Shown here: positions 1 to 64,000 of the stretch, in pieces
Layout of the letters: every line of letters begins with the position of its first letter
How positions within the stretch are numbered: position 1 is the stretch's first letter
Source of the DNA: Octopus vulgaris
Taxonomy: Eukaryota
DNA length: 64,000 nucleotides
Direction of reading: 5' to 3'
NCBI GenBank assembly: GCA_951406725.2
Contig: OX597815.1
Location: forward strand, 205,530,001-205,594,000
Notes under the pieces: generated by a model
Told to the model about the DNA's origin: nothing
The model's database searches: none
Seen by the model: only the letters and a program-made list of their open reading frames with translations
Position numbers and translations under genes: made by a program

Positions 1-3000
1 TATCGTCTGCCGTTACGTTCTGAGTTCAAATTCCGCCGAGGTCGACTTTGCCTTTCATCCTTTCGGGTAGATAAATTAAGTACCAGTTACGCACTGAGGT
101 CGATGTAATCGACTTAATCCGTTTGTCTGTCCTTGTTTGTCCTCTCTGTGTTTAGCCCCTTGTGGGTAGTAAAGAAATAGGTATATCGTCTGCCGTTACG
201 TTCTGAGTTCAAATTCCGCCGAGGTCGACTTTGCCTTTCATCCTTTCGGGGTAGATAAATTAAGTACCAGTTACGCACTGAGGTCGATATAATGGACTTA
301 ATCCGTTTGTCTGTCCTTGTTTGTCCTCTCTGTGTTTAGCCCCTTGTGGGTAGTAAAGAAATAGGTATATCATCTGCCGTTACGTTCTGAGTTCAAATTC
401 CGCCGAGGTCGACTTTGCCTTTCATCCTTTCGGGTAGATAAATTAAGTACCAGTTACGCACTGAGGTCGATGTAATCGACTTAATCCGTTTGTCTGTCCT
501 TGTTTGTCCTCTCTGTGTTTAGCCCCTTGTGGGTAGTAAAGAAATAGGTATATCGTCTGCCGTTACGTTCTGAGTTCAAATTCCGCCGAGGTCGACTTTG
601 CCTTTCATCCTTTCGGGTAGATAAATTAAGTACCAGTTACGCACTGAGGTCGATGTAATCGACTTAATCCGTTTGTCTGTCCTTGTTTGTCCTCTCTGTG
701 TTTAGCCCCTTGTGGGTAGTAAAGAAATAGGTATATCGTCTGCCGTTACGTTCTGAGTTCAAATTCCGCCGAGGTCGACTTTGCCTTTCATCCTTTCGGG
801 GTAGATAAATTAAGTACCAGTTACGCACTGAGGTCGATGTAATCGACTTAATCCGTTTGTCTGTCCTTGTTTGTCCTCTCTGTGTTTAGCCCCTTGTGGG
901 TAGTAAAGAAATAGGTATATCGTCTGCCGTTACGTTCTGAGTTCAAATTCCGCCGAGGTCGACTTTGCCTTTCATCCTTTCGGGGTAGATAAATTAAGTA
1001 CCAGTTACGCACTGAGGTCGATATAATGGACTTAATCCGTTTGTCTGTCCTTGTTTGTCCTCTCTGTGTTTAGCCCCTTGTGGGTAGTAAAGAAATAGGT
1101 ATATCATCTGCCGTTACGTTCTGAGTTCAAATTCCGCCGAGGTCGACTTTGCCTTTCATCCTTTCGGGGTAGATAAATTAAGTACCAGTTACGCACTGAG
1201 GTCGATGTAATCGACTTAATCCGTTTGTCTGTCCTTGTTTGTCCTCTCTGTGTTTAGCCCCTTGTGGGTAGTAAAGAAATAGGTATATCGTCTGCCGTTA
1301 CGTTCTGAGTTCAAATTCCGCCGAGGTCGACTTTGCCTTTCATCCTTTCGGGGTAGATAAATTAAGTACCAGTTACGCACTGAGGTCGATGTAATCGACT
1401 TAATCCGTTTGTCTGTCCTTGTTTGTCCTCTCTGTGTTTAGCCCCTTGTGGGTAGTAAAGAAATAGGTATATCGTCTGCCGTTACGTTCTGAGTTCAAAT
1501 TCCGCCGAGGTCGACTTTGCCTTTCATCCTTTCGGGGTAGATAAATTAAGTACCAGTTACGCACTGAGGTCGATATAATGGACTTAATCCGTTTGTCTGT
1601 CCTTGTTTGTCCTCTCTGTGTTTAGCCCCTTGTGGGTAGTAAAGAAATAGGTATATCATCTGCCGTTACGTTCTGAGTTCAAATTCCGCCGAGGTCGACT
1701 TTGCCTTTCATCCTTTCGGGGTAGATAAATTAAGTACCAGTTACGCACTGAGGTCGATGTAATCGACTTAATCCGTTTGTCTGTCCTTGTTTGTCCTCTC
1801 TGTGTTTAGCCCCTTGTGGGTAGTAAAGAAATAGGTATATCGTCTGCCGTTACGTTCTGAGTTCAAATTCCGCCGAGGTCGACTTTGCCTTTCATCCTTT
1901 CGGGGTAGATAAATTAAGTACCAGTTACGCACTGAGGTCGATGTAATCGACTTAATCCGTTTGTCTGTCCTTGTTTGTCCTCTCTGTGTTTAGCCCCTTG
2001 TGGGTAGTAAAGAAATAGGTATATCGTCTGCCGTTACGTTCTGAGTTCAAATTCCGCCGAGGTCGACTTTGCCTTTCATCCTTTCGGGGTAGATAAATTA
2101 AGTACCAGTTACGCACTGAGGTCGATGTAATCGACTTAATCCGTTTGTCTGTCCTTGTTTGTCCTCTCTGTGTTTAGCCCCTTGTGGGTAGTAAAGAAAT
2201 AGGTATATCGTCTGCCGTTACGTTCTGAGTTCAAATTCCGCCGAGGTCGACTTTGCCTTTCATCCTTTCGGGGTAGATAAATTAAGTACCAGTTACGCAC
2301 TGAGGTCGATGTAATCGACTTAATCCGTTTGTCTGTCCTTGTTTGTCCTCTCTGTGTTTAGCCCCTTGTGGGTAGTAAAGAAATAGGTATATCGTCTGCC
2401 GTTACGTTCTGAGTTCAAATTCCGCCGAGGTCGACTTTGCCTTTCATCCTTTCGGGGTAGATAAATTAAGTACCAGTTAAGCACTGAGGTCGATGTAATC
2501 GACTTAATCCGTTTGTCTGTCCTTGTTTGTCCTCTCTGTGTTTAGCCCCTTGTGGGTAGTAAAGAAATAGGTATATCGTCTGCCGTTACGTTCTGAGTTC
2601 AAATTCCGCCGAGGTCGACTTTGCCTTTCATCCTTTCGGGGTAGATAAATTAAGTACCAGTTACGCACTGAGGTCGATGTAATCGACTTAATCCGTTTGT
2701 CTGTCCTTGTTTGTCCTCTCTGTGTTTAGCCCCTTGTGGGTAGTAAAGAAATAGGTATATCGTCTGCCGTTACGTTCTGAGTTCAAATTCCGCCGAGGTC
2801 GACTTTGCCTTTCATCCTTTCGGGGTAGATAAATTAAGTACCAGTTACGCACTGAGGTCGATGTAATCGACTTAATCCGTTTGTCTGTCCTTGTTTGTCC
2901 TCTCTGTGTTTAGCCCCTTGTGGGTAGTAAAGAAATAGGTATATCGTCTGCCGTTACGTTCTGAGTTCAAATTCCGCCGAGGTCGACTTTGCCTTTCATC

Positions 3001-5143
3001 CTTTCGGGTAGATAAATTAAGTACCAGTTACGCACTGAGGTCGATGTAATCGACTTAATCCGTTTGTCTGTCCTTGTTTGTCCTCTCTGTGTTTAGCCCC
3101 TTGTGGGTAGTAAAGAAATAGGTATATCGTCTGCCGTTACGTTCTGAGTTCAAATTCCGCCGAGGTCGACTTTGCCTTTCATCCTTTCGGGGTAGATAAA
3201 TTAAGTACCAGTTACGCACTGAGGTCGATGTAATCGACTTAATCCGTTTGTCTGTCCTTGTTTGTCCTCTCTGTGTTTAGCCCCTTGTGGGTAGTAAAGA
3301 AATAGGTATATCGTCTGCCGTTACGTTCTGAGTTCAAATTCCGCCGAGGTCGACTTTGCCTTTCATCCTTTCGGGGTAGATAAATTAAGTACCAGTTACG
3401 CACTGAGGTCGATGTAATCGACTTAATCCGTTTGTCTGTCCTTGTTTGTCCTCTCTGTGTTTAGCCCCTTGTGGGTAGTAAAGAAATAGGTATATCGTCT
3501 GCCGTTACGTTCTGAGTTCAAATTCCGCCGAGGTCGACTTTGCCTTTCATCCTTTCGGGGTAGATAAATTAAGTACCAGTTACGCACTGAGGTCGATGTA
3601 ATCGACTTAATCCGTTTGTCTGTCCTTGTTTGTCCTCTCTGTGTTTAGCCCCTTGTGGGTAGTAAAGAAATAGGTATATCGTCTGCCGTTACGTTCTGAG
3701 TTCAAATTCCGCCGAGGTCGACTTTGCCTTTCATCCTTTCGGGGTAGATAAATTAAGTACCAGTTACGCACTGAGGTCGATGTAATCGACTTAATCCGTT
3801 TGTCTGTCCTTGTTTGTCCTCTCTGTGTTTAGCCCCTTGTGGGTAGTAAAGAAATAGGTATATCGTCTGCCGTTACGTTCTGAGTTCAAATTCCGCCGAG
3901 GTCGACTTTGCCTTTCATCCTTTCGGGGTAGATAAATTAAGTACCAGTTACGCACTGAGGTCGATGTAATCGACTTAATCCGTTTGTCTGTCCTTGTTTG
4001 TCCTCTCTGTGTTTAGCCCCTTGTGGGTAGTAAAGAAATAGGTATATCGTCTGCCGTTACGTTCTGAGTTCAAATTCCGCCGAGGTCGACTTTGCCTTTC
4101 ATCCTTTCGGGGTAGATAAATTAAGTACCAGTTACGCACTGAGGTCGATGTAATCGACTTAATCCGTTTGTCTGTCCTTGTTTGTCCTCTCTGTGTTTAG
4201 CCCCTTGTGGGTAGTAAAGAAATAGGTATATCGTCTGCCGTTACGTTCTGAGTTCAAATTCCGCCGAGGTCGACTTTGCCTTTCATCCTTTCGGGGTAGA
4301 TAAATTAAGTACCAGTTACGCACTGAGGTCGATGTAATCGACTTAATCCGTTTGTCTGTCCTTGTTTGTCCTCTCTGTGTTTAGCCCCTTGTGGGTAGTA
4401 AAGAAATAGGTATATCGTCTGCCGTTACGTTCTGAGTTCAAATTCCGCCGAGGTCGACTTTGCCTTTCATCCTTTCGGGGTAGATAAATTAAGTACCAGT
4501 TACGCACTGAGGTCGATGTAATCGACTTAATCCGTTTGTCTGTCCTTGTTTGTCCTCTCTGTGTTTAGCCCCTTGTGGGTAGTAAAGAAATAGGTATATC
4601 GTCTGCCGTTACGTTCTGAGTTCAAATTCCGCCGAGGTCGACTTTGCCTTTCATCCTTTCGGGGTAGATAAATTAAGTACCAGTTACGCACTGAGGTCGA
4701 TGTAATCGACTTAATCCGTTTGTCTGTCCTTGTTTGTCCTCTCTGTGTTTAGCCCCTTGTGGGTAGTAAAGAAATAGGTATATCGTCTGCCGTTACGTTC
4801 TGAGTTCAAATTCCGCCGAGGTCGACTTTGCCTTTCATCCTTTCGGGGTAGATAAATTAAGTACCAGTTACGCACTGAGGTCGATGTAATCGACTTAATC
4901 CGTTTGTCTGTCCTTGTTTGTCCTCTCTGTGTTTAGCCCCTTGTGGGCAGTAAAGAAATAGGTATTTTGTCTGCCGCTACGTTCTGAGTTCAAATTCCGC
5001 CGAGGTCGATTTTGCCTTTCATCCTTTCGGGGTCAATAAATTAAGTACCAGTTATGCACTGGGGTCAATATAATCGACTTAATCCATTTGTCTGTCCCTG
5101 TTTGTCCCCTCTGTGTTTAGCCCCTTGTGGGTAGTAAAGAAAT
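1..5143 (+). repeat. Tandem array of ~28 copies of a 184-bp SINE-derived unit (continues past the left edge)
   Basis: Unit TATCGTCTGCCGTTACGTTCTGAGTTCAAATTCCGCCGAGGTCGAC...AAAGAAATAGGTA recurs at 1, 184, 368, 551, 734, 918 and onward. The same sequence occurs in dispersed SINE copies at ~15050 and ~61640. Confidence 0.97.
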
Positions 5144-5241
5144 AGAAACAAGTAAGAGATAAATATGTTATTGCTTTCTTTTTTTTTTTTAATCTTTGTT
5201 TCTTCGTTTTAATTTTAATTATTTCTTGATCTCTTCGTTAG

Positions 5242-5477
5242 GGATGGAGATTTGTATGCTGCTTTACGGGACTGTCACAGCGCTCTCCAGTTGGATCTCA
5301 ATTATTTGAAAGCTCATTTCCGTCTGGCCCGCTGCCTCTATGAATTGTCATGGCCCCAAGAAGCTCATGACTGCTTACAGCAGTTCAAGTCCAAATTTCC
5401 AGACTACGCCAGAAACAGTGCCTGTGAGACTCTCGACAGAGACATCAAAGCTGCAATGTTTTCAAAAACTGATCATG
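5242..5477 (+). CDS. WDTC1: WD and tetratricopeptide repeats protein 1, internal exon (TPR region)
   Basis: ttag|GGATGGAGAT...GATCATG|gtatga. Encodes DGDLYAALRDCHSALQLDLNYLKAHFRLARCLYEL...LDRDIKAAMFSK. Confidence 0.93.
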
Positions 5478-5636
5478 GTATGAGTTTTACCTTTTTTTCT
5501 AAAAATCTGTCATTCAATGATTTAGTTATGTCATCTTATAGGCGCAGGAGTGGCTGTGTGGTAAATAATAATAATAATAATAATAATTGTGTACAGTGCT
5601 CAGGTGCACTACAACTCATCTAAAGTGTATATATAA

Positions 5637-8460
5637 TCAGGTGTAGTTTCGGCGGATTTCGGAAAGCATGAGGGCCTTAAAGGATGCAGTGTCATGGCAG
5701 TCAACAACTGACGCAGGCAGTTTATTCCATGCTTCAGCAACTCTGAGCGTGAAAAAATGTTTCCGAAAGTCATAGGAGCTGTGTTGTTTTCTGACTTTGT
5801 AGGCATGTCCACGTGTGTTAGACACATGGAGATCAAAAAGGTGTTCAGTGTTGTTGTTGGTGAGGTGGTTGATAACCTTGTGGGTGTTTACCAAGTCCGT
5901 CGCCAGACGCCGGAGCTTCAGTGAATCCATGCCCAGGGAAACAAGGCGCTCAGAATATGGTAGGTGTCTGATGGAGGGTATGCGTTTGGTTGCACGTCTC
6001 TGGACAGATTCCAGGAGGTCAATGTTCTGAGCAAGATAGGGATTCCAAACTGATGATGCGAATTCCAAGTGCGGTCGTACCATAGCTGTATACAGTTTTA
6101 AATAGATGGCTGGAGAGCGGCTAACAAAAGTCTTGCTGAGTGATGCCAAGACACCCTCGGCCTTCTTGACAATTTTAGAGATATGCTTTGTCCAACGCAA
6201 ATCACTGCTGACAGTGATGCCTAGGTCACGCTCGCAAGAGGATTTCTTGATATCAGTGTTGTGGAGGGAGTATGTGGACGCAGGGTTTTTCTCCCAAAAT
6301 GCATGGTGGTACACTTGTCCACAGCCAGTTTCAGTTGCCAGTCTGTGATCCATTGCTGCATTGTGTCTAGGTCTGATTGCAGGAAAGAGTTGTAGACATC
6401 AGGATCAGTCCTCTTGATTTCAAGGTACAGCTTGATGTCGTCTGCATATTTCAATACTGTGGCATTCTTTAAATTGGCATCTATGTCATTAATGTATGCC
6501 ACAAACAGGAGGGGACCAAGGACAGATCCCTGTGGTACACCCGATGACATCTCATATGGTGTAGAGTGCTGTCCTAGAACTGTGACTACCTCCTTTCGGC
6601 TGAGGATGAAGGATTTCAACCAGTTAAAAAGGTCATCCCCCACACCCATTGCAGAGAGTTTCACCATAAGCCTTTTGTGTGGCACAGAGTTGAAAGCCTT
6701 AGCAAAGTCAAGGTAGACAACATCCACCCATGAGCCACTGTCAGTGATCTGAGTAATGTCCTCAAGGAACTCGACAAGCTGGTCACTGCAGCTGGAGTTA
6801 GGGACAAATCCATATTGTGAGGGTCGGATGAGACTGTGAGAGCTCCAGAAGTTCCAGAGTGTTTCTCTGACACACGATTCCATCAGTTTTGCAATACAGC
6901 TAGTGAGACTGACTGGGCGATAGTTGACAGGTGATGTGCGGTCACCCTTTTTGAACAGAGGAATGACACTGGCAGTTTTCCACTGCTCCGGAGTAGCACC
7001 ATTGTTGAGACAGTACTGGAAGAAAATAGAAAGCTGGTGTAAAAGGAAGTGCCTGCCACATTTGAGAAGCAGATATGTAACTCCATCGAGACCAGGGGAG
7101 GCATAGTTGCGCTTATTTTGAAGGTGACGTCGCAGCATTGCAGGTGTAAATTCCATAGTTGTTATGGAGTTTGCTGTTAGTGATGGTGAAGATGGTACAT
7201 TTTGACTTTCGACAGTGAATATGTTTGCATAGCACTCGGCAATGAGTTCTGTGCATTCCTTGGGGTCGTCAGTGATCTGGTTCGTGTGAGGGTTGCGAAG
7301 AGGGCCCACTGGAGAGTGAGGTCTCTGCTTTGAATGCACATATTTCCAGAAAACCTTGCTGTCAGGATTGGCTGCTATGCACTGTTCAAATTCAAGCACT
7401 GCCTTTTTTGTCACTTGCTTGAGATGGTTGGAGGATTTATTCCGCTTCTTCCTGTTGGTGTCTGATTTATGCAACTTGTATTCCTGTTCAGAAGTCCGAC
7501 GTTCCTTCCTGGCAAGTCGGACCGCTGAAGTTTCCCAAATTGCCCTTTTGGGGCGGTTCTTCTTTTTTTGTTTACGTGGCACTGATGCTGCACATGCTGC
7601 CCATATTGAGTCCAGGATACTCTGGAGTATAGTATTCACATCTCCAGAGTTGTAGAATTCACGCCAGTTTGGGTGCTGTAGTTCAGTGTGGTACAGGTTC
7701 CAATCTGCTCTCTTCCAATCGAAGGAAGCAGATTGGAGATGGTTCAGGTGTTTGTTGCCCGCAAGAGCCAGATTGGCGATGATCATAGCATGATCAGAGT
7801 CACGTAGAGGTTCCTCCGTAGTGCAATTGATAACCGCTTCAGGAGTTGTGGTGAAGAGCAGGTCCAAGGTGTTGTCGCCTCTTGTTGGAGACGTGACTAC
7901 TTGTGACCAGTTTGAGTCCAGCACAAGCTCAACAAAATCGTTTGCACTCTGTGGCCAACGGAAGGTTTCCCAATCGATCTCAGGATGATTGAAATCGCCT
8001 GCAATAAACACATAAGTGGCTGTTTTCCTAGCTGCAGCTCGGAGGATGTTGCAAAGCTGTGTGTCCTGATGGTAATTTGGGGGACGATAAACAACGCCAA
8101 GCAGGAGTGTTGACATGGTCATACGTACGTCACAGAAAAAAACTTCTTCTTGTGATTCGTTCAAATCAGCACAAGGAGTTACCAAAAAATTTGAACGAAC
8201 GTAGACCATCACACCACCACCACGGCGGTTAGTGCGGTCCTTACGGAAGAGGTTGTACCCCGTGATGTTGAAAACCCCATCACAGAGTAAGGAATGCGCC
8301 CATGTTTCCGTGACAGTGATGAAGTCAGGGTCAACACTTCTGATGTAGGCGTTGAACAAATGTATTTTGTTGCATAAACTGCGAACATTTAAGGACAACA
8401 ATTTGTACCCTGCTCGCAGTTTATGATGGTGTGTGGAGGATGGCAGATTGTCCTGGCTTA
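5637..8460 (-). CDS. LINE ORF2 (APE endonuclease + reverse transcriptase), one 1-bp frameshift at ~6288
   Basis: ORFs 6221-8401 and 5637-6353 join (MHFGRK/NPASTY) if one A is added to the A5 run at 6286-6290. Confidence 0.9.
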
Positions 8461-9606
8461 GTTTCCCTGAGTTGCTGTAGTCTTTTTAGTTATTGTGGGT
8501 AGAGAGCACTCAGACCAGCTGGTATCTCTTCCACGTTTCATCAGTCTTGACAAATCTCCAGATTTGTCCATCTTCCCGAAGACTGAAGCTTTCCTGTAGA
8601 GCTGAGTTCCTATTCAGGGAAGCCGCTACACGTAGCTTCGGACGTAGATCGGACGGTAAGCCTGGGCGTGTTCGGAAGGTGGTCCGATTTTCACGCCCAG
8701 CTTTAACTGAGGCCAGATGGTAAGAGGTTGCCTCAGTGTGGTCCGAAAAAGACAACTTGATGAGCCTAGGTTTTGGGCCAGGTCGTCCAAGGCGGATAGC
8801 ACCCGTTGGGGGAACGCAGCCTAAGTCTTTGGCTGAGTTGGCGGCAAATGCCTGAATATCAGCCATGTCTTCAGGCACCCCAATGGCAATGACTTCATGG
8901 GTAGCAGAATCCGCGGTCTTAGATGCGACAAGAGGTACAGGTACAGGGAGGTTCTTTAGCAGAGCATTCCGATAAGACCCCTCATTGTGGAGTCCAACCT
9001 GAATGGTTGCTTTTATTCCTGCTACTTCCCCTCTTAAAGCACAGATCGATTGTTGCAGTTCTGCAAGAACCGCACTGGTCAATTGGTGTTGTTGTTGTTG
9101 CTGCTGCTGCTCTGGTTGTGGTTGATTTTGTTGTTGCTGCTGTTGTTGTTGATGTTGTTGTTGCTGCTGCTCTGGTTGTGGTTGATTTTGTTGTTGCTGC
9201 TGTTGTTGTTGTTGCTGCTGCTCTGGTTGTGGTTGATTTTGTTGTTGCTGCTGTTGTTGTTGTTGCTGCTGCTGCTGCTCTAGTTGTGGTTGATTTTGTT
9301 GTTGCTGCTGTTGCTGTTCCGCCTCCTCCATGGGAGTGGCAGGGGGAGACACAATCGTCGGTTGTGGAGGCACGCAGGCCTGACACTGAAAAGTCCAAGA
9401 TTTAAGCTGAACCATCTTCCAGAGTCTATCCATCATAGCATTATGATGGCTCTTTTTTGGCCTGGGATCTTCTGAAAGTCCGTGGCACATTGGAGGCAGA
9501 CAGAGATGAGGCATGTCCCACATTCGACCCAGCGATTACGGAACGTATTTTCGGGTTCCGTACAGATGTGGCAGGTGTGATTTTCTGGGCAGTGTTCTAT
9601 TTTGGA
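8458..9606 (-). CDS. LINE ORF1 (PHD-like finger, polyQ, coiled coil, RRM-like), frameshifted
   Basis: CHIC..WVECGTC..VCLQC in ORF 9433-9648 continues as WTFQCQAC in ORF 8510-9523. RRM-like VIAIGVPE..IRLGRPGPKPRLIKLSF is typical of LINE ORF1. Confidence 0.8.
9088..9317 (-). repeat. CAG/CAA compound repeat encoding (Q)n-NQPQPE units in LINE ORF1
   Basis: Five ~45-55 bp units of (caa/cag)n AATCAACCACAACCAGAG. Confidence 0.9.
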
Positions 9607-9753
9607 GTAGCTCGCTAACCAACCACATGGTTCCGGGTTCAGTCCCACTGCGTGGTATCTTGGGCAAGCGTCTTCTGCTATAGCCCCGGGCCGACCAATG
9701 CCTTGTGAGTGGATTTGGTAGACAGAAACTGAAAGAAGCCCGTTGTATATATG

Positions 9754-9784
<31 letters not shown>

Positions 9785-10200
9785 TTGTGTTTGTCCCCCT
9801 AGCATTGCCTGACAACCGATGCTGGTGTGTTTACGTCCCCGTCACTTAGCGGTTCGGCAAAAGAGACTGATAGAATAAGTACTGGGCTTACAAAGAATAA
9901 GTCCCGGGGTCGATTTGCTCGACTAAATGCGGTGCTCCAGCATGGCCGCAGTCAAATGACTGAAACAAGTAAAAGAGTAAAAGAGAGAATAGTATATCAT
10001 TTGATTGTAAAATGTGTGTGTGTGTGTGTGTGTGTGTACTCTGGCCGCCAGAATTTTCTGATAAGGATAACATTATTTTACATCACAGATCCCTCCAAAG
10101 ACATGTTAATCCATAACCCTTTCAGTATTATTGAGCCTTTGTATTATATACAGTAATCCCTTGCCATATCACGGTTCACCTATCGCAGTTTATTATTTAA

Positions 10201-10422
10201 CCCTTTCGTTACCAACCCAGCTGAAACCGGCCCTAGGTCTGTAGTAAAAATGTCTTGTTTTCAAAAGTTCTGAATTAAAATCTTCCACCAAACCTTAGTC
10301 ACAATTTATGTTCCTAACACTAGCTGAATGATAACTAAGTTATTTTACTAAATTCTTTGTTATATTTAAAATGAATTGAAAGAAACACAGAGCATCTCAA
10401 AATAAATACAGTAACGAAAGGG
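10201..10422 (+). mobile_element. piggyBac-type MITE family 1
   Basis: TTAA|CCCTTTCGTTAC...GTAACGAAAGGG|TTAA. Further copies at 30217, ~46138, 47218 and 57455. Confidence 0.9.
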
Positions 10423-10497
10423 TTAAGCTTACATCGATTCCTCTGAGGTGTTGTTTTGCATTTATAATAAAATAAATATATACATTTTATAAACATA

Positions 10498-10907
10498 GGC
10501 GCAGGAGTGGCTGTGTGGTAAGTAGCTTGCTAACCAACCACATGGTTCCGGGTTCAGTCCCACTGCGTGGCATCTTGGGCAAGTGTCTTCTGCTATAGCC
10601 TCGGGCCGACCTATGCCTTGTGAGTGGATTTGGTAGACGGAAACTGAACGAAGCCTGTCGTATATATGTATATATATATATATGTGTGTGTGTTTGTGTG
10701 TCTGTGTTTGTCCCCCTATCATTGCTTGACAACCGATGCTGGTGTGTTTATTACGTCCCCGTCACTTAGCGGTTCGGCAAAAGAGACCGATAGAATAAGT
10801 ACTGGGCTTACAAAGAATAAGTCCCAGGGTCGAGTTGCTCGACTAAAGGCGGTGCTCCAGCATGGCCGCAGTCAAATGACTGAAACAAGTAAAAGAGTAA
10901 AAGAGAG
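10498..10907 (+). mobile_element. SINE family A (tRNA-like head, internal TA/TG microsatellite, AAAAGAGT tail)
   Basis: Full-length match to many other copies in the window. Confidence 0.93.
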
Positions 10908-11250
10908 AATAGTAAAAAAACATACAGTACAGTACTGTTTCTACTTTACAGATTTTTACCTATTGTGGGGCAGTTTTGGAATGTAACACTCACGATAGTC
11001 AAGGGGTTACTGTACATGGTTTTGGCTCCAGTGATTGTTTATCTAAATCAGCTGTAAAATAAGACTTGGTTACATCATTCATGTATTTGTGTTTGCGGCT
11101 TCCCATGAAAATACACTCCTTGTGTCTGCTTTTGTTTATCTGACTTTTTTTTTATTTATATACACACCTGACAAAAGATTGTTCTTATAAATGACTTCTT
11201 ATACCACATTTATTTTAGCATTCTATAGCACACTGTATGTGTGTGTGTGT

Positions 11251-11289
<39 letters not shown>

Positions 11290-11291
<2 letters not shown>

Positions 11292-11520
11292 GGAGTAAAC
11301 ACATAAATGTGAAACAAGGTGGATAAAAGAGTACTCAAATACCAGTGGTAGAGTAATATGCTTTATTTAAAGCAGCAGAAAATTCAACAAAACCTGTTAC
11401 TCTGAGTTTCAAGTTGCCGTTCATCGGACAGTTTTTGCTAGAAAAAACTGTCCGATGAACGGCAACGGGAAACTCAGAGTAACAGGTTTTGTTGAATTTT
11501 CTGCTGCTTTAAATAAAGTA
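11290..11520. mobile_element. Penelope-like terminal repeat remnant forming a ~78-bp-arm inverted repeat with a hammerhead-like motif
   Basis: Arms ~11360-11436 and ~11443-11520 are reverse complements. Motif CTGT-CCGATGA-ACGGCAACGG-GAA-ACTCAGAGTA-ACAG. Flanked by (TA)n on both sides. Confidence 0.7.
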
Positions 11521-11537
11521 TATATATATATATATAT

Positions 11538-11569
<32 letters not shown>

Positions 11570-11846
11570 TGCATGTATAATTAATAATTAATAAATAATT
11601 TGTTTATTATTGATAATTTTTGGCAAATTTTTGAAGAAATGCCAGCATTATTTTTATTTGCTGCTGACAAAAAACTGTACTTGCGCGGTGGATTTGAAAA
11701 ATTATAACATATAATCACGAGGCAGATGCTGTATTGCCTCGTATTTATATGTTAATCTCAGTTATTACATCTGATCAACTTTTTTTTAAATCAGTTGTAC
11801 TTAAAGCTGTCTTGTGGTCTCTATTCATGTAATTTATCTTTTCTAG

Positions 11847-12015
11847 ATGAAGCCGAGTCAGGGAAGAGTGAAAGTGAACTATCCTCTCGCAAAAAGGCTA
11901 TGGCAATATCTGAACAGGAGAAAATATGGCGAAGAGATGCTTATGATTATGAGATGAGGTTCTGTGGACACTGTAATACAACCACTGATATTAAAGAAGC
12001 TAATTTTTTCGGAAG
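11847..12015 (+). CDS. WDTC1: WDTC1 internal exon
   Basis: ctag|AT...GGAAG|gtaag, phase-compatible with the previous exon. Encodes YDYEMRFCGHCNTTTDIKEANFFG. Confidence 0.95.
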
Positions 12016-12259
12016 GTAAGTTGTATAAAATCTTAGAAATGGGCATAGAGTATTGTCTGTAGCTTTTGCAGGCCTTCCTAGTGGAGGTTGCAGAAAAGCC
12101 AAAAGTTGTTATTGTTGTAGTGGTTTACCTTTCAGGAGAGAATTTTTTAATTCTATTCACTCTGTGTGTGCATTTCAAAAGCCATTCACTGATGCTCCAA
12201 CCTTCTGCCTACAGGTGTGCTGTCTCTTATATTCTGCTTTTCTACCACTACAGTAATTG

Positions 12260-13008
12260 TCGGCACGTAAAATCACCCACTACACTCTCGGAGTGGTTGG
12301 TGTTAGGAAGGGCATCCAGCTGTAGAAACTCTGCTCGATCAGATTGAAGTCTGGTGCAGCCACCTGGTTCACCATACCTCAGTCAAATCATCCAACCGAT
12401 GCTAGCATCGAAAGCGGGCGTTAAACGATGATGATGACCTCTACTCAGGCATTCCTGTCTTTGCCTCTCTTCACCTCATTGCCTTGCTGTTTCCACCCCC
12501 ACCTCCAAGTCCTGCACTAATCACTATGTCCAGTTTGTCCTAACCAGAACATCAGCCCCCTAGAATTCCTTCCTTGCTCATGTCTTCCTCACAGGTGTTG
12601 AATTTCAGAGGTTCAAGAATACTGACATCAATCTCACAGGTCTAACGAGGCTTGTGAAGGCCATGAGCATTGCCCCTTCCTCCAGACCCAGAAAGTATAA
12701 AAGAAAATCAAATAGTTACATATATCAAGGTTTTAATCTGCCACTCATAAAAAATTCTCTATTCTGCGTATATAACAGTAGCTTAACATATTTTTTAGGA
12801 GCAGTATTTTAACTGTAAATTATTTTTCTGGTACATAAAAAGCACCCACTACACTCATGGAGTGGTTGGTGTTAGGAAGGACATCCAGCTGTAGAAACAT
12901 TGCCAGATCAGACTGGGCCTGGTGCAGCCTTCTGGCTTCCCAGACCCCAGTTGAACCGTCTAACCCATGCTAGCATGGAAAGCGGACGCTAAACGATGAT
13001 GATGATGA
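12260..13008 (+). mobile_element. Two RTE-LINE 3'-end fragments (~12260-12436, ~12830-13008)
   Basis: GCACCCACTACACTC..GGAGTGGTTGG..AGGAAGGGCATCCAGCTGTAG..(GAT)n tail. Confidence 0.8.
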
Positions 13009-13569
13009 TACTAATATCTCTCCAGATCTTTAGTTTGCATACAAATTCCCACACCATTATCTTACTTTGAATAAAACTTTTCTTGGAAGTACTGTGATAA
13101 CCTCCAAATTTCCAAACCTTTTAATTTTAAATTGCCTTTTAACGCAGTGAAGTCTGTCCTTTGCTATTTAGGATAGTAAATTTAATGACTGTATTTATCT
13201 TTGTGGGTAGATTTGGTAGACAAAGACCAAAAGGAGCTCACTCTGTGTGTGTGTGTGTACCCTTGTCTAGATACTAGAAGATGGCTGGAAATGAATGTCA
13301 TCATAAAAGTGAGGTTCTATAAAAAAAAAACGTGTTGCTATGGAAAGATATTACCATGCTTGGAAACAAGTGAGTGTTAGCAACAGGAAGGTCATCAATC
13401 TGTAGAAAATCTGCCTCAACACAATACGTTTGATTTGTGCAAGCATAGTAAAGTGGACATCAAATTATGATGATGATGATATTCAATATCAACTATGGCA
13501 GTGTTGATATTGAATTATAGCAATTATATTTGTATATTATCACATGTTTATATATTCTCACTGTGATTA

Positions 13570-13840
13570 GTTGCCAGCATCGCCTGGCCTCTCTGCCGGT
13601 GGCACGTAAAAAGCACCATCCGATCGTGGCCGTTTGCCAGCCTCGTCTGGCACCTGTGCCGGTTGCACATAAAAAGCACCCTCTACACTCATGGAGTGGT
13701 TGGCGTTAGGAAGGGCATCCAGCCGGAGAAACATTGCCAGATCAGACTGGGCCTGGTGCAGCCTTCTGGCTTCCCAGACCCCAGTTGAACCGTCCAACCC
13801 ATGCCAGCATGGAGAACGGACGCTAAATGATGATGATGAT
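13570..13840 (+). mobile_element. RTE-LINE 3'-end fragment with ~62-bp internal repeats
   Basis: Same family as above, with a (GAT)n tail. Confidence 0.85.
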
Positions 13841-13883
13841 TTATTTGGTATTAGAACTGTAAACAATTAATTTTCTTTTCCAG

Positions 13884-14076
13884 TAATGGTCAATACATTG
13901 TTGCTGGATCCGACGATGGTTCATTTTTTATTTGGGAGAAAAGTACAACCAACATCGTACGGGTGCTACATGGAGATGAGTCAATTGTTAACTGTTTACA
14001 GCCACACCCTACTTACTGCCTTTTGGCCACCAGTGGTATAGACCCTGTGGTACGTCTCTGGAGTCCAAGAGCTGAG
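13884..14076 (+). CDS. WDTC1: WDTC1 internal exon (WD40 repeats)
   Basis: ccag|T...GCTGAG|gtaagt. Encodes SNGQYIVAGSDDGSFFIWEK...GDESIVNCLQPHP...LATSGIDPVVRLWSP. Confidence 0.96.
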
Positions 14077-14929
14077 GTAAGTAACACTCTTTACCAGCAA
14101 AAATTGGCTATTATAACTGTGTGCGGACAGGATGGTGCTGGATACACTTTTGCCAATGGACAAGAAGCCGAACAGACATGAACGGACACAATAATAAAAA
14201 AATTAAAGTATTCCTACCTACATAGTTTACTGACCATTTTAGTCTGTCAAAAATAGTCATATTATAGGAATAAAATGTTTATCATATATTTTGATTTTCG
14301 TATGTCTTTTTGGCATCTTATCTGTTCAGCATCTTGTCCGTTCGGTATCCCATCCATGTAGCGTTATAAATTATCCTTGATTAAGATGAAAAGAACGAAA
14401 TTTATTTGTTGGTTTTAGTCATTGGACTGCGACTGTGATGGGGCATCATCATGGCTGAAATCCATTAAACCAATAAAATTCTGCTTTAAATGGATCATAC
14501 TGGCCCCAATGCTTGTTTAAGTGTGGTACTTTATTTCACTGATGTACATTTTATTCAGTAGCTAAGTTACTTTTTTGATAGTAGCCCAGGTTTTCAACTG
14601 GTGGTATTATGTCAGACACATAAGCAGATTCTCTCTCTCTCTCTCTCTCTTACACACATACATTTTTTGTAGAAAGAACCATAAGAGCTAAGAGACAAGT
14701 TGGGAAAGACTTGAGGAAATGTGAGTAGCAGAGAAAATATGAACTGGCCAGAAAAGAAGTTAGCTGTAATGCATATTTACCAGAGAGAGATGCAGAAAGA
14801 AAGCAGTTTGCTTGTGTTCTGTGATCTGAGGATCAGAGGCCATAAGTGTTTTGGATTGCTGGGTGGTGTATTAGAGAGAATTAAGGTGTAGTTGGAAAGG
14901 TGTTTGTGTAGAATGATGACACATGTCGC

Positions 14930-15410
14930 TTATTTATTTCTTTATTGCCCACAGGGGGCTAAACAGAGAGGGGACAAACAAGGACAGACAAAGGGATTAA
15001 GTCGATTACATTGACCCCAGTGCATAAGGGGTACTTATTTAATCGAGGTGAACTGGCAGAAACGTTAGCATGCCGGGCGAAATGCGTAGCCGTATTTCGT
15101 CTGTCACTACGTTCTGAGTTCAAATTCTGCCGAGGTCGACTTTGCCTTTCATCCCTTCGGGGTCGATAAAATAAGTACCAGTTACGCACTGGGGTCGATG
15201 TAATCGGCTTAATCCGTTTGTCTGTCCTTGTTTGTCCTCTCTGTGATTAGCCCCTTGTGGCTAGTAAAGAAATAGGTACTTATTTAATCGACCCTGAAAG
15301 GATGAAAGGCAAAGTCGACCTCGGCGGAATTTGAACTCAGAACGTAACGGCAGACAAAATACTGCTAAGCGTTTCGCCCGGCGTGCTAACGTTTCTGCCA
15401 GCTTGCTGCC
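14930..15410. mobile_element. SINE family B (+) copy nested in a (-) copy of the same family
   Basis: 17-bp direct repeat GGTACTTATTTAATCGA at 15030-15046 and 15275-15291 flanks the inner copy. Confidence 0.85.
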
Positions 15411-15565
15411 TTCACACACATCTTTTATTGACTCTGAAAAGAAAGAGATGCGGTCTACAAGAAGCTGTTGAGTGTGAAGAGTGCATGAGTGAGTGAATGA
15501 GTAAGAGTGTGTTTGTGTGTGTGTGTATGCATGCATGCACACACATGTGAGCATGTGCATGCATA

Positions 15566-15978
15566 CTCTTTACTCTTTTACTTGTTTCAGTCATTTGACT
15601 GCGGCCATGCTGGAGCACCGCCTTTAATCGAGCAACTCGACCCCAGGACTTATTCTTTTGTAAGCCCAGTACTTATTCTATCGGTCTCTTTTGCCGAACC
15701 GCTAAGTGATGGGGACATAAACACACCAGCATCGGTTGTCAAGCAATGCTAGGGGGACAAACATAGACACACAAATACACACACACACATACATATACAT
15801 ATATATATATACATATATATGACAGGCTTCTTTCAGTTTCCGTCTACCAAATCCACTCACAAGGCTTTGGTCAGCCTGAGGCTATAGCAGAAGACACTTG
15901 CCCAAGGTGCCACGCAGTGGGACTGAACCCGGAACCATGTGGTTGGTAAACAAGCTACTTACCACACAGCCACTCCTA
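15566..15978 (-). mobile_element. SINE family A
   Basis: Reverse complement of family A. Confidence 0.92.
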
Positions 15979-16281
15979 CATGCGTGCTTTACTCAGAAGG
16001 ACTAGCCATTCATGTTGACAGCAGTACAGTAAATGGAGTGATTAAAGGATATGAAGTCGTTAAAGCAGCAAGTTTATGAATAATAGTTGTTGAGATAAAT
16101 GAAGTAGAGCACAGACTCTCCGGGAGAGTCAATCAGGTGATACAGGAAGATGTCATACACAATCACTGCCAAAGTAGTATTATTAGAAACTACTACAAAG
16201 GCCAGTGACGTGCACTAAAGAAAGGCTACTACAGAAGTATCAAGTTGTTGAACCAGGTTTTGAAAATTTCAGAAAGAGTTA

Positions 16282-16694
16282 GGCGCAGGAGTGGCTGTGT
16301 GGTAAGTAGCTTGCTAACCAACCACATGGTTCCGGGTTCAGTCCCACTGCGTAGCATCTTGGGCAAGTGTCTTCTACTATAGCCCCGGGCCGACCAATGC
16401 CTTGTGAGTGGATTTGGTAGACGGAAACTGAAAGAAGCCTGTCGTATATATGTATATATATATATATGTATGTGTGTGTGTATATGTTTGTGTGTCTGTG
16501 TTTGTCCCCCTAGCATTGCTTGACAACCGATGCTGGTGTGTTTACGTCCCCGTCACCTAGCGGTTCAGCAAAAGAGACCGATAGAATAAGTACTGGGCTT
16601 ACAAAGAATAAGTCCTGGGGTCGATTTGATCGACTAAAGGCAGTGCTCCAGCATGGCCGCAGTCAAATGACTGAAACAAGTAAAAGAGTAAAGA
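16282..16694 (+). mobile_element. SINE family A
   Basis: Full-length copy. Confidence 0.92.
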
Positions 16695-16699
16695 GTTAT

Positions 16700-17935
16700 T
16701 GCAAAATTCATTACAGACATTAGTCTGAATGAAATGCAATTTGGTTTTCTGCCTGGAAGAACTTCTGTTGATGACATGTTCTCATGCTGGAGAAGCAATT
16801 AACTAGAAGTATTCTCCTATACTTAGCCTTTATTGGCCTGGAAAAGGCCTTTGATAGGATCCTTTGCCCTGCGATTTGGCGGTTGCTTAGAGGTAGAGGG
16901 TTTGTGAGGGTTTTACTAGCCATGTATGGAAGTACAATCAGCAAGGTGAGAATCAGAAATTGATTAATTCAATAGTAAATTTGGCTTGCAGGTAAGAGTC
17001 CATGAAAGCATAGCTCTTAACCTCCTCCTGTCTGTCATATTCCTCTAAGTCGTAACAGACAAGTTTTAAGACTAGCAGTTCATAACTCCTGTATGCCAAT
17101 GACTTAGTTTTTGTAGAAAAATCTGTAGAAGATTTGGATAAGGAATTCGAGACATGAGAGCAAAGTATGGAATTGAAAGACTTTAAAGTAAACTTAGGAA
17201 AGACAAAAATGTTTGTAAATGGAAACAAAAGACAACCAGAACTCAGCTACTGTCAAGAAAATATTTGTGCTTAGTGTGCAGAATGTGCAGAAAAGATTTA
17301 GTAGGAATCTGTGCAGTGTACTCAATGTAAAGAATGTTTGCACAAGAGGTGTAGTAGAAATATAGGCGAATGAATGGAGAACTTTGTATGCAGCAGATAT
17401 ACTGGGGAAATAAGCATGTTAAGTATGCAAATGTCCAGATCTCTTTGAAGTAGTTAAAAATTTCTGTTACCTGGGTGACTTAATTTGTAGTAGAGTTGAG
17501 CGTTTCAAAAGTACAGTAGCCAGAAAACATTCAGGGAACTATTAGCTCTGCTGGTTACAAAGGGTTTCTAAAGACAGATTGTATGATGCTTGGGTATGAA
17601 GTGTGATGTTGCACGAGAAAAGACATGGGTCCTGAATGCAGAGGATTTCGAAAGACGAGAAAAATAAAGTGAGCTTGTTCTGCTGGTTGTGTAATGTTGG
17701 TGTGCATAAATGATGGAGTACAAATGAGCTGAGAGAAAAACTGGAAAAAGAAAGAGGTGCCATGTGATGCACAAGCATTGATAGGGATATGTGGTGTATA
17801 AGAAGGATGACAACTGTATAAGAGAAGTACAGAGCACTGAAAGGTGATAGAAGAGGGTGACCTAGGGAGACATGAGATGAAGCAATGATTGGGTAACACA
17901 CAGTGCTGCAGAAGAAGACTTACTAACATAGTGAA
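16700..17935 (+). mobile_element. Highly decayed RTE-clade LINE RT fragment
   Basis: Residual motifs (AFIGLEKAFDR, LLYANDLV, FCYLGD), similar to the less decayed copy at 20330-21180. Confidence 0.7.
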
Positions 17936-17963
17936 ACATGTTCAAATGAAGATGGGGCCAGGC

Positions 17964-19335
<1,372 letters not shown>

Positions 19336-19337
<2 letters not shown>

Positions 19338-19748
19338 CGCAGGAGTGGCTGTGTGGTAAGTAGCTTGCTAACCAACCACATGGTTCTGGGTTCAGTCCCA
19401 CTGCGTGGCATCTTGGGCAAGTGTCTTCTGCTATAGCCCCGGGCCGACCAATGCCTTGTGAGTGGATTTGGTAGACGGAAACTGAAAGAAGCCTGTCGTA
19501 TATATGTATATATATATATGTATGTGTGTGTGTTTGTGTGTCTGTGTTTGTTTCCCTAGCATTGCTTGATAACCGATGCTGGTGTGTTTACGTCCCCGTC
19601 ACTTAGCGGTTCGGCAAAAAGAGACCGATAGAATAAGTACTGGTCTTACAAAAAGAATAAGTCCCGGGGTCGAGTTGCTCGACTAAAGGCGGTGCTCCAG
19701 CATGGCCGCAGTCAAATGACTGAAACAAGTAAAAGAGTGAAATAAGAG
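19336..19748 (+). mobile_element. SINE family A
   Basis: Full-length copy. Confidence 0.92.
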
Positions 19749-19760
19749 TATATATATATA

Positions 19761-21180
19761 TCATCATCATCATCGTTTAACGTCCGCTTTCCATGCTAGC
19801 ATGGGTTGGACGATTGACTGAGGGCTGGTGAACCAGATGGCTGCACCAGGCTTCAATCTTGATCTGGCAGAGTTTCTACAGCTGGATGCCCTTCCTAATG
19901 CGTGTAGTGGGTGCTTTTTACATGCCACTGGTACACGGCCAGTCAGACAGTACTGGCAACGTCCTCGCTCGAATCTTTTACATATGCCACCGGTACAGGT
20001 GCCAGTAAGGCGATGCTGGTAACGATCACGCTTGAATGGTGTCTTTTACGTGCCACCGGCACGGAGGCCAGATAGCCGCTCCAGCAATGATCACGCTCGG
20101 ATGGTGCTCTTAATACCTTACTAGCACAGGGCTCGAGTGCCAGTAAGGCGATGCTGGTAACAATCACACTCGAATGGTGCCTTTTTATGTGCCACTGGCA
20201 CGGAAGTCAGTTAGCCGCTCTGTCAATGATCACATTCGTATGGTGCTCTTTGCACCCTGCTAGCACGGACGCCAGTCATCGAATTTGATTTTGATTTTGA
20301 TTTTGATTTCACTTGCCTCAACAGGTCTTCGCAAGCAGAGTTTTAGTGTCCAAAGAAGGAAAAGGTACGCATAAGTGGGCTGGTTACGCCCCTGGCATAG
20401 GCCACGAGATTATAGTCTCATTTGGCTTGCCGGGTCTTCTCACGCACGGCATATTTCCAAAAGTCCCGGTCACTAGTCATTTCCTTGGTGAGGCCTAAAG
20501 TTCGAAGGTCGTGCTTCACCACTTCATCCCAGGTCTTCCTGGGTCTACCTCCTTCACAGGTTCCCTCAACCGCTAGGTTGAGTGAACCTGTGAACCTGCA
20601 CTTTTTCACACAATTGTCCTCATCCATTCTTGCCACATGACCATACCAGCACAGTCGTCTCTCTTGCACACCACAACTGATGCTTCTTAAGTACAACATT
20701 TCTCTCAAGGTACTTTACACTATGTCGAATATGCACATTGACATTACACATCCATCGATCATACTGGCTTCATTCCTTGCGAGCTTACGCATCTCCTCAG
20801 CAGTCACGACCCATGTTTCATTGCTATGTCGCATGGCTGTTCGTACAAATGTGTCATACAGTTTACCTTTTACTCCGAGTGAGAGGCTCTTTGTCACCAG
20901 CAGAGGTAAGAGCTCTCTGAACTTTGCCCAGGCTATTCTTATTCTAGCAGCTACACTTTCAGCGCACCCTCCTCCGCTACTGACTTGGTCACCTAGGTAA
21001 CGGAAGCTATCAACTACTTCTAGTTTTCCTCCCTGGAATGTGGCGGAAGTTGTTCTCTGCGCATTTTCAGTGTTTATTGCTCCCGAGCATCTGCCACATA
21101 CAAAAACTATCTTCCTAGTTAGCCTTCCTTTGACATTATTGCACCTCTTATGTGTCCATAGCTTGCACTGGGTATACCTT
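19761..21180 (-). mobile_element. RTE-clade LINE 3' portion (ORF end, repeat-containing 3'UTR, (GAT)n tail)
   Basis: RRLCWYGHVARMDE..GRPRKTWDEVV and KGKLYDTFVRTAM..ETW, continuous with the ubiquitous 3'-end sequence. Confidence 0.9.
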
Positions 21181-21262
21181 ATATATATATATATATATGT
21201 AAGTTAGGAGAGAGAGAGAGAGAGACTTTATAATCTGTTAGACTATAAGTGAAATCAGTGTG

Positions 21263-21302
<40 letters not shown>

Positions 21303-21526
21303 TGGAGTTTGTTGTATATCTATAGTATGGATGTGCTGATGTTTGTTTTACATATGTATGCATGTGGTAATGGTGTGTTTCATATGGATGAATGTGTGTG
21401 CTGTATGTTCCTTTTCTGTTGTGCATTTCAACAGTAATATAAGCAAAGTGTTAAAGAAAAACTCCGATGTTTGTTAGTGGAGACAGTGACAGCACATGTT
21501 GTTGGATTTTGTCATCTAGATTTTCT

Positions 21527-21770
21527 TTACGTAAAAAGCACCATCCGATCGTGGTCGTTTGCCAGCCCCGTCTGGCACCTGTGCCAGTGGCACGTAAAAA
21601 GAACCCACTACACTCACGGAGTGGTTGGCGTTAGGAAAGGCATCCAGCTGTAGAAACATTGCCAGATCAGAGTGGGCCTGGTGCAGCCTACTGGCTTCCC
21701 AGACCCCAGTTGAACCGTCCAACCCATGCCAGCATGGAAAGCAGACGCTAAACGACGATGATGATGATGA
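21527..21770 (+). mobile_element. RTE-LINE 3'-end fragment
   Basis: Family match with (GAT)n tail. Confidence 0.85.
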
Positions 21771-22844
21771 TATATATATATATATATGAACATTTTGCCC
21801 TTTTTGAACTTGCTAAGTCTGTTTCTGCTGCCCTTCTTGTCTATTTAATACCTTCTCATCTCTCTACTGTCTACTCCCCTACTTCATGGCACCATACCAT
21901 CTGTATAATGAAGAAATACATTAGAACTATCTAAACTCAATCCCCACCCTACAGTCACTCTTCCTCCTATCACAGTGTGTGACTAACAAAGGTGTGCATT
22001 GGATCCGTTCACTATCTCCCTCTCCATACTCTCTTTTTTCTCACTCTCACTCCTGTTCTACCACCACTCTCTCTTCTATTCTGTTGATCATGCTGCCCTG
22101 AACAAACAGACAATGTAGAGCAGTAAAGATCTATTGACTTGTGCAGTACAAGGCAACCTCACTAGTGCTGGTGCTGTGATAAAATGCATCCAGTACTCTC
22201 TATATAAAGTGGTTGGCAAGAGAGGAGAGAAAACAGAGTCAGGTGGACTCTTTAATCTTGTCTTGTTGAGGCCATAACAGTCTCTCTTCTATTTTGCTAT
22301 GATAAAATGCACCCAGTGTACCCTATAAAGTGCTTGTATCAAGAAGGACCTCTAGCTGGAGAATCCATGCAAAAATAAAACATATGATTGAGATATGGTC
22401 TCTCGAATATAAGTAGAAGGATGGTAATTGACAGAAGGAATTAGAACTAACATGGACTAACAACTGTCCAACCTATGCCAAAAAGGAAGGCAGATGTAAA
22501 ACAATGAGGATATTTATATATGCACTAAACTTCTGGAGTTTCTGTCGACCAGTCATTTATCTATAGGAGCATATATTTGTGCTGTGTTAGAATGAACCAC
22601 ACATCCACAGAACTCATGAAACTATATTTTTTATTGTAAATTACCCTTTATGTAATTTATTACATTATCATCATTTAATGTTCACTTTTTCTATGCTTTC
22701 ATGCGTCAGGCAGAATTTGTTGGGGCAGATTTTCTTTTTGCCATAATTAAAATGTTTTACATACCTTCTAAGACACCATTTTATTACACACATGTGAGTG
22801 AGAACACTTTGAGATATTTTTGGTATCTAACATATGTCAGATAC

Positions 22845-23345
22845 TGCGAGCGCTGCTTCTGATTGGTCAATCCATGGTGATGACCCGAGGTCACGGTGAC
22901 AGCGCTGCTTCTGATTGGTCAACTGCGAGCGCTGCTTCTGATTGGTCAATCCATGGTGATGACCCGAGGTCACGGTGACAGCGCTGCTTCTGATTGGTCA
23001 ATCCATGGTGATGACCCGAGGTCACGGTGACAGCGCTGCTTCTGATTGGTCAATCCATGGTGATGACCCGAGGTCACGGTGACAGCGCTGCTTCTGATTG
23101 GTCAATCCATGGTGATGACCCGAGGTCACGGTGACAGCGCTGCTTCTGATTGGTCAATCCATGGTGATGACCCGAGGTCACGGTGACAGCACTGCTTCTG
23201 ATTGGTCAATCCATGGTGATGACCCGAGGTCACGGTGACAGCGCTGCTTCTGATTGGTCAATCCATGGTGATGACCCGAGGTCACGGTGACAGCGCTGCT
23301 TCTGATTGGTCAATCCATGGTGATGACCCGACGTCACGGTGACGG
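22845..23345 (+). repeat. 52-bp minisatellite, 9 full units plus 1 partial
   Basis: CAGCGCTGCTTCTGATTGGTCAATCCATGGTGATGACCCGAGGTCACGGTGA with period 52 (22961, 23013, 23065 and onward). Confidence 0.97.
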
Positions 23346-23439
23346 CACTACTTTTGTCATTCATAAGTTACAACTAAACGTGAAGAATTTAGTTATTGGG
23401 TTCATAAAATATGGTCGTTTATTCGTGTGTAATAAATAA

Positions 23440-23529
23440 AATACCAAACTTATTCCCTATGGATACCGTATTTATTACAAGCCACGAGTTGTAATAAATA
23501 CGGTATCCATAGGGAATGAGTTTGGTATT
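23440..23529. repeat. Near-perfect palindrome, 41-bp arms with 8-bp spacer
   Basis: AATACCAAACTTATTCCCTATGGATACCGTATTTATTACAA-GCCACGAG-TTGTAATAAATACGGTATCCATAGGGAATGAGTTTGGTATT, one mismatch. Confidence 0.95.
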
Positions 23530-24554
23530 CTCTATATACTACTCTACTGCTATCATATGAAATGGAATGCTTAAACAGTTGTACAGAAGTTACTATTGTG
23601 AGAGGCTGATATGACCTTGGTTATATATTAATAGCCAAACATACTATTAACATGTGAAATTTAGTAGTAGGACGGCTACAAGTTGTTTGGTGAAAAATAA
23701 TACATTTATTAGAATATAACAGAAGGCAACTGCAAAGTATTCATCAATTGAAATAATGTAACTGGAAATCTACTGAGAAGAAATGCCATTCAATTTCAAT
23801 TGATAAGCACTTTGTGTCTTCTGGTATATTCTAATACATGTATAATTTTCTTCATCTTCCTCTCTCAAATATTCTCTATTTAGTGGGAGTTTTTTTTCCC
23901 TTTTCCTCTCCCTGTTCTTCTGCCCTGCAAGTTACTCAGCAACCTCTCTAGGGCTGGTAGCATGGAAAAAGCACCCAGTATACCCTGTGAAGTAGTTGAC
24001 ATTAGGAAGGGCATCCAGCTATAGAAACCATGCTAAAGCTGACTTTGTAGACCAATGTAAGCCCTGCAGCTCACAAAATCCTTTTAAACTGTTCACTCCA
24101 TGCCAACATAGAAAGTGGACCATTAAATGGTGATGCTGATGGTAAGACAGTGAGCTGGCAGAATTGCTAGTACATCAGATAAAATGCTTAGTGGCATTTT
24201 CCCCAGCCCTTAAACATTCTGAGCTCAAATCCTGCAAAGATTGATTTCACCTTTCATCCTTTCAAGGTCAAGAAATAAGTACTAGTTGAGCACCGAGGTC
24301 AATGTAAATGACTTACCCCTTCCCCTAAAATTACTGGCCTTATACTTGGTGGTATTGGTAGAGTGCAACTGCATACTGCCATATAATATGAACTGTTTCA
24401 AAAATCTGTTTTTAAAGCATAAAAATCTGAAGATTTATGATGGTCCAACTGAAAAAAAATATGCATAAAATTAATTTTTCTTTCTCTTATTCTCCAAATT
24501 TAGAAGAGATTCTAAAGATATTCACTCAGGCATATAAATATTTTACTGCAAGTA

Positions 24555-25061
24555 CCGTAAATCCTCAAGTATAGTCCACCCTTGAGTATGATATGCAGGG
24601 GATTTTTAGGGGGCTGTACCTCTGAAAAACCCAAACCTTGTGTATAATACACACCCCTTCTCTAACTTGAGTCAAGGAGGTCTATATAATGTCCTTGGTT
24701 TGTAAAAATGTATACGATAACGTCCTTTATTATTATTGTATATATAACAATGCAAACGTGTAGCTTTTTTGTGCATTTTGTTTGCAGAAAATAAAGAAAT
24801 AACAGTAATGTTTAATAAATGTTGCTTACTGCAAGTTACGGATGATTCTTTTATGACTTCATTGCTTTCAGGTTTAGCTTAAGGTATTTTCGCACCCGAC
24901 ATCACAAGATGCATCTGAATAAGCATTGCCGGACAGCAAATAGAGACTCGGACATTGCTTAGAAAATAATTTTCATTTTTAACCTCGTATATAGTACGCA
25001 CTAGGGATTTTGACCTTTAAATTTTGGGGAAAAAATGCAGATTATACTCGAGGATTTATGC
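24555..25061. mobile_element. pogo/Tigger-like MITE
   Basis: TA|CCGTAAATCCTCAAGTATA ... TATACTCGAGGATTTATGC|TA imperfect TIRs. Confidence 0.75.
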
Positions 25062-25376
25062 TACTGGTTTGACTATGTAGTTAAGATGTTTGCAACTGCA
25101 TGGTTTTGATTCAGTCACACTTTGTGGTACCTTGGGCAAGTGTTCTTTACCATAGCTTTGGACCATTGCCTTGTGAGTAAATTTGGTAGTTGGAAACTGT
25201 GTGTCTGTGTGGATATTTTCATTGTTCTGCGCTGAGCTATGGTTGGTAATGTTTTTTGACATTTCCATCCACAATTTGTCGATAAATATTTGCCTGCTAG
25301 CATACGGATGGGGAATGAACAAAATGTTTCTAATATTTAGAGAGGTAGTTAATTCTTCTCCTTTTCACCTTTCCAG

Positions 25377-25586
25377 GATGGGACAAAGAATGAGCGAGAA
25401 ATTGATAACTCAGATGATGCAGCATTAGCCAACCAAAGAAGAATGAATGCAGACCCATTGGAAGTGATGCTGATGAATATGGGATACCGGATCACTGGAG
25501 TATTAGATATGGATGATGAAGATCAGGAGAGTGGACCGTCTACAGATAGCCGAAGTGAGCAACATTTGCAATGTCGGCCTAGTTAG
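25377..25586 (+). CDS. WDTC1: WDTC1 last coding exon
   Basis: ttccag|GAT...TAG. Encodes ANQRRMNADPLEVMLMNMGYRITG...QCRPS*, the characteristic WDTC1 C-terminus. An AT-rich 3'UTR with several AATAAA follows. Confidence 0.96.
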   Translation, partial: DGTKNEREIDNSDDAALANQRRMNADPLEVMLMNMGYRITGVLDMDDEDQESGPSTDSRSEQHLQCRPS

Positions 25587-26794
25587 GTTATATTGGACTT
25601 ACGGATTAGTTTTAACTGAAAGCAGTCCTGCTTTCATTCACCATGGCCAACTTAACTTTTTGCAATGAAAACACAAACAGTTATTAAAATGGTTGTAAAG
25701 GAGATATAGCAGAGTTTTTCCCCTTGTTCATCCTAATCGGTTTTTTTTAACCAACCAATTCCATTCCCTTTTTTTATTTTTATTTTTTTTTTTTTATTTT
25801 ACTGATGTTTCTTTACCTTAAACCTACATTATTTTGTGTGTGATTTCTTTTTCGTTATTTTTTTTCTAATTTCACATAAAATTTATTTCCTTTGCATTTA
25901 ATTTAATTTTTTTTTTTTCACCTGTTATTGTCAACATCACACCTTTTTTTTATATTCTTTTTTTTTTATTTTTTTTTATTAGTTTATGATCGTTTTGCAC
26001 ATGTTTACCACCTGGAATCAACGTGCATTTAGCATATAACAGGTGTTTTAACTTAGGTGAATAAAAAGATTATGCTGGAGAAAGTATTAGGGTGTTTTTT
26101 GTTTTGTTTTTTGTTTTTTTTCCAATCAAAAATGCAAAAGAAAAAAAGTCAACTATTTGAAACTCTGCATTGAACAGAGGGATGTTTTTCTATGCTGTTT
26201 GTAATAATAATAATAATGATATTAATAAACCCACTTGAAATAGGGCTCCATTATCACCATACAAATTAAGAACCTTTCTTGTCTATTTTTAAACACCATT
26301 TGGAATTTAGTCTTGCATATCATACTGGACTTCCTTTTTATTAATTTGGCTTGGTTAACTTAAAAGATGCAAATTACTGTTTTGTTTACAAAAAAAAAAA
26401 AATAAATAAATTATTGATGATATAATAAAAAGAATGGAGAATTGTAGCAATTTGTTAGAACATTTTTCTTTTATTTGTGGCAGGTGCCATGGTGAGGTGA
26501 TAAATTTTCGGCAAATCGAAGCCACAGCCTGGTTTCAATTCCTACCCAGAACCATTTCATTTCTGACACTAATGCCTTTGGGGAAGGCATGAAGATCACA
26601 AATCCCATGTCATTTTGTTAAGTCTGAGGCATGCATCATGTCTGCTGAAAGAAAGATTTACATCCTATGAAATATTAGTGGTGGAGCTGTTATGAAGTGG
26701 TATTCTTTCATCTCAGTGTTTCTACAAACATTTCTTTCATAATTGGACTTGTGATATTTGAGCAAGAATTTTTCCTTATGTAGTTTATTTTTAA

Positions 26795-27013
26795 CCCTTT
26801 AGCATTCGGATTCTTCTGTCAAATGTTCTGCTTATTGATTCACATTGTTTTGAATTAATCATGGATTATCTTGTAGTTTCGAGACTTTGATAATGTGATT
26901 ATTTTTACAATAACATTGTAGTAGTGTATATGTGAGAGGCTGCATCTGGCCAGTTTGAACTTAAAACAAGTAGAATGTGTAGGCCAGATATGAATGGTTT
27001 TAATGCTCAAGGT
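26795..27013 (+). mobile_element. piggyBac-type MITE family 2
   Basis: TTAA|CCCTTTAGCATT...AATGCTCAAGG. Second copy at 61327-61546. Confidence 0.75.
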
Positions 27014-27262
27014 TTGTTTCAGATAGAAGAGGTGAAATAGTTGAGCTGATCTATTGTATTAGTGGCATTAAAAAATAAAACCATGATTTTTCTTTGAAAA
27101 TATTAGTAAAAAAGAAAAGGGTTTTCTCTTTTTAAAAGAAGCCATTTATAAACAAGTTTCATTTTATTATTTCTTATTAGTTACTTAGTAACAGAAGGGC
27201 AGTACCCATGAGCTTCACATATTCTGGCAAGATTGGTGCTTTTGATGCTTAATTTGAACATA

Positions 27263-27427
27263 GGCGCAGGAGTGGCTGTGTGGTAAGTAGCTTGCTAACC
27301 AACCACATGGTTCCGGGTTCAGTCCTACTGCGTGGCATCTTGGGCAAGTGTCTTCTGCTATAGCCCCGGGCCAACCAGTGCCTTGTGAGTGGATTTGGTA
27401 GACGGAAACTGAAAGAAGCCTGTCGTA

Positions 27428-27466
<39 letters not shown>

Positions 27467-27660
27467 CTGTGTTTGTCCCCCTCGCATTGCTTGACAACCG
27501 ATGCTGGTGTGTTTACGTCCCCGTCACTTAGCAGTTCGGCAAAAGGGACCGATAGAATAAGTACTAGGCTTACAAAGAATAAGTGTTGGGGGTCGATTTG
27601 CTCGATTAAAGGCGGTGCTCCAGCATGGCCGCAGTCAAATGACTGAAACAAGTAAAAGAG
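27263..27660 (+). mobile_element. SINE family A
   Basis: Full-length copy. Confidence 0.92.
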
Positions 27661-28265
27661 TATGTCAGTTAACATCTGCTGGGAGAGAAAGATCAAGGGG
27701 GGTGCCTTTTAGGAATGAAGGTTAGGTAAAATGTAATGGAAGAAGGAGAGAGAGGGAGAGCAAGGGGCATCGAGTGATCCAGGGTAGATGTATTCAGTAA
27801 AGTAGAATCATTTCTGATATTGGTTGAATAGGCAGAGGGAATCTTTACAAACCACAATCAGCTTGATCTTTTGGCTGCAGACAATATGTTTGTTCTCCAG
27901 CAGCTATATTCCAACGAGGCCCTTGAATTTCTTTGCATTTTCAAATGACAAGAGCAGGCCTGATCTTTCAGGTTGCTGTTTGGCAGGCCAGCTCCTATTC
28001 AAACCGTCCAACCCATGCCAGCATGGAAAACAAACATTAAATGATGACAATGATATTGATTCTTAGAAGAGAATGCGAGGCTTAGAATTTCCTAGGGAGT
28101 TCGAGAGGTTTTAATTTTGTTGTTTATCAAGCGGGTATATGATATAAGAATGTTTTCTTGCCTTAAGTAGGGAATATTATTTGGAGTTTTTTAAAAGAGA
28201 TTAGACTGACCTCCATTAAAGAATGTTTTCAAGGTTTCTGTTGAAGAAGGCTGCTCATATCTTAC

Positions 28266-28475
28266 TTTACTTTTACATGTTTCAGTCATTTGACTGCGGC
28301 CATGCTGGAGCACCGCCTTTAGTCGAGCAAATTGACCCCGGGACTTATTCTTTGTAAGCCCAGTACTTATTCTATCGGTCTCTTTTTGCCGAACCGCGAG
28401 GTGACGGGGACGTAAACACACCAGCATCGGTTGTCAAGCAATACTAGGGGGACAAACACAGATACACACACATAC

Positions 28476-28508
<33 letters not shown>

Positions 28509-28671
28509 CGACAGGCTTCTTTCAGTTTCCGTCTACCAAATCCACTCACAAGGCTTTGGTCGGCCCGAGGCTATAATAGAAGACATTTGCCCAAGATGCC
28601 ACGCAGTGGGACTGAACCTGGAACCATGTAGTTCATAAGCAAGCTACTTACCACACAGCCACTCCTGCGCC
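28266..28671 (-). mobile_element. SINE family A
   Basis: Reverse-complement copy. Confidence 0.92.
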
Positions 28672-28915
28672 TAGCATAAATTATCTAAATTGCAATGGAA
28701 AGAGGCCTTTGTATGTGTGCTTGGAAAGTGAATGAGTTAAGTGCGGTTCCATCTGCATAGGAGATGAAGTGAAGAAGTGACAGGAAGTATAAAAGACATA
28801 ACTGACCCTGGGGTACATCACAATTTTTAGTGTCAGTAATCTTTTGAGAACACACAATCTATCCAAGGTATGAGAGATGAAATTTGAAGTTCCTACATGT
28901 AAAGAGACTCTAGAC

Positions 28916-29094
28916 CAGTGGTTTTCAACCAGGGTTCCGCAAGAAGTTACAAAACTGCAAAAATCGGCAGTAATTTTTAATTCTCCTGTGCAGATATGTG
29001 GGCATAAGACTATTAAATTATTACACAGGGGTTCCTCGAGCCAGTGGAATGTTTCCTTGGGGTTCCACTCCAGCAAAAAGTTTGAAAAGCACTG
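28916..29094. mobile_element. hAT (Charlie-like) MITE
   Basis: CAGTGGTTTTCAA..TTGAAAAGCACTG with 8-bp TSD CTCTAGAC on both sides. Confidence 0.9.
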
Positions 29095-29433
29095 CTCTAG
29101 ACCATTCATTGACTGGAAAAATCTGTGTTGTACTTGTAGTCTAAAAGCCAGTAGCTTAAGTAGAAATTTCTCACATTATAAATATAGTTGAATATTTCCT
29201 AATGTCAAAAGCAACAGCATTCTTCTCACTCAAGTTCTTTTGTTTAGTCTGGAGTTGAAAGCAAGATGGGTCGCAGATGTGGCTTTATCAACACAAATGT
29301 TATTTACTCCCACATTAGTCCTAGAGTGGTTTTGACTGCTACACAATTAGTAGCCTTACAAATCTTTACAATTGTTTACTTTCATCAAAGGGGAGTTGCA
29401 ATTTTGATGCAAAATTAGGTAAAATGTCCAGAT

Positions 29434-29818
29434 AGGCGCAGGAGTGGCTGTGTGGTAAGTAGCTTGTTTACCAACCACATGGTTCCGGGTTCAGTCCCAC
29501 TGTGTGGCACCTTGGGCAAGTGTCTTCTACTATAGCCTCGGGCCAACCAAAGCCTTGTGAGTGGATTTGGTAGACTGAAACTGAAAGAAGCCCGTCGTAT
29601 ATATGTATATGTATGTGTGTGTGTTTGTCCCCCTAACATTGCTTGACAACCGATGCTGTGTGTTTATGTCCCTGTCACTTAGCGGTTCGGCAAAAGAGAC
29701 CGATAGAATAAGTACTGGGCTTACAAAGAATAAGTCCCGGGGTCGATTTGCTCGATTAAAGGTGGTGCTCCAGCATGGCCGCAGTCAAATGACTGAAACA
29801 AGTAAAAGAGTAAAGAGA
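29434..29818 (+). mobile_element. SINE family A
   Basis: Full-length copy. Confidence 0.92.
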
Positions 29819-30216
29819 GAGATAGGTTGACAAAAGCCTTGTGCTGGTTTGGGTCAAGGTGGTATGAAGTGGCAACAGAAAGAACAAATGTATCAGTACC
29901 AATGAACAACATATTGCCTAAGCAAAGTTCTTTTCTTTTGGGGTGTGGAGCACTCTTTGGTCTTGAAACAAAATATTCATTGTAAAAGAACTTAGAATAC
30001 TTCCAAAATGAGGAACTTCCCAAAGGTCATCAAAAATCATATTTAGTGTTTATACATGTTTCGTTTTGTGTTATATGTGACTAGACTGTTTTAAAAATTA
30101 ATTTTCAGGTCCTCATAACACACTATTTTGTTGTTAGTGAAAAACATATTGAGGTGGCAAGAGGATAAAGCTGATGTCAGAATATGAGAGCATAGAGAGT
30201 ATAGAAGTAGTATTAA

Positions 30217-30430
30217 CCCTTTTGATACCAACCCGGCTGAAACTGGCTCTGGCTACAAATGTCTTGTTTTCATAAGTTTTGAATTAAAATCTCCCACCAA
30301 ACCTTAGCCACAATTTATGTTCCTAACACTAGCTGAGTGATAACTAAGTTATTTTACTAAATTCTTTGTTATATTTGAAGTAATTGAAAGAAATACAGAG
30401 CATCTCAAAATAAATACAGTAATGAAAGGG
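30217..30430 (+). mobile_element. piggyBac-type MITE family 1
   Basis: TTAA|CCC...GGG|TTAA, matches the 10201 copy. Confidence 0.88.
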
Positions 30431-30649
30431 TTAACCTAAAAGTGGAGCTGAAAGTAATGCAGAAAAGATGAGCAGGATTATTCCTTTTTTTTTCCTATGT
30501 TGGCTTTATTAGTGAAGCTTTCATTTTTCCATAATTTCTCTATCTTTATCAGCTCAAAAAGAAAACAAGCAGTAAAAAGAGATTGTTTCTCTCACTACTG
30601 AAGTTAAATCAAATGTAATTCAATTGTTTAAATGGTTCTGGCTGCTGTG

Positions 30650-30893
30650 CAGGTGGTAAGTAAAAAAACACCATTTCAGCGAGGCCTTTGTCAGTAACGC
30701 CTGACTGGCCTTCGTGCCAGTGGCATGTAAAAGCACCCACTACACTTTCGGAGTGGTTGGCATTAGGAAGGTCATCCAGCTGTAGAAACTCTGCCAGATC
30801 AAGATTGGAGCAGCCATCTGGTTTGCCAGTCCTCAGTCAAATCGTCCAACCCATGCTAGCATGGAAAGCAGACGTTAAATGATGACGACGACG
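30650..30893 (+). mobile_element. RTE-LINE 3'-end fragment
   Basis: Family match. Confidence 0.8.
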
Positions 30894-32003
30894 ATATAGT
30901 ATATTTCAACAGAAATGTGGTAACAAAAGGGTTAAATCATTATTTTACCACCCGTTTGTCAAAGTTGGTAGGTCAGACAGATTTACTATTTCTTATAATT
31001 ATGTGAGGCTTTGTACAGCAAAACCTCACCTCACTTTGTCTTTGTGTATTCCACCTCTTCCTCCTCTACCTCATCATCATCGGTTAGCATTTGTTTTCCA
31101 CGCTAGTCCTGTCAAATCGTCCAACCCTTGCTAGCATGGAAAGCGGACATCAAACGATGATGATGTTCGTCTAAAACAACAGGGTAAACTATCCCCTAAA
31201 AGACGGGTACACTAACTTCCTGTCAAAGGCAATCATCATTTTGAAAGTAGAGAGAGGTCATGGTCAGAGAAAATAAAGCCACAAACATGCATTACTTGAT
31301 TTTCAATGAACACTTTGACGATTAGTAGAAGTACATCCAAATTGCTTTAGAGAAATTATTTTTTTCTATATAGAAAAATAATTTTGATTTATAACTAGCA
31401 GTAAAACAAGTTGATGGAACCTTGTGTAAATTTGATAGAAAAAAGTAATTTCATTATATAAACTTTTACATGTACTTTCAAAACAAGTCTAAAACTTTTC
31501 CTGATATCATTTGAAATGGAAGAGTTATAAACAGGAATATATAAATATTGTATACATCAGTAAGGAGATTGGAAATAGGAAAATGTTTTGTAAGGATAAA
31601 AAAAAATTGCATATAAGTTACAAAAAGAAAAAAATCTTTTTAATGAGACAATGAGAATAAAATTATGCAAAATGAATTTTATCATGAATGAATAGATAGG
31701 TACAGTCAAATGAAAATCATCCAAATGGTCTGTGGAGTGACTGGCTTTTGAACAAAAAATAACATGATACTAATAATTAGAACTATGTAGGAATATCCAG
31801 TGAGTTCTCATTTAATGGTTCCAATTTATTTGAAGTCCATAATCATTTCTCATTTTTTTTTTTAAAGGGGAAATGTTCAATATATATATATTTTTTGTAA
31901 TTATTTATTTATATAATAAGAAAATTAGTGAAAGGACTCGACCAAACATCCATTCACCATAACTCTTGTCTGTTGCAGTCTTAAGTTGTTAAAAGAACAG
32001 CTT

Positions 32004-32115
32004 TCATCTTGAAGAACTAGAGCTAGAGCGACTGTACCGCCGTCGCCTAGCGGGGGATCTGGACCGAGTGCGCCGTCTTGGAGGAGAACGTCGTCTTGGA
32101 GGCGGGGGAGGAGAC
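32004..32115 (-). CDS. RNPS1: RNA-binding protein with serine-rich domain 1, last coding exon
   Basis: ttcag|G TCT CCT... encodes SPPPPPRRRSPPRRRTRSRSPARRRRYSRSSSSSSR*. Confidence 0.93.
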
Positions 32116-33678
32116 CTGAAATCAGACATTGAGAACATTCAAACAGATATATCTATGCCTATCAATGCTAAGATGATAGTTTCCATATACATCCACTCAA
32201 TTTGCTGGAGAGCAAAATCTACCTCTTGCAAGTGGCCATTTATAATTATAAAAATAGTGAACAAGTAAAAGACATTTACAGTTTCTATTCTTATTCACTT
32301 TTGCATGTTTCCTTTTTATTTTTTTAGTGCAAATATTGACAAAACAATCAATTTACAACAAAAGGCTTTGCCTTGGGTATCGTTGCAGCTCCACTTAGTT
32401 AACTTTAATCAGTGTACAAGTAAAACTGATCACTCTCAGAAACTGATGCGTATCACCGAATTGGTACTAATTTGATTATCTGGTCTATTAAAGTATTACG
32501 TTTTATACTTGAACATCTAACCAGCATATAAAAGAGGCATTGTAAATTTGCCAATATATTTCTGGCCAAACTAAAAAAAAAAGATACTGAAACAAGTTTC
32601 TGATTTTAAATTTCACATTAAAACAAAAGGCTCAAAATAATTTGCCCAATGACTAAATCCTCAAGCTAACATAGCAGAAATAAAATAACAGTGCAAAGAG
32701 CAACATCTTAAATAACACCAGTTATTTCTTTCCCTGGTATCTGTTTCCCCCCACTTCAAGTCTTTCACACAATTTTTTTTTTTTTACTATCAACTTTATA
32801 TCCATTTTTCCATGCTTGCATGGGTGAAATGGCCCTTTTGTAGGAGCAATTGTTTTTACAGATGGATGCCTTTCCTACTATTAATCACTCAACTATGAAA
32901 TAAAAATGGAACACAAATTTGGGGCTTTATAATTCCTAGAGAGAACATGCAAGTCTAACGACCAAAGGATTGCAATTATAACCTAGCTGAGTCGCATTTA
33001 GCTTCGGTGCTGTTAGATGTTGGTAAGTATTTCTATAATAATTCAATACTATATTAGAATTTTAATCAATTGCTCTTTTGTTAGAGTACAGAAAGTTAGG
33101 ACTGAACCTGGATAGCTGTGTCTGCTGTCTGATGTTGGCCATCTTCCAGCTTGGTTGAAATCGGCTTGATTTGAAGTTGTTTGTTAAAACCTTAGCAAAG
33201 TCTTTTCTGGAAGTAGGAAGTATAGTAACAGAAAGTTAAGAGGTTAGCTAGATGATGCAGTCAACAGGACACCAATGTGTTCAAGACAGTGATAACAGTA
33301 AGGCTTCCCTGCACTTTCTTATGCACTTTTCGAGTGCATTGAATTTCAAGCATTTGCAGTATATCAGCCACCACTTTTAACACTGTACACAACACATCAA
33401 TAATAATTTAACCACTACGGAATTCAACGGGTAGGTATTCCTCTAGACATGTTAAGCACCACCATGCCTAACTGGCTGCATAAAGAGGCCAATACTGAGA
33501 AAGCATAGACATTTAAAAACAAGTTCTGTTGACATATTTTCAGTGATATTCAAGCATGATGACCAGTCAGTTGCAATGGAGCCAGCTAAACCCGACCTGA
33601 CTAATGAAACCTAAGTGAAGATACCAAGGGGAGACAGAAAAATATGGTCTATAGAATAAAGTGTAAAAAAATACAAAC

Positions 33679-33817
33679 CTGCGCCTATCTCTGAATCTCG
33701 GAGGAGATGGACGCCATCGTGGAGGTAGCCTACGTATGGGACTACGACGAGGGATCACTCTGGTAGGTCTAGGTGCAAGTACAGCAGCTGCTGTAATTTC
33801 TTGGCCGTCAATTTGAG
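33679..33817 (-). CDS. RNPS1: RNPS1 exon 5
   Basis: AQIDGQEITAAAVLAPRP...SPPRFRDRRR, AG/GT bounded and phases match. Confidence 0.95.
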
Positions 33818-34501
33818 CTGAAAACAGAAATAGAAACGAAATCATTATTAAGAAAACACAATTTCAATCAAATAAATCAGTAAGTGACATTTCTTAGTTT
33901 ATATAAGTTTTAAAATGCTTAACATCCACTTTTCCATGCTTTTATAGGCAAAACAGAATTCTTTGAGGCAGATTTCCTATGGCCAGGCATGTTCTAGTAT
34001 TATTCTTCATGTTACTAATATTAATTCAACTCTAAACTTGTAGTAATATTGATAGTATAATTAACCTGAATTTGCACTTAATTTCATTTAAAAATAATTA
34101 AGGTGGGACTACAGTTTGTAGTATCAGATGTTTCTCAACAACTGATTGTAATGAAATCCTGTACTGGTGACTGTGATTGGTTAAAATGCTTCTTTTAATA
34201 AATGCTGTCAATGTGTGTTACTGCAATCATCAAACATCACGCCTAAGCCCCATACTGATTGGTCAAAATAGGTGGAGCCTAGCAGAAAGTATTTAAAGGA
34301 AAAAATTCAATCATTTCACTTCAGTTAACAAATGTGAAGTACATTAGTTGTTTGTTAATCTGCTACATAAACATTTACCTGAAGATTGTTACAAAATATG
34401 TAAGCACTTGTAATATGCAATATTGAAAAAATTGTAAAAGTACGAAACGTGTGATAATCAAACTATGTTGGAATTTGATTGACAAATATATTTATAAGCA
34501 A

Positions 34502-34827
34502 TTGCAGCGTGGAAGGTGTTTGTAAGACATTTAAGAAACACACAAAAGCCGTTCGATTCACTTCAACATTTAAGTTTAATTTGTCAAAATATTTTCGTAG
34601 CTTTAAGACCACGACCTGTTCACTGACAGCACGGATTTTTGTCAGTGAACAGGTCACGGTCTTAAAGCGACGAAAATATTTTGGCAAATTAAACTTAAAT
34701 GTTGAAGTGAATTGAACGGCTTTTGTGTGTTTCTTAAATGTCTTACAAACACCTTCCACGCTGCAATTGTTTTCGTTTCAGCACACGATCTCAGATCAAA
34801 TCACTTGCTACGCAAGTACATCTCCGT
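34502..34827. mobile_element. Penelope-like insertion: ~130-bp-arm inverted repeat, 17-bp TSD
   Basis: AATATATTTATAAGCAA at 34485-34501 and 34828-34844. Arms at ~34499-34628 and ~34640-34769. Confidence 0.8.
34638..34688 (+). ncRNA. Minimal hammerhead-ribozyme-like motif with G3-C8 core swap (mirror copy on - at ~34580-34628)
   Basis: UUUGUCA-GUGAACA-G-GUC(G/A)C..GCGAC-GAA-AAUAUU-U-UG(A/G)CAAA, manual fold only. Confidence 0.6.
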
Positions 34828-34909
34828 AATATATTTATAAGCAACTTCATAAGTCCTGAATGACAAATAGACATATAGTTCAGGGTTTGTAAAATTGTGT
34901 GTATATATA

Positions 34910-36133
34910 TATCAAGTTGAGTAAAAAGTAAGCAATGGTTTGAAACCTGAAATTCATCACAATTTCAACAATGCAGAAATTTTATTCATCAAAGTTAGTA
35001 CCATTACAATCAACACTATTTTGCCAACGAGTTACAAGTTTGTTTATTCTGGTGACATAAAAATCCAGAACTCTAGAGTGGATGAACTCTCTGAATGTAC
35101 TTTCAGCATTGGTTTGATTTTTGAATTCCTTCTCTCACAGGAAACCATCAAAGTGCTTGAAAAAGTGATAATCAGCAGGAGAAAAGTCTGGGGAATAAGC
35201 TGGGTGGGGAAGAACTTCATAGCCAAGTTCCCTCAACTTCTGGAGTGCCATTAGCAAAACGTGGTCGAGCATTGTCATGAACGATGATTGGCCCTCTTCT
35301 GTTGACCAGTCTGAGACGAAGGAGTAGCAGTTTTTCATTCATTTTGGCAATTTCATGGCAATATGTTTCTGCAGTAATGATTTTAAAAGGTTTTAAGAAG
35401 TTATAGTGGATGAGTCCAGCAGTACACCACCAAACAGTCACCATAACCTTCTTTTTGAAGAGCTCGGGTTTAGGGAAGGTTTTTGGTGCTTCATTTTGGT
35501 CCAACCACTGCAAAGAACATTTTTTATTATTGTATAGAATCCACTTTTCATTGCAAGTTACAATACAGTTGGATCAATCTTGTTACAGAGAAGCAACAAG
35601 CAAATTTCATATCTGTGCATTTTCTAATTTTCATTCAAATCATGTAATACCTATTTGTCGAGCTTTATTGATTTTCCGATTGCATACAAATGGTTGCTAA
35701 CCTGAAGTTCTTTTTGCCAGTTCTCAAATGGTTTTACATGGATATTTCTCAATGATGGTCTTTAATTGACCATCATCGATGACAGATGGGCATCCGTTAT
35801 GCTTTTCAAGGCCTGGGTCAGGTCTCATTTAAGCCATTTTTGAGCTGACCACTCACTGGTCATTTCCTCACCAAACGTTTTGTTAATATCATAGTTAGAG
35901 CTACTCTACGTCCTTTTTTGAAGGAATATCGCACTTTGACAGTTCCATTTCAGACGATTGTAACAACAACGAAAAATATATCAATGTCAGTTTATTGATG
36001 TATTTGGGTAAGTCTGTGTTAGTATTATCAGACAATTGCAAAAGAATGTTTAAAAAATATCCAAAATTCTGCAAAAATCCTGTACAAATTCTTCGTGGTT
36101 CAAAACGTTGCTTACTTTTTACTCAACCTGATA
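34910..36133 (-). mobile_element. Decayed full-length mariner transposon (~1.2 kb)
   Basis: ~35-bp TIRs TATCA(A/G)GTTGAGTAAAAAGTAAGCAA in TA context. HDNARP and YSPDFSPADYHFF motifs, several frameshifts. Confidence 0.93.
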
Positions 36134-36393
36134 TATAATGGGTTTCTTTCAGTTTCTGCTTATCCAGTCACCAGGCCAAGGTTGGCCAAGGTGATGCACA
36201 ATGGGACTGAAACTAAAACCACAGGTTCATCAGAATTAAAAGAAATGACTACAGAACTTATTGAAACTTTACTAAGTCAAACAGCAATACAAGTGTCTTA
36301 TATTGTTTCAGTGCTCTACAGCAGTGGAATCCTGCACCTCTGGGTAGGCAGGAACAAGTGGGGTAGACCTATAAAAGAACACTCAATACATAC

Positions 36394-36632
36394 CACCATC
36401 CATGTACTTAATGGCTTTTTCTGCTTCAGCTGCGTTTTCATATTCAACATATGCAAAACCACGAGAAAAATTTGGATGAATCCGATCTGTAGGCATCTCT
36501 ATATGTCTTATGCTACCATATACAGAGAAAATTTCCATAATATGATCCTTGGAGACATTACGAGTTAATTTGCCAATATGTACTTTAGCAGTTTTGGGAG
36601 TGGGGCTACGTTGTTTTTTCCTTCTTGGAGAT
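36394..36632 (-). CDS. RNPS1: RNPS1 exon 4 (RRM)
   Basis: KVHIGKLTRNVSKDHIMEIFSVYG...SRGFAYVEYEN..AEKAIKYMDG, the RNPS1 RRM. Confidence 0.97.
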
Positions 36633-37931
36633 CTGAAAGATAAAATTAAAAGCACAAATGGGTGTTATATGATAGTCAAAGACAAAAGACATTTATGGAT
36701 TAAATATGAGGTATCGAGTTCATAGAACTAGCAATGTATTTCTACATAAAAGTTTCAAGGACAAATAAATAAATAAAGGAAAAGGGAAAAATTATTTCAG
36801 CAGCTCAAAATTTGGTAAGACTAATAAATTTTACAGTTACTTTTATTCTCTCATATATACATAAAAATAATATAAATATAAATAATATATACATATATGC
36901 AGATTCACAATTTTTTAAATTTATATCTTGTAGGATTTAACTACATTGTTTTTTGTCTTTCATCTTTCTCCGATAACTGCTGTTGATTCATAACATACAA
37001 ATCCATAGCCTTTTACCAATTTGGAAAATTAATAGGAGATCAAAGATTCTGAAAAATATATTTTTATATAAGCAATGATAAATCTCTGACCGAGATGTAA
37101 ACAGTAAGCGCTCGACAACGTAAAGTATACTAGCCATCTCAATATGGCTAACCACTAGGGATGAGGGGTGTTACTGTAGCATTTTAGCCCCAGGAGATCA
37201 TCGTCTCCAGCTGGCTTTAGACACAATCCTGTGCCCTTTAATGATACTGGAAAAACATTAAATAGATATTCGCAAACAGGTCTCTCTCATCAAAAACCCG
37301 TGATTAGTGTGTGTTGACAAGAGACAATAATTTCGAAACTGCAGTCCATGCGTATCACTTAGGTTTTCGAGAGGGGATGGCCTCCCTTTGCGAATTTCTT
37401 CCTACTCTATGTTGAGTTCAAATGCTACAATGTCGACTTTGCTTTTCATCAACAAAATAAAAACCAGCTGAGCACTGGAGCTGATCTAACTGACTATCCA
37501 CTCCCACAAAATTTCAGGCCTTTTGCCTATAGCAAAAAAGGTTATTAATGGAATGGGTTCACTAGTACATGAATAAAATTCAAGACTGAACTCTCATTTA
37601 GTGGGAACTGCTGAACCAGACTTCTCTTTCATCAAGTACTGAATATAACAGTCTTTTTAACATACTTTAGAAGTAATAGAAGAGTTAGTCATGGAAATCC
37701 CTTAAAAATATTAAATCAAATTTACTTCAGAAACTAACTATGACATTTTAGTTTTAAATAAATAACAACATAGAAATGCATTTATATAAAAGAAGATTAT
37801 TTTAACAGGCAGGGAAGACTATTGTTATGTGTTTATTAATCCTTTCTTAGATTAGGAAATGAATTCAAACAGATAAGTTTAGTGCAGGTAATGTTTAAAT
37901 TTGAATAGTTGCAGGACACAAATTGACAATT

Positions 37932-37964
<33 letters not shown>

Positions 37965-38170
37965 CAAATATAAAGTTAATCCAAACAAGAAAGCACAAAA
38001 AAACACAACTACGCGAGGACATGGAACAAATATAGTATTATTGGATGCTCAGGAAAGAAGGAGGGTTTAACGTTTCGAGCGGAGCTCTTCGTCGGAAACA
38101 TAGGAGAAGGAAAGATCCAGAGAAGGGAAGACAGAGGGAAAAAAATCGCCAACAGTACACACGCGGTCAC
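37965..38170 (-). mobile_element. Penelope-like terminal fragment with hammerhead-like motif (38065-38099)
   Basis: GUUU-CCGACGA-A-GAGC-UCC-GCUC-GAA-ACGU-U-AAAC, inserted in (TA)n. Confidence 0.65.
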
Positions 38171-38493
38171 ATATATATATACACAGAAGTGTCTCAGAGA
38201 GATGTAGTTTTCATAATGTTAGAAATTTAGTACATGGTAATTCAGTAATCATTTTATATCATGCTATTCTTAGCATTCTCAGAAATAAATACTATTTTTC
38301 AAAATTTATCACACACACACACAAAGTCACCATATATATTATTCTAACTATAAACCAATATTAATGAAAAAGTTAAAGTAACACAAAGTGCTGAAATGCA
38401 ATAAACATTATTTAAAAGTAATTATTTCCTAAGATATTAATTATTAACTACTGACAGAGATAGTGTTGTAAACTAATTGAAAACCATTCTTAC

Positions 38494-38688
38494 AAAGATT
38501 TGTGTCTGTTGCTGGCTCCTCGTCCAACTGCTGAAGAGCGACTATGTGAAGATCTGCTGGAACTTGAGCTGGAGGAACGAGAGGTGCTCACACTGCTGCT
38601 ACTACTGCTGCTGCTGCTGCCAGATGAACTCGATCCACTGGAAGATGATGATGAGCGTGACCTGCTACGAGATGAACTACTACTGCCA
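38494..38688 (-). CDS. RNPS1: RNPS1 exon 3 (serine-rich domain)
   Basis: tttcag|TGGCAGT...TCTTT|gtaaga. Poly-Ser, phase 2/2. Confidence 0.93.
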
Positions 38689-38769
38689 CTGAAAAAGATA
38701 CAAGCAAAGGTTGTTATTATTATTATTACCATTAAATCATTATTGTTGTTACTATTATCATTATTAAAA

Positions 38770-39502
38770 TGGCAAGCTGGCAGAATTGTTAGCACACCAG
38801 ACAAAATGCTTAGTGGTAGTTCTGAGTTCAAATGCTACCTGAGTTGACTTGCTTTTCATTTCAGGGTTGATAAAATAAGTCCTAATTGAACACCAGAGTT
38901 GATGTAATTGATGTATCTCAGCCCCCGAAATTGCTGGCCTTGTGTCAAAATTTGAAATCATTATTATTTGATTTCAAATGCAGCCAAGGTTAACTTTGCT
39001 TCTCGTCATTTCGGGGTCAATAACCTAAGTACCAGTTGACCACTGGGGTCAATATAATTAACTAGCCCCTGCTCTCCCAAAATTTCAGGCCTTGTGCCTA
39101 TAATAGAAAGGATTATTACTATTATTATTACACCCATAAATGCAAGGGTGGCTGTGTGGTAAGAAGTTTGCTTCCCAACTATATGGTTCTGGGTTCAGTC
39201 CCACTGCATGGCACCTGGAGCAAGTGTCTTCTACTATAGTCTAGGGCCAACCAAAGCCTTGTGAGTGGATTTGGTAGATGGAAACTGAGAGAAGCCCATC
39301 ATATATGTATATATGTGTGTCTTTGTGTGTGTGTTTGTTCCCCACCATTGCCTGACAACTGGTTTGTTTAGGCCCTCAACAAAAGAGACTGATAGAATAA
39401 GTACTAGGCTTTAAAAAAAAGTATTGGGGTTGATTCATTCAACTAAATTTCAAAGTGGTGTCACAGCATGGCCACAGTCTATTGACTGAAACAAATAAAA
39501 GA
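38770..39502 (+). mobile_element. Diverged SINE B-related fragments followed by a diverged SINE A copy (39143-39502)
   Basis: Recognisable but degenerate matches to both families. Confidence 0.7.
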
Positions 39503-40460
39503 TACTCTGTCTCTTGTATCTGAAAAGCTCACAACAAAAAAAGGCTCAATATGTTTTAAACCACTTAAAATGATTATGCTAAATGAAAGTTTCAAAACTT
39601 TTGTCAGGTATTGTCTAAGGCATTTCCTCCCCGCCCCAAAAAAAAGAGTATTGAAAAGCTATCAGTGTCTCCTCTAATTAGGGGAAACAATCAACAGCCC
39701 ATTTTTCTGTAGTCTACATCATTTTTACTGTAAATGCCACCTCATGTAAAAGCATATTTTATAAATATCAACACAGGTAAAACTCATGCTGAAAGAGGGA
39801 GGATTGGTAGGAAACAGTCAAAGCAGCCGTAAAGGCACAAGTGTTATGCAGGTCATCTGTTTAGAGAATGATTGTTTCAAGAGTGGAAACAATGCAGGTA
39901 CTGTCAGTAAGATTTCCTACCAGTGCAACCAACGACACCTTCACTGGCATGATCTAGAAATAAAGGTGCTTTTGTAGCAATAAAGACAACACCAAAAGCA
40001 GTAACAATGGGGGGAGGACTCAAAACAGCATTTACCAACATGTCTAGCAAGTGATAATAGCAACAACATTATGACAAAATCTACAAACAGAAACAACATT
40101 GCCATTAGCACCACAGCCAGCGACTATTCCAATGGGGCTATAGAACAGTTTTTTTGCAGTTGCACCACAGCCAATAGAATATTCAAGAGTTATTAAGCGA
40201 AGCCAAGAAGCTGGAGATAATGAAGAATACTGATCAAAAGGTAAATGAATTTCCTCTGATGTCTACAAGCTTTCTTTAGAGCCAGTTGGTGACTAGAATA
40301 TCTTAAATGCACACTGGGATTGTGTGGGGTTAGCTGATAGAAGACAGCACAAAATCTGAGGAAACCTACTCAGACAGTTCCAACTAACGAGCACCAATAG
40401 AATTTCTCAAATTAACCAGTGTAGACAAGGAGTATCCGCACAAGGTCATTCAGATTATCC

Positions 40461-40702
40461 TCATCATCGTTTAACGTCCGTTTTCCATGCTAGCATGGGT
40501 TGGACGGTTCGACCGGGGTCAGGCCCAGTCTGATCTGGCAGTGTTTCTACAGCTGGATGCCCTTCCTAACGCCAACCACTCCGAGAGTGTAGTGGGTGCT
40601 TTTTATGTGCCACCTGCACAGGTGCCAGACGAGGCTGGCAAACGGCCATGATCGGATGGTGCTTTTTACGTGCCACCGGCACGGGGGCCAGACGAGGCTG
40701 GC
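40461..40702 (-). mobile_element. RTE-LINE 3'-end fragment
   Basis: Reverse-complement family match. Confidence 0.82.
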
Positions 40703-41864
40703 AATGAAATATGAAGAGTGTCCACAATTTCAAACAATCTGTTATACTCACCACAGTTAATGGAAGCTGTGTCATTCACAGAGAATAAACTCTTCAGTGA
40801 TCAGATTAGTTAAGTGGAATGTGACAGGGGTGACCGTCAACAACAGGTGGTGGGGTACATTAAAGTAGGATGTGTAACATTCAATAGAGAAAAAGTTAAA
40901 TAGAGAGCAAGTGAGCAAATTAGAAAAGGGATTGTGACCAATGTACCACCTACAAAAATGATTTTCAGTGTTAAGCACAATTGTATGACTAGGGCAAAGC
41001 ATGCACACTAAAACACAAGAAACAAAAGCCTTTTGATGGGCCTGCAATGCAGCAGCTAAACCACAATTTGGTCTTTGACAGAGCAGAATAGGTGTGTACT
41101 GCTTGATTCTAAAACTATATGCAGCTTTTCAATGGCACTTAACTGTTCAAGACAAGCAGTAGATGTAAAGTATTGCAAAAAGCTGATAAGAGCAGTTGAG
41201 GCTTGAATGGTGCAGACAGTTGAGCAAGAACTGGTTTGGATGGCCTGCTCTACAAGTAACATCAAGGTAGAAGTCTATCTCATCTGGCAGTAGAATGGGA
41301 GCATTCATTTTAGACACAGGGGGTGGTAGTGCTGCTCAAGAAGGAAATGAATAAGGGGATGTTCCAGTTCGTAACCCTACTGAATGCAGGTTTTTAATAT
41401 TTTGGCCACTGGTTAGTAGCTATCGATACTCTTTCTCAGGCAGCTGGTTTGGGCACTTGGCAATTGGAAACATTACCAGGAGCTCACAGCCCTCTATATC
41501 AGCAATCTATAAGAGAACTAGTGATGGCAAAGAGCAATGGCATTCTCAAGTAAACTCTGGCTATCAACAAAAATGAACTTGCTGCTATGTTCAGAAAGAC
41601 TTTCAGCTTGGAGACTGATATCTTCAGAAATCCTTGACCTGGCAATAATACAATGGAATATTACCTGTTTGAGACAAAATCTGAATGCAGAGTGACAAAA
41701 CACACTTCGGTGTCAAAGTATTACTAATTCACAGAGTTTTCTTTAACAGCTGCTGTTGCAAGTACGGTAAGATCCAAGTATCAGCTAAAGCATTCAAGAA
41801 GATTGCAACACTATCACTTTTTGGTTGGGAAGGGCAGGCAGAGTTCTATCTTGTGGCTATAGAG

Positions 41865-42782
41865 CAGGGGTGGGGAAACCCCCGCCTGTGGATGCAATTG
41901 CACCCACAAACCCATTTTATTATACCCACAGGTTGATATACCCATATGTACAAAATATACTCTCTTTTACTCTTTTACTTGTTTCAGTCATTTGACTGCA
42001 GCCATGCTGGAGCACCGCCTTTAGTCGAGCAAATCGACCCCGGGACTTATTCTTTTGTAAGCCCAGTACTTATTCTATCGGTCTCTCTTTTGCCGAACCA
42101 CTAAGTGACGGGGACGTAAACAGACCAGCATCGGTTGTCAAGCAATGCTAGGGGGACAAACACAGACACACACACTTATATATATATACATATATCCGAC
42201 AGGCTTCTTTCAGTTTCCGTCTACCAAATCCACTCACAAGGCATTGGTCGGCCCGGGGCTATAGCAGAAGACACTTGCCCAAGATGCAACGCAGTGGGAC
42301 TGAACCCGGAACCATGTGGTTGGTTAGCAAGCTACTTACCACACAGCCACTCCTGCGCCTATATAGTAAACATTTCAATCATAAAATTTATACAATATTC
42401 GTATGGCTGTTTGTGACATAAGTCGCATTTCCACAATGACTTAAAATGGTCAAACTTGAACAGAAATCATCCGATAATTGCCATTTGAATGGAAATTTTG
42501 TTTTCCCTATGTAACACATATTGCTAGGTTTGTACCACCTTCTTGAGACCCAACTACACTCTAGCTGAAAAATATAGAATACCTCATAGGTAACATAAAC
42601 GTCCTAAATTCAGTGGCGGTGTTAATGAAGATGTTACGCATTAATTTAATGTGTTAAACTTATCTACATTAATGTGTATACAAGAGTTACACAGATATAA
42701 GAGTTAGAACTTGTGGTCTACCCACGGACCTTTTTCTTAGGAAATTTTTGCCCATTGCACTAAAAAGTTTCCCCCACCTCTG
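41865..42782. mobile_element. hAT non-autonomous element with nested SINE A (-; 41960-42359)
   Basis: CAGGGGTGGGGAAAC..GTTTCCCCCACCTCTG, 8-bp TSD CTATAGAG. Confidence 0.88.
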
Positions 42783-43460
42783 CTATAGAGTAATAAAACG
42801 TTGTGCCTCATCAACTTTTTTTGAATTCCACAAATAGTTTTATATATTTTCAAAAAATGTTATCAAAAGGAGAGAATATTGAGTATATATGTATCTCATT
42901 AATTGAGGATGACTCGGTGACATGTACCGTGGTTTTGCCAGCTGGTTTAGGTCTTTAGGTCATCACAAGCAGATATAGAAATCCTCTCAACCCTCCCATC
43001 TTTGATATGACAGCTGAAAGGAGAGCGAGTTACAACAGAACTGATTCAGTACATGTTTTATCTAAGCAGACAAGAGCAATGTCAAATGAAGTACTCACTA
43101 AAGGACACATGCTGCTCAATCCAGGAATCAAACGTAAGACCTAATGATCAGGTGTTCAAATAATAATATATTTATAAGCTAAAAGGACTTTTGAATTACA
43201 TACATATTGGAAAAGACACAAGTGAATTGAAGAATGATAAATATCAAGTGACCTAATAAATATTATCTGGAAAAATAAATATCTGTGAATTTAAATTAAA
43301 TAGAAGATATAAGATGTCAAATCAGAAGTGAATCAATACATACTGAAGTGACAAATTGACAACCCTGAAGTTAGGATAATGACTAAAAGGGATTAACTTT
43401 TAAACTCAAAATCCAACCCAGATTCTGAACAGAACAACCACAATGAAAATATATCTAAAA

Positions 43461-43851
43461 CTAGCAGTATTGCCCGGCGTTGCTCGGGTTTGTAAGGGAA
43501 ATAACTATATAAGCATTTTTAGAGATGTAAAGTATAATAGCCATCTCAATATGGCTAACCACAAAGGTGGGGGGTGTTACTGTAGCTTTTTACGTTCTGA
43601 GATTTAATAATAAATTTTTAGAGAGTTACTTCCCTTATATATGCCAAAAATGCATTAAAAAATGGGAAAAATTGATGGTAAATTTATTTTTAAATCGTAG
43701 ACTCATCGTAGACGCGCGCTAATACCCAGAAGGGCTCGATATGAATCACGACTATAAGTTTTGGTTAAACTGCACCGCAAAATGTGGGAGTAGTTAGGAA
43801 TCTAAATCGTAGGAGACAGACAGCACACAACCTCACTTTTATATATAAAGA
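43461..43851 (-). mobile_element. Non-autonomous Helitron
   Basis: On the - strand: A|TC...CTAG|T with subterminal hairpin CCCGAGCAACGCCGGG just before the 3' end, and no TSD. Confidence 0.85.
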
Positions 43852-44002
43852 TTATTGGAATTTTAAAAAAAATATATAAAACCTATACATGAAACAGTTA
43901 TTGAAAAAAAACTTCTTGGGTGAATGTCTATAATTTGGCAAAATAATGTTTCGGGGAATAATTTCACGAAAAAAAAAAAAAAAAAAATTGAAGATAACCT
44001 AC

Positions 44003-44218
44003 CTTGAACTTCCTGAGCTGCCACTACTACTCGTACTACTGGAAGAAACACTGCGTCTTTTTTTGTCCCGACCCCGCTCAGTCGTTGCAGCTGCTGTAGT
44101 ACTCCCAGATCCACCACCAGCTCCACCAGCACCGCTGCCGCCACCAGCACCGCCGCCTCCTCCACTAGCATTACCACTGCTTGTCTTTTTCTTTTCTCTA
44201 GTTAATGTACTTCTCGTC
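44003..44218 (-). CDS. RNPS1: RNPS1 exon 2
   Basis: tgcag|G ACG AGA...TCA AG|gtaggt. Encodes TRSTLTREKKK-(Gly-rich)-ERGRDKKRRSVSSSS. Confidence 0.9.
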
Positions 44219-44475
44219 CTGCAAGTTATTCAAAGAGGTAATTTAGACAACTAAACAAATTAAGGATGTAAAACAGTCTCCAACTTTAGCCAAAAGCTTT
44301 AATATCAATATGTAAACTTACCAATAAGTCATTAACCTATCTAATTAGAAAAACAATTTCTATCCTCTAAGTTTGAAGAGCCTTTTTATCAGAGTGGTGG
44401 CATGCATTTAAATTTAAACCAATATAGAGTTAATACTTATTTCAATTACTTCAGGTAAAACCAATTTTATTTATT

Positions 44476-45503
44476 ATGGTGGTGACCCCCTTCGGTCAGA
44501 CACTGACCATGGATTTGCACCTAGAGAGTTACCCTCTGAGGCACAAGTCTGGGCAAGGTTGTTTTATGGAAGACCAGCAGTCGCCCATGCATACCGGCCT
44601 CCCCTCTCCACGTCACCGATGTTGTCCAAGGGAAAGGCAAGAGCCGATACAGCTTGGCACCTGGGACATCGCAACTCATTTCTATTCTGTACGTGAGAAG
44701 ACCAGGCAGGACAAGTGAGCCCAGCCCACTTATGAATGCCTTCCTCCCTTGGACACAAAGACCGGTTGAGGCAAGCGAAGTCGATATAGAACCTCATCCG
44801 ACGACAGACACCCATGCCAACCCAGCCCCCCCATGCTTGCAAAGACATGTTGGGGCAAGCGAAATCGAAATCGAAACCGAATTGAACCAGCCAGGATCCC
44901 TGGTCTGGTGGTACGTAAAAAGCACTATCCGACTCGTGGCCGTGGCACGTAAAATACTCCAATGCGACCGTACGACAGGCACCCATGCCAACCCCCTTTG
45001 CTTGTGAAGACATGTTGGGGCAAGCGAAATCGAAATCGAATTGAACCAGCCAGGATCCCTGGTCTGGTGGTACGTAAAAAGCACTATCCGACTCGTGGCC
45101 GATGCCAGCACCGCCTCGACTGGCTTCCGTGCCGGTGGCACATAAAATACACCAATCTGACCGTGGCCGTTTCCAGCCTCGCCTGGCACCTGTGCAGGTG
45201 GCACGTAAAAAGCACCCACTACACTCACGGAGTGGTTGGCGTTAGGAAGGGAATCCAGCTGTAGAAACATTGCCAGATTAGACTGGAGCCTGGTGCAGCC
45301 TTCTGGCTTCCCAGAACCCCGGTCGAACCGTCCAACCCATGCTAGCATGGAGAACGGACGTTAAACGATGATGATGATGAGTGGACTGGAGCAACGTGAA
45401 ATAAAGTGTCTTGATCAAGAACACAACACGCAGCCCGGTCCGGGATTTGAGCTCACAACCTCACGATTGTAAGCTCGACGCTCTAACCACTGAGCCACGT
45501 GCC
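44476..45503 (-). mobile_element. tRNA-derived SINE family C interrupted by an RTE 3' fragment (+, ~44690-45379)
   Basis: The two outer parts match the intact copy at 59123-59470. Confidence 0.85.
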
Positions 45504-46677
45504 TTCACATTTATTATAGTTATGAGGTTAAGATGTTTGCTTTGCAGTCACAAGGTTCTGGGTTCAAAACCCAACAAACGACACACCAAAGCTTTAGGTT
45601 GACTAAATGTCATGTAAATAAAATTTTGCAGGCGCAATATGCAGTTGTGTATCAGATGACAAAGAACAATGACAAGTGGCAAAAATAAAAAAAAAGGCAG
45701 AGCTAGAACAAGGCTTGTCCAACCAATACCAGCTTAGAAATTGTTGAAAATCCTTTAGATTATGCCTGTTTGTATACCTTGTGGTTTTTACTTAAAGGGA
45801 TACAAACTCAATACAGTGAATCTAGCTATTCATTAAATATAAGTTGATAAAATAAGTACTAGGCTAAAATCACCCGAAAAAGTACCCCATTTTGCTGCAG
45901 TCTAATTAGTTAAACCAGTAAAAGTATTAGAAACCTAAAGTTTGAAAATATATGTAATTCCTGGTCCTATCAAATTTAATCAACCCAAATCTAGACCTGA
46001 TCACACGATGTCTCGAAATAAGTTATTGATCTTAAATAGTTTAAGATTCTTTTCTAAATCTCTTTTTCTTTACCATAATACTATCAATTTATAATAGTCA
46101 AACATGATAACTAATTCATTCTGCTGGTGGTAACATTAACCTTTTTGATACAAAACAACTTGAGACTGACTCTGGTTCTATGATAAAAGTCATCTAAATT
46201 AAAATCTCACAACAAAATTTCAAGTTAATTTATGTTCCAATCTTCAACTTAATAATAAAGTTATTTCACAAAATTCTGCATTAATGTCAAAATTATTTGA
46301 AACAAAGGCAATGTATTTTAATGAAAATATGGTAAGGAAAGGGTTCTTCAACTTGATAAAATTTTGAAACATGTTAGAACACTGCCAACTAAGATAACAC
46401 TTCATAACAATTGCCCTAAAAAACCGTTTTGGTACTTCAAGTTATGAAACTGGTTGGTACTCTACCAATTCTTCACTGACTACTTTTGACAGTAAATATG
46501 TTTCACCTCTGACTCGTCAGAGATAGCTAAGTGGATGACCAAATACCATTCCTGGAGGGTATGTTCCTCCACATCCTTCATAATACCCAGATGTACAAAT
46601 ACTATTTGTGATACCTTCCATAACACACAAGATATTATGACCCCTTGTCAAGAGCACTAGCAATTTTCCATTCTTTG

Positions 46678-46835
46678 TACTACACTCATGGAGTGGTTGG
46701 CGTTAGGAAGGGCATCCAGCCGTAGAAACATTGCCAGATCAAACTGAGCCTGGTGCAGCCTTCTGGCTTCCTGGACCGCAGTTGAACCGTCCAACCCATG
46801 CTAGCATTGGAAAGCGGACGCTAAACGATGATGAT
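46678..46835 (+). mobile_element. RTE-LINE 3'-end fragment
   Basis: Family match. Confidence 0.8.
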
Positions 46836-47217
46836 GTACTTGCCACACCTGAACCTAAATTAGTCTGTAATGAGAGCACTTAACAAACCTAATGAATTTA
46901 CAACTCACTCACACACAACAAAGCCCCTCAAATACACTCTCTCTCTCTGCCTTACCAATTTCATCACCTCATATGAATAGTTTGCATAACATGAAAACTT
47001 TTCTGATCCCTCCACCCTAACAAAGTGAGTGATCAAACTGTATGCTGCAGGGCTAGTTCCTATCCTCACTAAACTCTTCTTTGACCATTCCTCAAAAGAA
47101 TACCCAACGTTTCAAAGGTGAAAGAAACAACAATAAACAAGGATCTTTAACCCTTTGAGGTTCTCTTCTTCCATCTTTAATGACTATCAACAATATTTTA
47201 TAGAACTAGATTTAAAA

Positions 47218-47433
47218 CCCTTTCGTTACCAACCCGGCCAAAACCGACTCTGGCTCAGTTCAAATATCTTGTTTTCATAAGTTTTGAATTAAAATCTTCC
47301 ATCAAACCTTAGTCACAATTTATGTTCCTAACACTAGCTTAATGAAAACTAAGTTATTTTACTAAATTCTTTGTTATATTTAAAGTAATTGAAACAAACA
47401 CAAAGCATCTCAAAATACATAGTTACGAAAGGG
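47218..47433 (+). mobile_element. piggyBac-type MITE family 1
   Basis: CCCTTTCGTTAC...GTTACGAAAGGG. Confidence 0.87.
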
Positions 47434-47611
47434 TTACTCTTTTTACACAGGGAAATAATCATGCAATATAGCTTTACTACACATGATCAACTCACAGCTG
47501 TAGCTCTCAAAGTTACTCTAAATGCTATAGTTCTTGTTAAACAATTTCTAATGACCTCACAATATAACTGTTAAATATTTGTTTCAAACACTAGCCATCT
47601 TCTTCAAAGCC

Positions 47612-47644
<33 letters not shown>

Positions 47645-49810
47645 TATACACACCAATGGTGTGGCCTTATACATATAAGGCCACACCACTGGTTCACAGA
47701 CATTGTTTCTTCTCTACTATTTATATCAGTGCTACAATGACATCTGCTCCTTTGAATGAGTTACCTGCAAACCGTAGCTTCCGCTAGGGTTCACACGGTA
47801 CACTTCCTTTTTCTACCTTAGAGCTGCAAACGCTCAAGAATTTTCTCTCCCGTTTTCCCTAAAGAACTTCTTAGCTAAGCATTAATTTCATCGCTCTCTC
47901 ACGTCTAGGAGGCCTAGAAAAAAGATCAAAGGCGCTGCTCGACCTCTTCTAACCAATGAAACAAAAAACATCTGTTGTAAATAATCGCTTTACATTTGTC
48001 CTGTGTAATGCAACGAAATAGTTTAATATTCATTACACTGAAATATGAAATATCAAAGGGTTTCAAAACACAAGGTATTACATCCCTTTGTATGTGTCCC
48101 CTTTCTCTGAATGTTTTTGTTTAGTCCCAGATCAGACATTGCAGCGATGTCGGTCTCACCTCACCACCTGCCAGATCGCATTTCTCTTAACATAAGATAC
48201 GATTTAAGGAAAATTTGGCTGCTACTTCGCGCAGGTCGATAGATCACTACTCTATCTTAGTTAATATCAATTGTAAGAATATTTGAATCGACGAAGGAAA
48301 CTTCTACGCAGTTGCACAGCTTGCTAGAAATAGCAGCAAAATCTTCAAATTACAAACCGCCGTTTTAAGAGTAGGGACACACTGATAAAAAAGTCGTGGC
48401 TGGTACCTAGATCTTTTCGGTACTTGTCAAGTGTCGATCTTTTCGATAAGGGTTGACCAGGGGCTCAGTTACAACAATACACTGATTAGGTATAATTATA
48501 AAAGGTAAACATCAGGGTATATATTTTGAAATTTGGCAGAATTCGCTGATTGTGGGCCATAAAAAATACCGAGGACACAACGTAGGGGTAATACAAGAGA
48601 AACACAGGCATGAAAAACCACTCATACTTTAATCTTTACACTTAATAGAATAATAAATACTAACTCACAACCAAACGCTAAGGGCAGGACATATCCATAG
48701 AATATTTGGTTCAAATACTGATTAAACCACGTATACGCAGCTATAGCAACCGCTGACCCAAAGATTTCGACATAAAAACATAAAGAGTCAAACTGAATAA
48801 CAAAAAAGGTATCAAATAAAAAGGTCGATGGAGCTGTAATAGAAGTAACAGAAGTTGTAGGAAGTTTCCTGAGATGGACTGGCGTCTTCTCCAGGTGAGG
48901 GTTTATCATCATCATCATCTACCGCCTGCATATAACGCTGGGAAGCCAAGGATGGAACGGCGAACTCTCGTGATTCGTGAAAGAGTAATTTTACCAATAA
49001 TATTAGGGTTTATTAACAGTAGGGGAAGAAAAAAAATAATAACATTTCCTAATTAGTTTTCATCTGAATAAAGTGAAAACTGATTGCATCGTTGGAGGTT
49101 GGTAGGTAACAAATGTATATTTTAAATAAAAGCAGAGTGATTTCTTGATAAATAAAGATTGCAAATAGCATAAGGAGAAAGAAAATGAAATGTTTTGAGT
49201 CGATGGCCATTGTTAGTCCCTTTTTTTCTTGTTTCTTAACTTGTCTTAAAAACCCTGGTGAAATTAGCTACACGTACACAAACGTCCATTGTTCGTTAAT
49301 TAAACATGACCTGGACATGTCTGTGTTTCAGTATTGGAATGTTTAAGCGGTAAACGACAACATTTCGCAGGAATTATGGCTAAAAAAATAATAAATGGAA
49401 TATAATTATTTAGGAAGAAAAAGATACAATTCAAAATTCAAAATTAAAAATGTGTTTACGAAGATGTAATAAGAATCGAAATAAATAGAATCTAATGAAA
49501 TTTATTAGATCAATGATTGTTTCTCTCGTTTTTGTTTTTGGTTTCTTTATTGAGAAATTGCAAATAAAAGGAAATTCGGTGGCTGAGAGCTTTTTGCCGG
49601 TTTCACGTGTTTCTGTCCATTTTGTCGGGACTTTTTAGAGCAAAGCAGAAAAAGGATCAGCCAAAAGTCAAGAGATTTCACAAAATACACATTAAAGGAC
49701 ACCGAAATAAGACACTCGACTTGCGGAATGGTTTTAAAAGGTTTCGATTTTACGGTAAATAAAGGAATTATTAATAAAAAAAACAACAAAAAAGAGTCTC
49801 AGAAACTTAC

Positions 49811-49812
49811 AT
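49811..49812 (-). CDS. RNPS1: RNPS1 exon 1 coding part (AT of the split start codon)
   Basis: CCCTCAAAAT|gtaagt next to the promoter. AT plus the first G of exon 2 gives an in-frame ATG. Total CDS is 903 nt. Confidence 0.75.
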
Positions 49813-50001
49813 TTTGAGGGAAAATGTTAAAAAAGTCCAACGCTTGTTATAAATGGTCGTCGTAGAAGTGAAAGGGAAGGGGGAGGGTAAAGGAAAGGCG
49901 ATTTTTTTTGTATGGAGGGTTCTGATTGGATGAAAGGCAACGAGGTAACTCAACCGACCAATCGGATTGAACGAAGCATTAATCAAGATAAAAGATGGCG
50001 G
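49813..50001. promoter_or_regulatory. Bidirectional promoter RNPS1/EEF2KMT
   Basis: Divergent start codons ~180 bp apart. ATTGG at 49925, CCAAT at 49958, and YY1-like AAGATGGCGGC overlapping the EEF2KMT ATG. Confidence 0.8.
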
Positions 50002-50096
50002 CGTGTGTGAGTGGCAGTTCCTTGGAAGACAAACTTCTTTGGGAAACTGTGACTCAGTTCTTCGAAATGGTGCCTATAAGGAAAATGAAATGGGGT
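49995..50096 (+). CDS. EEF2KMT: Protein-lysine N-methyltransferase EEF2KMT (FAM86), exon 1
   Basis: MAACVSG..QFFEMVPIRKMKWG|gtaagt. Confidence 0.85.
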
Positions 50097-51415
50097 GTAA
50101 GTCACTTCTACATGCAATTCCATCTCTTATTTCTACTTCCTTCGCTGTTCGCAGCTAATAACCGCTCTCTTGTTTCTGCACAATACATTTATCCTCTTCC
50201 TTGGGATTAAAATGGTTTTTGTTTTCTTTCTTCCAACAGAATCTGTTTACTTGAAAAACCATCTCTGCTCACATAATTTCATCTCTTGTTTTGTTTTGGT
50301 GTATTTCATATGTAATTACTTGCAAAACACGATATATAATTAACTTTCATCTCTACAGATGCATTGTTTTTAATTTGTATTTCACACTTGCAATGAAAAG
50401 CTTAATTAATTATTGCACTTAAAATGTTTGTTTTTTTTAAAAAGTGCTTCATTAAAAAAAAATGAAATTATCAATTCGTTGATGTTTGATCTCAATGTTT
50501 AATTCTGTTTTTTTTATTTTTCTTCATTGCCTTTCAAATTAATATAACCATTTTCATGTGTACCGAAATTCATTACGATCAAATTATGTAAAAAAAAAAT
50601 TTGATTACAGAAATTATCTTTAAAACAAAAATAAAAATGACGCCGCAGTTCAAATTTATTTGTTAGCAGTCCATCTTATATATATACAACAAACCCTCAC
50701 CTGCCCGAATTACATAATTATATATATATATATATATATATATGCACATACACTAATACGGTGACCTTTTTGAGAAACCGTGATGAGGTGAAATAATTAC
50801 CGAGTACTAATTAGACAATTCTTTGAATAAAAGGAAATTTATGAATTTGTTGTTGAATTATGATTATTGCATCTACCTATCACAATCTTTAACAAAAATG
50901 CTGCATTTCCCACCTTGTCAATTCAATCTGAAATCGATTCTATCGATACGGAAATTAACATTGAATGAAAAAACAAAATATTTTCGCGATTATAATTTTT
51001 ACAGCTAGTATATTATCGGATTAGTTCCTTTACACGGGTTTCATAAAGCAAGTACCTCTAATGTAAGACTTAGGCCGTTAACGATTATATCTATCTGTTA
51101 TCTAAAAAAAAGAATTGTATTTGTTTGGTATCAAAGAAATACATACCAGTAATGTGTTGCGGTCAAACAATCTACTGCATCCTTTTAAAATCGGTTTTGT
51201 ATTTTGAAGACGTTGTTACTAAACTGATAAGATTGGTTCAGAAAAAAAAACAACCCCCAAAATACAAGACTGTTTTATTGTATCTTGTACATTGAATGAA
51301 CATTGAATGCTTGTGAGCATTTTAAATATATTATATGAGCTTATTTTATGAGACCAATTATTCCAAGTCAATTTCGCAAAACCCTACAAAAATGTTTATT
51401 TTTTTTCTTTTTCAG

Positions 51416-51556
51416 AATTATACTTTTGAAGGGTCAGAACTGGGACCAGAAGCTCAAAAGAAGGTCTTAAGTGCCACTATAACCAGTCCTCTTTGTGAAA
51501 AATATCCACCCTCTCTTACTTACCAACGTAATTTTGTGAAACATTTCCTTCATAAA
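51416..51556 (+). CDS. EEF2KMT: EEF2KMT exon 2
   Basis: ttcag|...|gtaagt. Encodes QKKVLSATITSPLCEKYPPSLTYQRNFVK (FAM86 domain). Confidence 0.9.
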
Positions 51557-51865
51557 GTAAGTAATTAGTTACTAGTAACATTCTTCTTCTATCCTGCTTA
51601 ATTATGATTTTTAATTGCCTTGATTAATGGCTCTTATATCCTGATCATCATAAGTGCCTTTTTGTTGTTTTTAATTTTATTTTAGAATCTTGTATTTGAA
51701 ATAGTTATATTTTCTATATAGTTTTGTTTGATACTGGCACCATAGAGAAGGTAAACAGCCAGCATGCAAAGACTGCAACTTGGCTTTCATTCCTGACTAT
51801 TGCTATATCAATTCACTAACGAGCAGATGTCTTCTTGAAGTAATGAGCTTGCCTGAAGCAGGCAA

Positions 51866-52197
51866 TGGAAAACTGTCAAAATCTCTCGTGGAAGCGCCAT
51901 CCAACCAAAATGCAAATATATGGGAAACTACCACCTGTGTCATCTCTTGTGAAAGGTAGGAGAGTCCAGTTTGCTGGACATTGTTGTAGAGCTGAAAAAG
52001 AGGTAATTTCTACTCTTCTCCTCTGGAAGCCATCTACTCGCAATACCAGAGGGCGCACACTCTCCTACCCTGATGTAATCTCCAGGGATACAGGCATCCA
52101 GCAACAGGACCTCCGTAATGCCATGATGGACCGTGAAGTCTGGCATAGCATGGTAAATTCCATTGTCTCAACCACAGTCGAACAATGATGATGATGT
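51866..52197 (+). mobile_element. RTE-clade LINE 3' fragment
   Basis: LSWKRHPT..RRVQFAGHCCR..LLLWKP..MMDREVW, with a (TGA)n tail. Confidence 0.85.
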
Positions 52198-52618
52198 AAT
52201 TTAAAGATGTGTTCAGTTTACTTTTTTGAATGCAATATAATATTCCATACTTGTATTCAACATACATCATCTATTTGCTTCACTATACATATCTGGAAAA
52301 TGTTATCACTGTCAATTACTAGGTTAGTTTTATGTAAATTATTCAGCTATAAAATTTTTCTTTTAATATTTTGTGCAAACTTAGGAAAGTCTGAGTATGG
52401 AGTTCTATGAGGCTGATAAAAAATGTTCCATCAAGAAGCCATTAAACATAGTTGATTAACAGTTTCAGAATCCAGATTATTTCTATTCTATCTTTTCTTT
52501 TTTTTTTTTTTGCTTCCACTGTACATGTTTGTTTGATGAGTTGACAAAAACTACTCTTTTTGTTTTTTCTTTTTCTTTTTTTTTCTGATAAGCTTTACTG
52601 CTGGTTAATTCTTTTTAG

Positions 52619-52729
52619 CTTGAGTCGTGCGAGTCTGAAGTCTGTGATGAGGTGTATGAAGTTTATTCTGATATTCTCAATCAAAAAGAGGAAGAAGATG
52701 ATACTCTTTGCTACAAGACATACACGTTA
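52619..52729 (+). CDS. EEF2KMT: EEF2KMT exon 3
   Basis: LESCESEVCDEVYEVY...CYKTYTL|gtaagt. Confidence 0.9.
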
Positions 52730-53581
52730 GTAAGTTGGAATTTTTATATCAAAGTGTTAATAATAATTTACATTTTTTTTTTCAACCAAGTGCTCTTGAA
52801 TCATTCTCCTGATAAAGATATTTGGACTTTATTTTTCTTCAACTAATAGTAATGTGTTTCCTAATTTTCTTTTGTTTTAAACCCAGAATTATCAACCACT
52901 GATCCTAATACTGAAGGATACCTTTCTCGCCAAGGAGAATCCTAGTGTTCACAATAATTTGCAAATCTAATTTCCTCACAAGAATAGAGTTAATCCAGCT
53001 CCCCTGCCCTATATAGTAGTAGGTATCCTGTTGGTTAGATGGGGTTTTGATTTTCAGTTTTTCATTGTGTACCATAGCCATATCTTATCAGTATAGTTAT
53101 CCTGGCGTTTCCCAGTACAACCATTAAAATTGCCTGCCGTGATATCTATATTTAACTGTTTCTCTGCCAAACTTATTTAACAATATTCAAAATTGGTGTG
53201 AAGAAAGGCATCCAGCAATAGAAATAATGCAAAAACTTATACATACCAGCAAGATGTAGTCTTCTGTCTCTTCAAAAAGGGCAGTAACTCCAAATAATAC
53301 CTGACTTGGCCTGCCATCATGGAAAATATGCAAAACGAGGGTAATTGTTAAATTTTAATTTTTTATCTCATTAGGTATAGGACACAGAAACATAACATTG
53401 AAGCATGATTACTGTCTGTTTTCAAAAGGATTCTCTATAGGCAGTTGTTTTTACAAAAACTCATTTTTAGACAAATGAACTGTTATGTAAATGTACAGAA
53501 TACTTTAAATACGATGTCAATTAACTGTGTATGTATTTTTTTTACGTGTGTGATTATATTTAACTTGTTTATTCTTTATAG

Positions 53582-53659
53582 CCTTCATCTAATACAGTGA
53601 GCCTTCAGGAATCTGTTCACCTGGTGACACAAGGTACTACTGGATTAAGCACATGGCAG
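53582..53659 (+). CDS. EEF2KMT: EEF2KMT exon 4
   Basis: VSLQESVHLVTQGTTGLSTWQ|gtatgt, carrying the GTTGLxTW signature. Confidence 0.93.
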
Positions 53660-53661
53660 GT

Positions 53662-54572
53662 ATGTCTAAGGAATGCTAGCTGATTGTCTTTTTCCTTTTC
53701 CATTGTGAATTGTTTGGATGGCTTTATTGAGTTCACACGATCTAACAGCACTTGGACATCTTCCTCGTGGGGCCAGAGTATAAAGGTGTCATCAACATAT
53801 TGCAGCCATAGGGTTGCTTTTAGTGGTGTTGATCCTAAAGCCAAATTCTCAACGTATTCCATGTATGTATCGGCTATTATCAGTGATAATGGCAAACCCA
53901 TAGCTAAACCTTCTTCTTGTATTCAGGAGTAATGCAACACTTCGCAAATATCTCTTTCGAGTAAAACTACCAGTAGAAGAGAATATGACCAAAGACTGCG
54001 TGTACTCCATCCCATGCAGCTGTGGTAGGTTATACAAAGGTGAAACATGCTGCCCTTTCAAAATAAGGGTAGACGAACATCGCAAAGCTGTAACACGAGG
54101 AGATATTGATAAATCGGGTATAGCTGATCATGTATGGAAAAATGGAGACTACCTTCCCTTATGGGATAAGTTAAAATAATAGACAGAGAACACCACGAGA
54201 ACATAGGAAAACTAAGAGAAGCAGCACACATGTCAGAACACAACAACCTCCTAAGCAGACCAAGTGCAGATATGAATAGCATATGGGAACCGGTATTAAG
54301 GAAGGATAGGAGAATATTAGATTTACAAGCCCTAAAATTCACTCCATAATTGGCATATGGCATAGTGGTTAAGAATGCAAGCTGCTAACCCCAAGATTCC
54401 AGGCAATGACCTGAATAATAATAGTAGTAGTAATAATAATAATATCGAAAAATACTTAGGAATGAGAACCCAGGTTCGAAATTTCCCCAGGATGAAGGCT
54501 GGAGGGTATATCAGCCGAAACGTGTTAACAACAAACAAGATGAGGACACATATCCGTCAAATGTAAATAATG
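53662..54572. mobile_element. Penelope-like element fragment with inverted 5' part
   Basis: RT (AMGLPLS, YVDDTF, FTMEKEKDNQLAFL) is on - at ~53662-53920. GIY-YIG (VYSIPCSCGRLYKGET..RVDEH) is on + at ~53925-54310. A degraded hammerhead-like terminus lies at ~54487-54527. Confidence 0.88.
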
Positions 54573-55216
54573 TTTTTATCTAGTGATTACATTTTATGTT
54601 GATGTAGAGGGAAAAAAATGACTGTTGATCTTACAAATAGACATTCTCATAAAATTTTATTTCAATAGTTAAAATAATAATGGCTATTTCTATCTACAGT
54701 TTATTTTTGCAGGATCTTAACGTTTTACAATGGTGACGAAATAAGATGTGGACATAGGATGGAGTTAAGTCTCTTGGGTATTGATTGAGGATTTTTTTCG
54801 ATTTGAGGATGTTGAAATATCCTTAGATTTAGTTTCTTTGGCTTCTTAATTTATTGCTTTTAGCTATTTAACTTACCCTCTCACAACGATTAATCAATCC
54901 AGTATTAAACTCTTTCCATTTTATTTTTAAGTAAGACTAATATATTCCTTTAACATATTGCTGCCTTCTTTTTTGTCTAAATATAACAAAGTAAACTGAT
55001 TTAAATAAAAATTGATTATTTTAGTTAGAAACAAAATCAAGGCTATATAACTGGCTTGATTTATTGATTTTAGTGGTGTTAAAATTTTACATTGGTGTGT
55101 GATGAAAGAGGTTTGCTTCCCGACCACATGGTTTTGATTTCAGTCTCACTGCATGACACCTTGGGCAAGTGTCTTCTACTATATCCCTGAGGTGACCAAA
55201 TCATTGACTGGAGTTT

Positions 55217-55528
55217 CTTCTTCTTGTCTTGAGACAGCATTTACCTGGGGTGGGTTGAGCAGGTATTCATTCATTCATCCTCAATGCTGCATCTCTCACA
55301 AACGCCGACCAGGCCTGGCGATTCGAGGCTAACGACTGCGTGATCTCCAACCACTCCCTATTCCGGCGGTGAACGCCGTAGACATGGGGGCCTAAGTTGG
55401 GTTCCAGATCAGCCTTGACTGTCATCAGCCAGGTTTTTCGTTGTCCACCACATCGCTTTCGCCAACCCTGAAGGGGAGCTGGGGCAATTGCTTTGGAGAT
55501 GAATTCTCCTGGCTGACAACGGAGGGCA
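55217..55528 (-). mobile_element. RTE-clade 3' fragment inserted in a degenerate SINE A
   Basis: GWRKRCGGQRKTWL-like frame, (GAA)n tail, 12-bp TSD TGACTGGAGTTT (55205, 55529). Confidence 0.75.
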
Positions 55529-57454
55529 TGACTGGAGTTTGTAGACAGAATTTAAAGAAGCCCATTGTGTGTGTGTCAAGAGATGGCTTCCCATTGAAGG
55601 AACACATCACCAACAATGAAGTCCTCCAGCAGGTCACGTTTCATGCATGGACAAATCCAGAATGCCAAAAGTCATATTCTACAAGGATCTCAGCCAGGGC
55701 GAAAGAGACAGAAGAGTAAACACCACCACTCCCAAAGCATTTTAAAGACTGAAATACCAGCTTCCTCCAGATAGAGATAGACCCCACGGGATGGGAGGAA
55801 GTAGCAGTTCCTGGGAAGGTATGGTGATACTGCATCCAGACCATTGCAAGCAACTTTGACAAGGACAGAACAACTGCAGCAGCTGTGAAATGCCAAATGG
55901 CTCCCATCTGAGCAAAACCTACATATTTGCCCAAAGTACCTCAAAGCCTGTCAGTCAAGGGATCAGTTTACATAGCCACTTAAGGGCTTGCTGCTCTACC
56001 TCATGATCTTTCGACATGAACTGCCGTCATTATTGTGTGTATGTATCAGCATTTAACAGCTATCTTCCATGCTGGTATGGGTTGGACAGTTTGACAGGAC
56101 TTCACAGGCCTGAGGACTATGCCAAGCTCCACTGTCAGAATGGACTGGCTTTTTTTATATGGCATCAGCACCAGCAAGGTCTGCTTTGGCGTGGTTTTTA
56201 CAGCCGGGTACCCTTTCTAACATCAACCACTTTACAACAGACTGGCTGCTTTTTACATGACACCAGCACCAGTGAAGTCTTTTGTGGCATGGTTTTTACA
56301 GCTGGATGCCCTTCCAAACACCAGCCACTTTACAGAGTGGACTGGGTGCTTTTTACATGGAACCAGCACTAACAAGGTCCCCGAGTAACTTGCTAGACAA
56401 GGATCCTTTGAGAGGAAGGCTGGTATTGAAGGAGGTGGCTTTGTAACGGATGATGAGAGGTCAGAGTATGACAGAAGGACAGAAGCAGGTGTCTTGCTGT
56501 AGAGATAAATGATACCCGGTTGCCCCAGTTAGAGAGAGATGGTGGTGATGTACCATGGACATACTCTCATCATCATTTAACATTCGCTTTCCATGCTGGC
56601 ATGGGTTGACAGGAGCTGATTAGGCAGAAGATTGCACTGGATTTCAGTGTCTGTTTTGGCATGTTTTTTTTTTGTTTACAGCTGGATGCCCTTCCTGAAT
56701 GGGATGGTTGAGGATTGCCCCAGTTTGTGTGATTAGGAAGTTCACATGATTTCAAAAAGGGATCGGGAGTGGGGGGCAGTGACTGGTGAAACCTGTGTCT
56801 ATGGTGGCAGGGGAAACAACAGGATAATGATGATACAGTTGGCAGGACAAGGAGGATAGAATTGGGCTGCAGGAATGGGGGGGAGGAGATATAGTGCAAG
56901 AAGAAGAGATATAATTTGGTTTATTGGAATAGGGTTGTGAAAGATTTAATATTAAATGTGGGTGGAAAACACACTGCTTCCAGAACTCGGTTTCACAGGT
57001 GGACAGGTCTTCTCAAGAATCTCCATATCACCAGAAATCTCAGTCCATCATTATCTCTTCCATGAAGCACAACATCTATATATATGTTTGTGTGTAGTTA
57101 ATGAAGAATATTGTTACTCCATTGCCTAAATAATTATATAACAGATCAGTCTAAAAATATTGCATTAGGAATTCCTTAACTAATTATCTTTATTATTTAT
57201 TATAAAAGATTTGCTTAAAGCAAAGATTATCAAACTAACAAACGTTATACATAATAATGTTTATAATGAAAACCAAGCACAAATCATTATATATAAAGAA
57301 CAAGAATAATATAAATATACAATCAACGACAAGTATTTAATAAACATATCTATACTTGAAATAATATAATTATACATATCAAGATCAATGTTTTTTTTCT
57401 TTGATATTTAAATAAACTTTATATATTAAACAAACTCAAAAAAATTAATTTTAA

Positions 57455-57675
57455 CCCTTTCATTACTGTATTTATTTTGAGATACTCTGTGTTTCTTTCA
57501 ATTACTTTAAGTATAACAAGGAATTTAGTAAAATTACTTGGTTATCATTCAGCTAGTGATAGGAACATAAATTGTGACTACGGTTTGGTGGAAGATTTTA
57601 ATTCAAACCTTATGAATACAAGGCATTTGTACTACAGAACCACAGCCAGTTTCAGCTGGGTTGGTAACGAAAGGG
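57455..57675 (-). mobile_element. piggyBac-type MITE family 1
   Basis: Reverse complement of the 10201 copy. Confidence 0.87.
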
Positions 57676-58089
57676 TGAAGTAACCAGTGGTACATCTAGT
57701 ACTTAAAAAATCTAACTGAATCCTGCTTTTAAAGTTGGTATTGTTCTTGAAGTTTATCTTTAGCAAGGTCTATCTTGTTATAAGTGGCTATTAAAGAAAA
57801 TATAAAATTGTTAGAGTTTAGTTTTGGATTTTAATGTCTTATTTTAAATTTGCTAATTATTCTTACCGGAATAATATTAATCACTAGTACTTCCAATCCA
57901 AACTAATCTTTGTATAATCTTTTGATTAACCTATCTGTAGCTACTTTGCAGTGTGAACACCCCAGGTTTATTGTCAGCAATAAGGGCAACATACCTTACA
58001 ATCTTTGCAGGTTCCTTACCAAGGTGAACAAGTCATTTGATTTAAGTGACTAATTCCTTAGCTTAAAACTTCAGGCTTTGTGCCTGTAT

Positions 58090-58550
58090 TCATCATCATC
58101 ATCATCGTTTAACGTCCGCTTTCCATGCTAGCATGGGTTGGACGGTTCAACTGGGGTCTGGGTAGCCCGAAGGCTGTACCAGGCCAGTCAGATCTGGCAG
58201 TGTTTCTACAGCTAGATGCCCTTCCTAATGCCAACCACTCCGTGAGTGTAGTGGGTGCTTTTTATGTGACACCGACACAGGTGCCAGACGAGGCTGGCGA
58301 ACGGCCACGCTCGGGTGGTGTTTTTCATGTGCCACCGACACAGGTGCCAGACGAGGCTGGCAAACGGCCACGCTCGGGTGGTGTTTTTTATGTGCCACCG
58401 ACACAAGTGCCAGACAAGGCTGGCGAATGGCCACGCTCGGGTGGTGTTTTTTATGTGCCACCGACACAGGTGCCAGACGAGGCTGGCGAACGGCCACGCT
58501 CGGATGGTGTTTTTTACGTGCCACCGGCACGAAGGCCAAGCAAGGCTGGC
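58090..58550 (-). mobile_element. RTE-LINE 3'-end fragment with four 63-bp internal repeats
   Basis: GTGCCACCGACACAGGTGCCAGACGAGGCTGGC.. repeated four times. Confidence 0.88.
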
Positions 58551-58820
58551 AATTATTCTCCAGAAGTTGATTATTTCTTTAAGAAAATCCCAGAAAGGTG
58601 TGAATTACGGCTATTGCATCAATTTTTTAGTACGGCAACTAATTAGTGAAGAAACGATTTAATACAAAATGTTAATATTAATCTTGCTTATACTTCTTGA
58701 AATTTTTGGCTTCATCTTTCTTCTAAATACCTACCTGAATACTCATCACTTTTGGAAACTAATGTCATTGGTGTTCCTCTCTTGAAGAAAAATTTCAATT
58801 ATCTTTCATATTTGTTGCAG

Positions 58821-58876
58821 GCTGCTCAAAATTTAGCTGAATGGTCCATTGAAAATAGCGAGGTATTTCAGAATAA
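58821..58876 (+). CDS. EEF2KMT: EEF2KMT exon 5
   Basis: gcag|AAQNLAEWSIENSEVFQN|gtaag. Confidence 0.9.
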
Positions 58877-59122
58877 GTAAGATATTATTTTCAAATATAT
58901 TATTGGTCATAAAAGTAATTTTGCTACTAAAAGAAGTTAAAACTCTACATTGTTTTTGTTTTTTTGAGCACATTTTTAATAGCATGTATTGAAGATCAGT
59001 TTTGCTCAAACTCTTTTAAGTGGTCTATCTGAATTGCATGTTTGTAATATTTTGTATTTAACAAGTATAATAAATATTATGAGATAAATACTTTATTTGC
59101 TGGTGTATTTACAAGTATTTAA

Positions 59123-59470
59123 AGGCGCGTGGCTCAGTGGTTAGAGCGTCAAGCTTACGATCATGAAGTTGTGAGCTCGAATCCCGGACCGGGCTGCGTG
59201 TTGTGTTCTTGAGCAAGACACTTTATTTCACGTTGCTCCAGTCCACTCAGCTGTAGAAATGAGTTGCGACGTCACAGGTGCCAAGCTGTATCGGCCCCTT
59301 TGCCTTTCCCTTGGACAACATCGGTGACATTGAGAGGAGAGGCCGGTATGCATGGGCGACTGCTGCTCTTCCATAAAAAACAACCTTGTCCAGACTTGTG
59401 CCTCAGAGAGAAACTCTCTAGGTGCAAACCCATGGTCAGTGTTTGACCGAAGGGGGTCACCATCACCATT
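59123..59470 (+). mobile_element. tRNA-derived SINE family C
   Basis: A box TGGCTCAGTGG, B-box-like GCTCGAATCCC, non-tRNA body, (CAC/CAT)n tail. Confidence 0.87.
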
Positions 59471-59634
59471 ACAAGTATATTTTGTGAAATAAAATAAATT
59501 TACTAAGTTTTGTCACACTTCTTAAAATATATTCTAAAGAAGTTTTGTTGGGGAAAACTTAGGATTTTGTGCATGTCAATGCAGTGCTGCAACAGTGTAT
59601 TGGAATAAAGTTTGAACTACAAATTTATCATAAA

Positions 59635-60030
59635 CGCGCAGGAGTGGCTGTGTGGTAAGTAGCTTGTTTACCAACCACATGGTTCCGGGTTCAGTCCCAC
59701 TGCGTGGCACCTTGGGCAAGTGCCTTCTACTATAGCCTCGGGCCGACCAAAGCCTTGTGAGTGGATTTGGTAGACAGAAACTGAAAGAAGCCTGTCGTAT
59801 GTATGTGTGTATATATATATATGTATGTATGTATGTGCGTTTGTGTGTCTGTGTTTGTCCCCCTAGCATTGCTTGACAAACGATGCTGGTGTGTTTACGT
59901 CCCTGTCACTTAGTGGTTCGGCAGAATAAGTACTGGGCTTACAAAGAATAAGTCCCGGGGTCGATTTGCTCGACTAAAGGCGGTGCTCCAGCATGGCCGC
60001 AGTCAAATCACTGAAACAAGTAAAAGAGTA
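59635..60030 (+). mobile_element. SINE family A
   Basis: Near full-length copy. Confidence 0.92.
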
Positions 60031-60371
60031 AACATTATACAAGTCCTGTATTTCAGTTTTGCCTTCTTTCAGATCAGTTATATAATTGTTTATATTTTTA
60101 TGGAGAGAATTGCTATTCAAGATGTTAACACTTGTAGTTTTGGCTATGATGTTTGTGTTACTAAAATCAACCATCAGAGTTGTACACCGCCTCTATGGTT
60201 TTCTCATCCACTCATTGCAATTAGCTGACAGGCAAATGAAAACTTAACATTTCCTTCCATTTTTCTAGCAGAGGTTTCATTTAGATAATTTTAAAATTAT
60301 TTTTAAAGGTAACACAGCCATTACCTAATGTTAGGCCATATCCGGTGGGGGTGGGGTGGGGGTTATGTATA

Positions 60372-60572
60372 CTCTTTTGCTCTTTTACTTGTTTCAGTCA
60401 TTTGACTGTGGCCATGCTGGAGCACCGCCTTTAGTCGAGCAAATCGACCCCGGGACATATTCTTTGTAAGCCCAGTACTTATTCTAACGGTCTCTTTTGC
60501 TGAGCCGCTAAGTGACGGGGACGTAAACACACACACATCGGTTGTCAAGCAATGCTAGGGGGACAAACACAG

Positions 60573-60605
<33 letters not shown>

Positions 60606-60776
60606 CATATATACGACAGGCTTCTTTCAGTTTCCGTCTACCAAATCCACTCACAAGGCATTGGTCGGCCCGGGGCTATAGCAGAAGACACTTGCCCAAG
60701 ATGCCACGCAGTGGGACTGAACCCGGAACCATGTGGTTGGTTAGCAAGCTACTTACCACACAGCCACTCCTGCGCC
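60372..60776 (-). mobile_element. SINE family A
   Basis: Reverse-complement copy. Confidence 0.92.
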
Positions 60777-61326
60777 TATATGGGAAAGAAAGTATAATGA
60801 AATGATCTGACCTCTCCACAAGACTGCTGACATACTGTAAGTAATTCCTTGTCAGTTTATACTAGGAGACTGTGATATTTTGGCTTGTTTTCAATATTTT
60901 ATTAGTAACAATTAGGATGCTTATTCAGCTCCCTAGCCCACAACACTTGGTCTCCCATCTGTAATTTGGCTGACTTAAACACAGGGCAATGTTTTGATTC
61001 ATATAGAAACAACAAAAAAGGCATGTCCAATATACCAGCAAATATGGTAATAGTTGCTGTTAAAACAGTATTTGTATTATTTAATTATTCCACGGAATGC
61101 ATATTCATTTCATGGTGATTTAAATATTACTATGCATGTGTTAGCATTCATTTTATGATGTGTTTGCTTATGTAGAAAACTTTATATGGCTGAATATGCT
61201 TGTATTCAACTAAACTCTGGTTATGCTAAAGATTTCATCTCTTTTGTTATATAGAAGCTGCTTCTGCTTAACCATATCTTTTCATTAAGTTTTTCTTTAT
61301 TTGAATTACATTTCAATGCTGTTTAA

Positions 61327-61546
61327 CGCTTTAGTGTTCAGATTACTCTGTTAAATGTAATACTTTTTCACTCAAATTGCTTTGAATTAATCATGCATTA
61401 TCTTATAGCTTTGAGGTTTCAATGATGTGATTGTATATTTTTTGAATGTCAATGTAGGTTAGGTTTGAGGGGCTAGATATTCCCAGTTTGATTATAAAAC
61501 ATATAGAATATTTGGGCCAGATATGGCCGGTTTAAACACTAAAGGG
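61327..61546 (+). mobile_element. piggyBac-type MITE family 2
   Basis: TTAA-flanked, matches the 26795 copy. Confidence 0.75.
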
Positions 61547-61636
61547 TTAAACAATGTATTTGACTTCCTTGATTCTCATGTCTGTATGACAGTGTCAACA
61601 GCTATTCAGAACTGAAGTAATTTCATTTCTGGATGT

Positions 61637-62042
61637 GGCAGCGACCTGGCAGAAACGTTAGCATGCTGGGCGAAATGCTAAGCGGTATTTCGCCTGTTTT
61701 TACGTTCTGAGTTCAAATTCCGCCGAGGTCGACTTTGCCTTTCATCCTTTCGGGGTCGATTAAATTAAGTGCCAGTTATGCACTGGGGTCGATGTAATCG
61801 ACTTAATACCTATGTCTGTCCTTGTTTGTCCCCTCTATGTTAAGCCCCTTGTGGGTAATAAAGAAATAGGTATTTCGCCTGTCTTTACATTCTGAGTTCA
61901 AATTCCACCGAGGTCGACTTTGCCTTTCATCCTTTCAGGATCAATAAATTAAGTACCAGTTGTGTACTGGGGTCAATCTAATCGATTTGCCCCCCACCTC
62001 CACTCCTCAAAAATTTCGGGCCTTGTGCCTAGAGTAGAAAAG
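61637..62042 (+). mobile_element. SINE family B with head plus two tandem core units
   Basis: GGCAGCGACCTGGCAGAAACGTTAG head, then the 184-bp unit, the junction AAAGAAATAGGTATTTCG, and a second unit. Confidence 0.88.
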
Positions 62043-62274
62043 AATTTGGCTTCTGAATCAGAAGAGTTTCAACTACACTGAAATACTGCAAATATTTATT
62101 CTCTTAGCTTCAAGATAATTCTTGTTATTGCTTTGCTGTTTGTTATTCCTTTCAAAATCCTTTTGGGACTTGTAAAGTACCAGTCAAGTACTGGGGGTTG
62201 ATGGTGTTAACTAACCCCATCTCCTTAATCAGAAACCATTATTTTCTGAAATTGGTTGTAAAACATTACATATA

Positions 62275-62439
62275 GGCTCAGGAGTGGCTGTGTGGTAAGT
62301 AGCTTGTTTACCAACTACATGGTTCCGGGTTCAGTCCCACTGCATGGCACCTTGGGTGAGTGTCTTCTACTATAGCCTCGGGCCAACCAAAGCCTTGTGA
62401 GTGGATTTGGTAGACGGAAACTGAAAGAAGCCCGTCGTA

Positions 62440-62481
<42 letters not shown>

Positions 62482-62699
62482 TGTTTGTGTTTGTGTGTCT
62501 GTGTTTGTACCCCTAGCATTGCTTGACAACCGATGCTGGTGTGTTTATGTCCCCGTTACTTAGCCATTCGGCAAAAGAGACCGATAGAATAAGTACTGGG
62601 CTTACAAAAGAATAAGTCCCAGGGTGAAGTTGCTTGATTTAAAGGCGGTGCTCCAGCATGGCCGCAGTCAAATGACTGAAACAAGTAAAAGAGTTAAGA
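62275..62699 (+). mobile_element. SINE family A
   Basis: Full-length copy. Confidence 0.92.
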
Positions 62700-62932
62700 G
62701 TATAGTAACTTATGGATTATCTGTTAGAATTGAGGAACTCTGTATGCTGTCCCTCAACCTTTTAGAAATAGTAGCTAAATCTCTCCTAACTTTCCACAGC
62801 TTTAAAAATGGAAAGACATTAAATAATGTAGTCTTACTTACCCCTAAAAAGATTGGAGCTGATTAGAGTTGCAATTAATTTGAACATGTCTGCTTTGCTT
62901 AGTCAGGTCTCACTTGGGGCTAAGCGGTAACA

Positions 62933-63306
62933 TGGATGGAAGCACTCCGTCGGTTACGACGACGAGGGTTCCGGTTGATCCGAATCAACGGAACAGCCTG
63001 CTCGTGAAATTAACGTGTAAGTGGCTGAGCACTCCACAGACACGTGTACCCTTAACGTAGTTCTCGGGGATATTCAGCATGACACAGAGAGTGACAAGGC
63101 CGGCCCTTTGAAATACAGGTACAACAGAAACAGGAAGTAAGAGTGAGAGAAAGTTGTGGTGAAAGAGTACAGCAGGGATCATCACCATCCCTGCTGGAGC
63201 CTCGTGGAGCTTTAGGTGTTTTCGCTCAATAAACACACACAACGCCTGGTCTGGGAATCGAAACCGTGAGTCCGCTGCCCTAACCACTGGGCCATTGCGC
63301 CTCCAC
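62933..63306 (-). mobile_element. tRNA-derived SINE family D
   Basis: On -: GGAGGCGCAATGGCCCAGTGGTTAGGGCAGCGGACTC..GGTTTCGATTCCC, then a non-tRNA body. Confidence 0.8.
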
Positions 63307-63476
63307 TAAGCGGTAACAACTAGCAAGTAAAATAGGGAACAGCTGTTGGTTTTTTTTTTCTTTTTTAAATAACAAAATACATTTTATGTTGAACTAATAT
63401 TTTTCTCCTAATTATTTTTGCTTATTTGTTTACTATCATGTTTAATTCTTTTTGTGCGTGTGTTGTTTCTTTCCAG

Positions 63477-64000
63477 AAAAATTTTGGAACTAGGATGTGG
63501 TCTTGGTTTGACAGGCATAGTAATTTGCAAGTATTGCCAACCAACACATTTTTGCTTTACAGACTGTCACCCTCAAGTATTGTATCTCTTGTCTAAGAAT
63601 ATTGAACTCAACATGCTGCAAAACAATCAAAGTGAGACAGACAATACCCAGGAGGACATTCACTTATCACCCATCAACATAAATAATAAAAACGATGAAA
63701 AAATAATGCGGAAGATTCGTCGACAGCTTAGTTTAAGTGCTGATAACAATACTTCGAACGACATGACTGACATCATCGAGATCTGCCTGTCTCCATCTAC
63801 ACCTCCCAGTGAGGAGAGTGAAATCATGCAGAAAGATCCTGTGGAAGATTTTGCAGATTTTGAGCTCTACTCTAAGTCATGGAAGAAGGACTCTGAAAGC
63901 AAAATTGCTACACTTAAAAAAAATGACAAAATTAGTATCGCAAAACTGGACTGGGAGTGTTTTGATGATAGTTTTCTCAAATGGTTTTGTCCAGAAGTTA
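63477..64000 (+). CDS. EEF2KMT: EEF2KMT exon 6 (SAM-binding motif I; runs off the window)
   Basis: ttccag|KILELGCGLGLTGIVIC..FTDCHPQVL..LDWE, open to the window end. Confidence 0.93.

Follow-up and report, generated by a model that had tools for sequence, protein, structure and literature searches.

Hammerhead ribozymes located in the pLTRs of Penelope-like elements (PLEs), as well as pairs of such copies on opposite strands, have already been described (PMC4209133), and the natural replacement of the 3-8 core pair by U3-A8 is likewise known (PMC3088659; PMC4209133). In the hammerhead of an anole PLE, PAc, the engineered double change C3G/G8C keeps partial cleavage (PMC11167929). In vitro, PAc nicks and extends both strands, starts reverse transcription at two sites inside the ORF and uses uncleaved RNA as template, and its protein is predicted to be a dimer (PMC11167929). 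Against this background, a 64,000-nt stretch of Octopus vulgaris DNA (hereafter, the window) holds an insert made of two head-to-head copies of a 207-nt unit, which is the pLTR-ORF junction (5' end) of a Penelope-like retrotransposon and carries a hammerhead motif with a G3-C8 core. No report of a natural G3-C8 pair was found in the literature searched, a search that missed some key papers. The reading that we regard as quite probable is that of a pLTR-ORF double copy with a natural G3-C8 hammerhead, made by coupled priming from both nicks on capped, uncleaved RNA, and likely inert where it now lies; this is an ordinary Penelope-type insertion whose ribozyme variant is real but modest.

The insert and its two hammerhead motifs

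The insert lies in an intron of a gene whose RRM exon has RNPS1 as its best PDB match (4a8x, E 2.5e-28). Its parts are the following:

33818..36392 (-): RNPS1 host intron (GT-AG), separating the RRM exon from the one that follows
34485..34501: left target-site duplication, its last 3 nt common to the left arm end
34499..34628 (-): left arm, an inverted copy of unit nt 18-149 with the proximal (short) 3' end, without tail
34627..34628: head-to-head junction, a 2-nt microhomology between the arms as compared with source element L141
34627..34830 (+): right arm, unit nt about 5-207, with the distal (long) 3' end
34738..34830 (+): ORF start in the unit, the first 31 Penelope-like codons, open up to the unit end
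34773..34830 (+): 58-nt tail, spanning the interval between the two 3' ends (two putative RT start sites)
34828..34844: right target-site duplication, its first 3 nt common to the unit end

The earlier note had described a 17-bp target-site duplication and arms of about 130 bp, and both descriptions hold. The 17-mer direct repeat has exactly two occurrences within the window and, since the element ends overlap it by 3 nt on each side, the true duplication measures 11-17 bp; the inverted arms (34496-34628 and 34640-34772) extend over 133 nt and are 95% complementary, with 6 mismatches. A rare codon 2 variant is common to both arms, which indicates that both came from one source.

Each arm presents, in order, helix I, the core GUGAACA, an extra G, helix II, GAA, the palindrome AAUAUU, U17 and the second strand of helix I:

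34638..34688 (+): type I hammerhead of the plus copy, with helix I at 34638-34644 / 34682-34688
34645 and 34650 (+): G3 and C8 of the plus-copy core
34653-34657 / 34667-34671 (+): helix II of the plus copy, one mismatch (A-C)
34672-34674, 34675-34680 and 34681 (+): GAA, palindrome and U17 of the plus copy, predicted cut after U17
34580..34628 (-): type I hammerhead of the minus copy, with helix I at 34628-34624
34623 to 34617 (-): minus-copy core from G3 to A9, with C8 at 34618
34615-34611 / 34601-34597 (-): helix II of the minus copy, one mismatch (C-U)
34596-34594, 34593-34588 and 34587 (-): GAA, palindrome and U17 of the minus copy

The letters U4, G5, A6, A9, G12, A13 and A14, the pair A15.1-U16.1 and H17 are those that a type I hammerhead requires, and the minus copy retains all core letters, its helix I being only 5 bp long. 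The parse first given for the two arms is correct for the core, GAA, the palindromic AAUAUU and U17; its helix II, GUCGC/GCGAC, is the family state, intact in neither window arm (one mismatch each). In the source copies L141 and L105, helices I and II fold with pair probabilities of 0.6-1.0; the window copies fail folding, with 0.02 for the plus arm and 0 for the helix II register of the minus arm. Both window hammerheads are decayed and likely inactive as ribozymes at this locus.

About four distinct variant-core families had been counted in the window and taken to suggest an under-described set of ribozyme-bearing retroelements. The count is only partly right and the suggestion is overstated: pLTR hammerheads and opposite-strand pairs had been described before (PMC4209133), and the three other sites include two whose families mostly keep the canonical core. 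At the first of these two (54490-54535) lies a decayed member of a hammerhead repeat that shows canonical CUGAUGA in 3/3 other copies seen. At the second (11362-11518), two copies of a different hammerhead repeat lie head-to-head, both with U4C; the 6 other copies of that repeat that were seen comprise 4 canonical CUGAUGA, 1 U4C and 1 decayed. What stands is the third site, a minimal hammerhead at 38065-38110 (-) with the core CCGACGA, which recurs identically in two other copies (L052 and L250) and has relatives with U at position 6 in six other loci. An Rfam scan at E<=10 returned no hammerhead family match anywhere within the window; as every other hammerhead of the window was missed too, the miss of the G3-C8 motif is not attributable to G3-C8 alone. 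The window presumably also contains a LINE-type frame (5637-8485, -), with 754 aa bearing endonuclease and RT motifs plus a 253-aa piece, and, adjoining it at 5219-5623 (+), what we take to be a TPR-like exon.

The parent element and the history of the 3-8 pair

When the 2.8 Gb genome was searched for copies, the 207-nt unit gave 1,464 candidates at first look and a 25-nt pattern 3,725 exact matches. A looser G3-C8 hammerhead pattern found 6,888 matches versus 6 for its reversed control, which argues against chance as the origin of the motif, and 100/100 of the matches listed (of 6,888) read as this Penelope-like family. Descriptors of the form CUGAnGA drop whole families of this kind, here nearly 7,000 motifs in the Octopus vulgaris genome. 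In an older subfamily, L302-L320, the 3' strand of helix I is lengthened by a 2-nt insertion, and the core pair is still G3-C8. Eight further loci (L037, L039, L057-L060, L062 and L270) represent one inverted-pair insertion that was multiplied eight times with its flanks inside a larger repeat; the seven that repeat the L037 flanks were left out of the 82-copy, 73-locus and pair sets used below and included in the 80-locus count, and L272 (a repeat of L048) was also left out of the 84-pair set.

The earlier note had pointed to a possible link with a Penelope RT/GIY-YIG ORF, and this link was found. An upstream extension of the unit is present in 3/70 first loci, one of them reaching a GIY-YIG frame, and the unit lies downstream, on the same strand, in 34/40 GIY-YIG loci (one match being only 36 nt). 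In locus L105 one unbroken frame of 839 aa joins RT motifs to GIY-YIG through a CX3CX2C linker, and L145 has an RT-EN frame of about 1,000 aa. In L113-L115 and L126 the unit continues past its long end into the RT ORF, so that the ATG of the unit is the ORF start. These same loci, together with L141 and L142, show a pLTR-ORF-pLTR partial tandem, which in L141 is preceded by an inverted truncated copy. The inverted 5'-truncated copy with a tail at one end, here of 58 nt, is a trait of EN+ Penelope-like elements. Atlas matches of the ORF correspond to RVT_1/HTH_animal (0.95-0.96) and GIY-YIG (0.96, 15% of members), and 5/31 aligned homologs match each Pfam family; Pfam and PDB sequence searches with the family ORF itself gave no significant match, and no relatives of the element were found among viral contigs. 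Among named proteins, the closest homolog of the element protein comes from Octopus vulgaris, and the present genome encodes it at 100% identity.

The genome also contains a sister family (L146-L153, e.g., G000:C17:6331137-6338442) with 54% protein identity, intact 1,311-1,312-aa frames and the same two-end tail design (about 56 nt). Many of its copies are 99-100% identical and, judged from these sequences, the family looks active in transposition. Before the RT domain there is an Asn-rich low-complexity stretch, short in the L105 ORF and long in the sister ORFs; Asn-rich inserts are known from rotifer Penelope ORFs (PMC3846280). At the same place as in the G3-C8 family, the sister carries a hammerhead with C3-G8, in which A-U replaces G-C in helix II and C-G replaces U-A in helix I; position 9 is C in 15/15 of the copies displayed. 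C9 occurs likewise in the metagenome locus L155.

Variation at the 3-8 pair was followed further among homologous elements. The descriptor used for six metagenome families had helix pairing built in and allowed all 16 combinations at 3 and 8; across the 78 metagenome loci scanned it gave 8 matches, all Watson-Crick, compared with 1.2 matches per strand in shuffled metagenome sequences. Six of the eight, four with C3-G8 and two with U3-A8, follow a homologous ORF at a distance of 100-400 nt. Altogether, the 3-8 pair is Watson-Crick in 8/8 homologous families (C-G in 5, U-A in 2 and G-C in 1), which are not all independent because L159 and L160 are close relatives, and 14/20 homolog loci with a 3' flank, several of these flanks being short, gave no hammerhead call. 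Downstream of the ORF in L154 (by ~110-150 nt), a C3-G8 core and helix II can be discerned by eye with no clear A15.1-U16.1, and this locus was left uncalled. In a tree that left out L209 (108 aa), the family groups with its C3-G8 sister (support 100/100), and the relatives around this clade have C3-G8 or U3-A8. The retention of a Watson-Crick pair in all eight families argues that the swap to G3-C8 is real and compensatory, and the position of the clade that G3-C8 is derived; it is one evolutionary event.

Inside the family the picture is different from that between families. Of 192 non-G3 copies, C8 is kept in 100/100 of those listed, with no 3/8 covariation within the family among the non-G3 copies listed, and these copies read as single changes after insertion and not as covariation. 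Subfamily-level variation in 82 aligned copies, whose core is partly fixed by the patterns used for picking them, affects 10 columns: loop II contributes 5 of these and the spacer 3, and the remaining two are a synonymous codon position and a helix I site where an A-to-G change keeps the pair as a wobble. Thus, covariation at 3/8 is borne out across the eight homologous families and within the family is not; even so, the proposed Penelope-type dimer hammerhead with a compensatory G3-C8 core is supported by the RT and GIY-YIG link and by the 3-8 covariation between families. G3-C8 completes the natural 3-8 series (C-G, U-A, G-C) inside one retroelement clade.

Short copies, paired ends and the insertion mechanism

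The copies share a 5' limit. Taking 80 loci in genome order, 98 cores were found in 78 loci, of which 89/98 start within about 25 nt before G3 and 9 extend upstream into the 3' UTR; at their 3' ends, 48 are long and 44 short. The base preceding the start is G in 864 matches, whereas the source has C or T there; before this added G stands T in 54, A in 41 and G in 5 of the 100 matches listed (C excluded), and A precedes the start in only 7/100 of the matches listed (of 1,408 non-G). Because T precedes G in 54/100, some G-copies could derive from a source variant. A single G added at a fixed 5' limit is the expected trace of reverse transcription over a cap, and on this pattern the added G is likely the cap footprint of uncleaved RNA. 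If this holds, the short copies would have been made from RNA uncut by the hammerhead, as with PAc in vitro. The 5' limit sits in an initiator-like TCAG, and the Penelope element of D. virilis has an internal promoter with an initiator (PMC2377424).

The two 3' ends are not combined at random. Among 73 de-duplicated loci there are 36 single units and 37 inverted pairs, all head-to-head; 34 of the pairs are short+long, 3 other+long and none has two alike ends (excess of short+long, p 1e-10 against 50:50). The 84 pairs in all, a set partly selected for long ends, comprise 70 short+long, 2 short+short, 0 long+long and 12 pairs in which an end could not be classed. Inverted arms often start at a 3' end and are shortened on the 5' side to variable points, as priming from a second nick predicts, and 12/37 pairs have an 11-14 bp non-microsatellite duplication. 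The arms agree in loop II type in 28/32 pairs and differ in 4/32 (mixed subfamily), so that most pairs would have one source and some two templates or a chimeric source. The one-short-one-long pairing and the 5'-shortened arms together point to coupled priming from two nicks, one per RT start. A counterpoint is that, for PAc in vitro, the choice of RT start is equal on both strands (PMC11167929).

The proposed sequence of events would begin with a Pol II start at the A of the initiator-like TCAG, 22 nt before G3. The element protein would then nick AT-rich DNA once on each strand, at positions about 12 bp from one another, one nick priming at the distal RT start inside the ORF to give the long arm with tail, and the other at the proximal RT start to give the short arm. 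Priming at the first such site of the RNA would yield a cDNA of only 150-207 nt to the cap, plus G, and the two cDNA ends would be joined by microhomology. The hammerhead of the source element would probably act as a dimer via its palindromic helix III, cutting slowly or with protein help, and transposition would not need cutting.

The strongest competitor, possible though clearly behind this scheme, is that the G3-C8 motif no longer cuts even in the source element and is retained for its fold or as a module for RNA pairing. It would agree with the thousands of copies that combine an intact motif with the extra G and would thus stem from uncut RNA, and with cleavage mutants leaving insertion unaffected in vitro (PMC11167929). 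Moreover, a join at the predicted cut site is seen in only 57 genome matches; 30 of these were viewed, and apart from about 2 solo copies they are inversion junctions or substitutions, the control being swamped by the older subfamily with the 2-nt insertion. The seemingly active sister, with A9 changed to C, further suggests that catalysis may be dispensable. However, a Watson-Crick 3-8 pair maintained through three pair types is a demand of the catalytic fold, the 10 variable columns spare core and helices (the core being partly fixed by the search pattern), and U17 avoids a G3-C17 misfold (PMC3884650).

A related and more speculative idea, to which we give a rather low probability, is that a dimeric protein holds two capped RNAs paired by the palindromic helix III, one RT start per nick, the G3-C8 hammerhead being primarily an RNA-pairing module and a nuclease second. 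If true, it would account for arms that lie head-to-head, a tail on one side only, duplications of 11-14 bp and also the 4/32 mixed-subfamily pairs.

It is unlikely that the 5' limit is instead a 3' splice site and that the inverted arms arise by self-priming on an antisense template, as proposed for the head-to-head arms of rotifer Penelope (PMC3846280). The sequence ahead of the limit does resemble a branch point (CTAAC), a pyrimidine run and a 3' splice site AG, and the intron of the D. virilis element ends at helix I (PMC4209133). Yet what the copies gain is one G with a variable preceding base and not a shared upstream exon, their inverted arms start from defined 3' ends and vary freely in the extent of 5' truncation, and neither short+long pairing nor mixed-subfamily pairs (4/32) are expected from the fold-back of one molecule.

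As to the host gene, RNPS1 lies on the minus strand, which makes the minus copy sense in its pre-mRNA; the RRM exon match and the GT-AG intron confirm the earlier statement to this effect. That this copy cleaves RNPS1 pre-mRNA and thereby regulates the gene is nevertheless very improbable, for all that it has every core letter: helix II has its mismatch and helix I only 5 bp, a single sense copy is without dimer partner, and the plus-copy complement is transcribed first, so that the arms pair into a 133-bp hairpin (folding energy about -245 kcal/mol for the 471-nt region). In addition, contigs of runs X16 and X17 (one study) span the site without the insert, with 52 letters versus 431 in the window, and thus represent empty alleles. 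The broken helix II, the hairpin and the empty alleles speak against a working ribozyme in this pre-mRNA and make a role of the insert in RNPS1 control unlikely; most likely it is a passive intronic hairpin. The 133-bp hairpin (34499-34772) is a candidate substrate for A-to-I editing.

Least probable of all is to read the insert as a MITE (a non-autonomous DNA transposon bounded by terminal inverted repeats) or as a rolling-circle retrozyme. Long inverted arms bounded by a duplication might recall these, but 36/73 loci are single units, arm lengths vary, the tail is on one arm, the unit forms the end of an RT-EN element, and no head-to-tail arrays or permuted starts occur among the sampled loci. 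The MITE is refuted by inverted repeats neither fixed in length nor present at both ends of every copy, and the head-to-tail tandems of non-LTR retrozymes are replaced here by solo and head-to-head units.

Coupled priming from two nicks stays the favored account. The copies hold a useful record of how Penelope-like elements insert: together with an apparent cap footprint at a fixed start, their one-short-one-long pairing makes a testable rule of the known "inverted copy, tail at one end", for which the sister family, with its intact near-identical ORFs, offers a protein.

Comparison with known systems

With the pLTR hammerheads of metazoan PLEs (Cervera and de la Pena 2014, PMC4209133), the octopus family shares the type I fold in a pLTR, the extra base between 9 and 10.1, G10.1-C11.1, a small palindromic helix III and a majority of solo copies accompanied by some opposite-strand pairs; the core pair differs, being G3-C8 in octopus, whereas the natural swap in the available text of that work is U3-A8. 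Natural core variants (Perreault et al. 2011, PMC3088659) likewise display 3-8 covariation, with U3-A8 the only swap named in the accessible part of that report.

A further parallel is with the Anolis carolinensis Poseidon element PAc (Frangieh et al. 2024, PMC11167929), which shares the hammerhead at the pLTR-ORF junction and AT-rich targets and, as proposed for octopus, two in-ORF RT starts bounding a tail, an uncleaved RNA template, and the nicking and extension of both strands. C3G/G8C was engineered in PAc, whereas G3-C8 is wild type in the octopus family. Compared with PAc as described there, the octopus hammerhead lies wholly before the ATG, the tail has 58 nt and the linker has a Zn-finger-like motif; in addition, the octopus genomic pairs show a strict short+long coupling that, in the available account of PAc, is unseen in vitro (PMC11167929).

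Neptune/Nematis-type EN+ PLEs (Craig et al. 2021, PMC8557442), compared by description, have in common with the octopus element an RT followed by a C-terminal GIY-YIG, two Cys between motifs and the CX3CX2C linker (read in L105 and in the sister), as well as partial tandems, an inverted 5'-truncated copy, a one-end tail and microsatellite targets. The EN+ PLE layout as described (PMC8557442; PMC3846280) matches L141, with a tail of 58 nt in octopus versus the 30-40 nt quoted. Finally, animal non-LTR retrozymes (bioRxiv 10.64898/2026.07.22.740005) are also built of short units that are pLTR-related, do not code for protein and carry a type I hammerhead, but these are described as head-to-tail arrays, whereas the octopus units are solo or head-to-head and have their fixed 5' limit ahead of the ribozyme.
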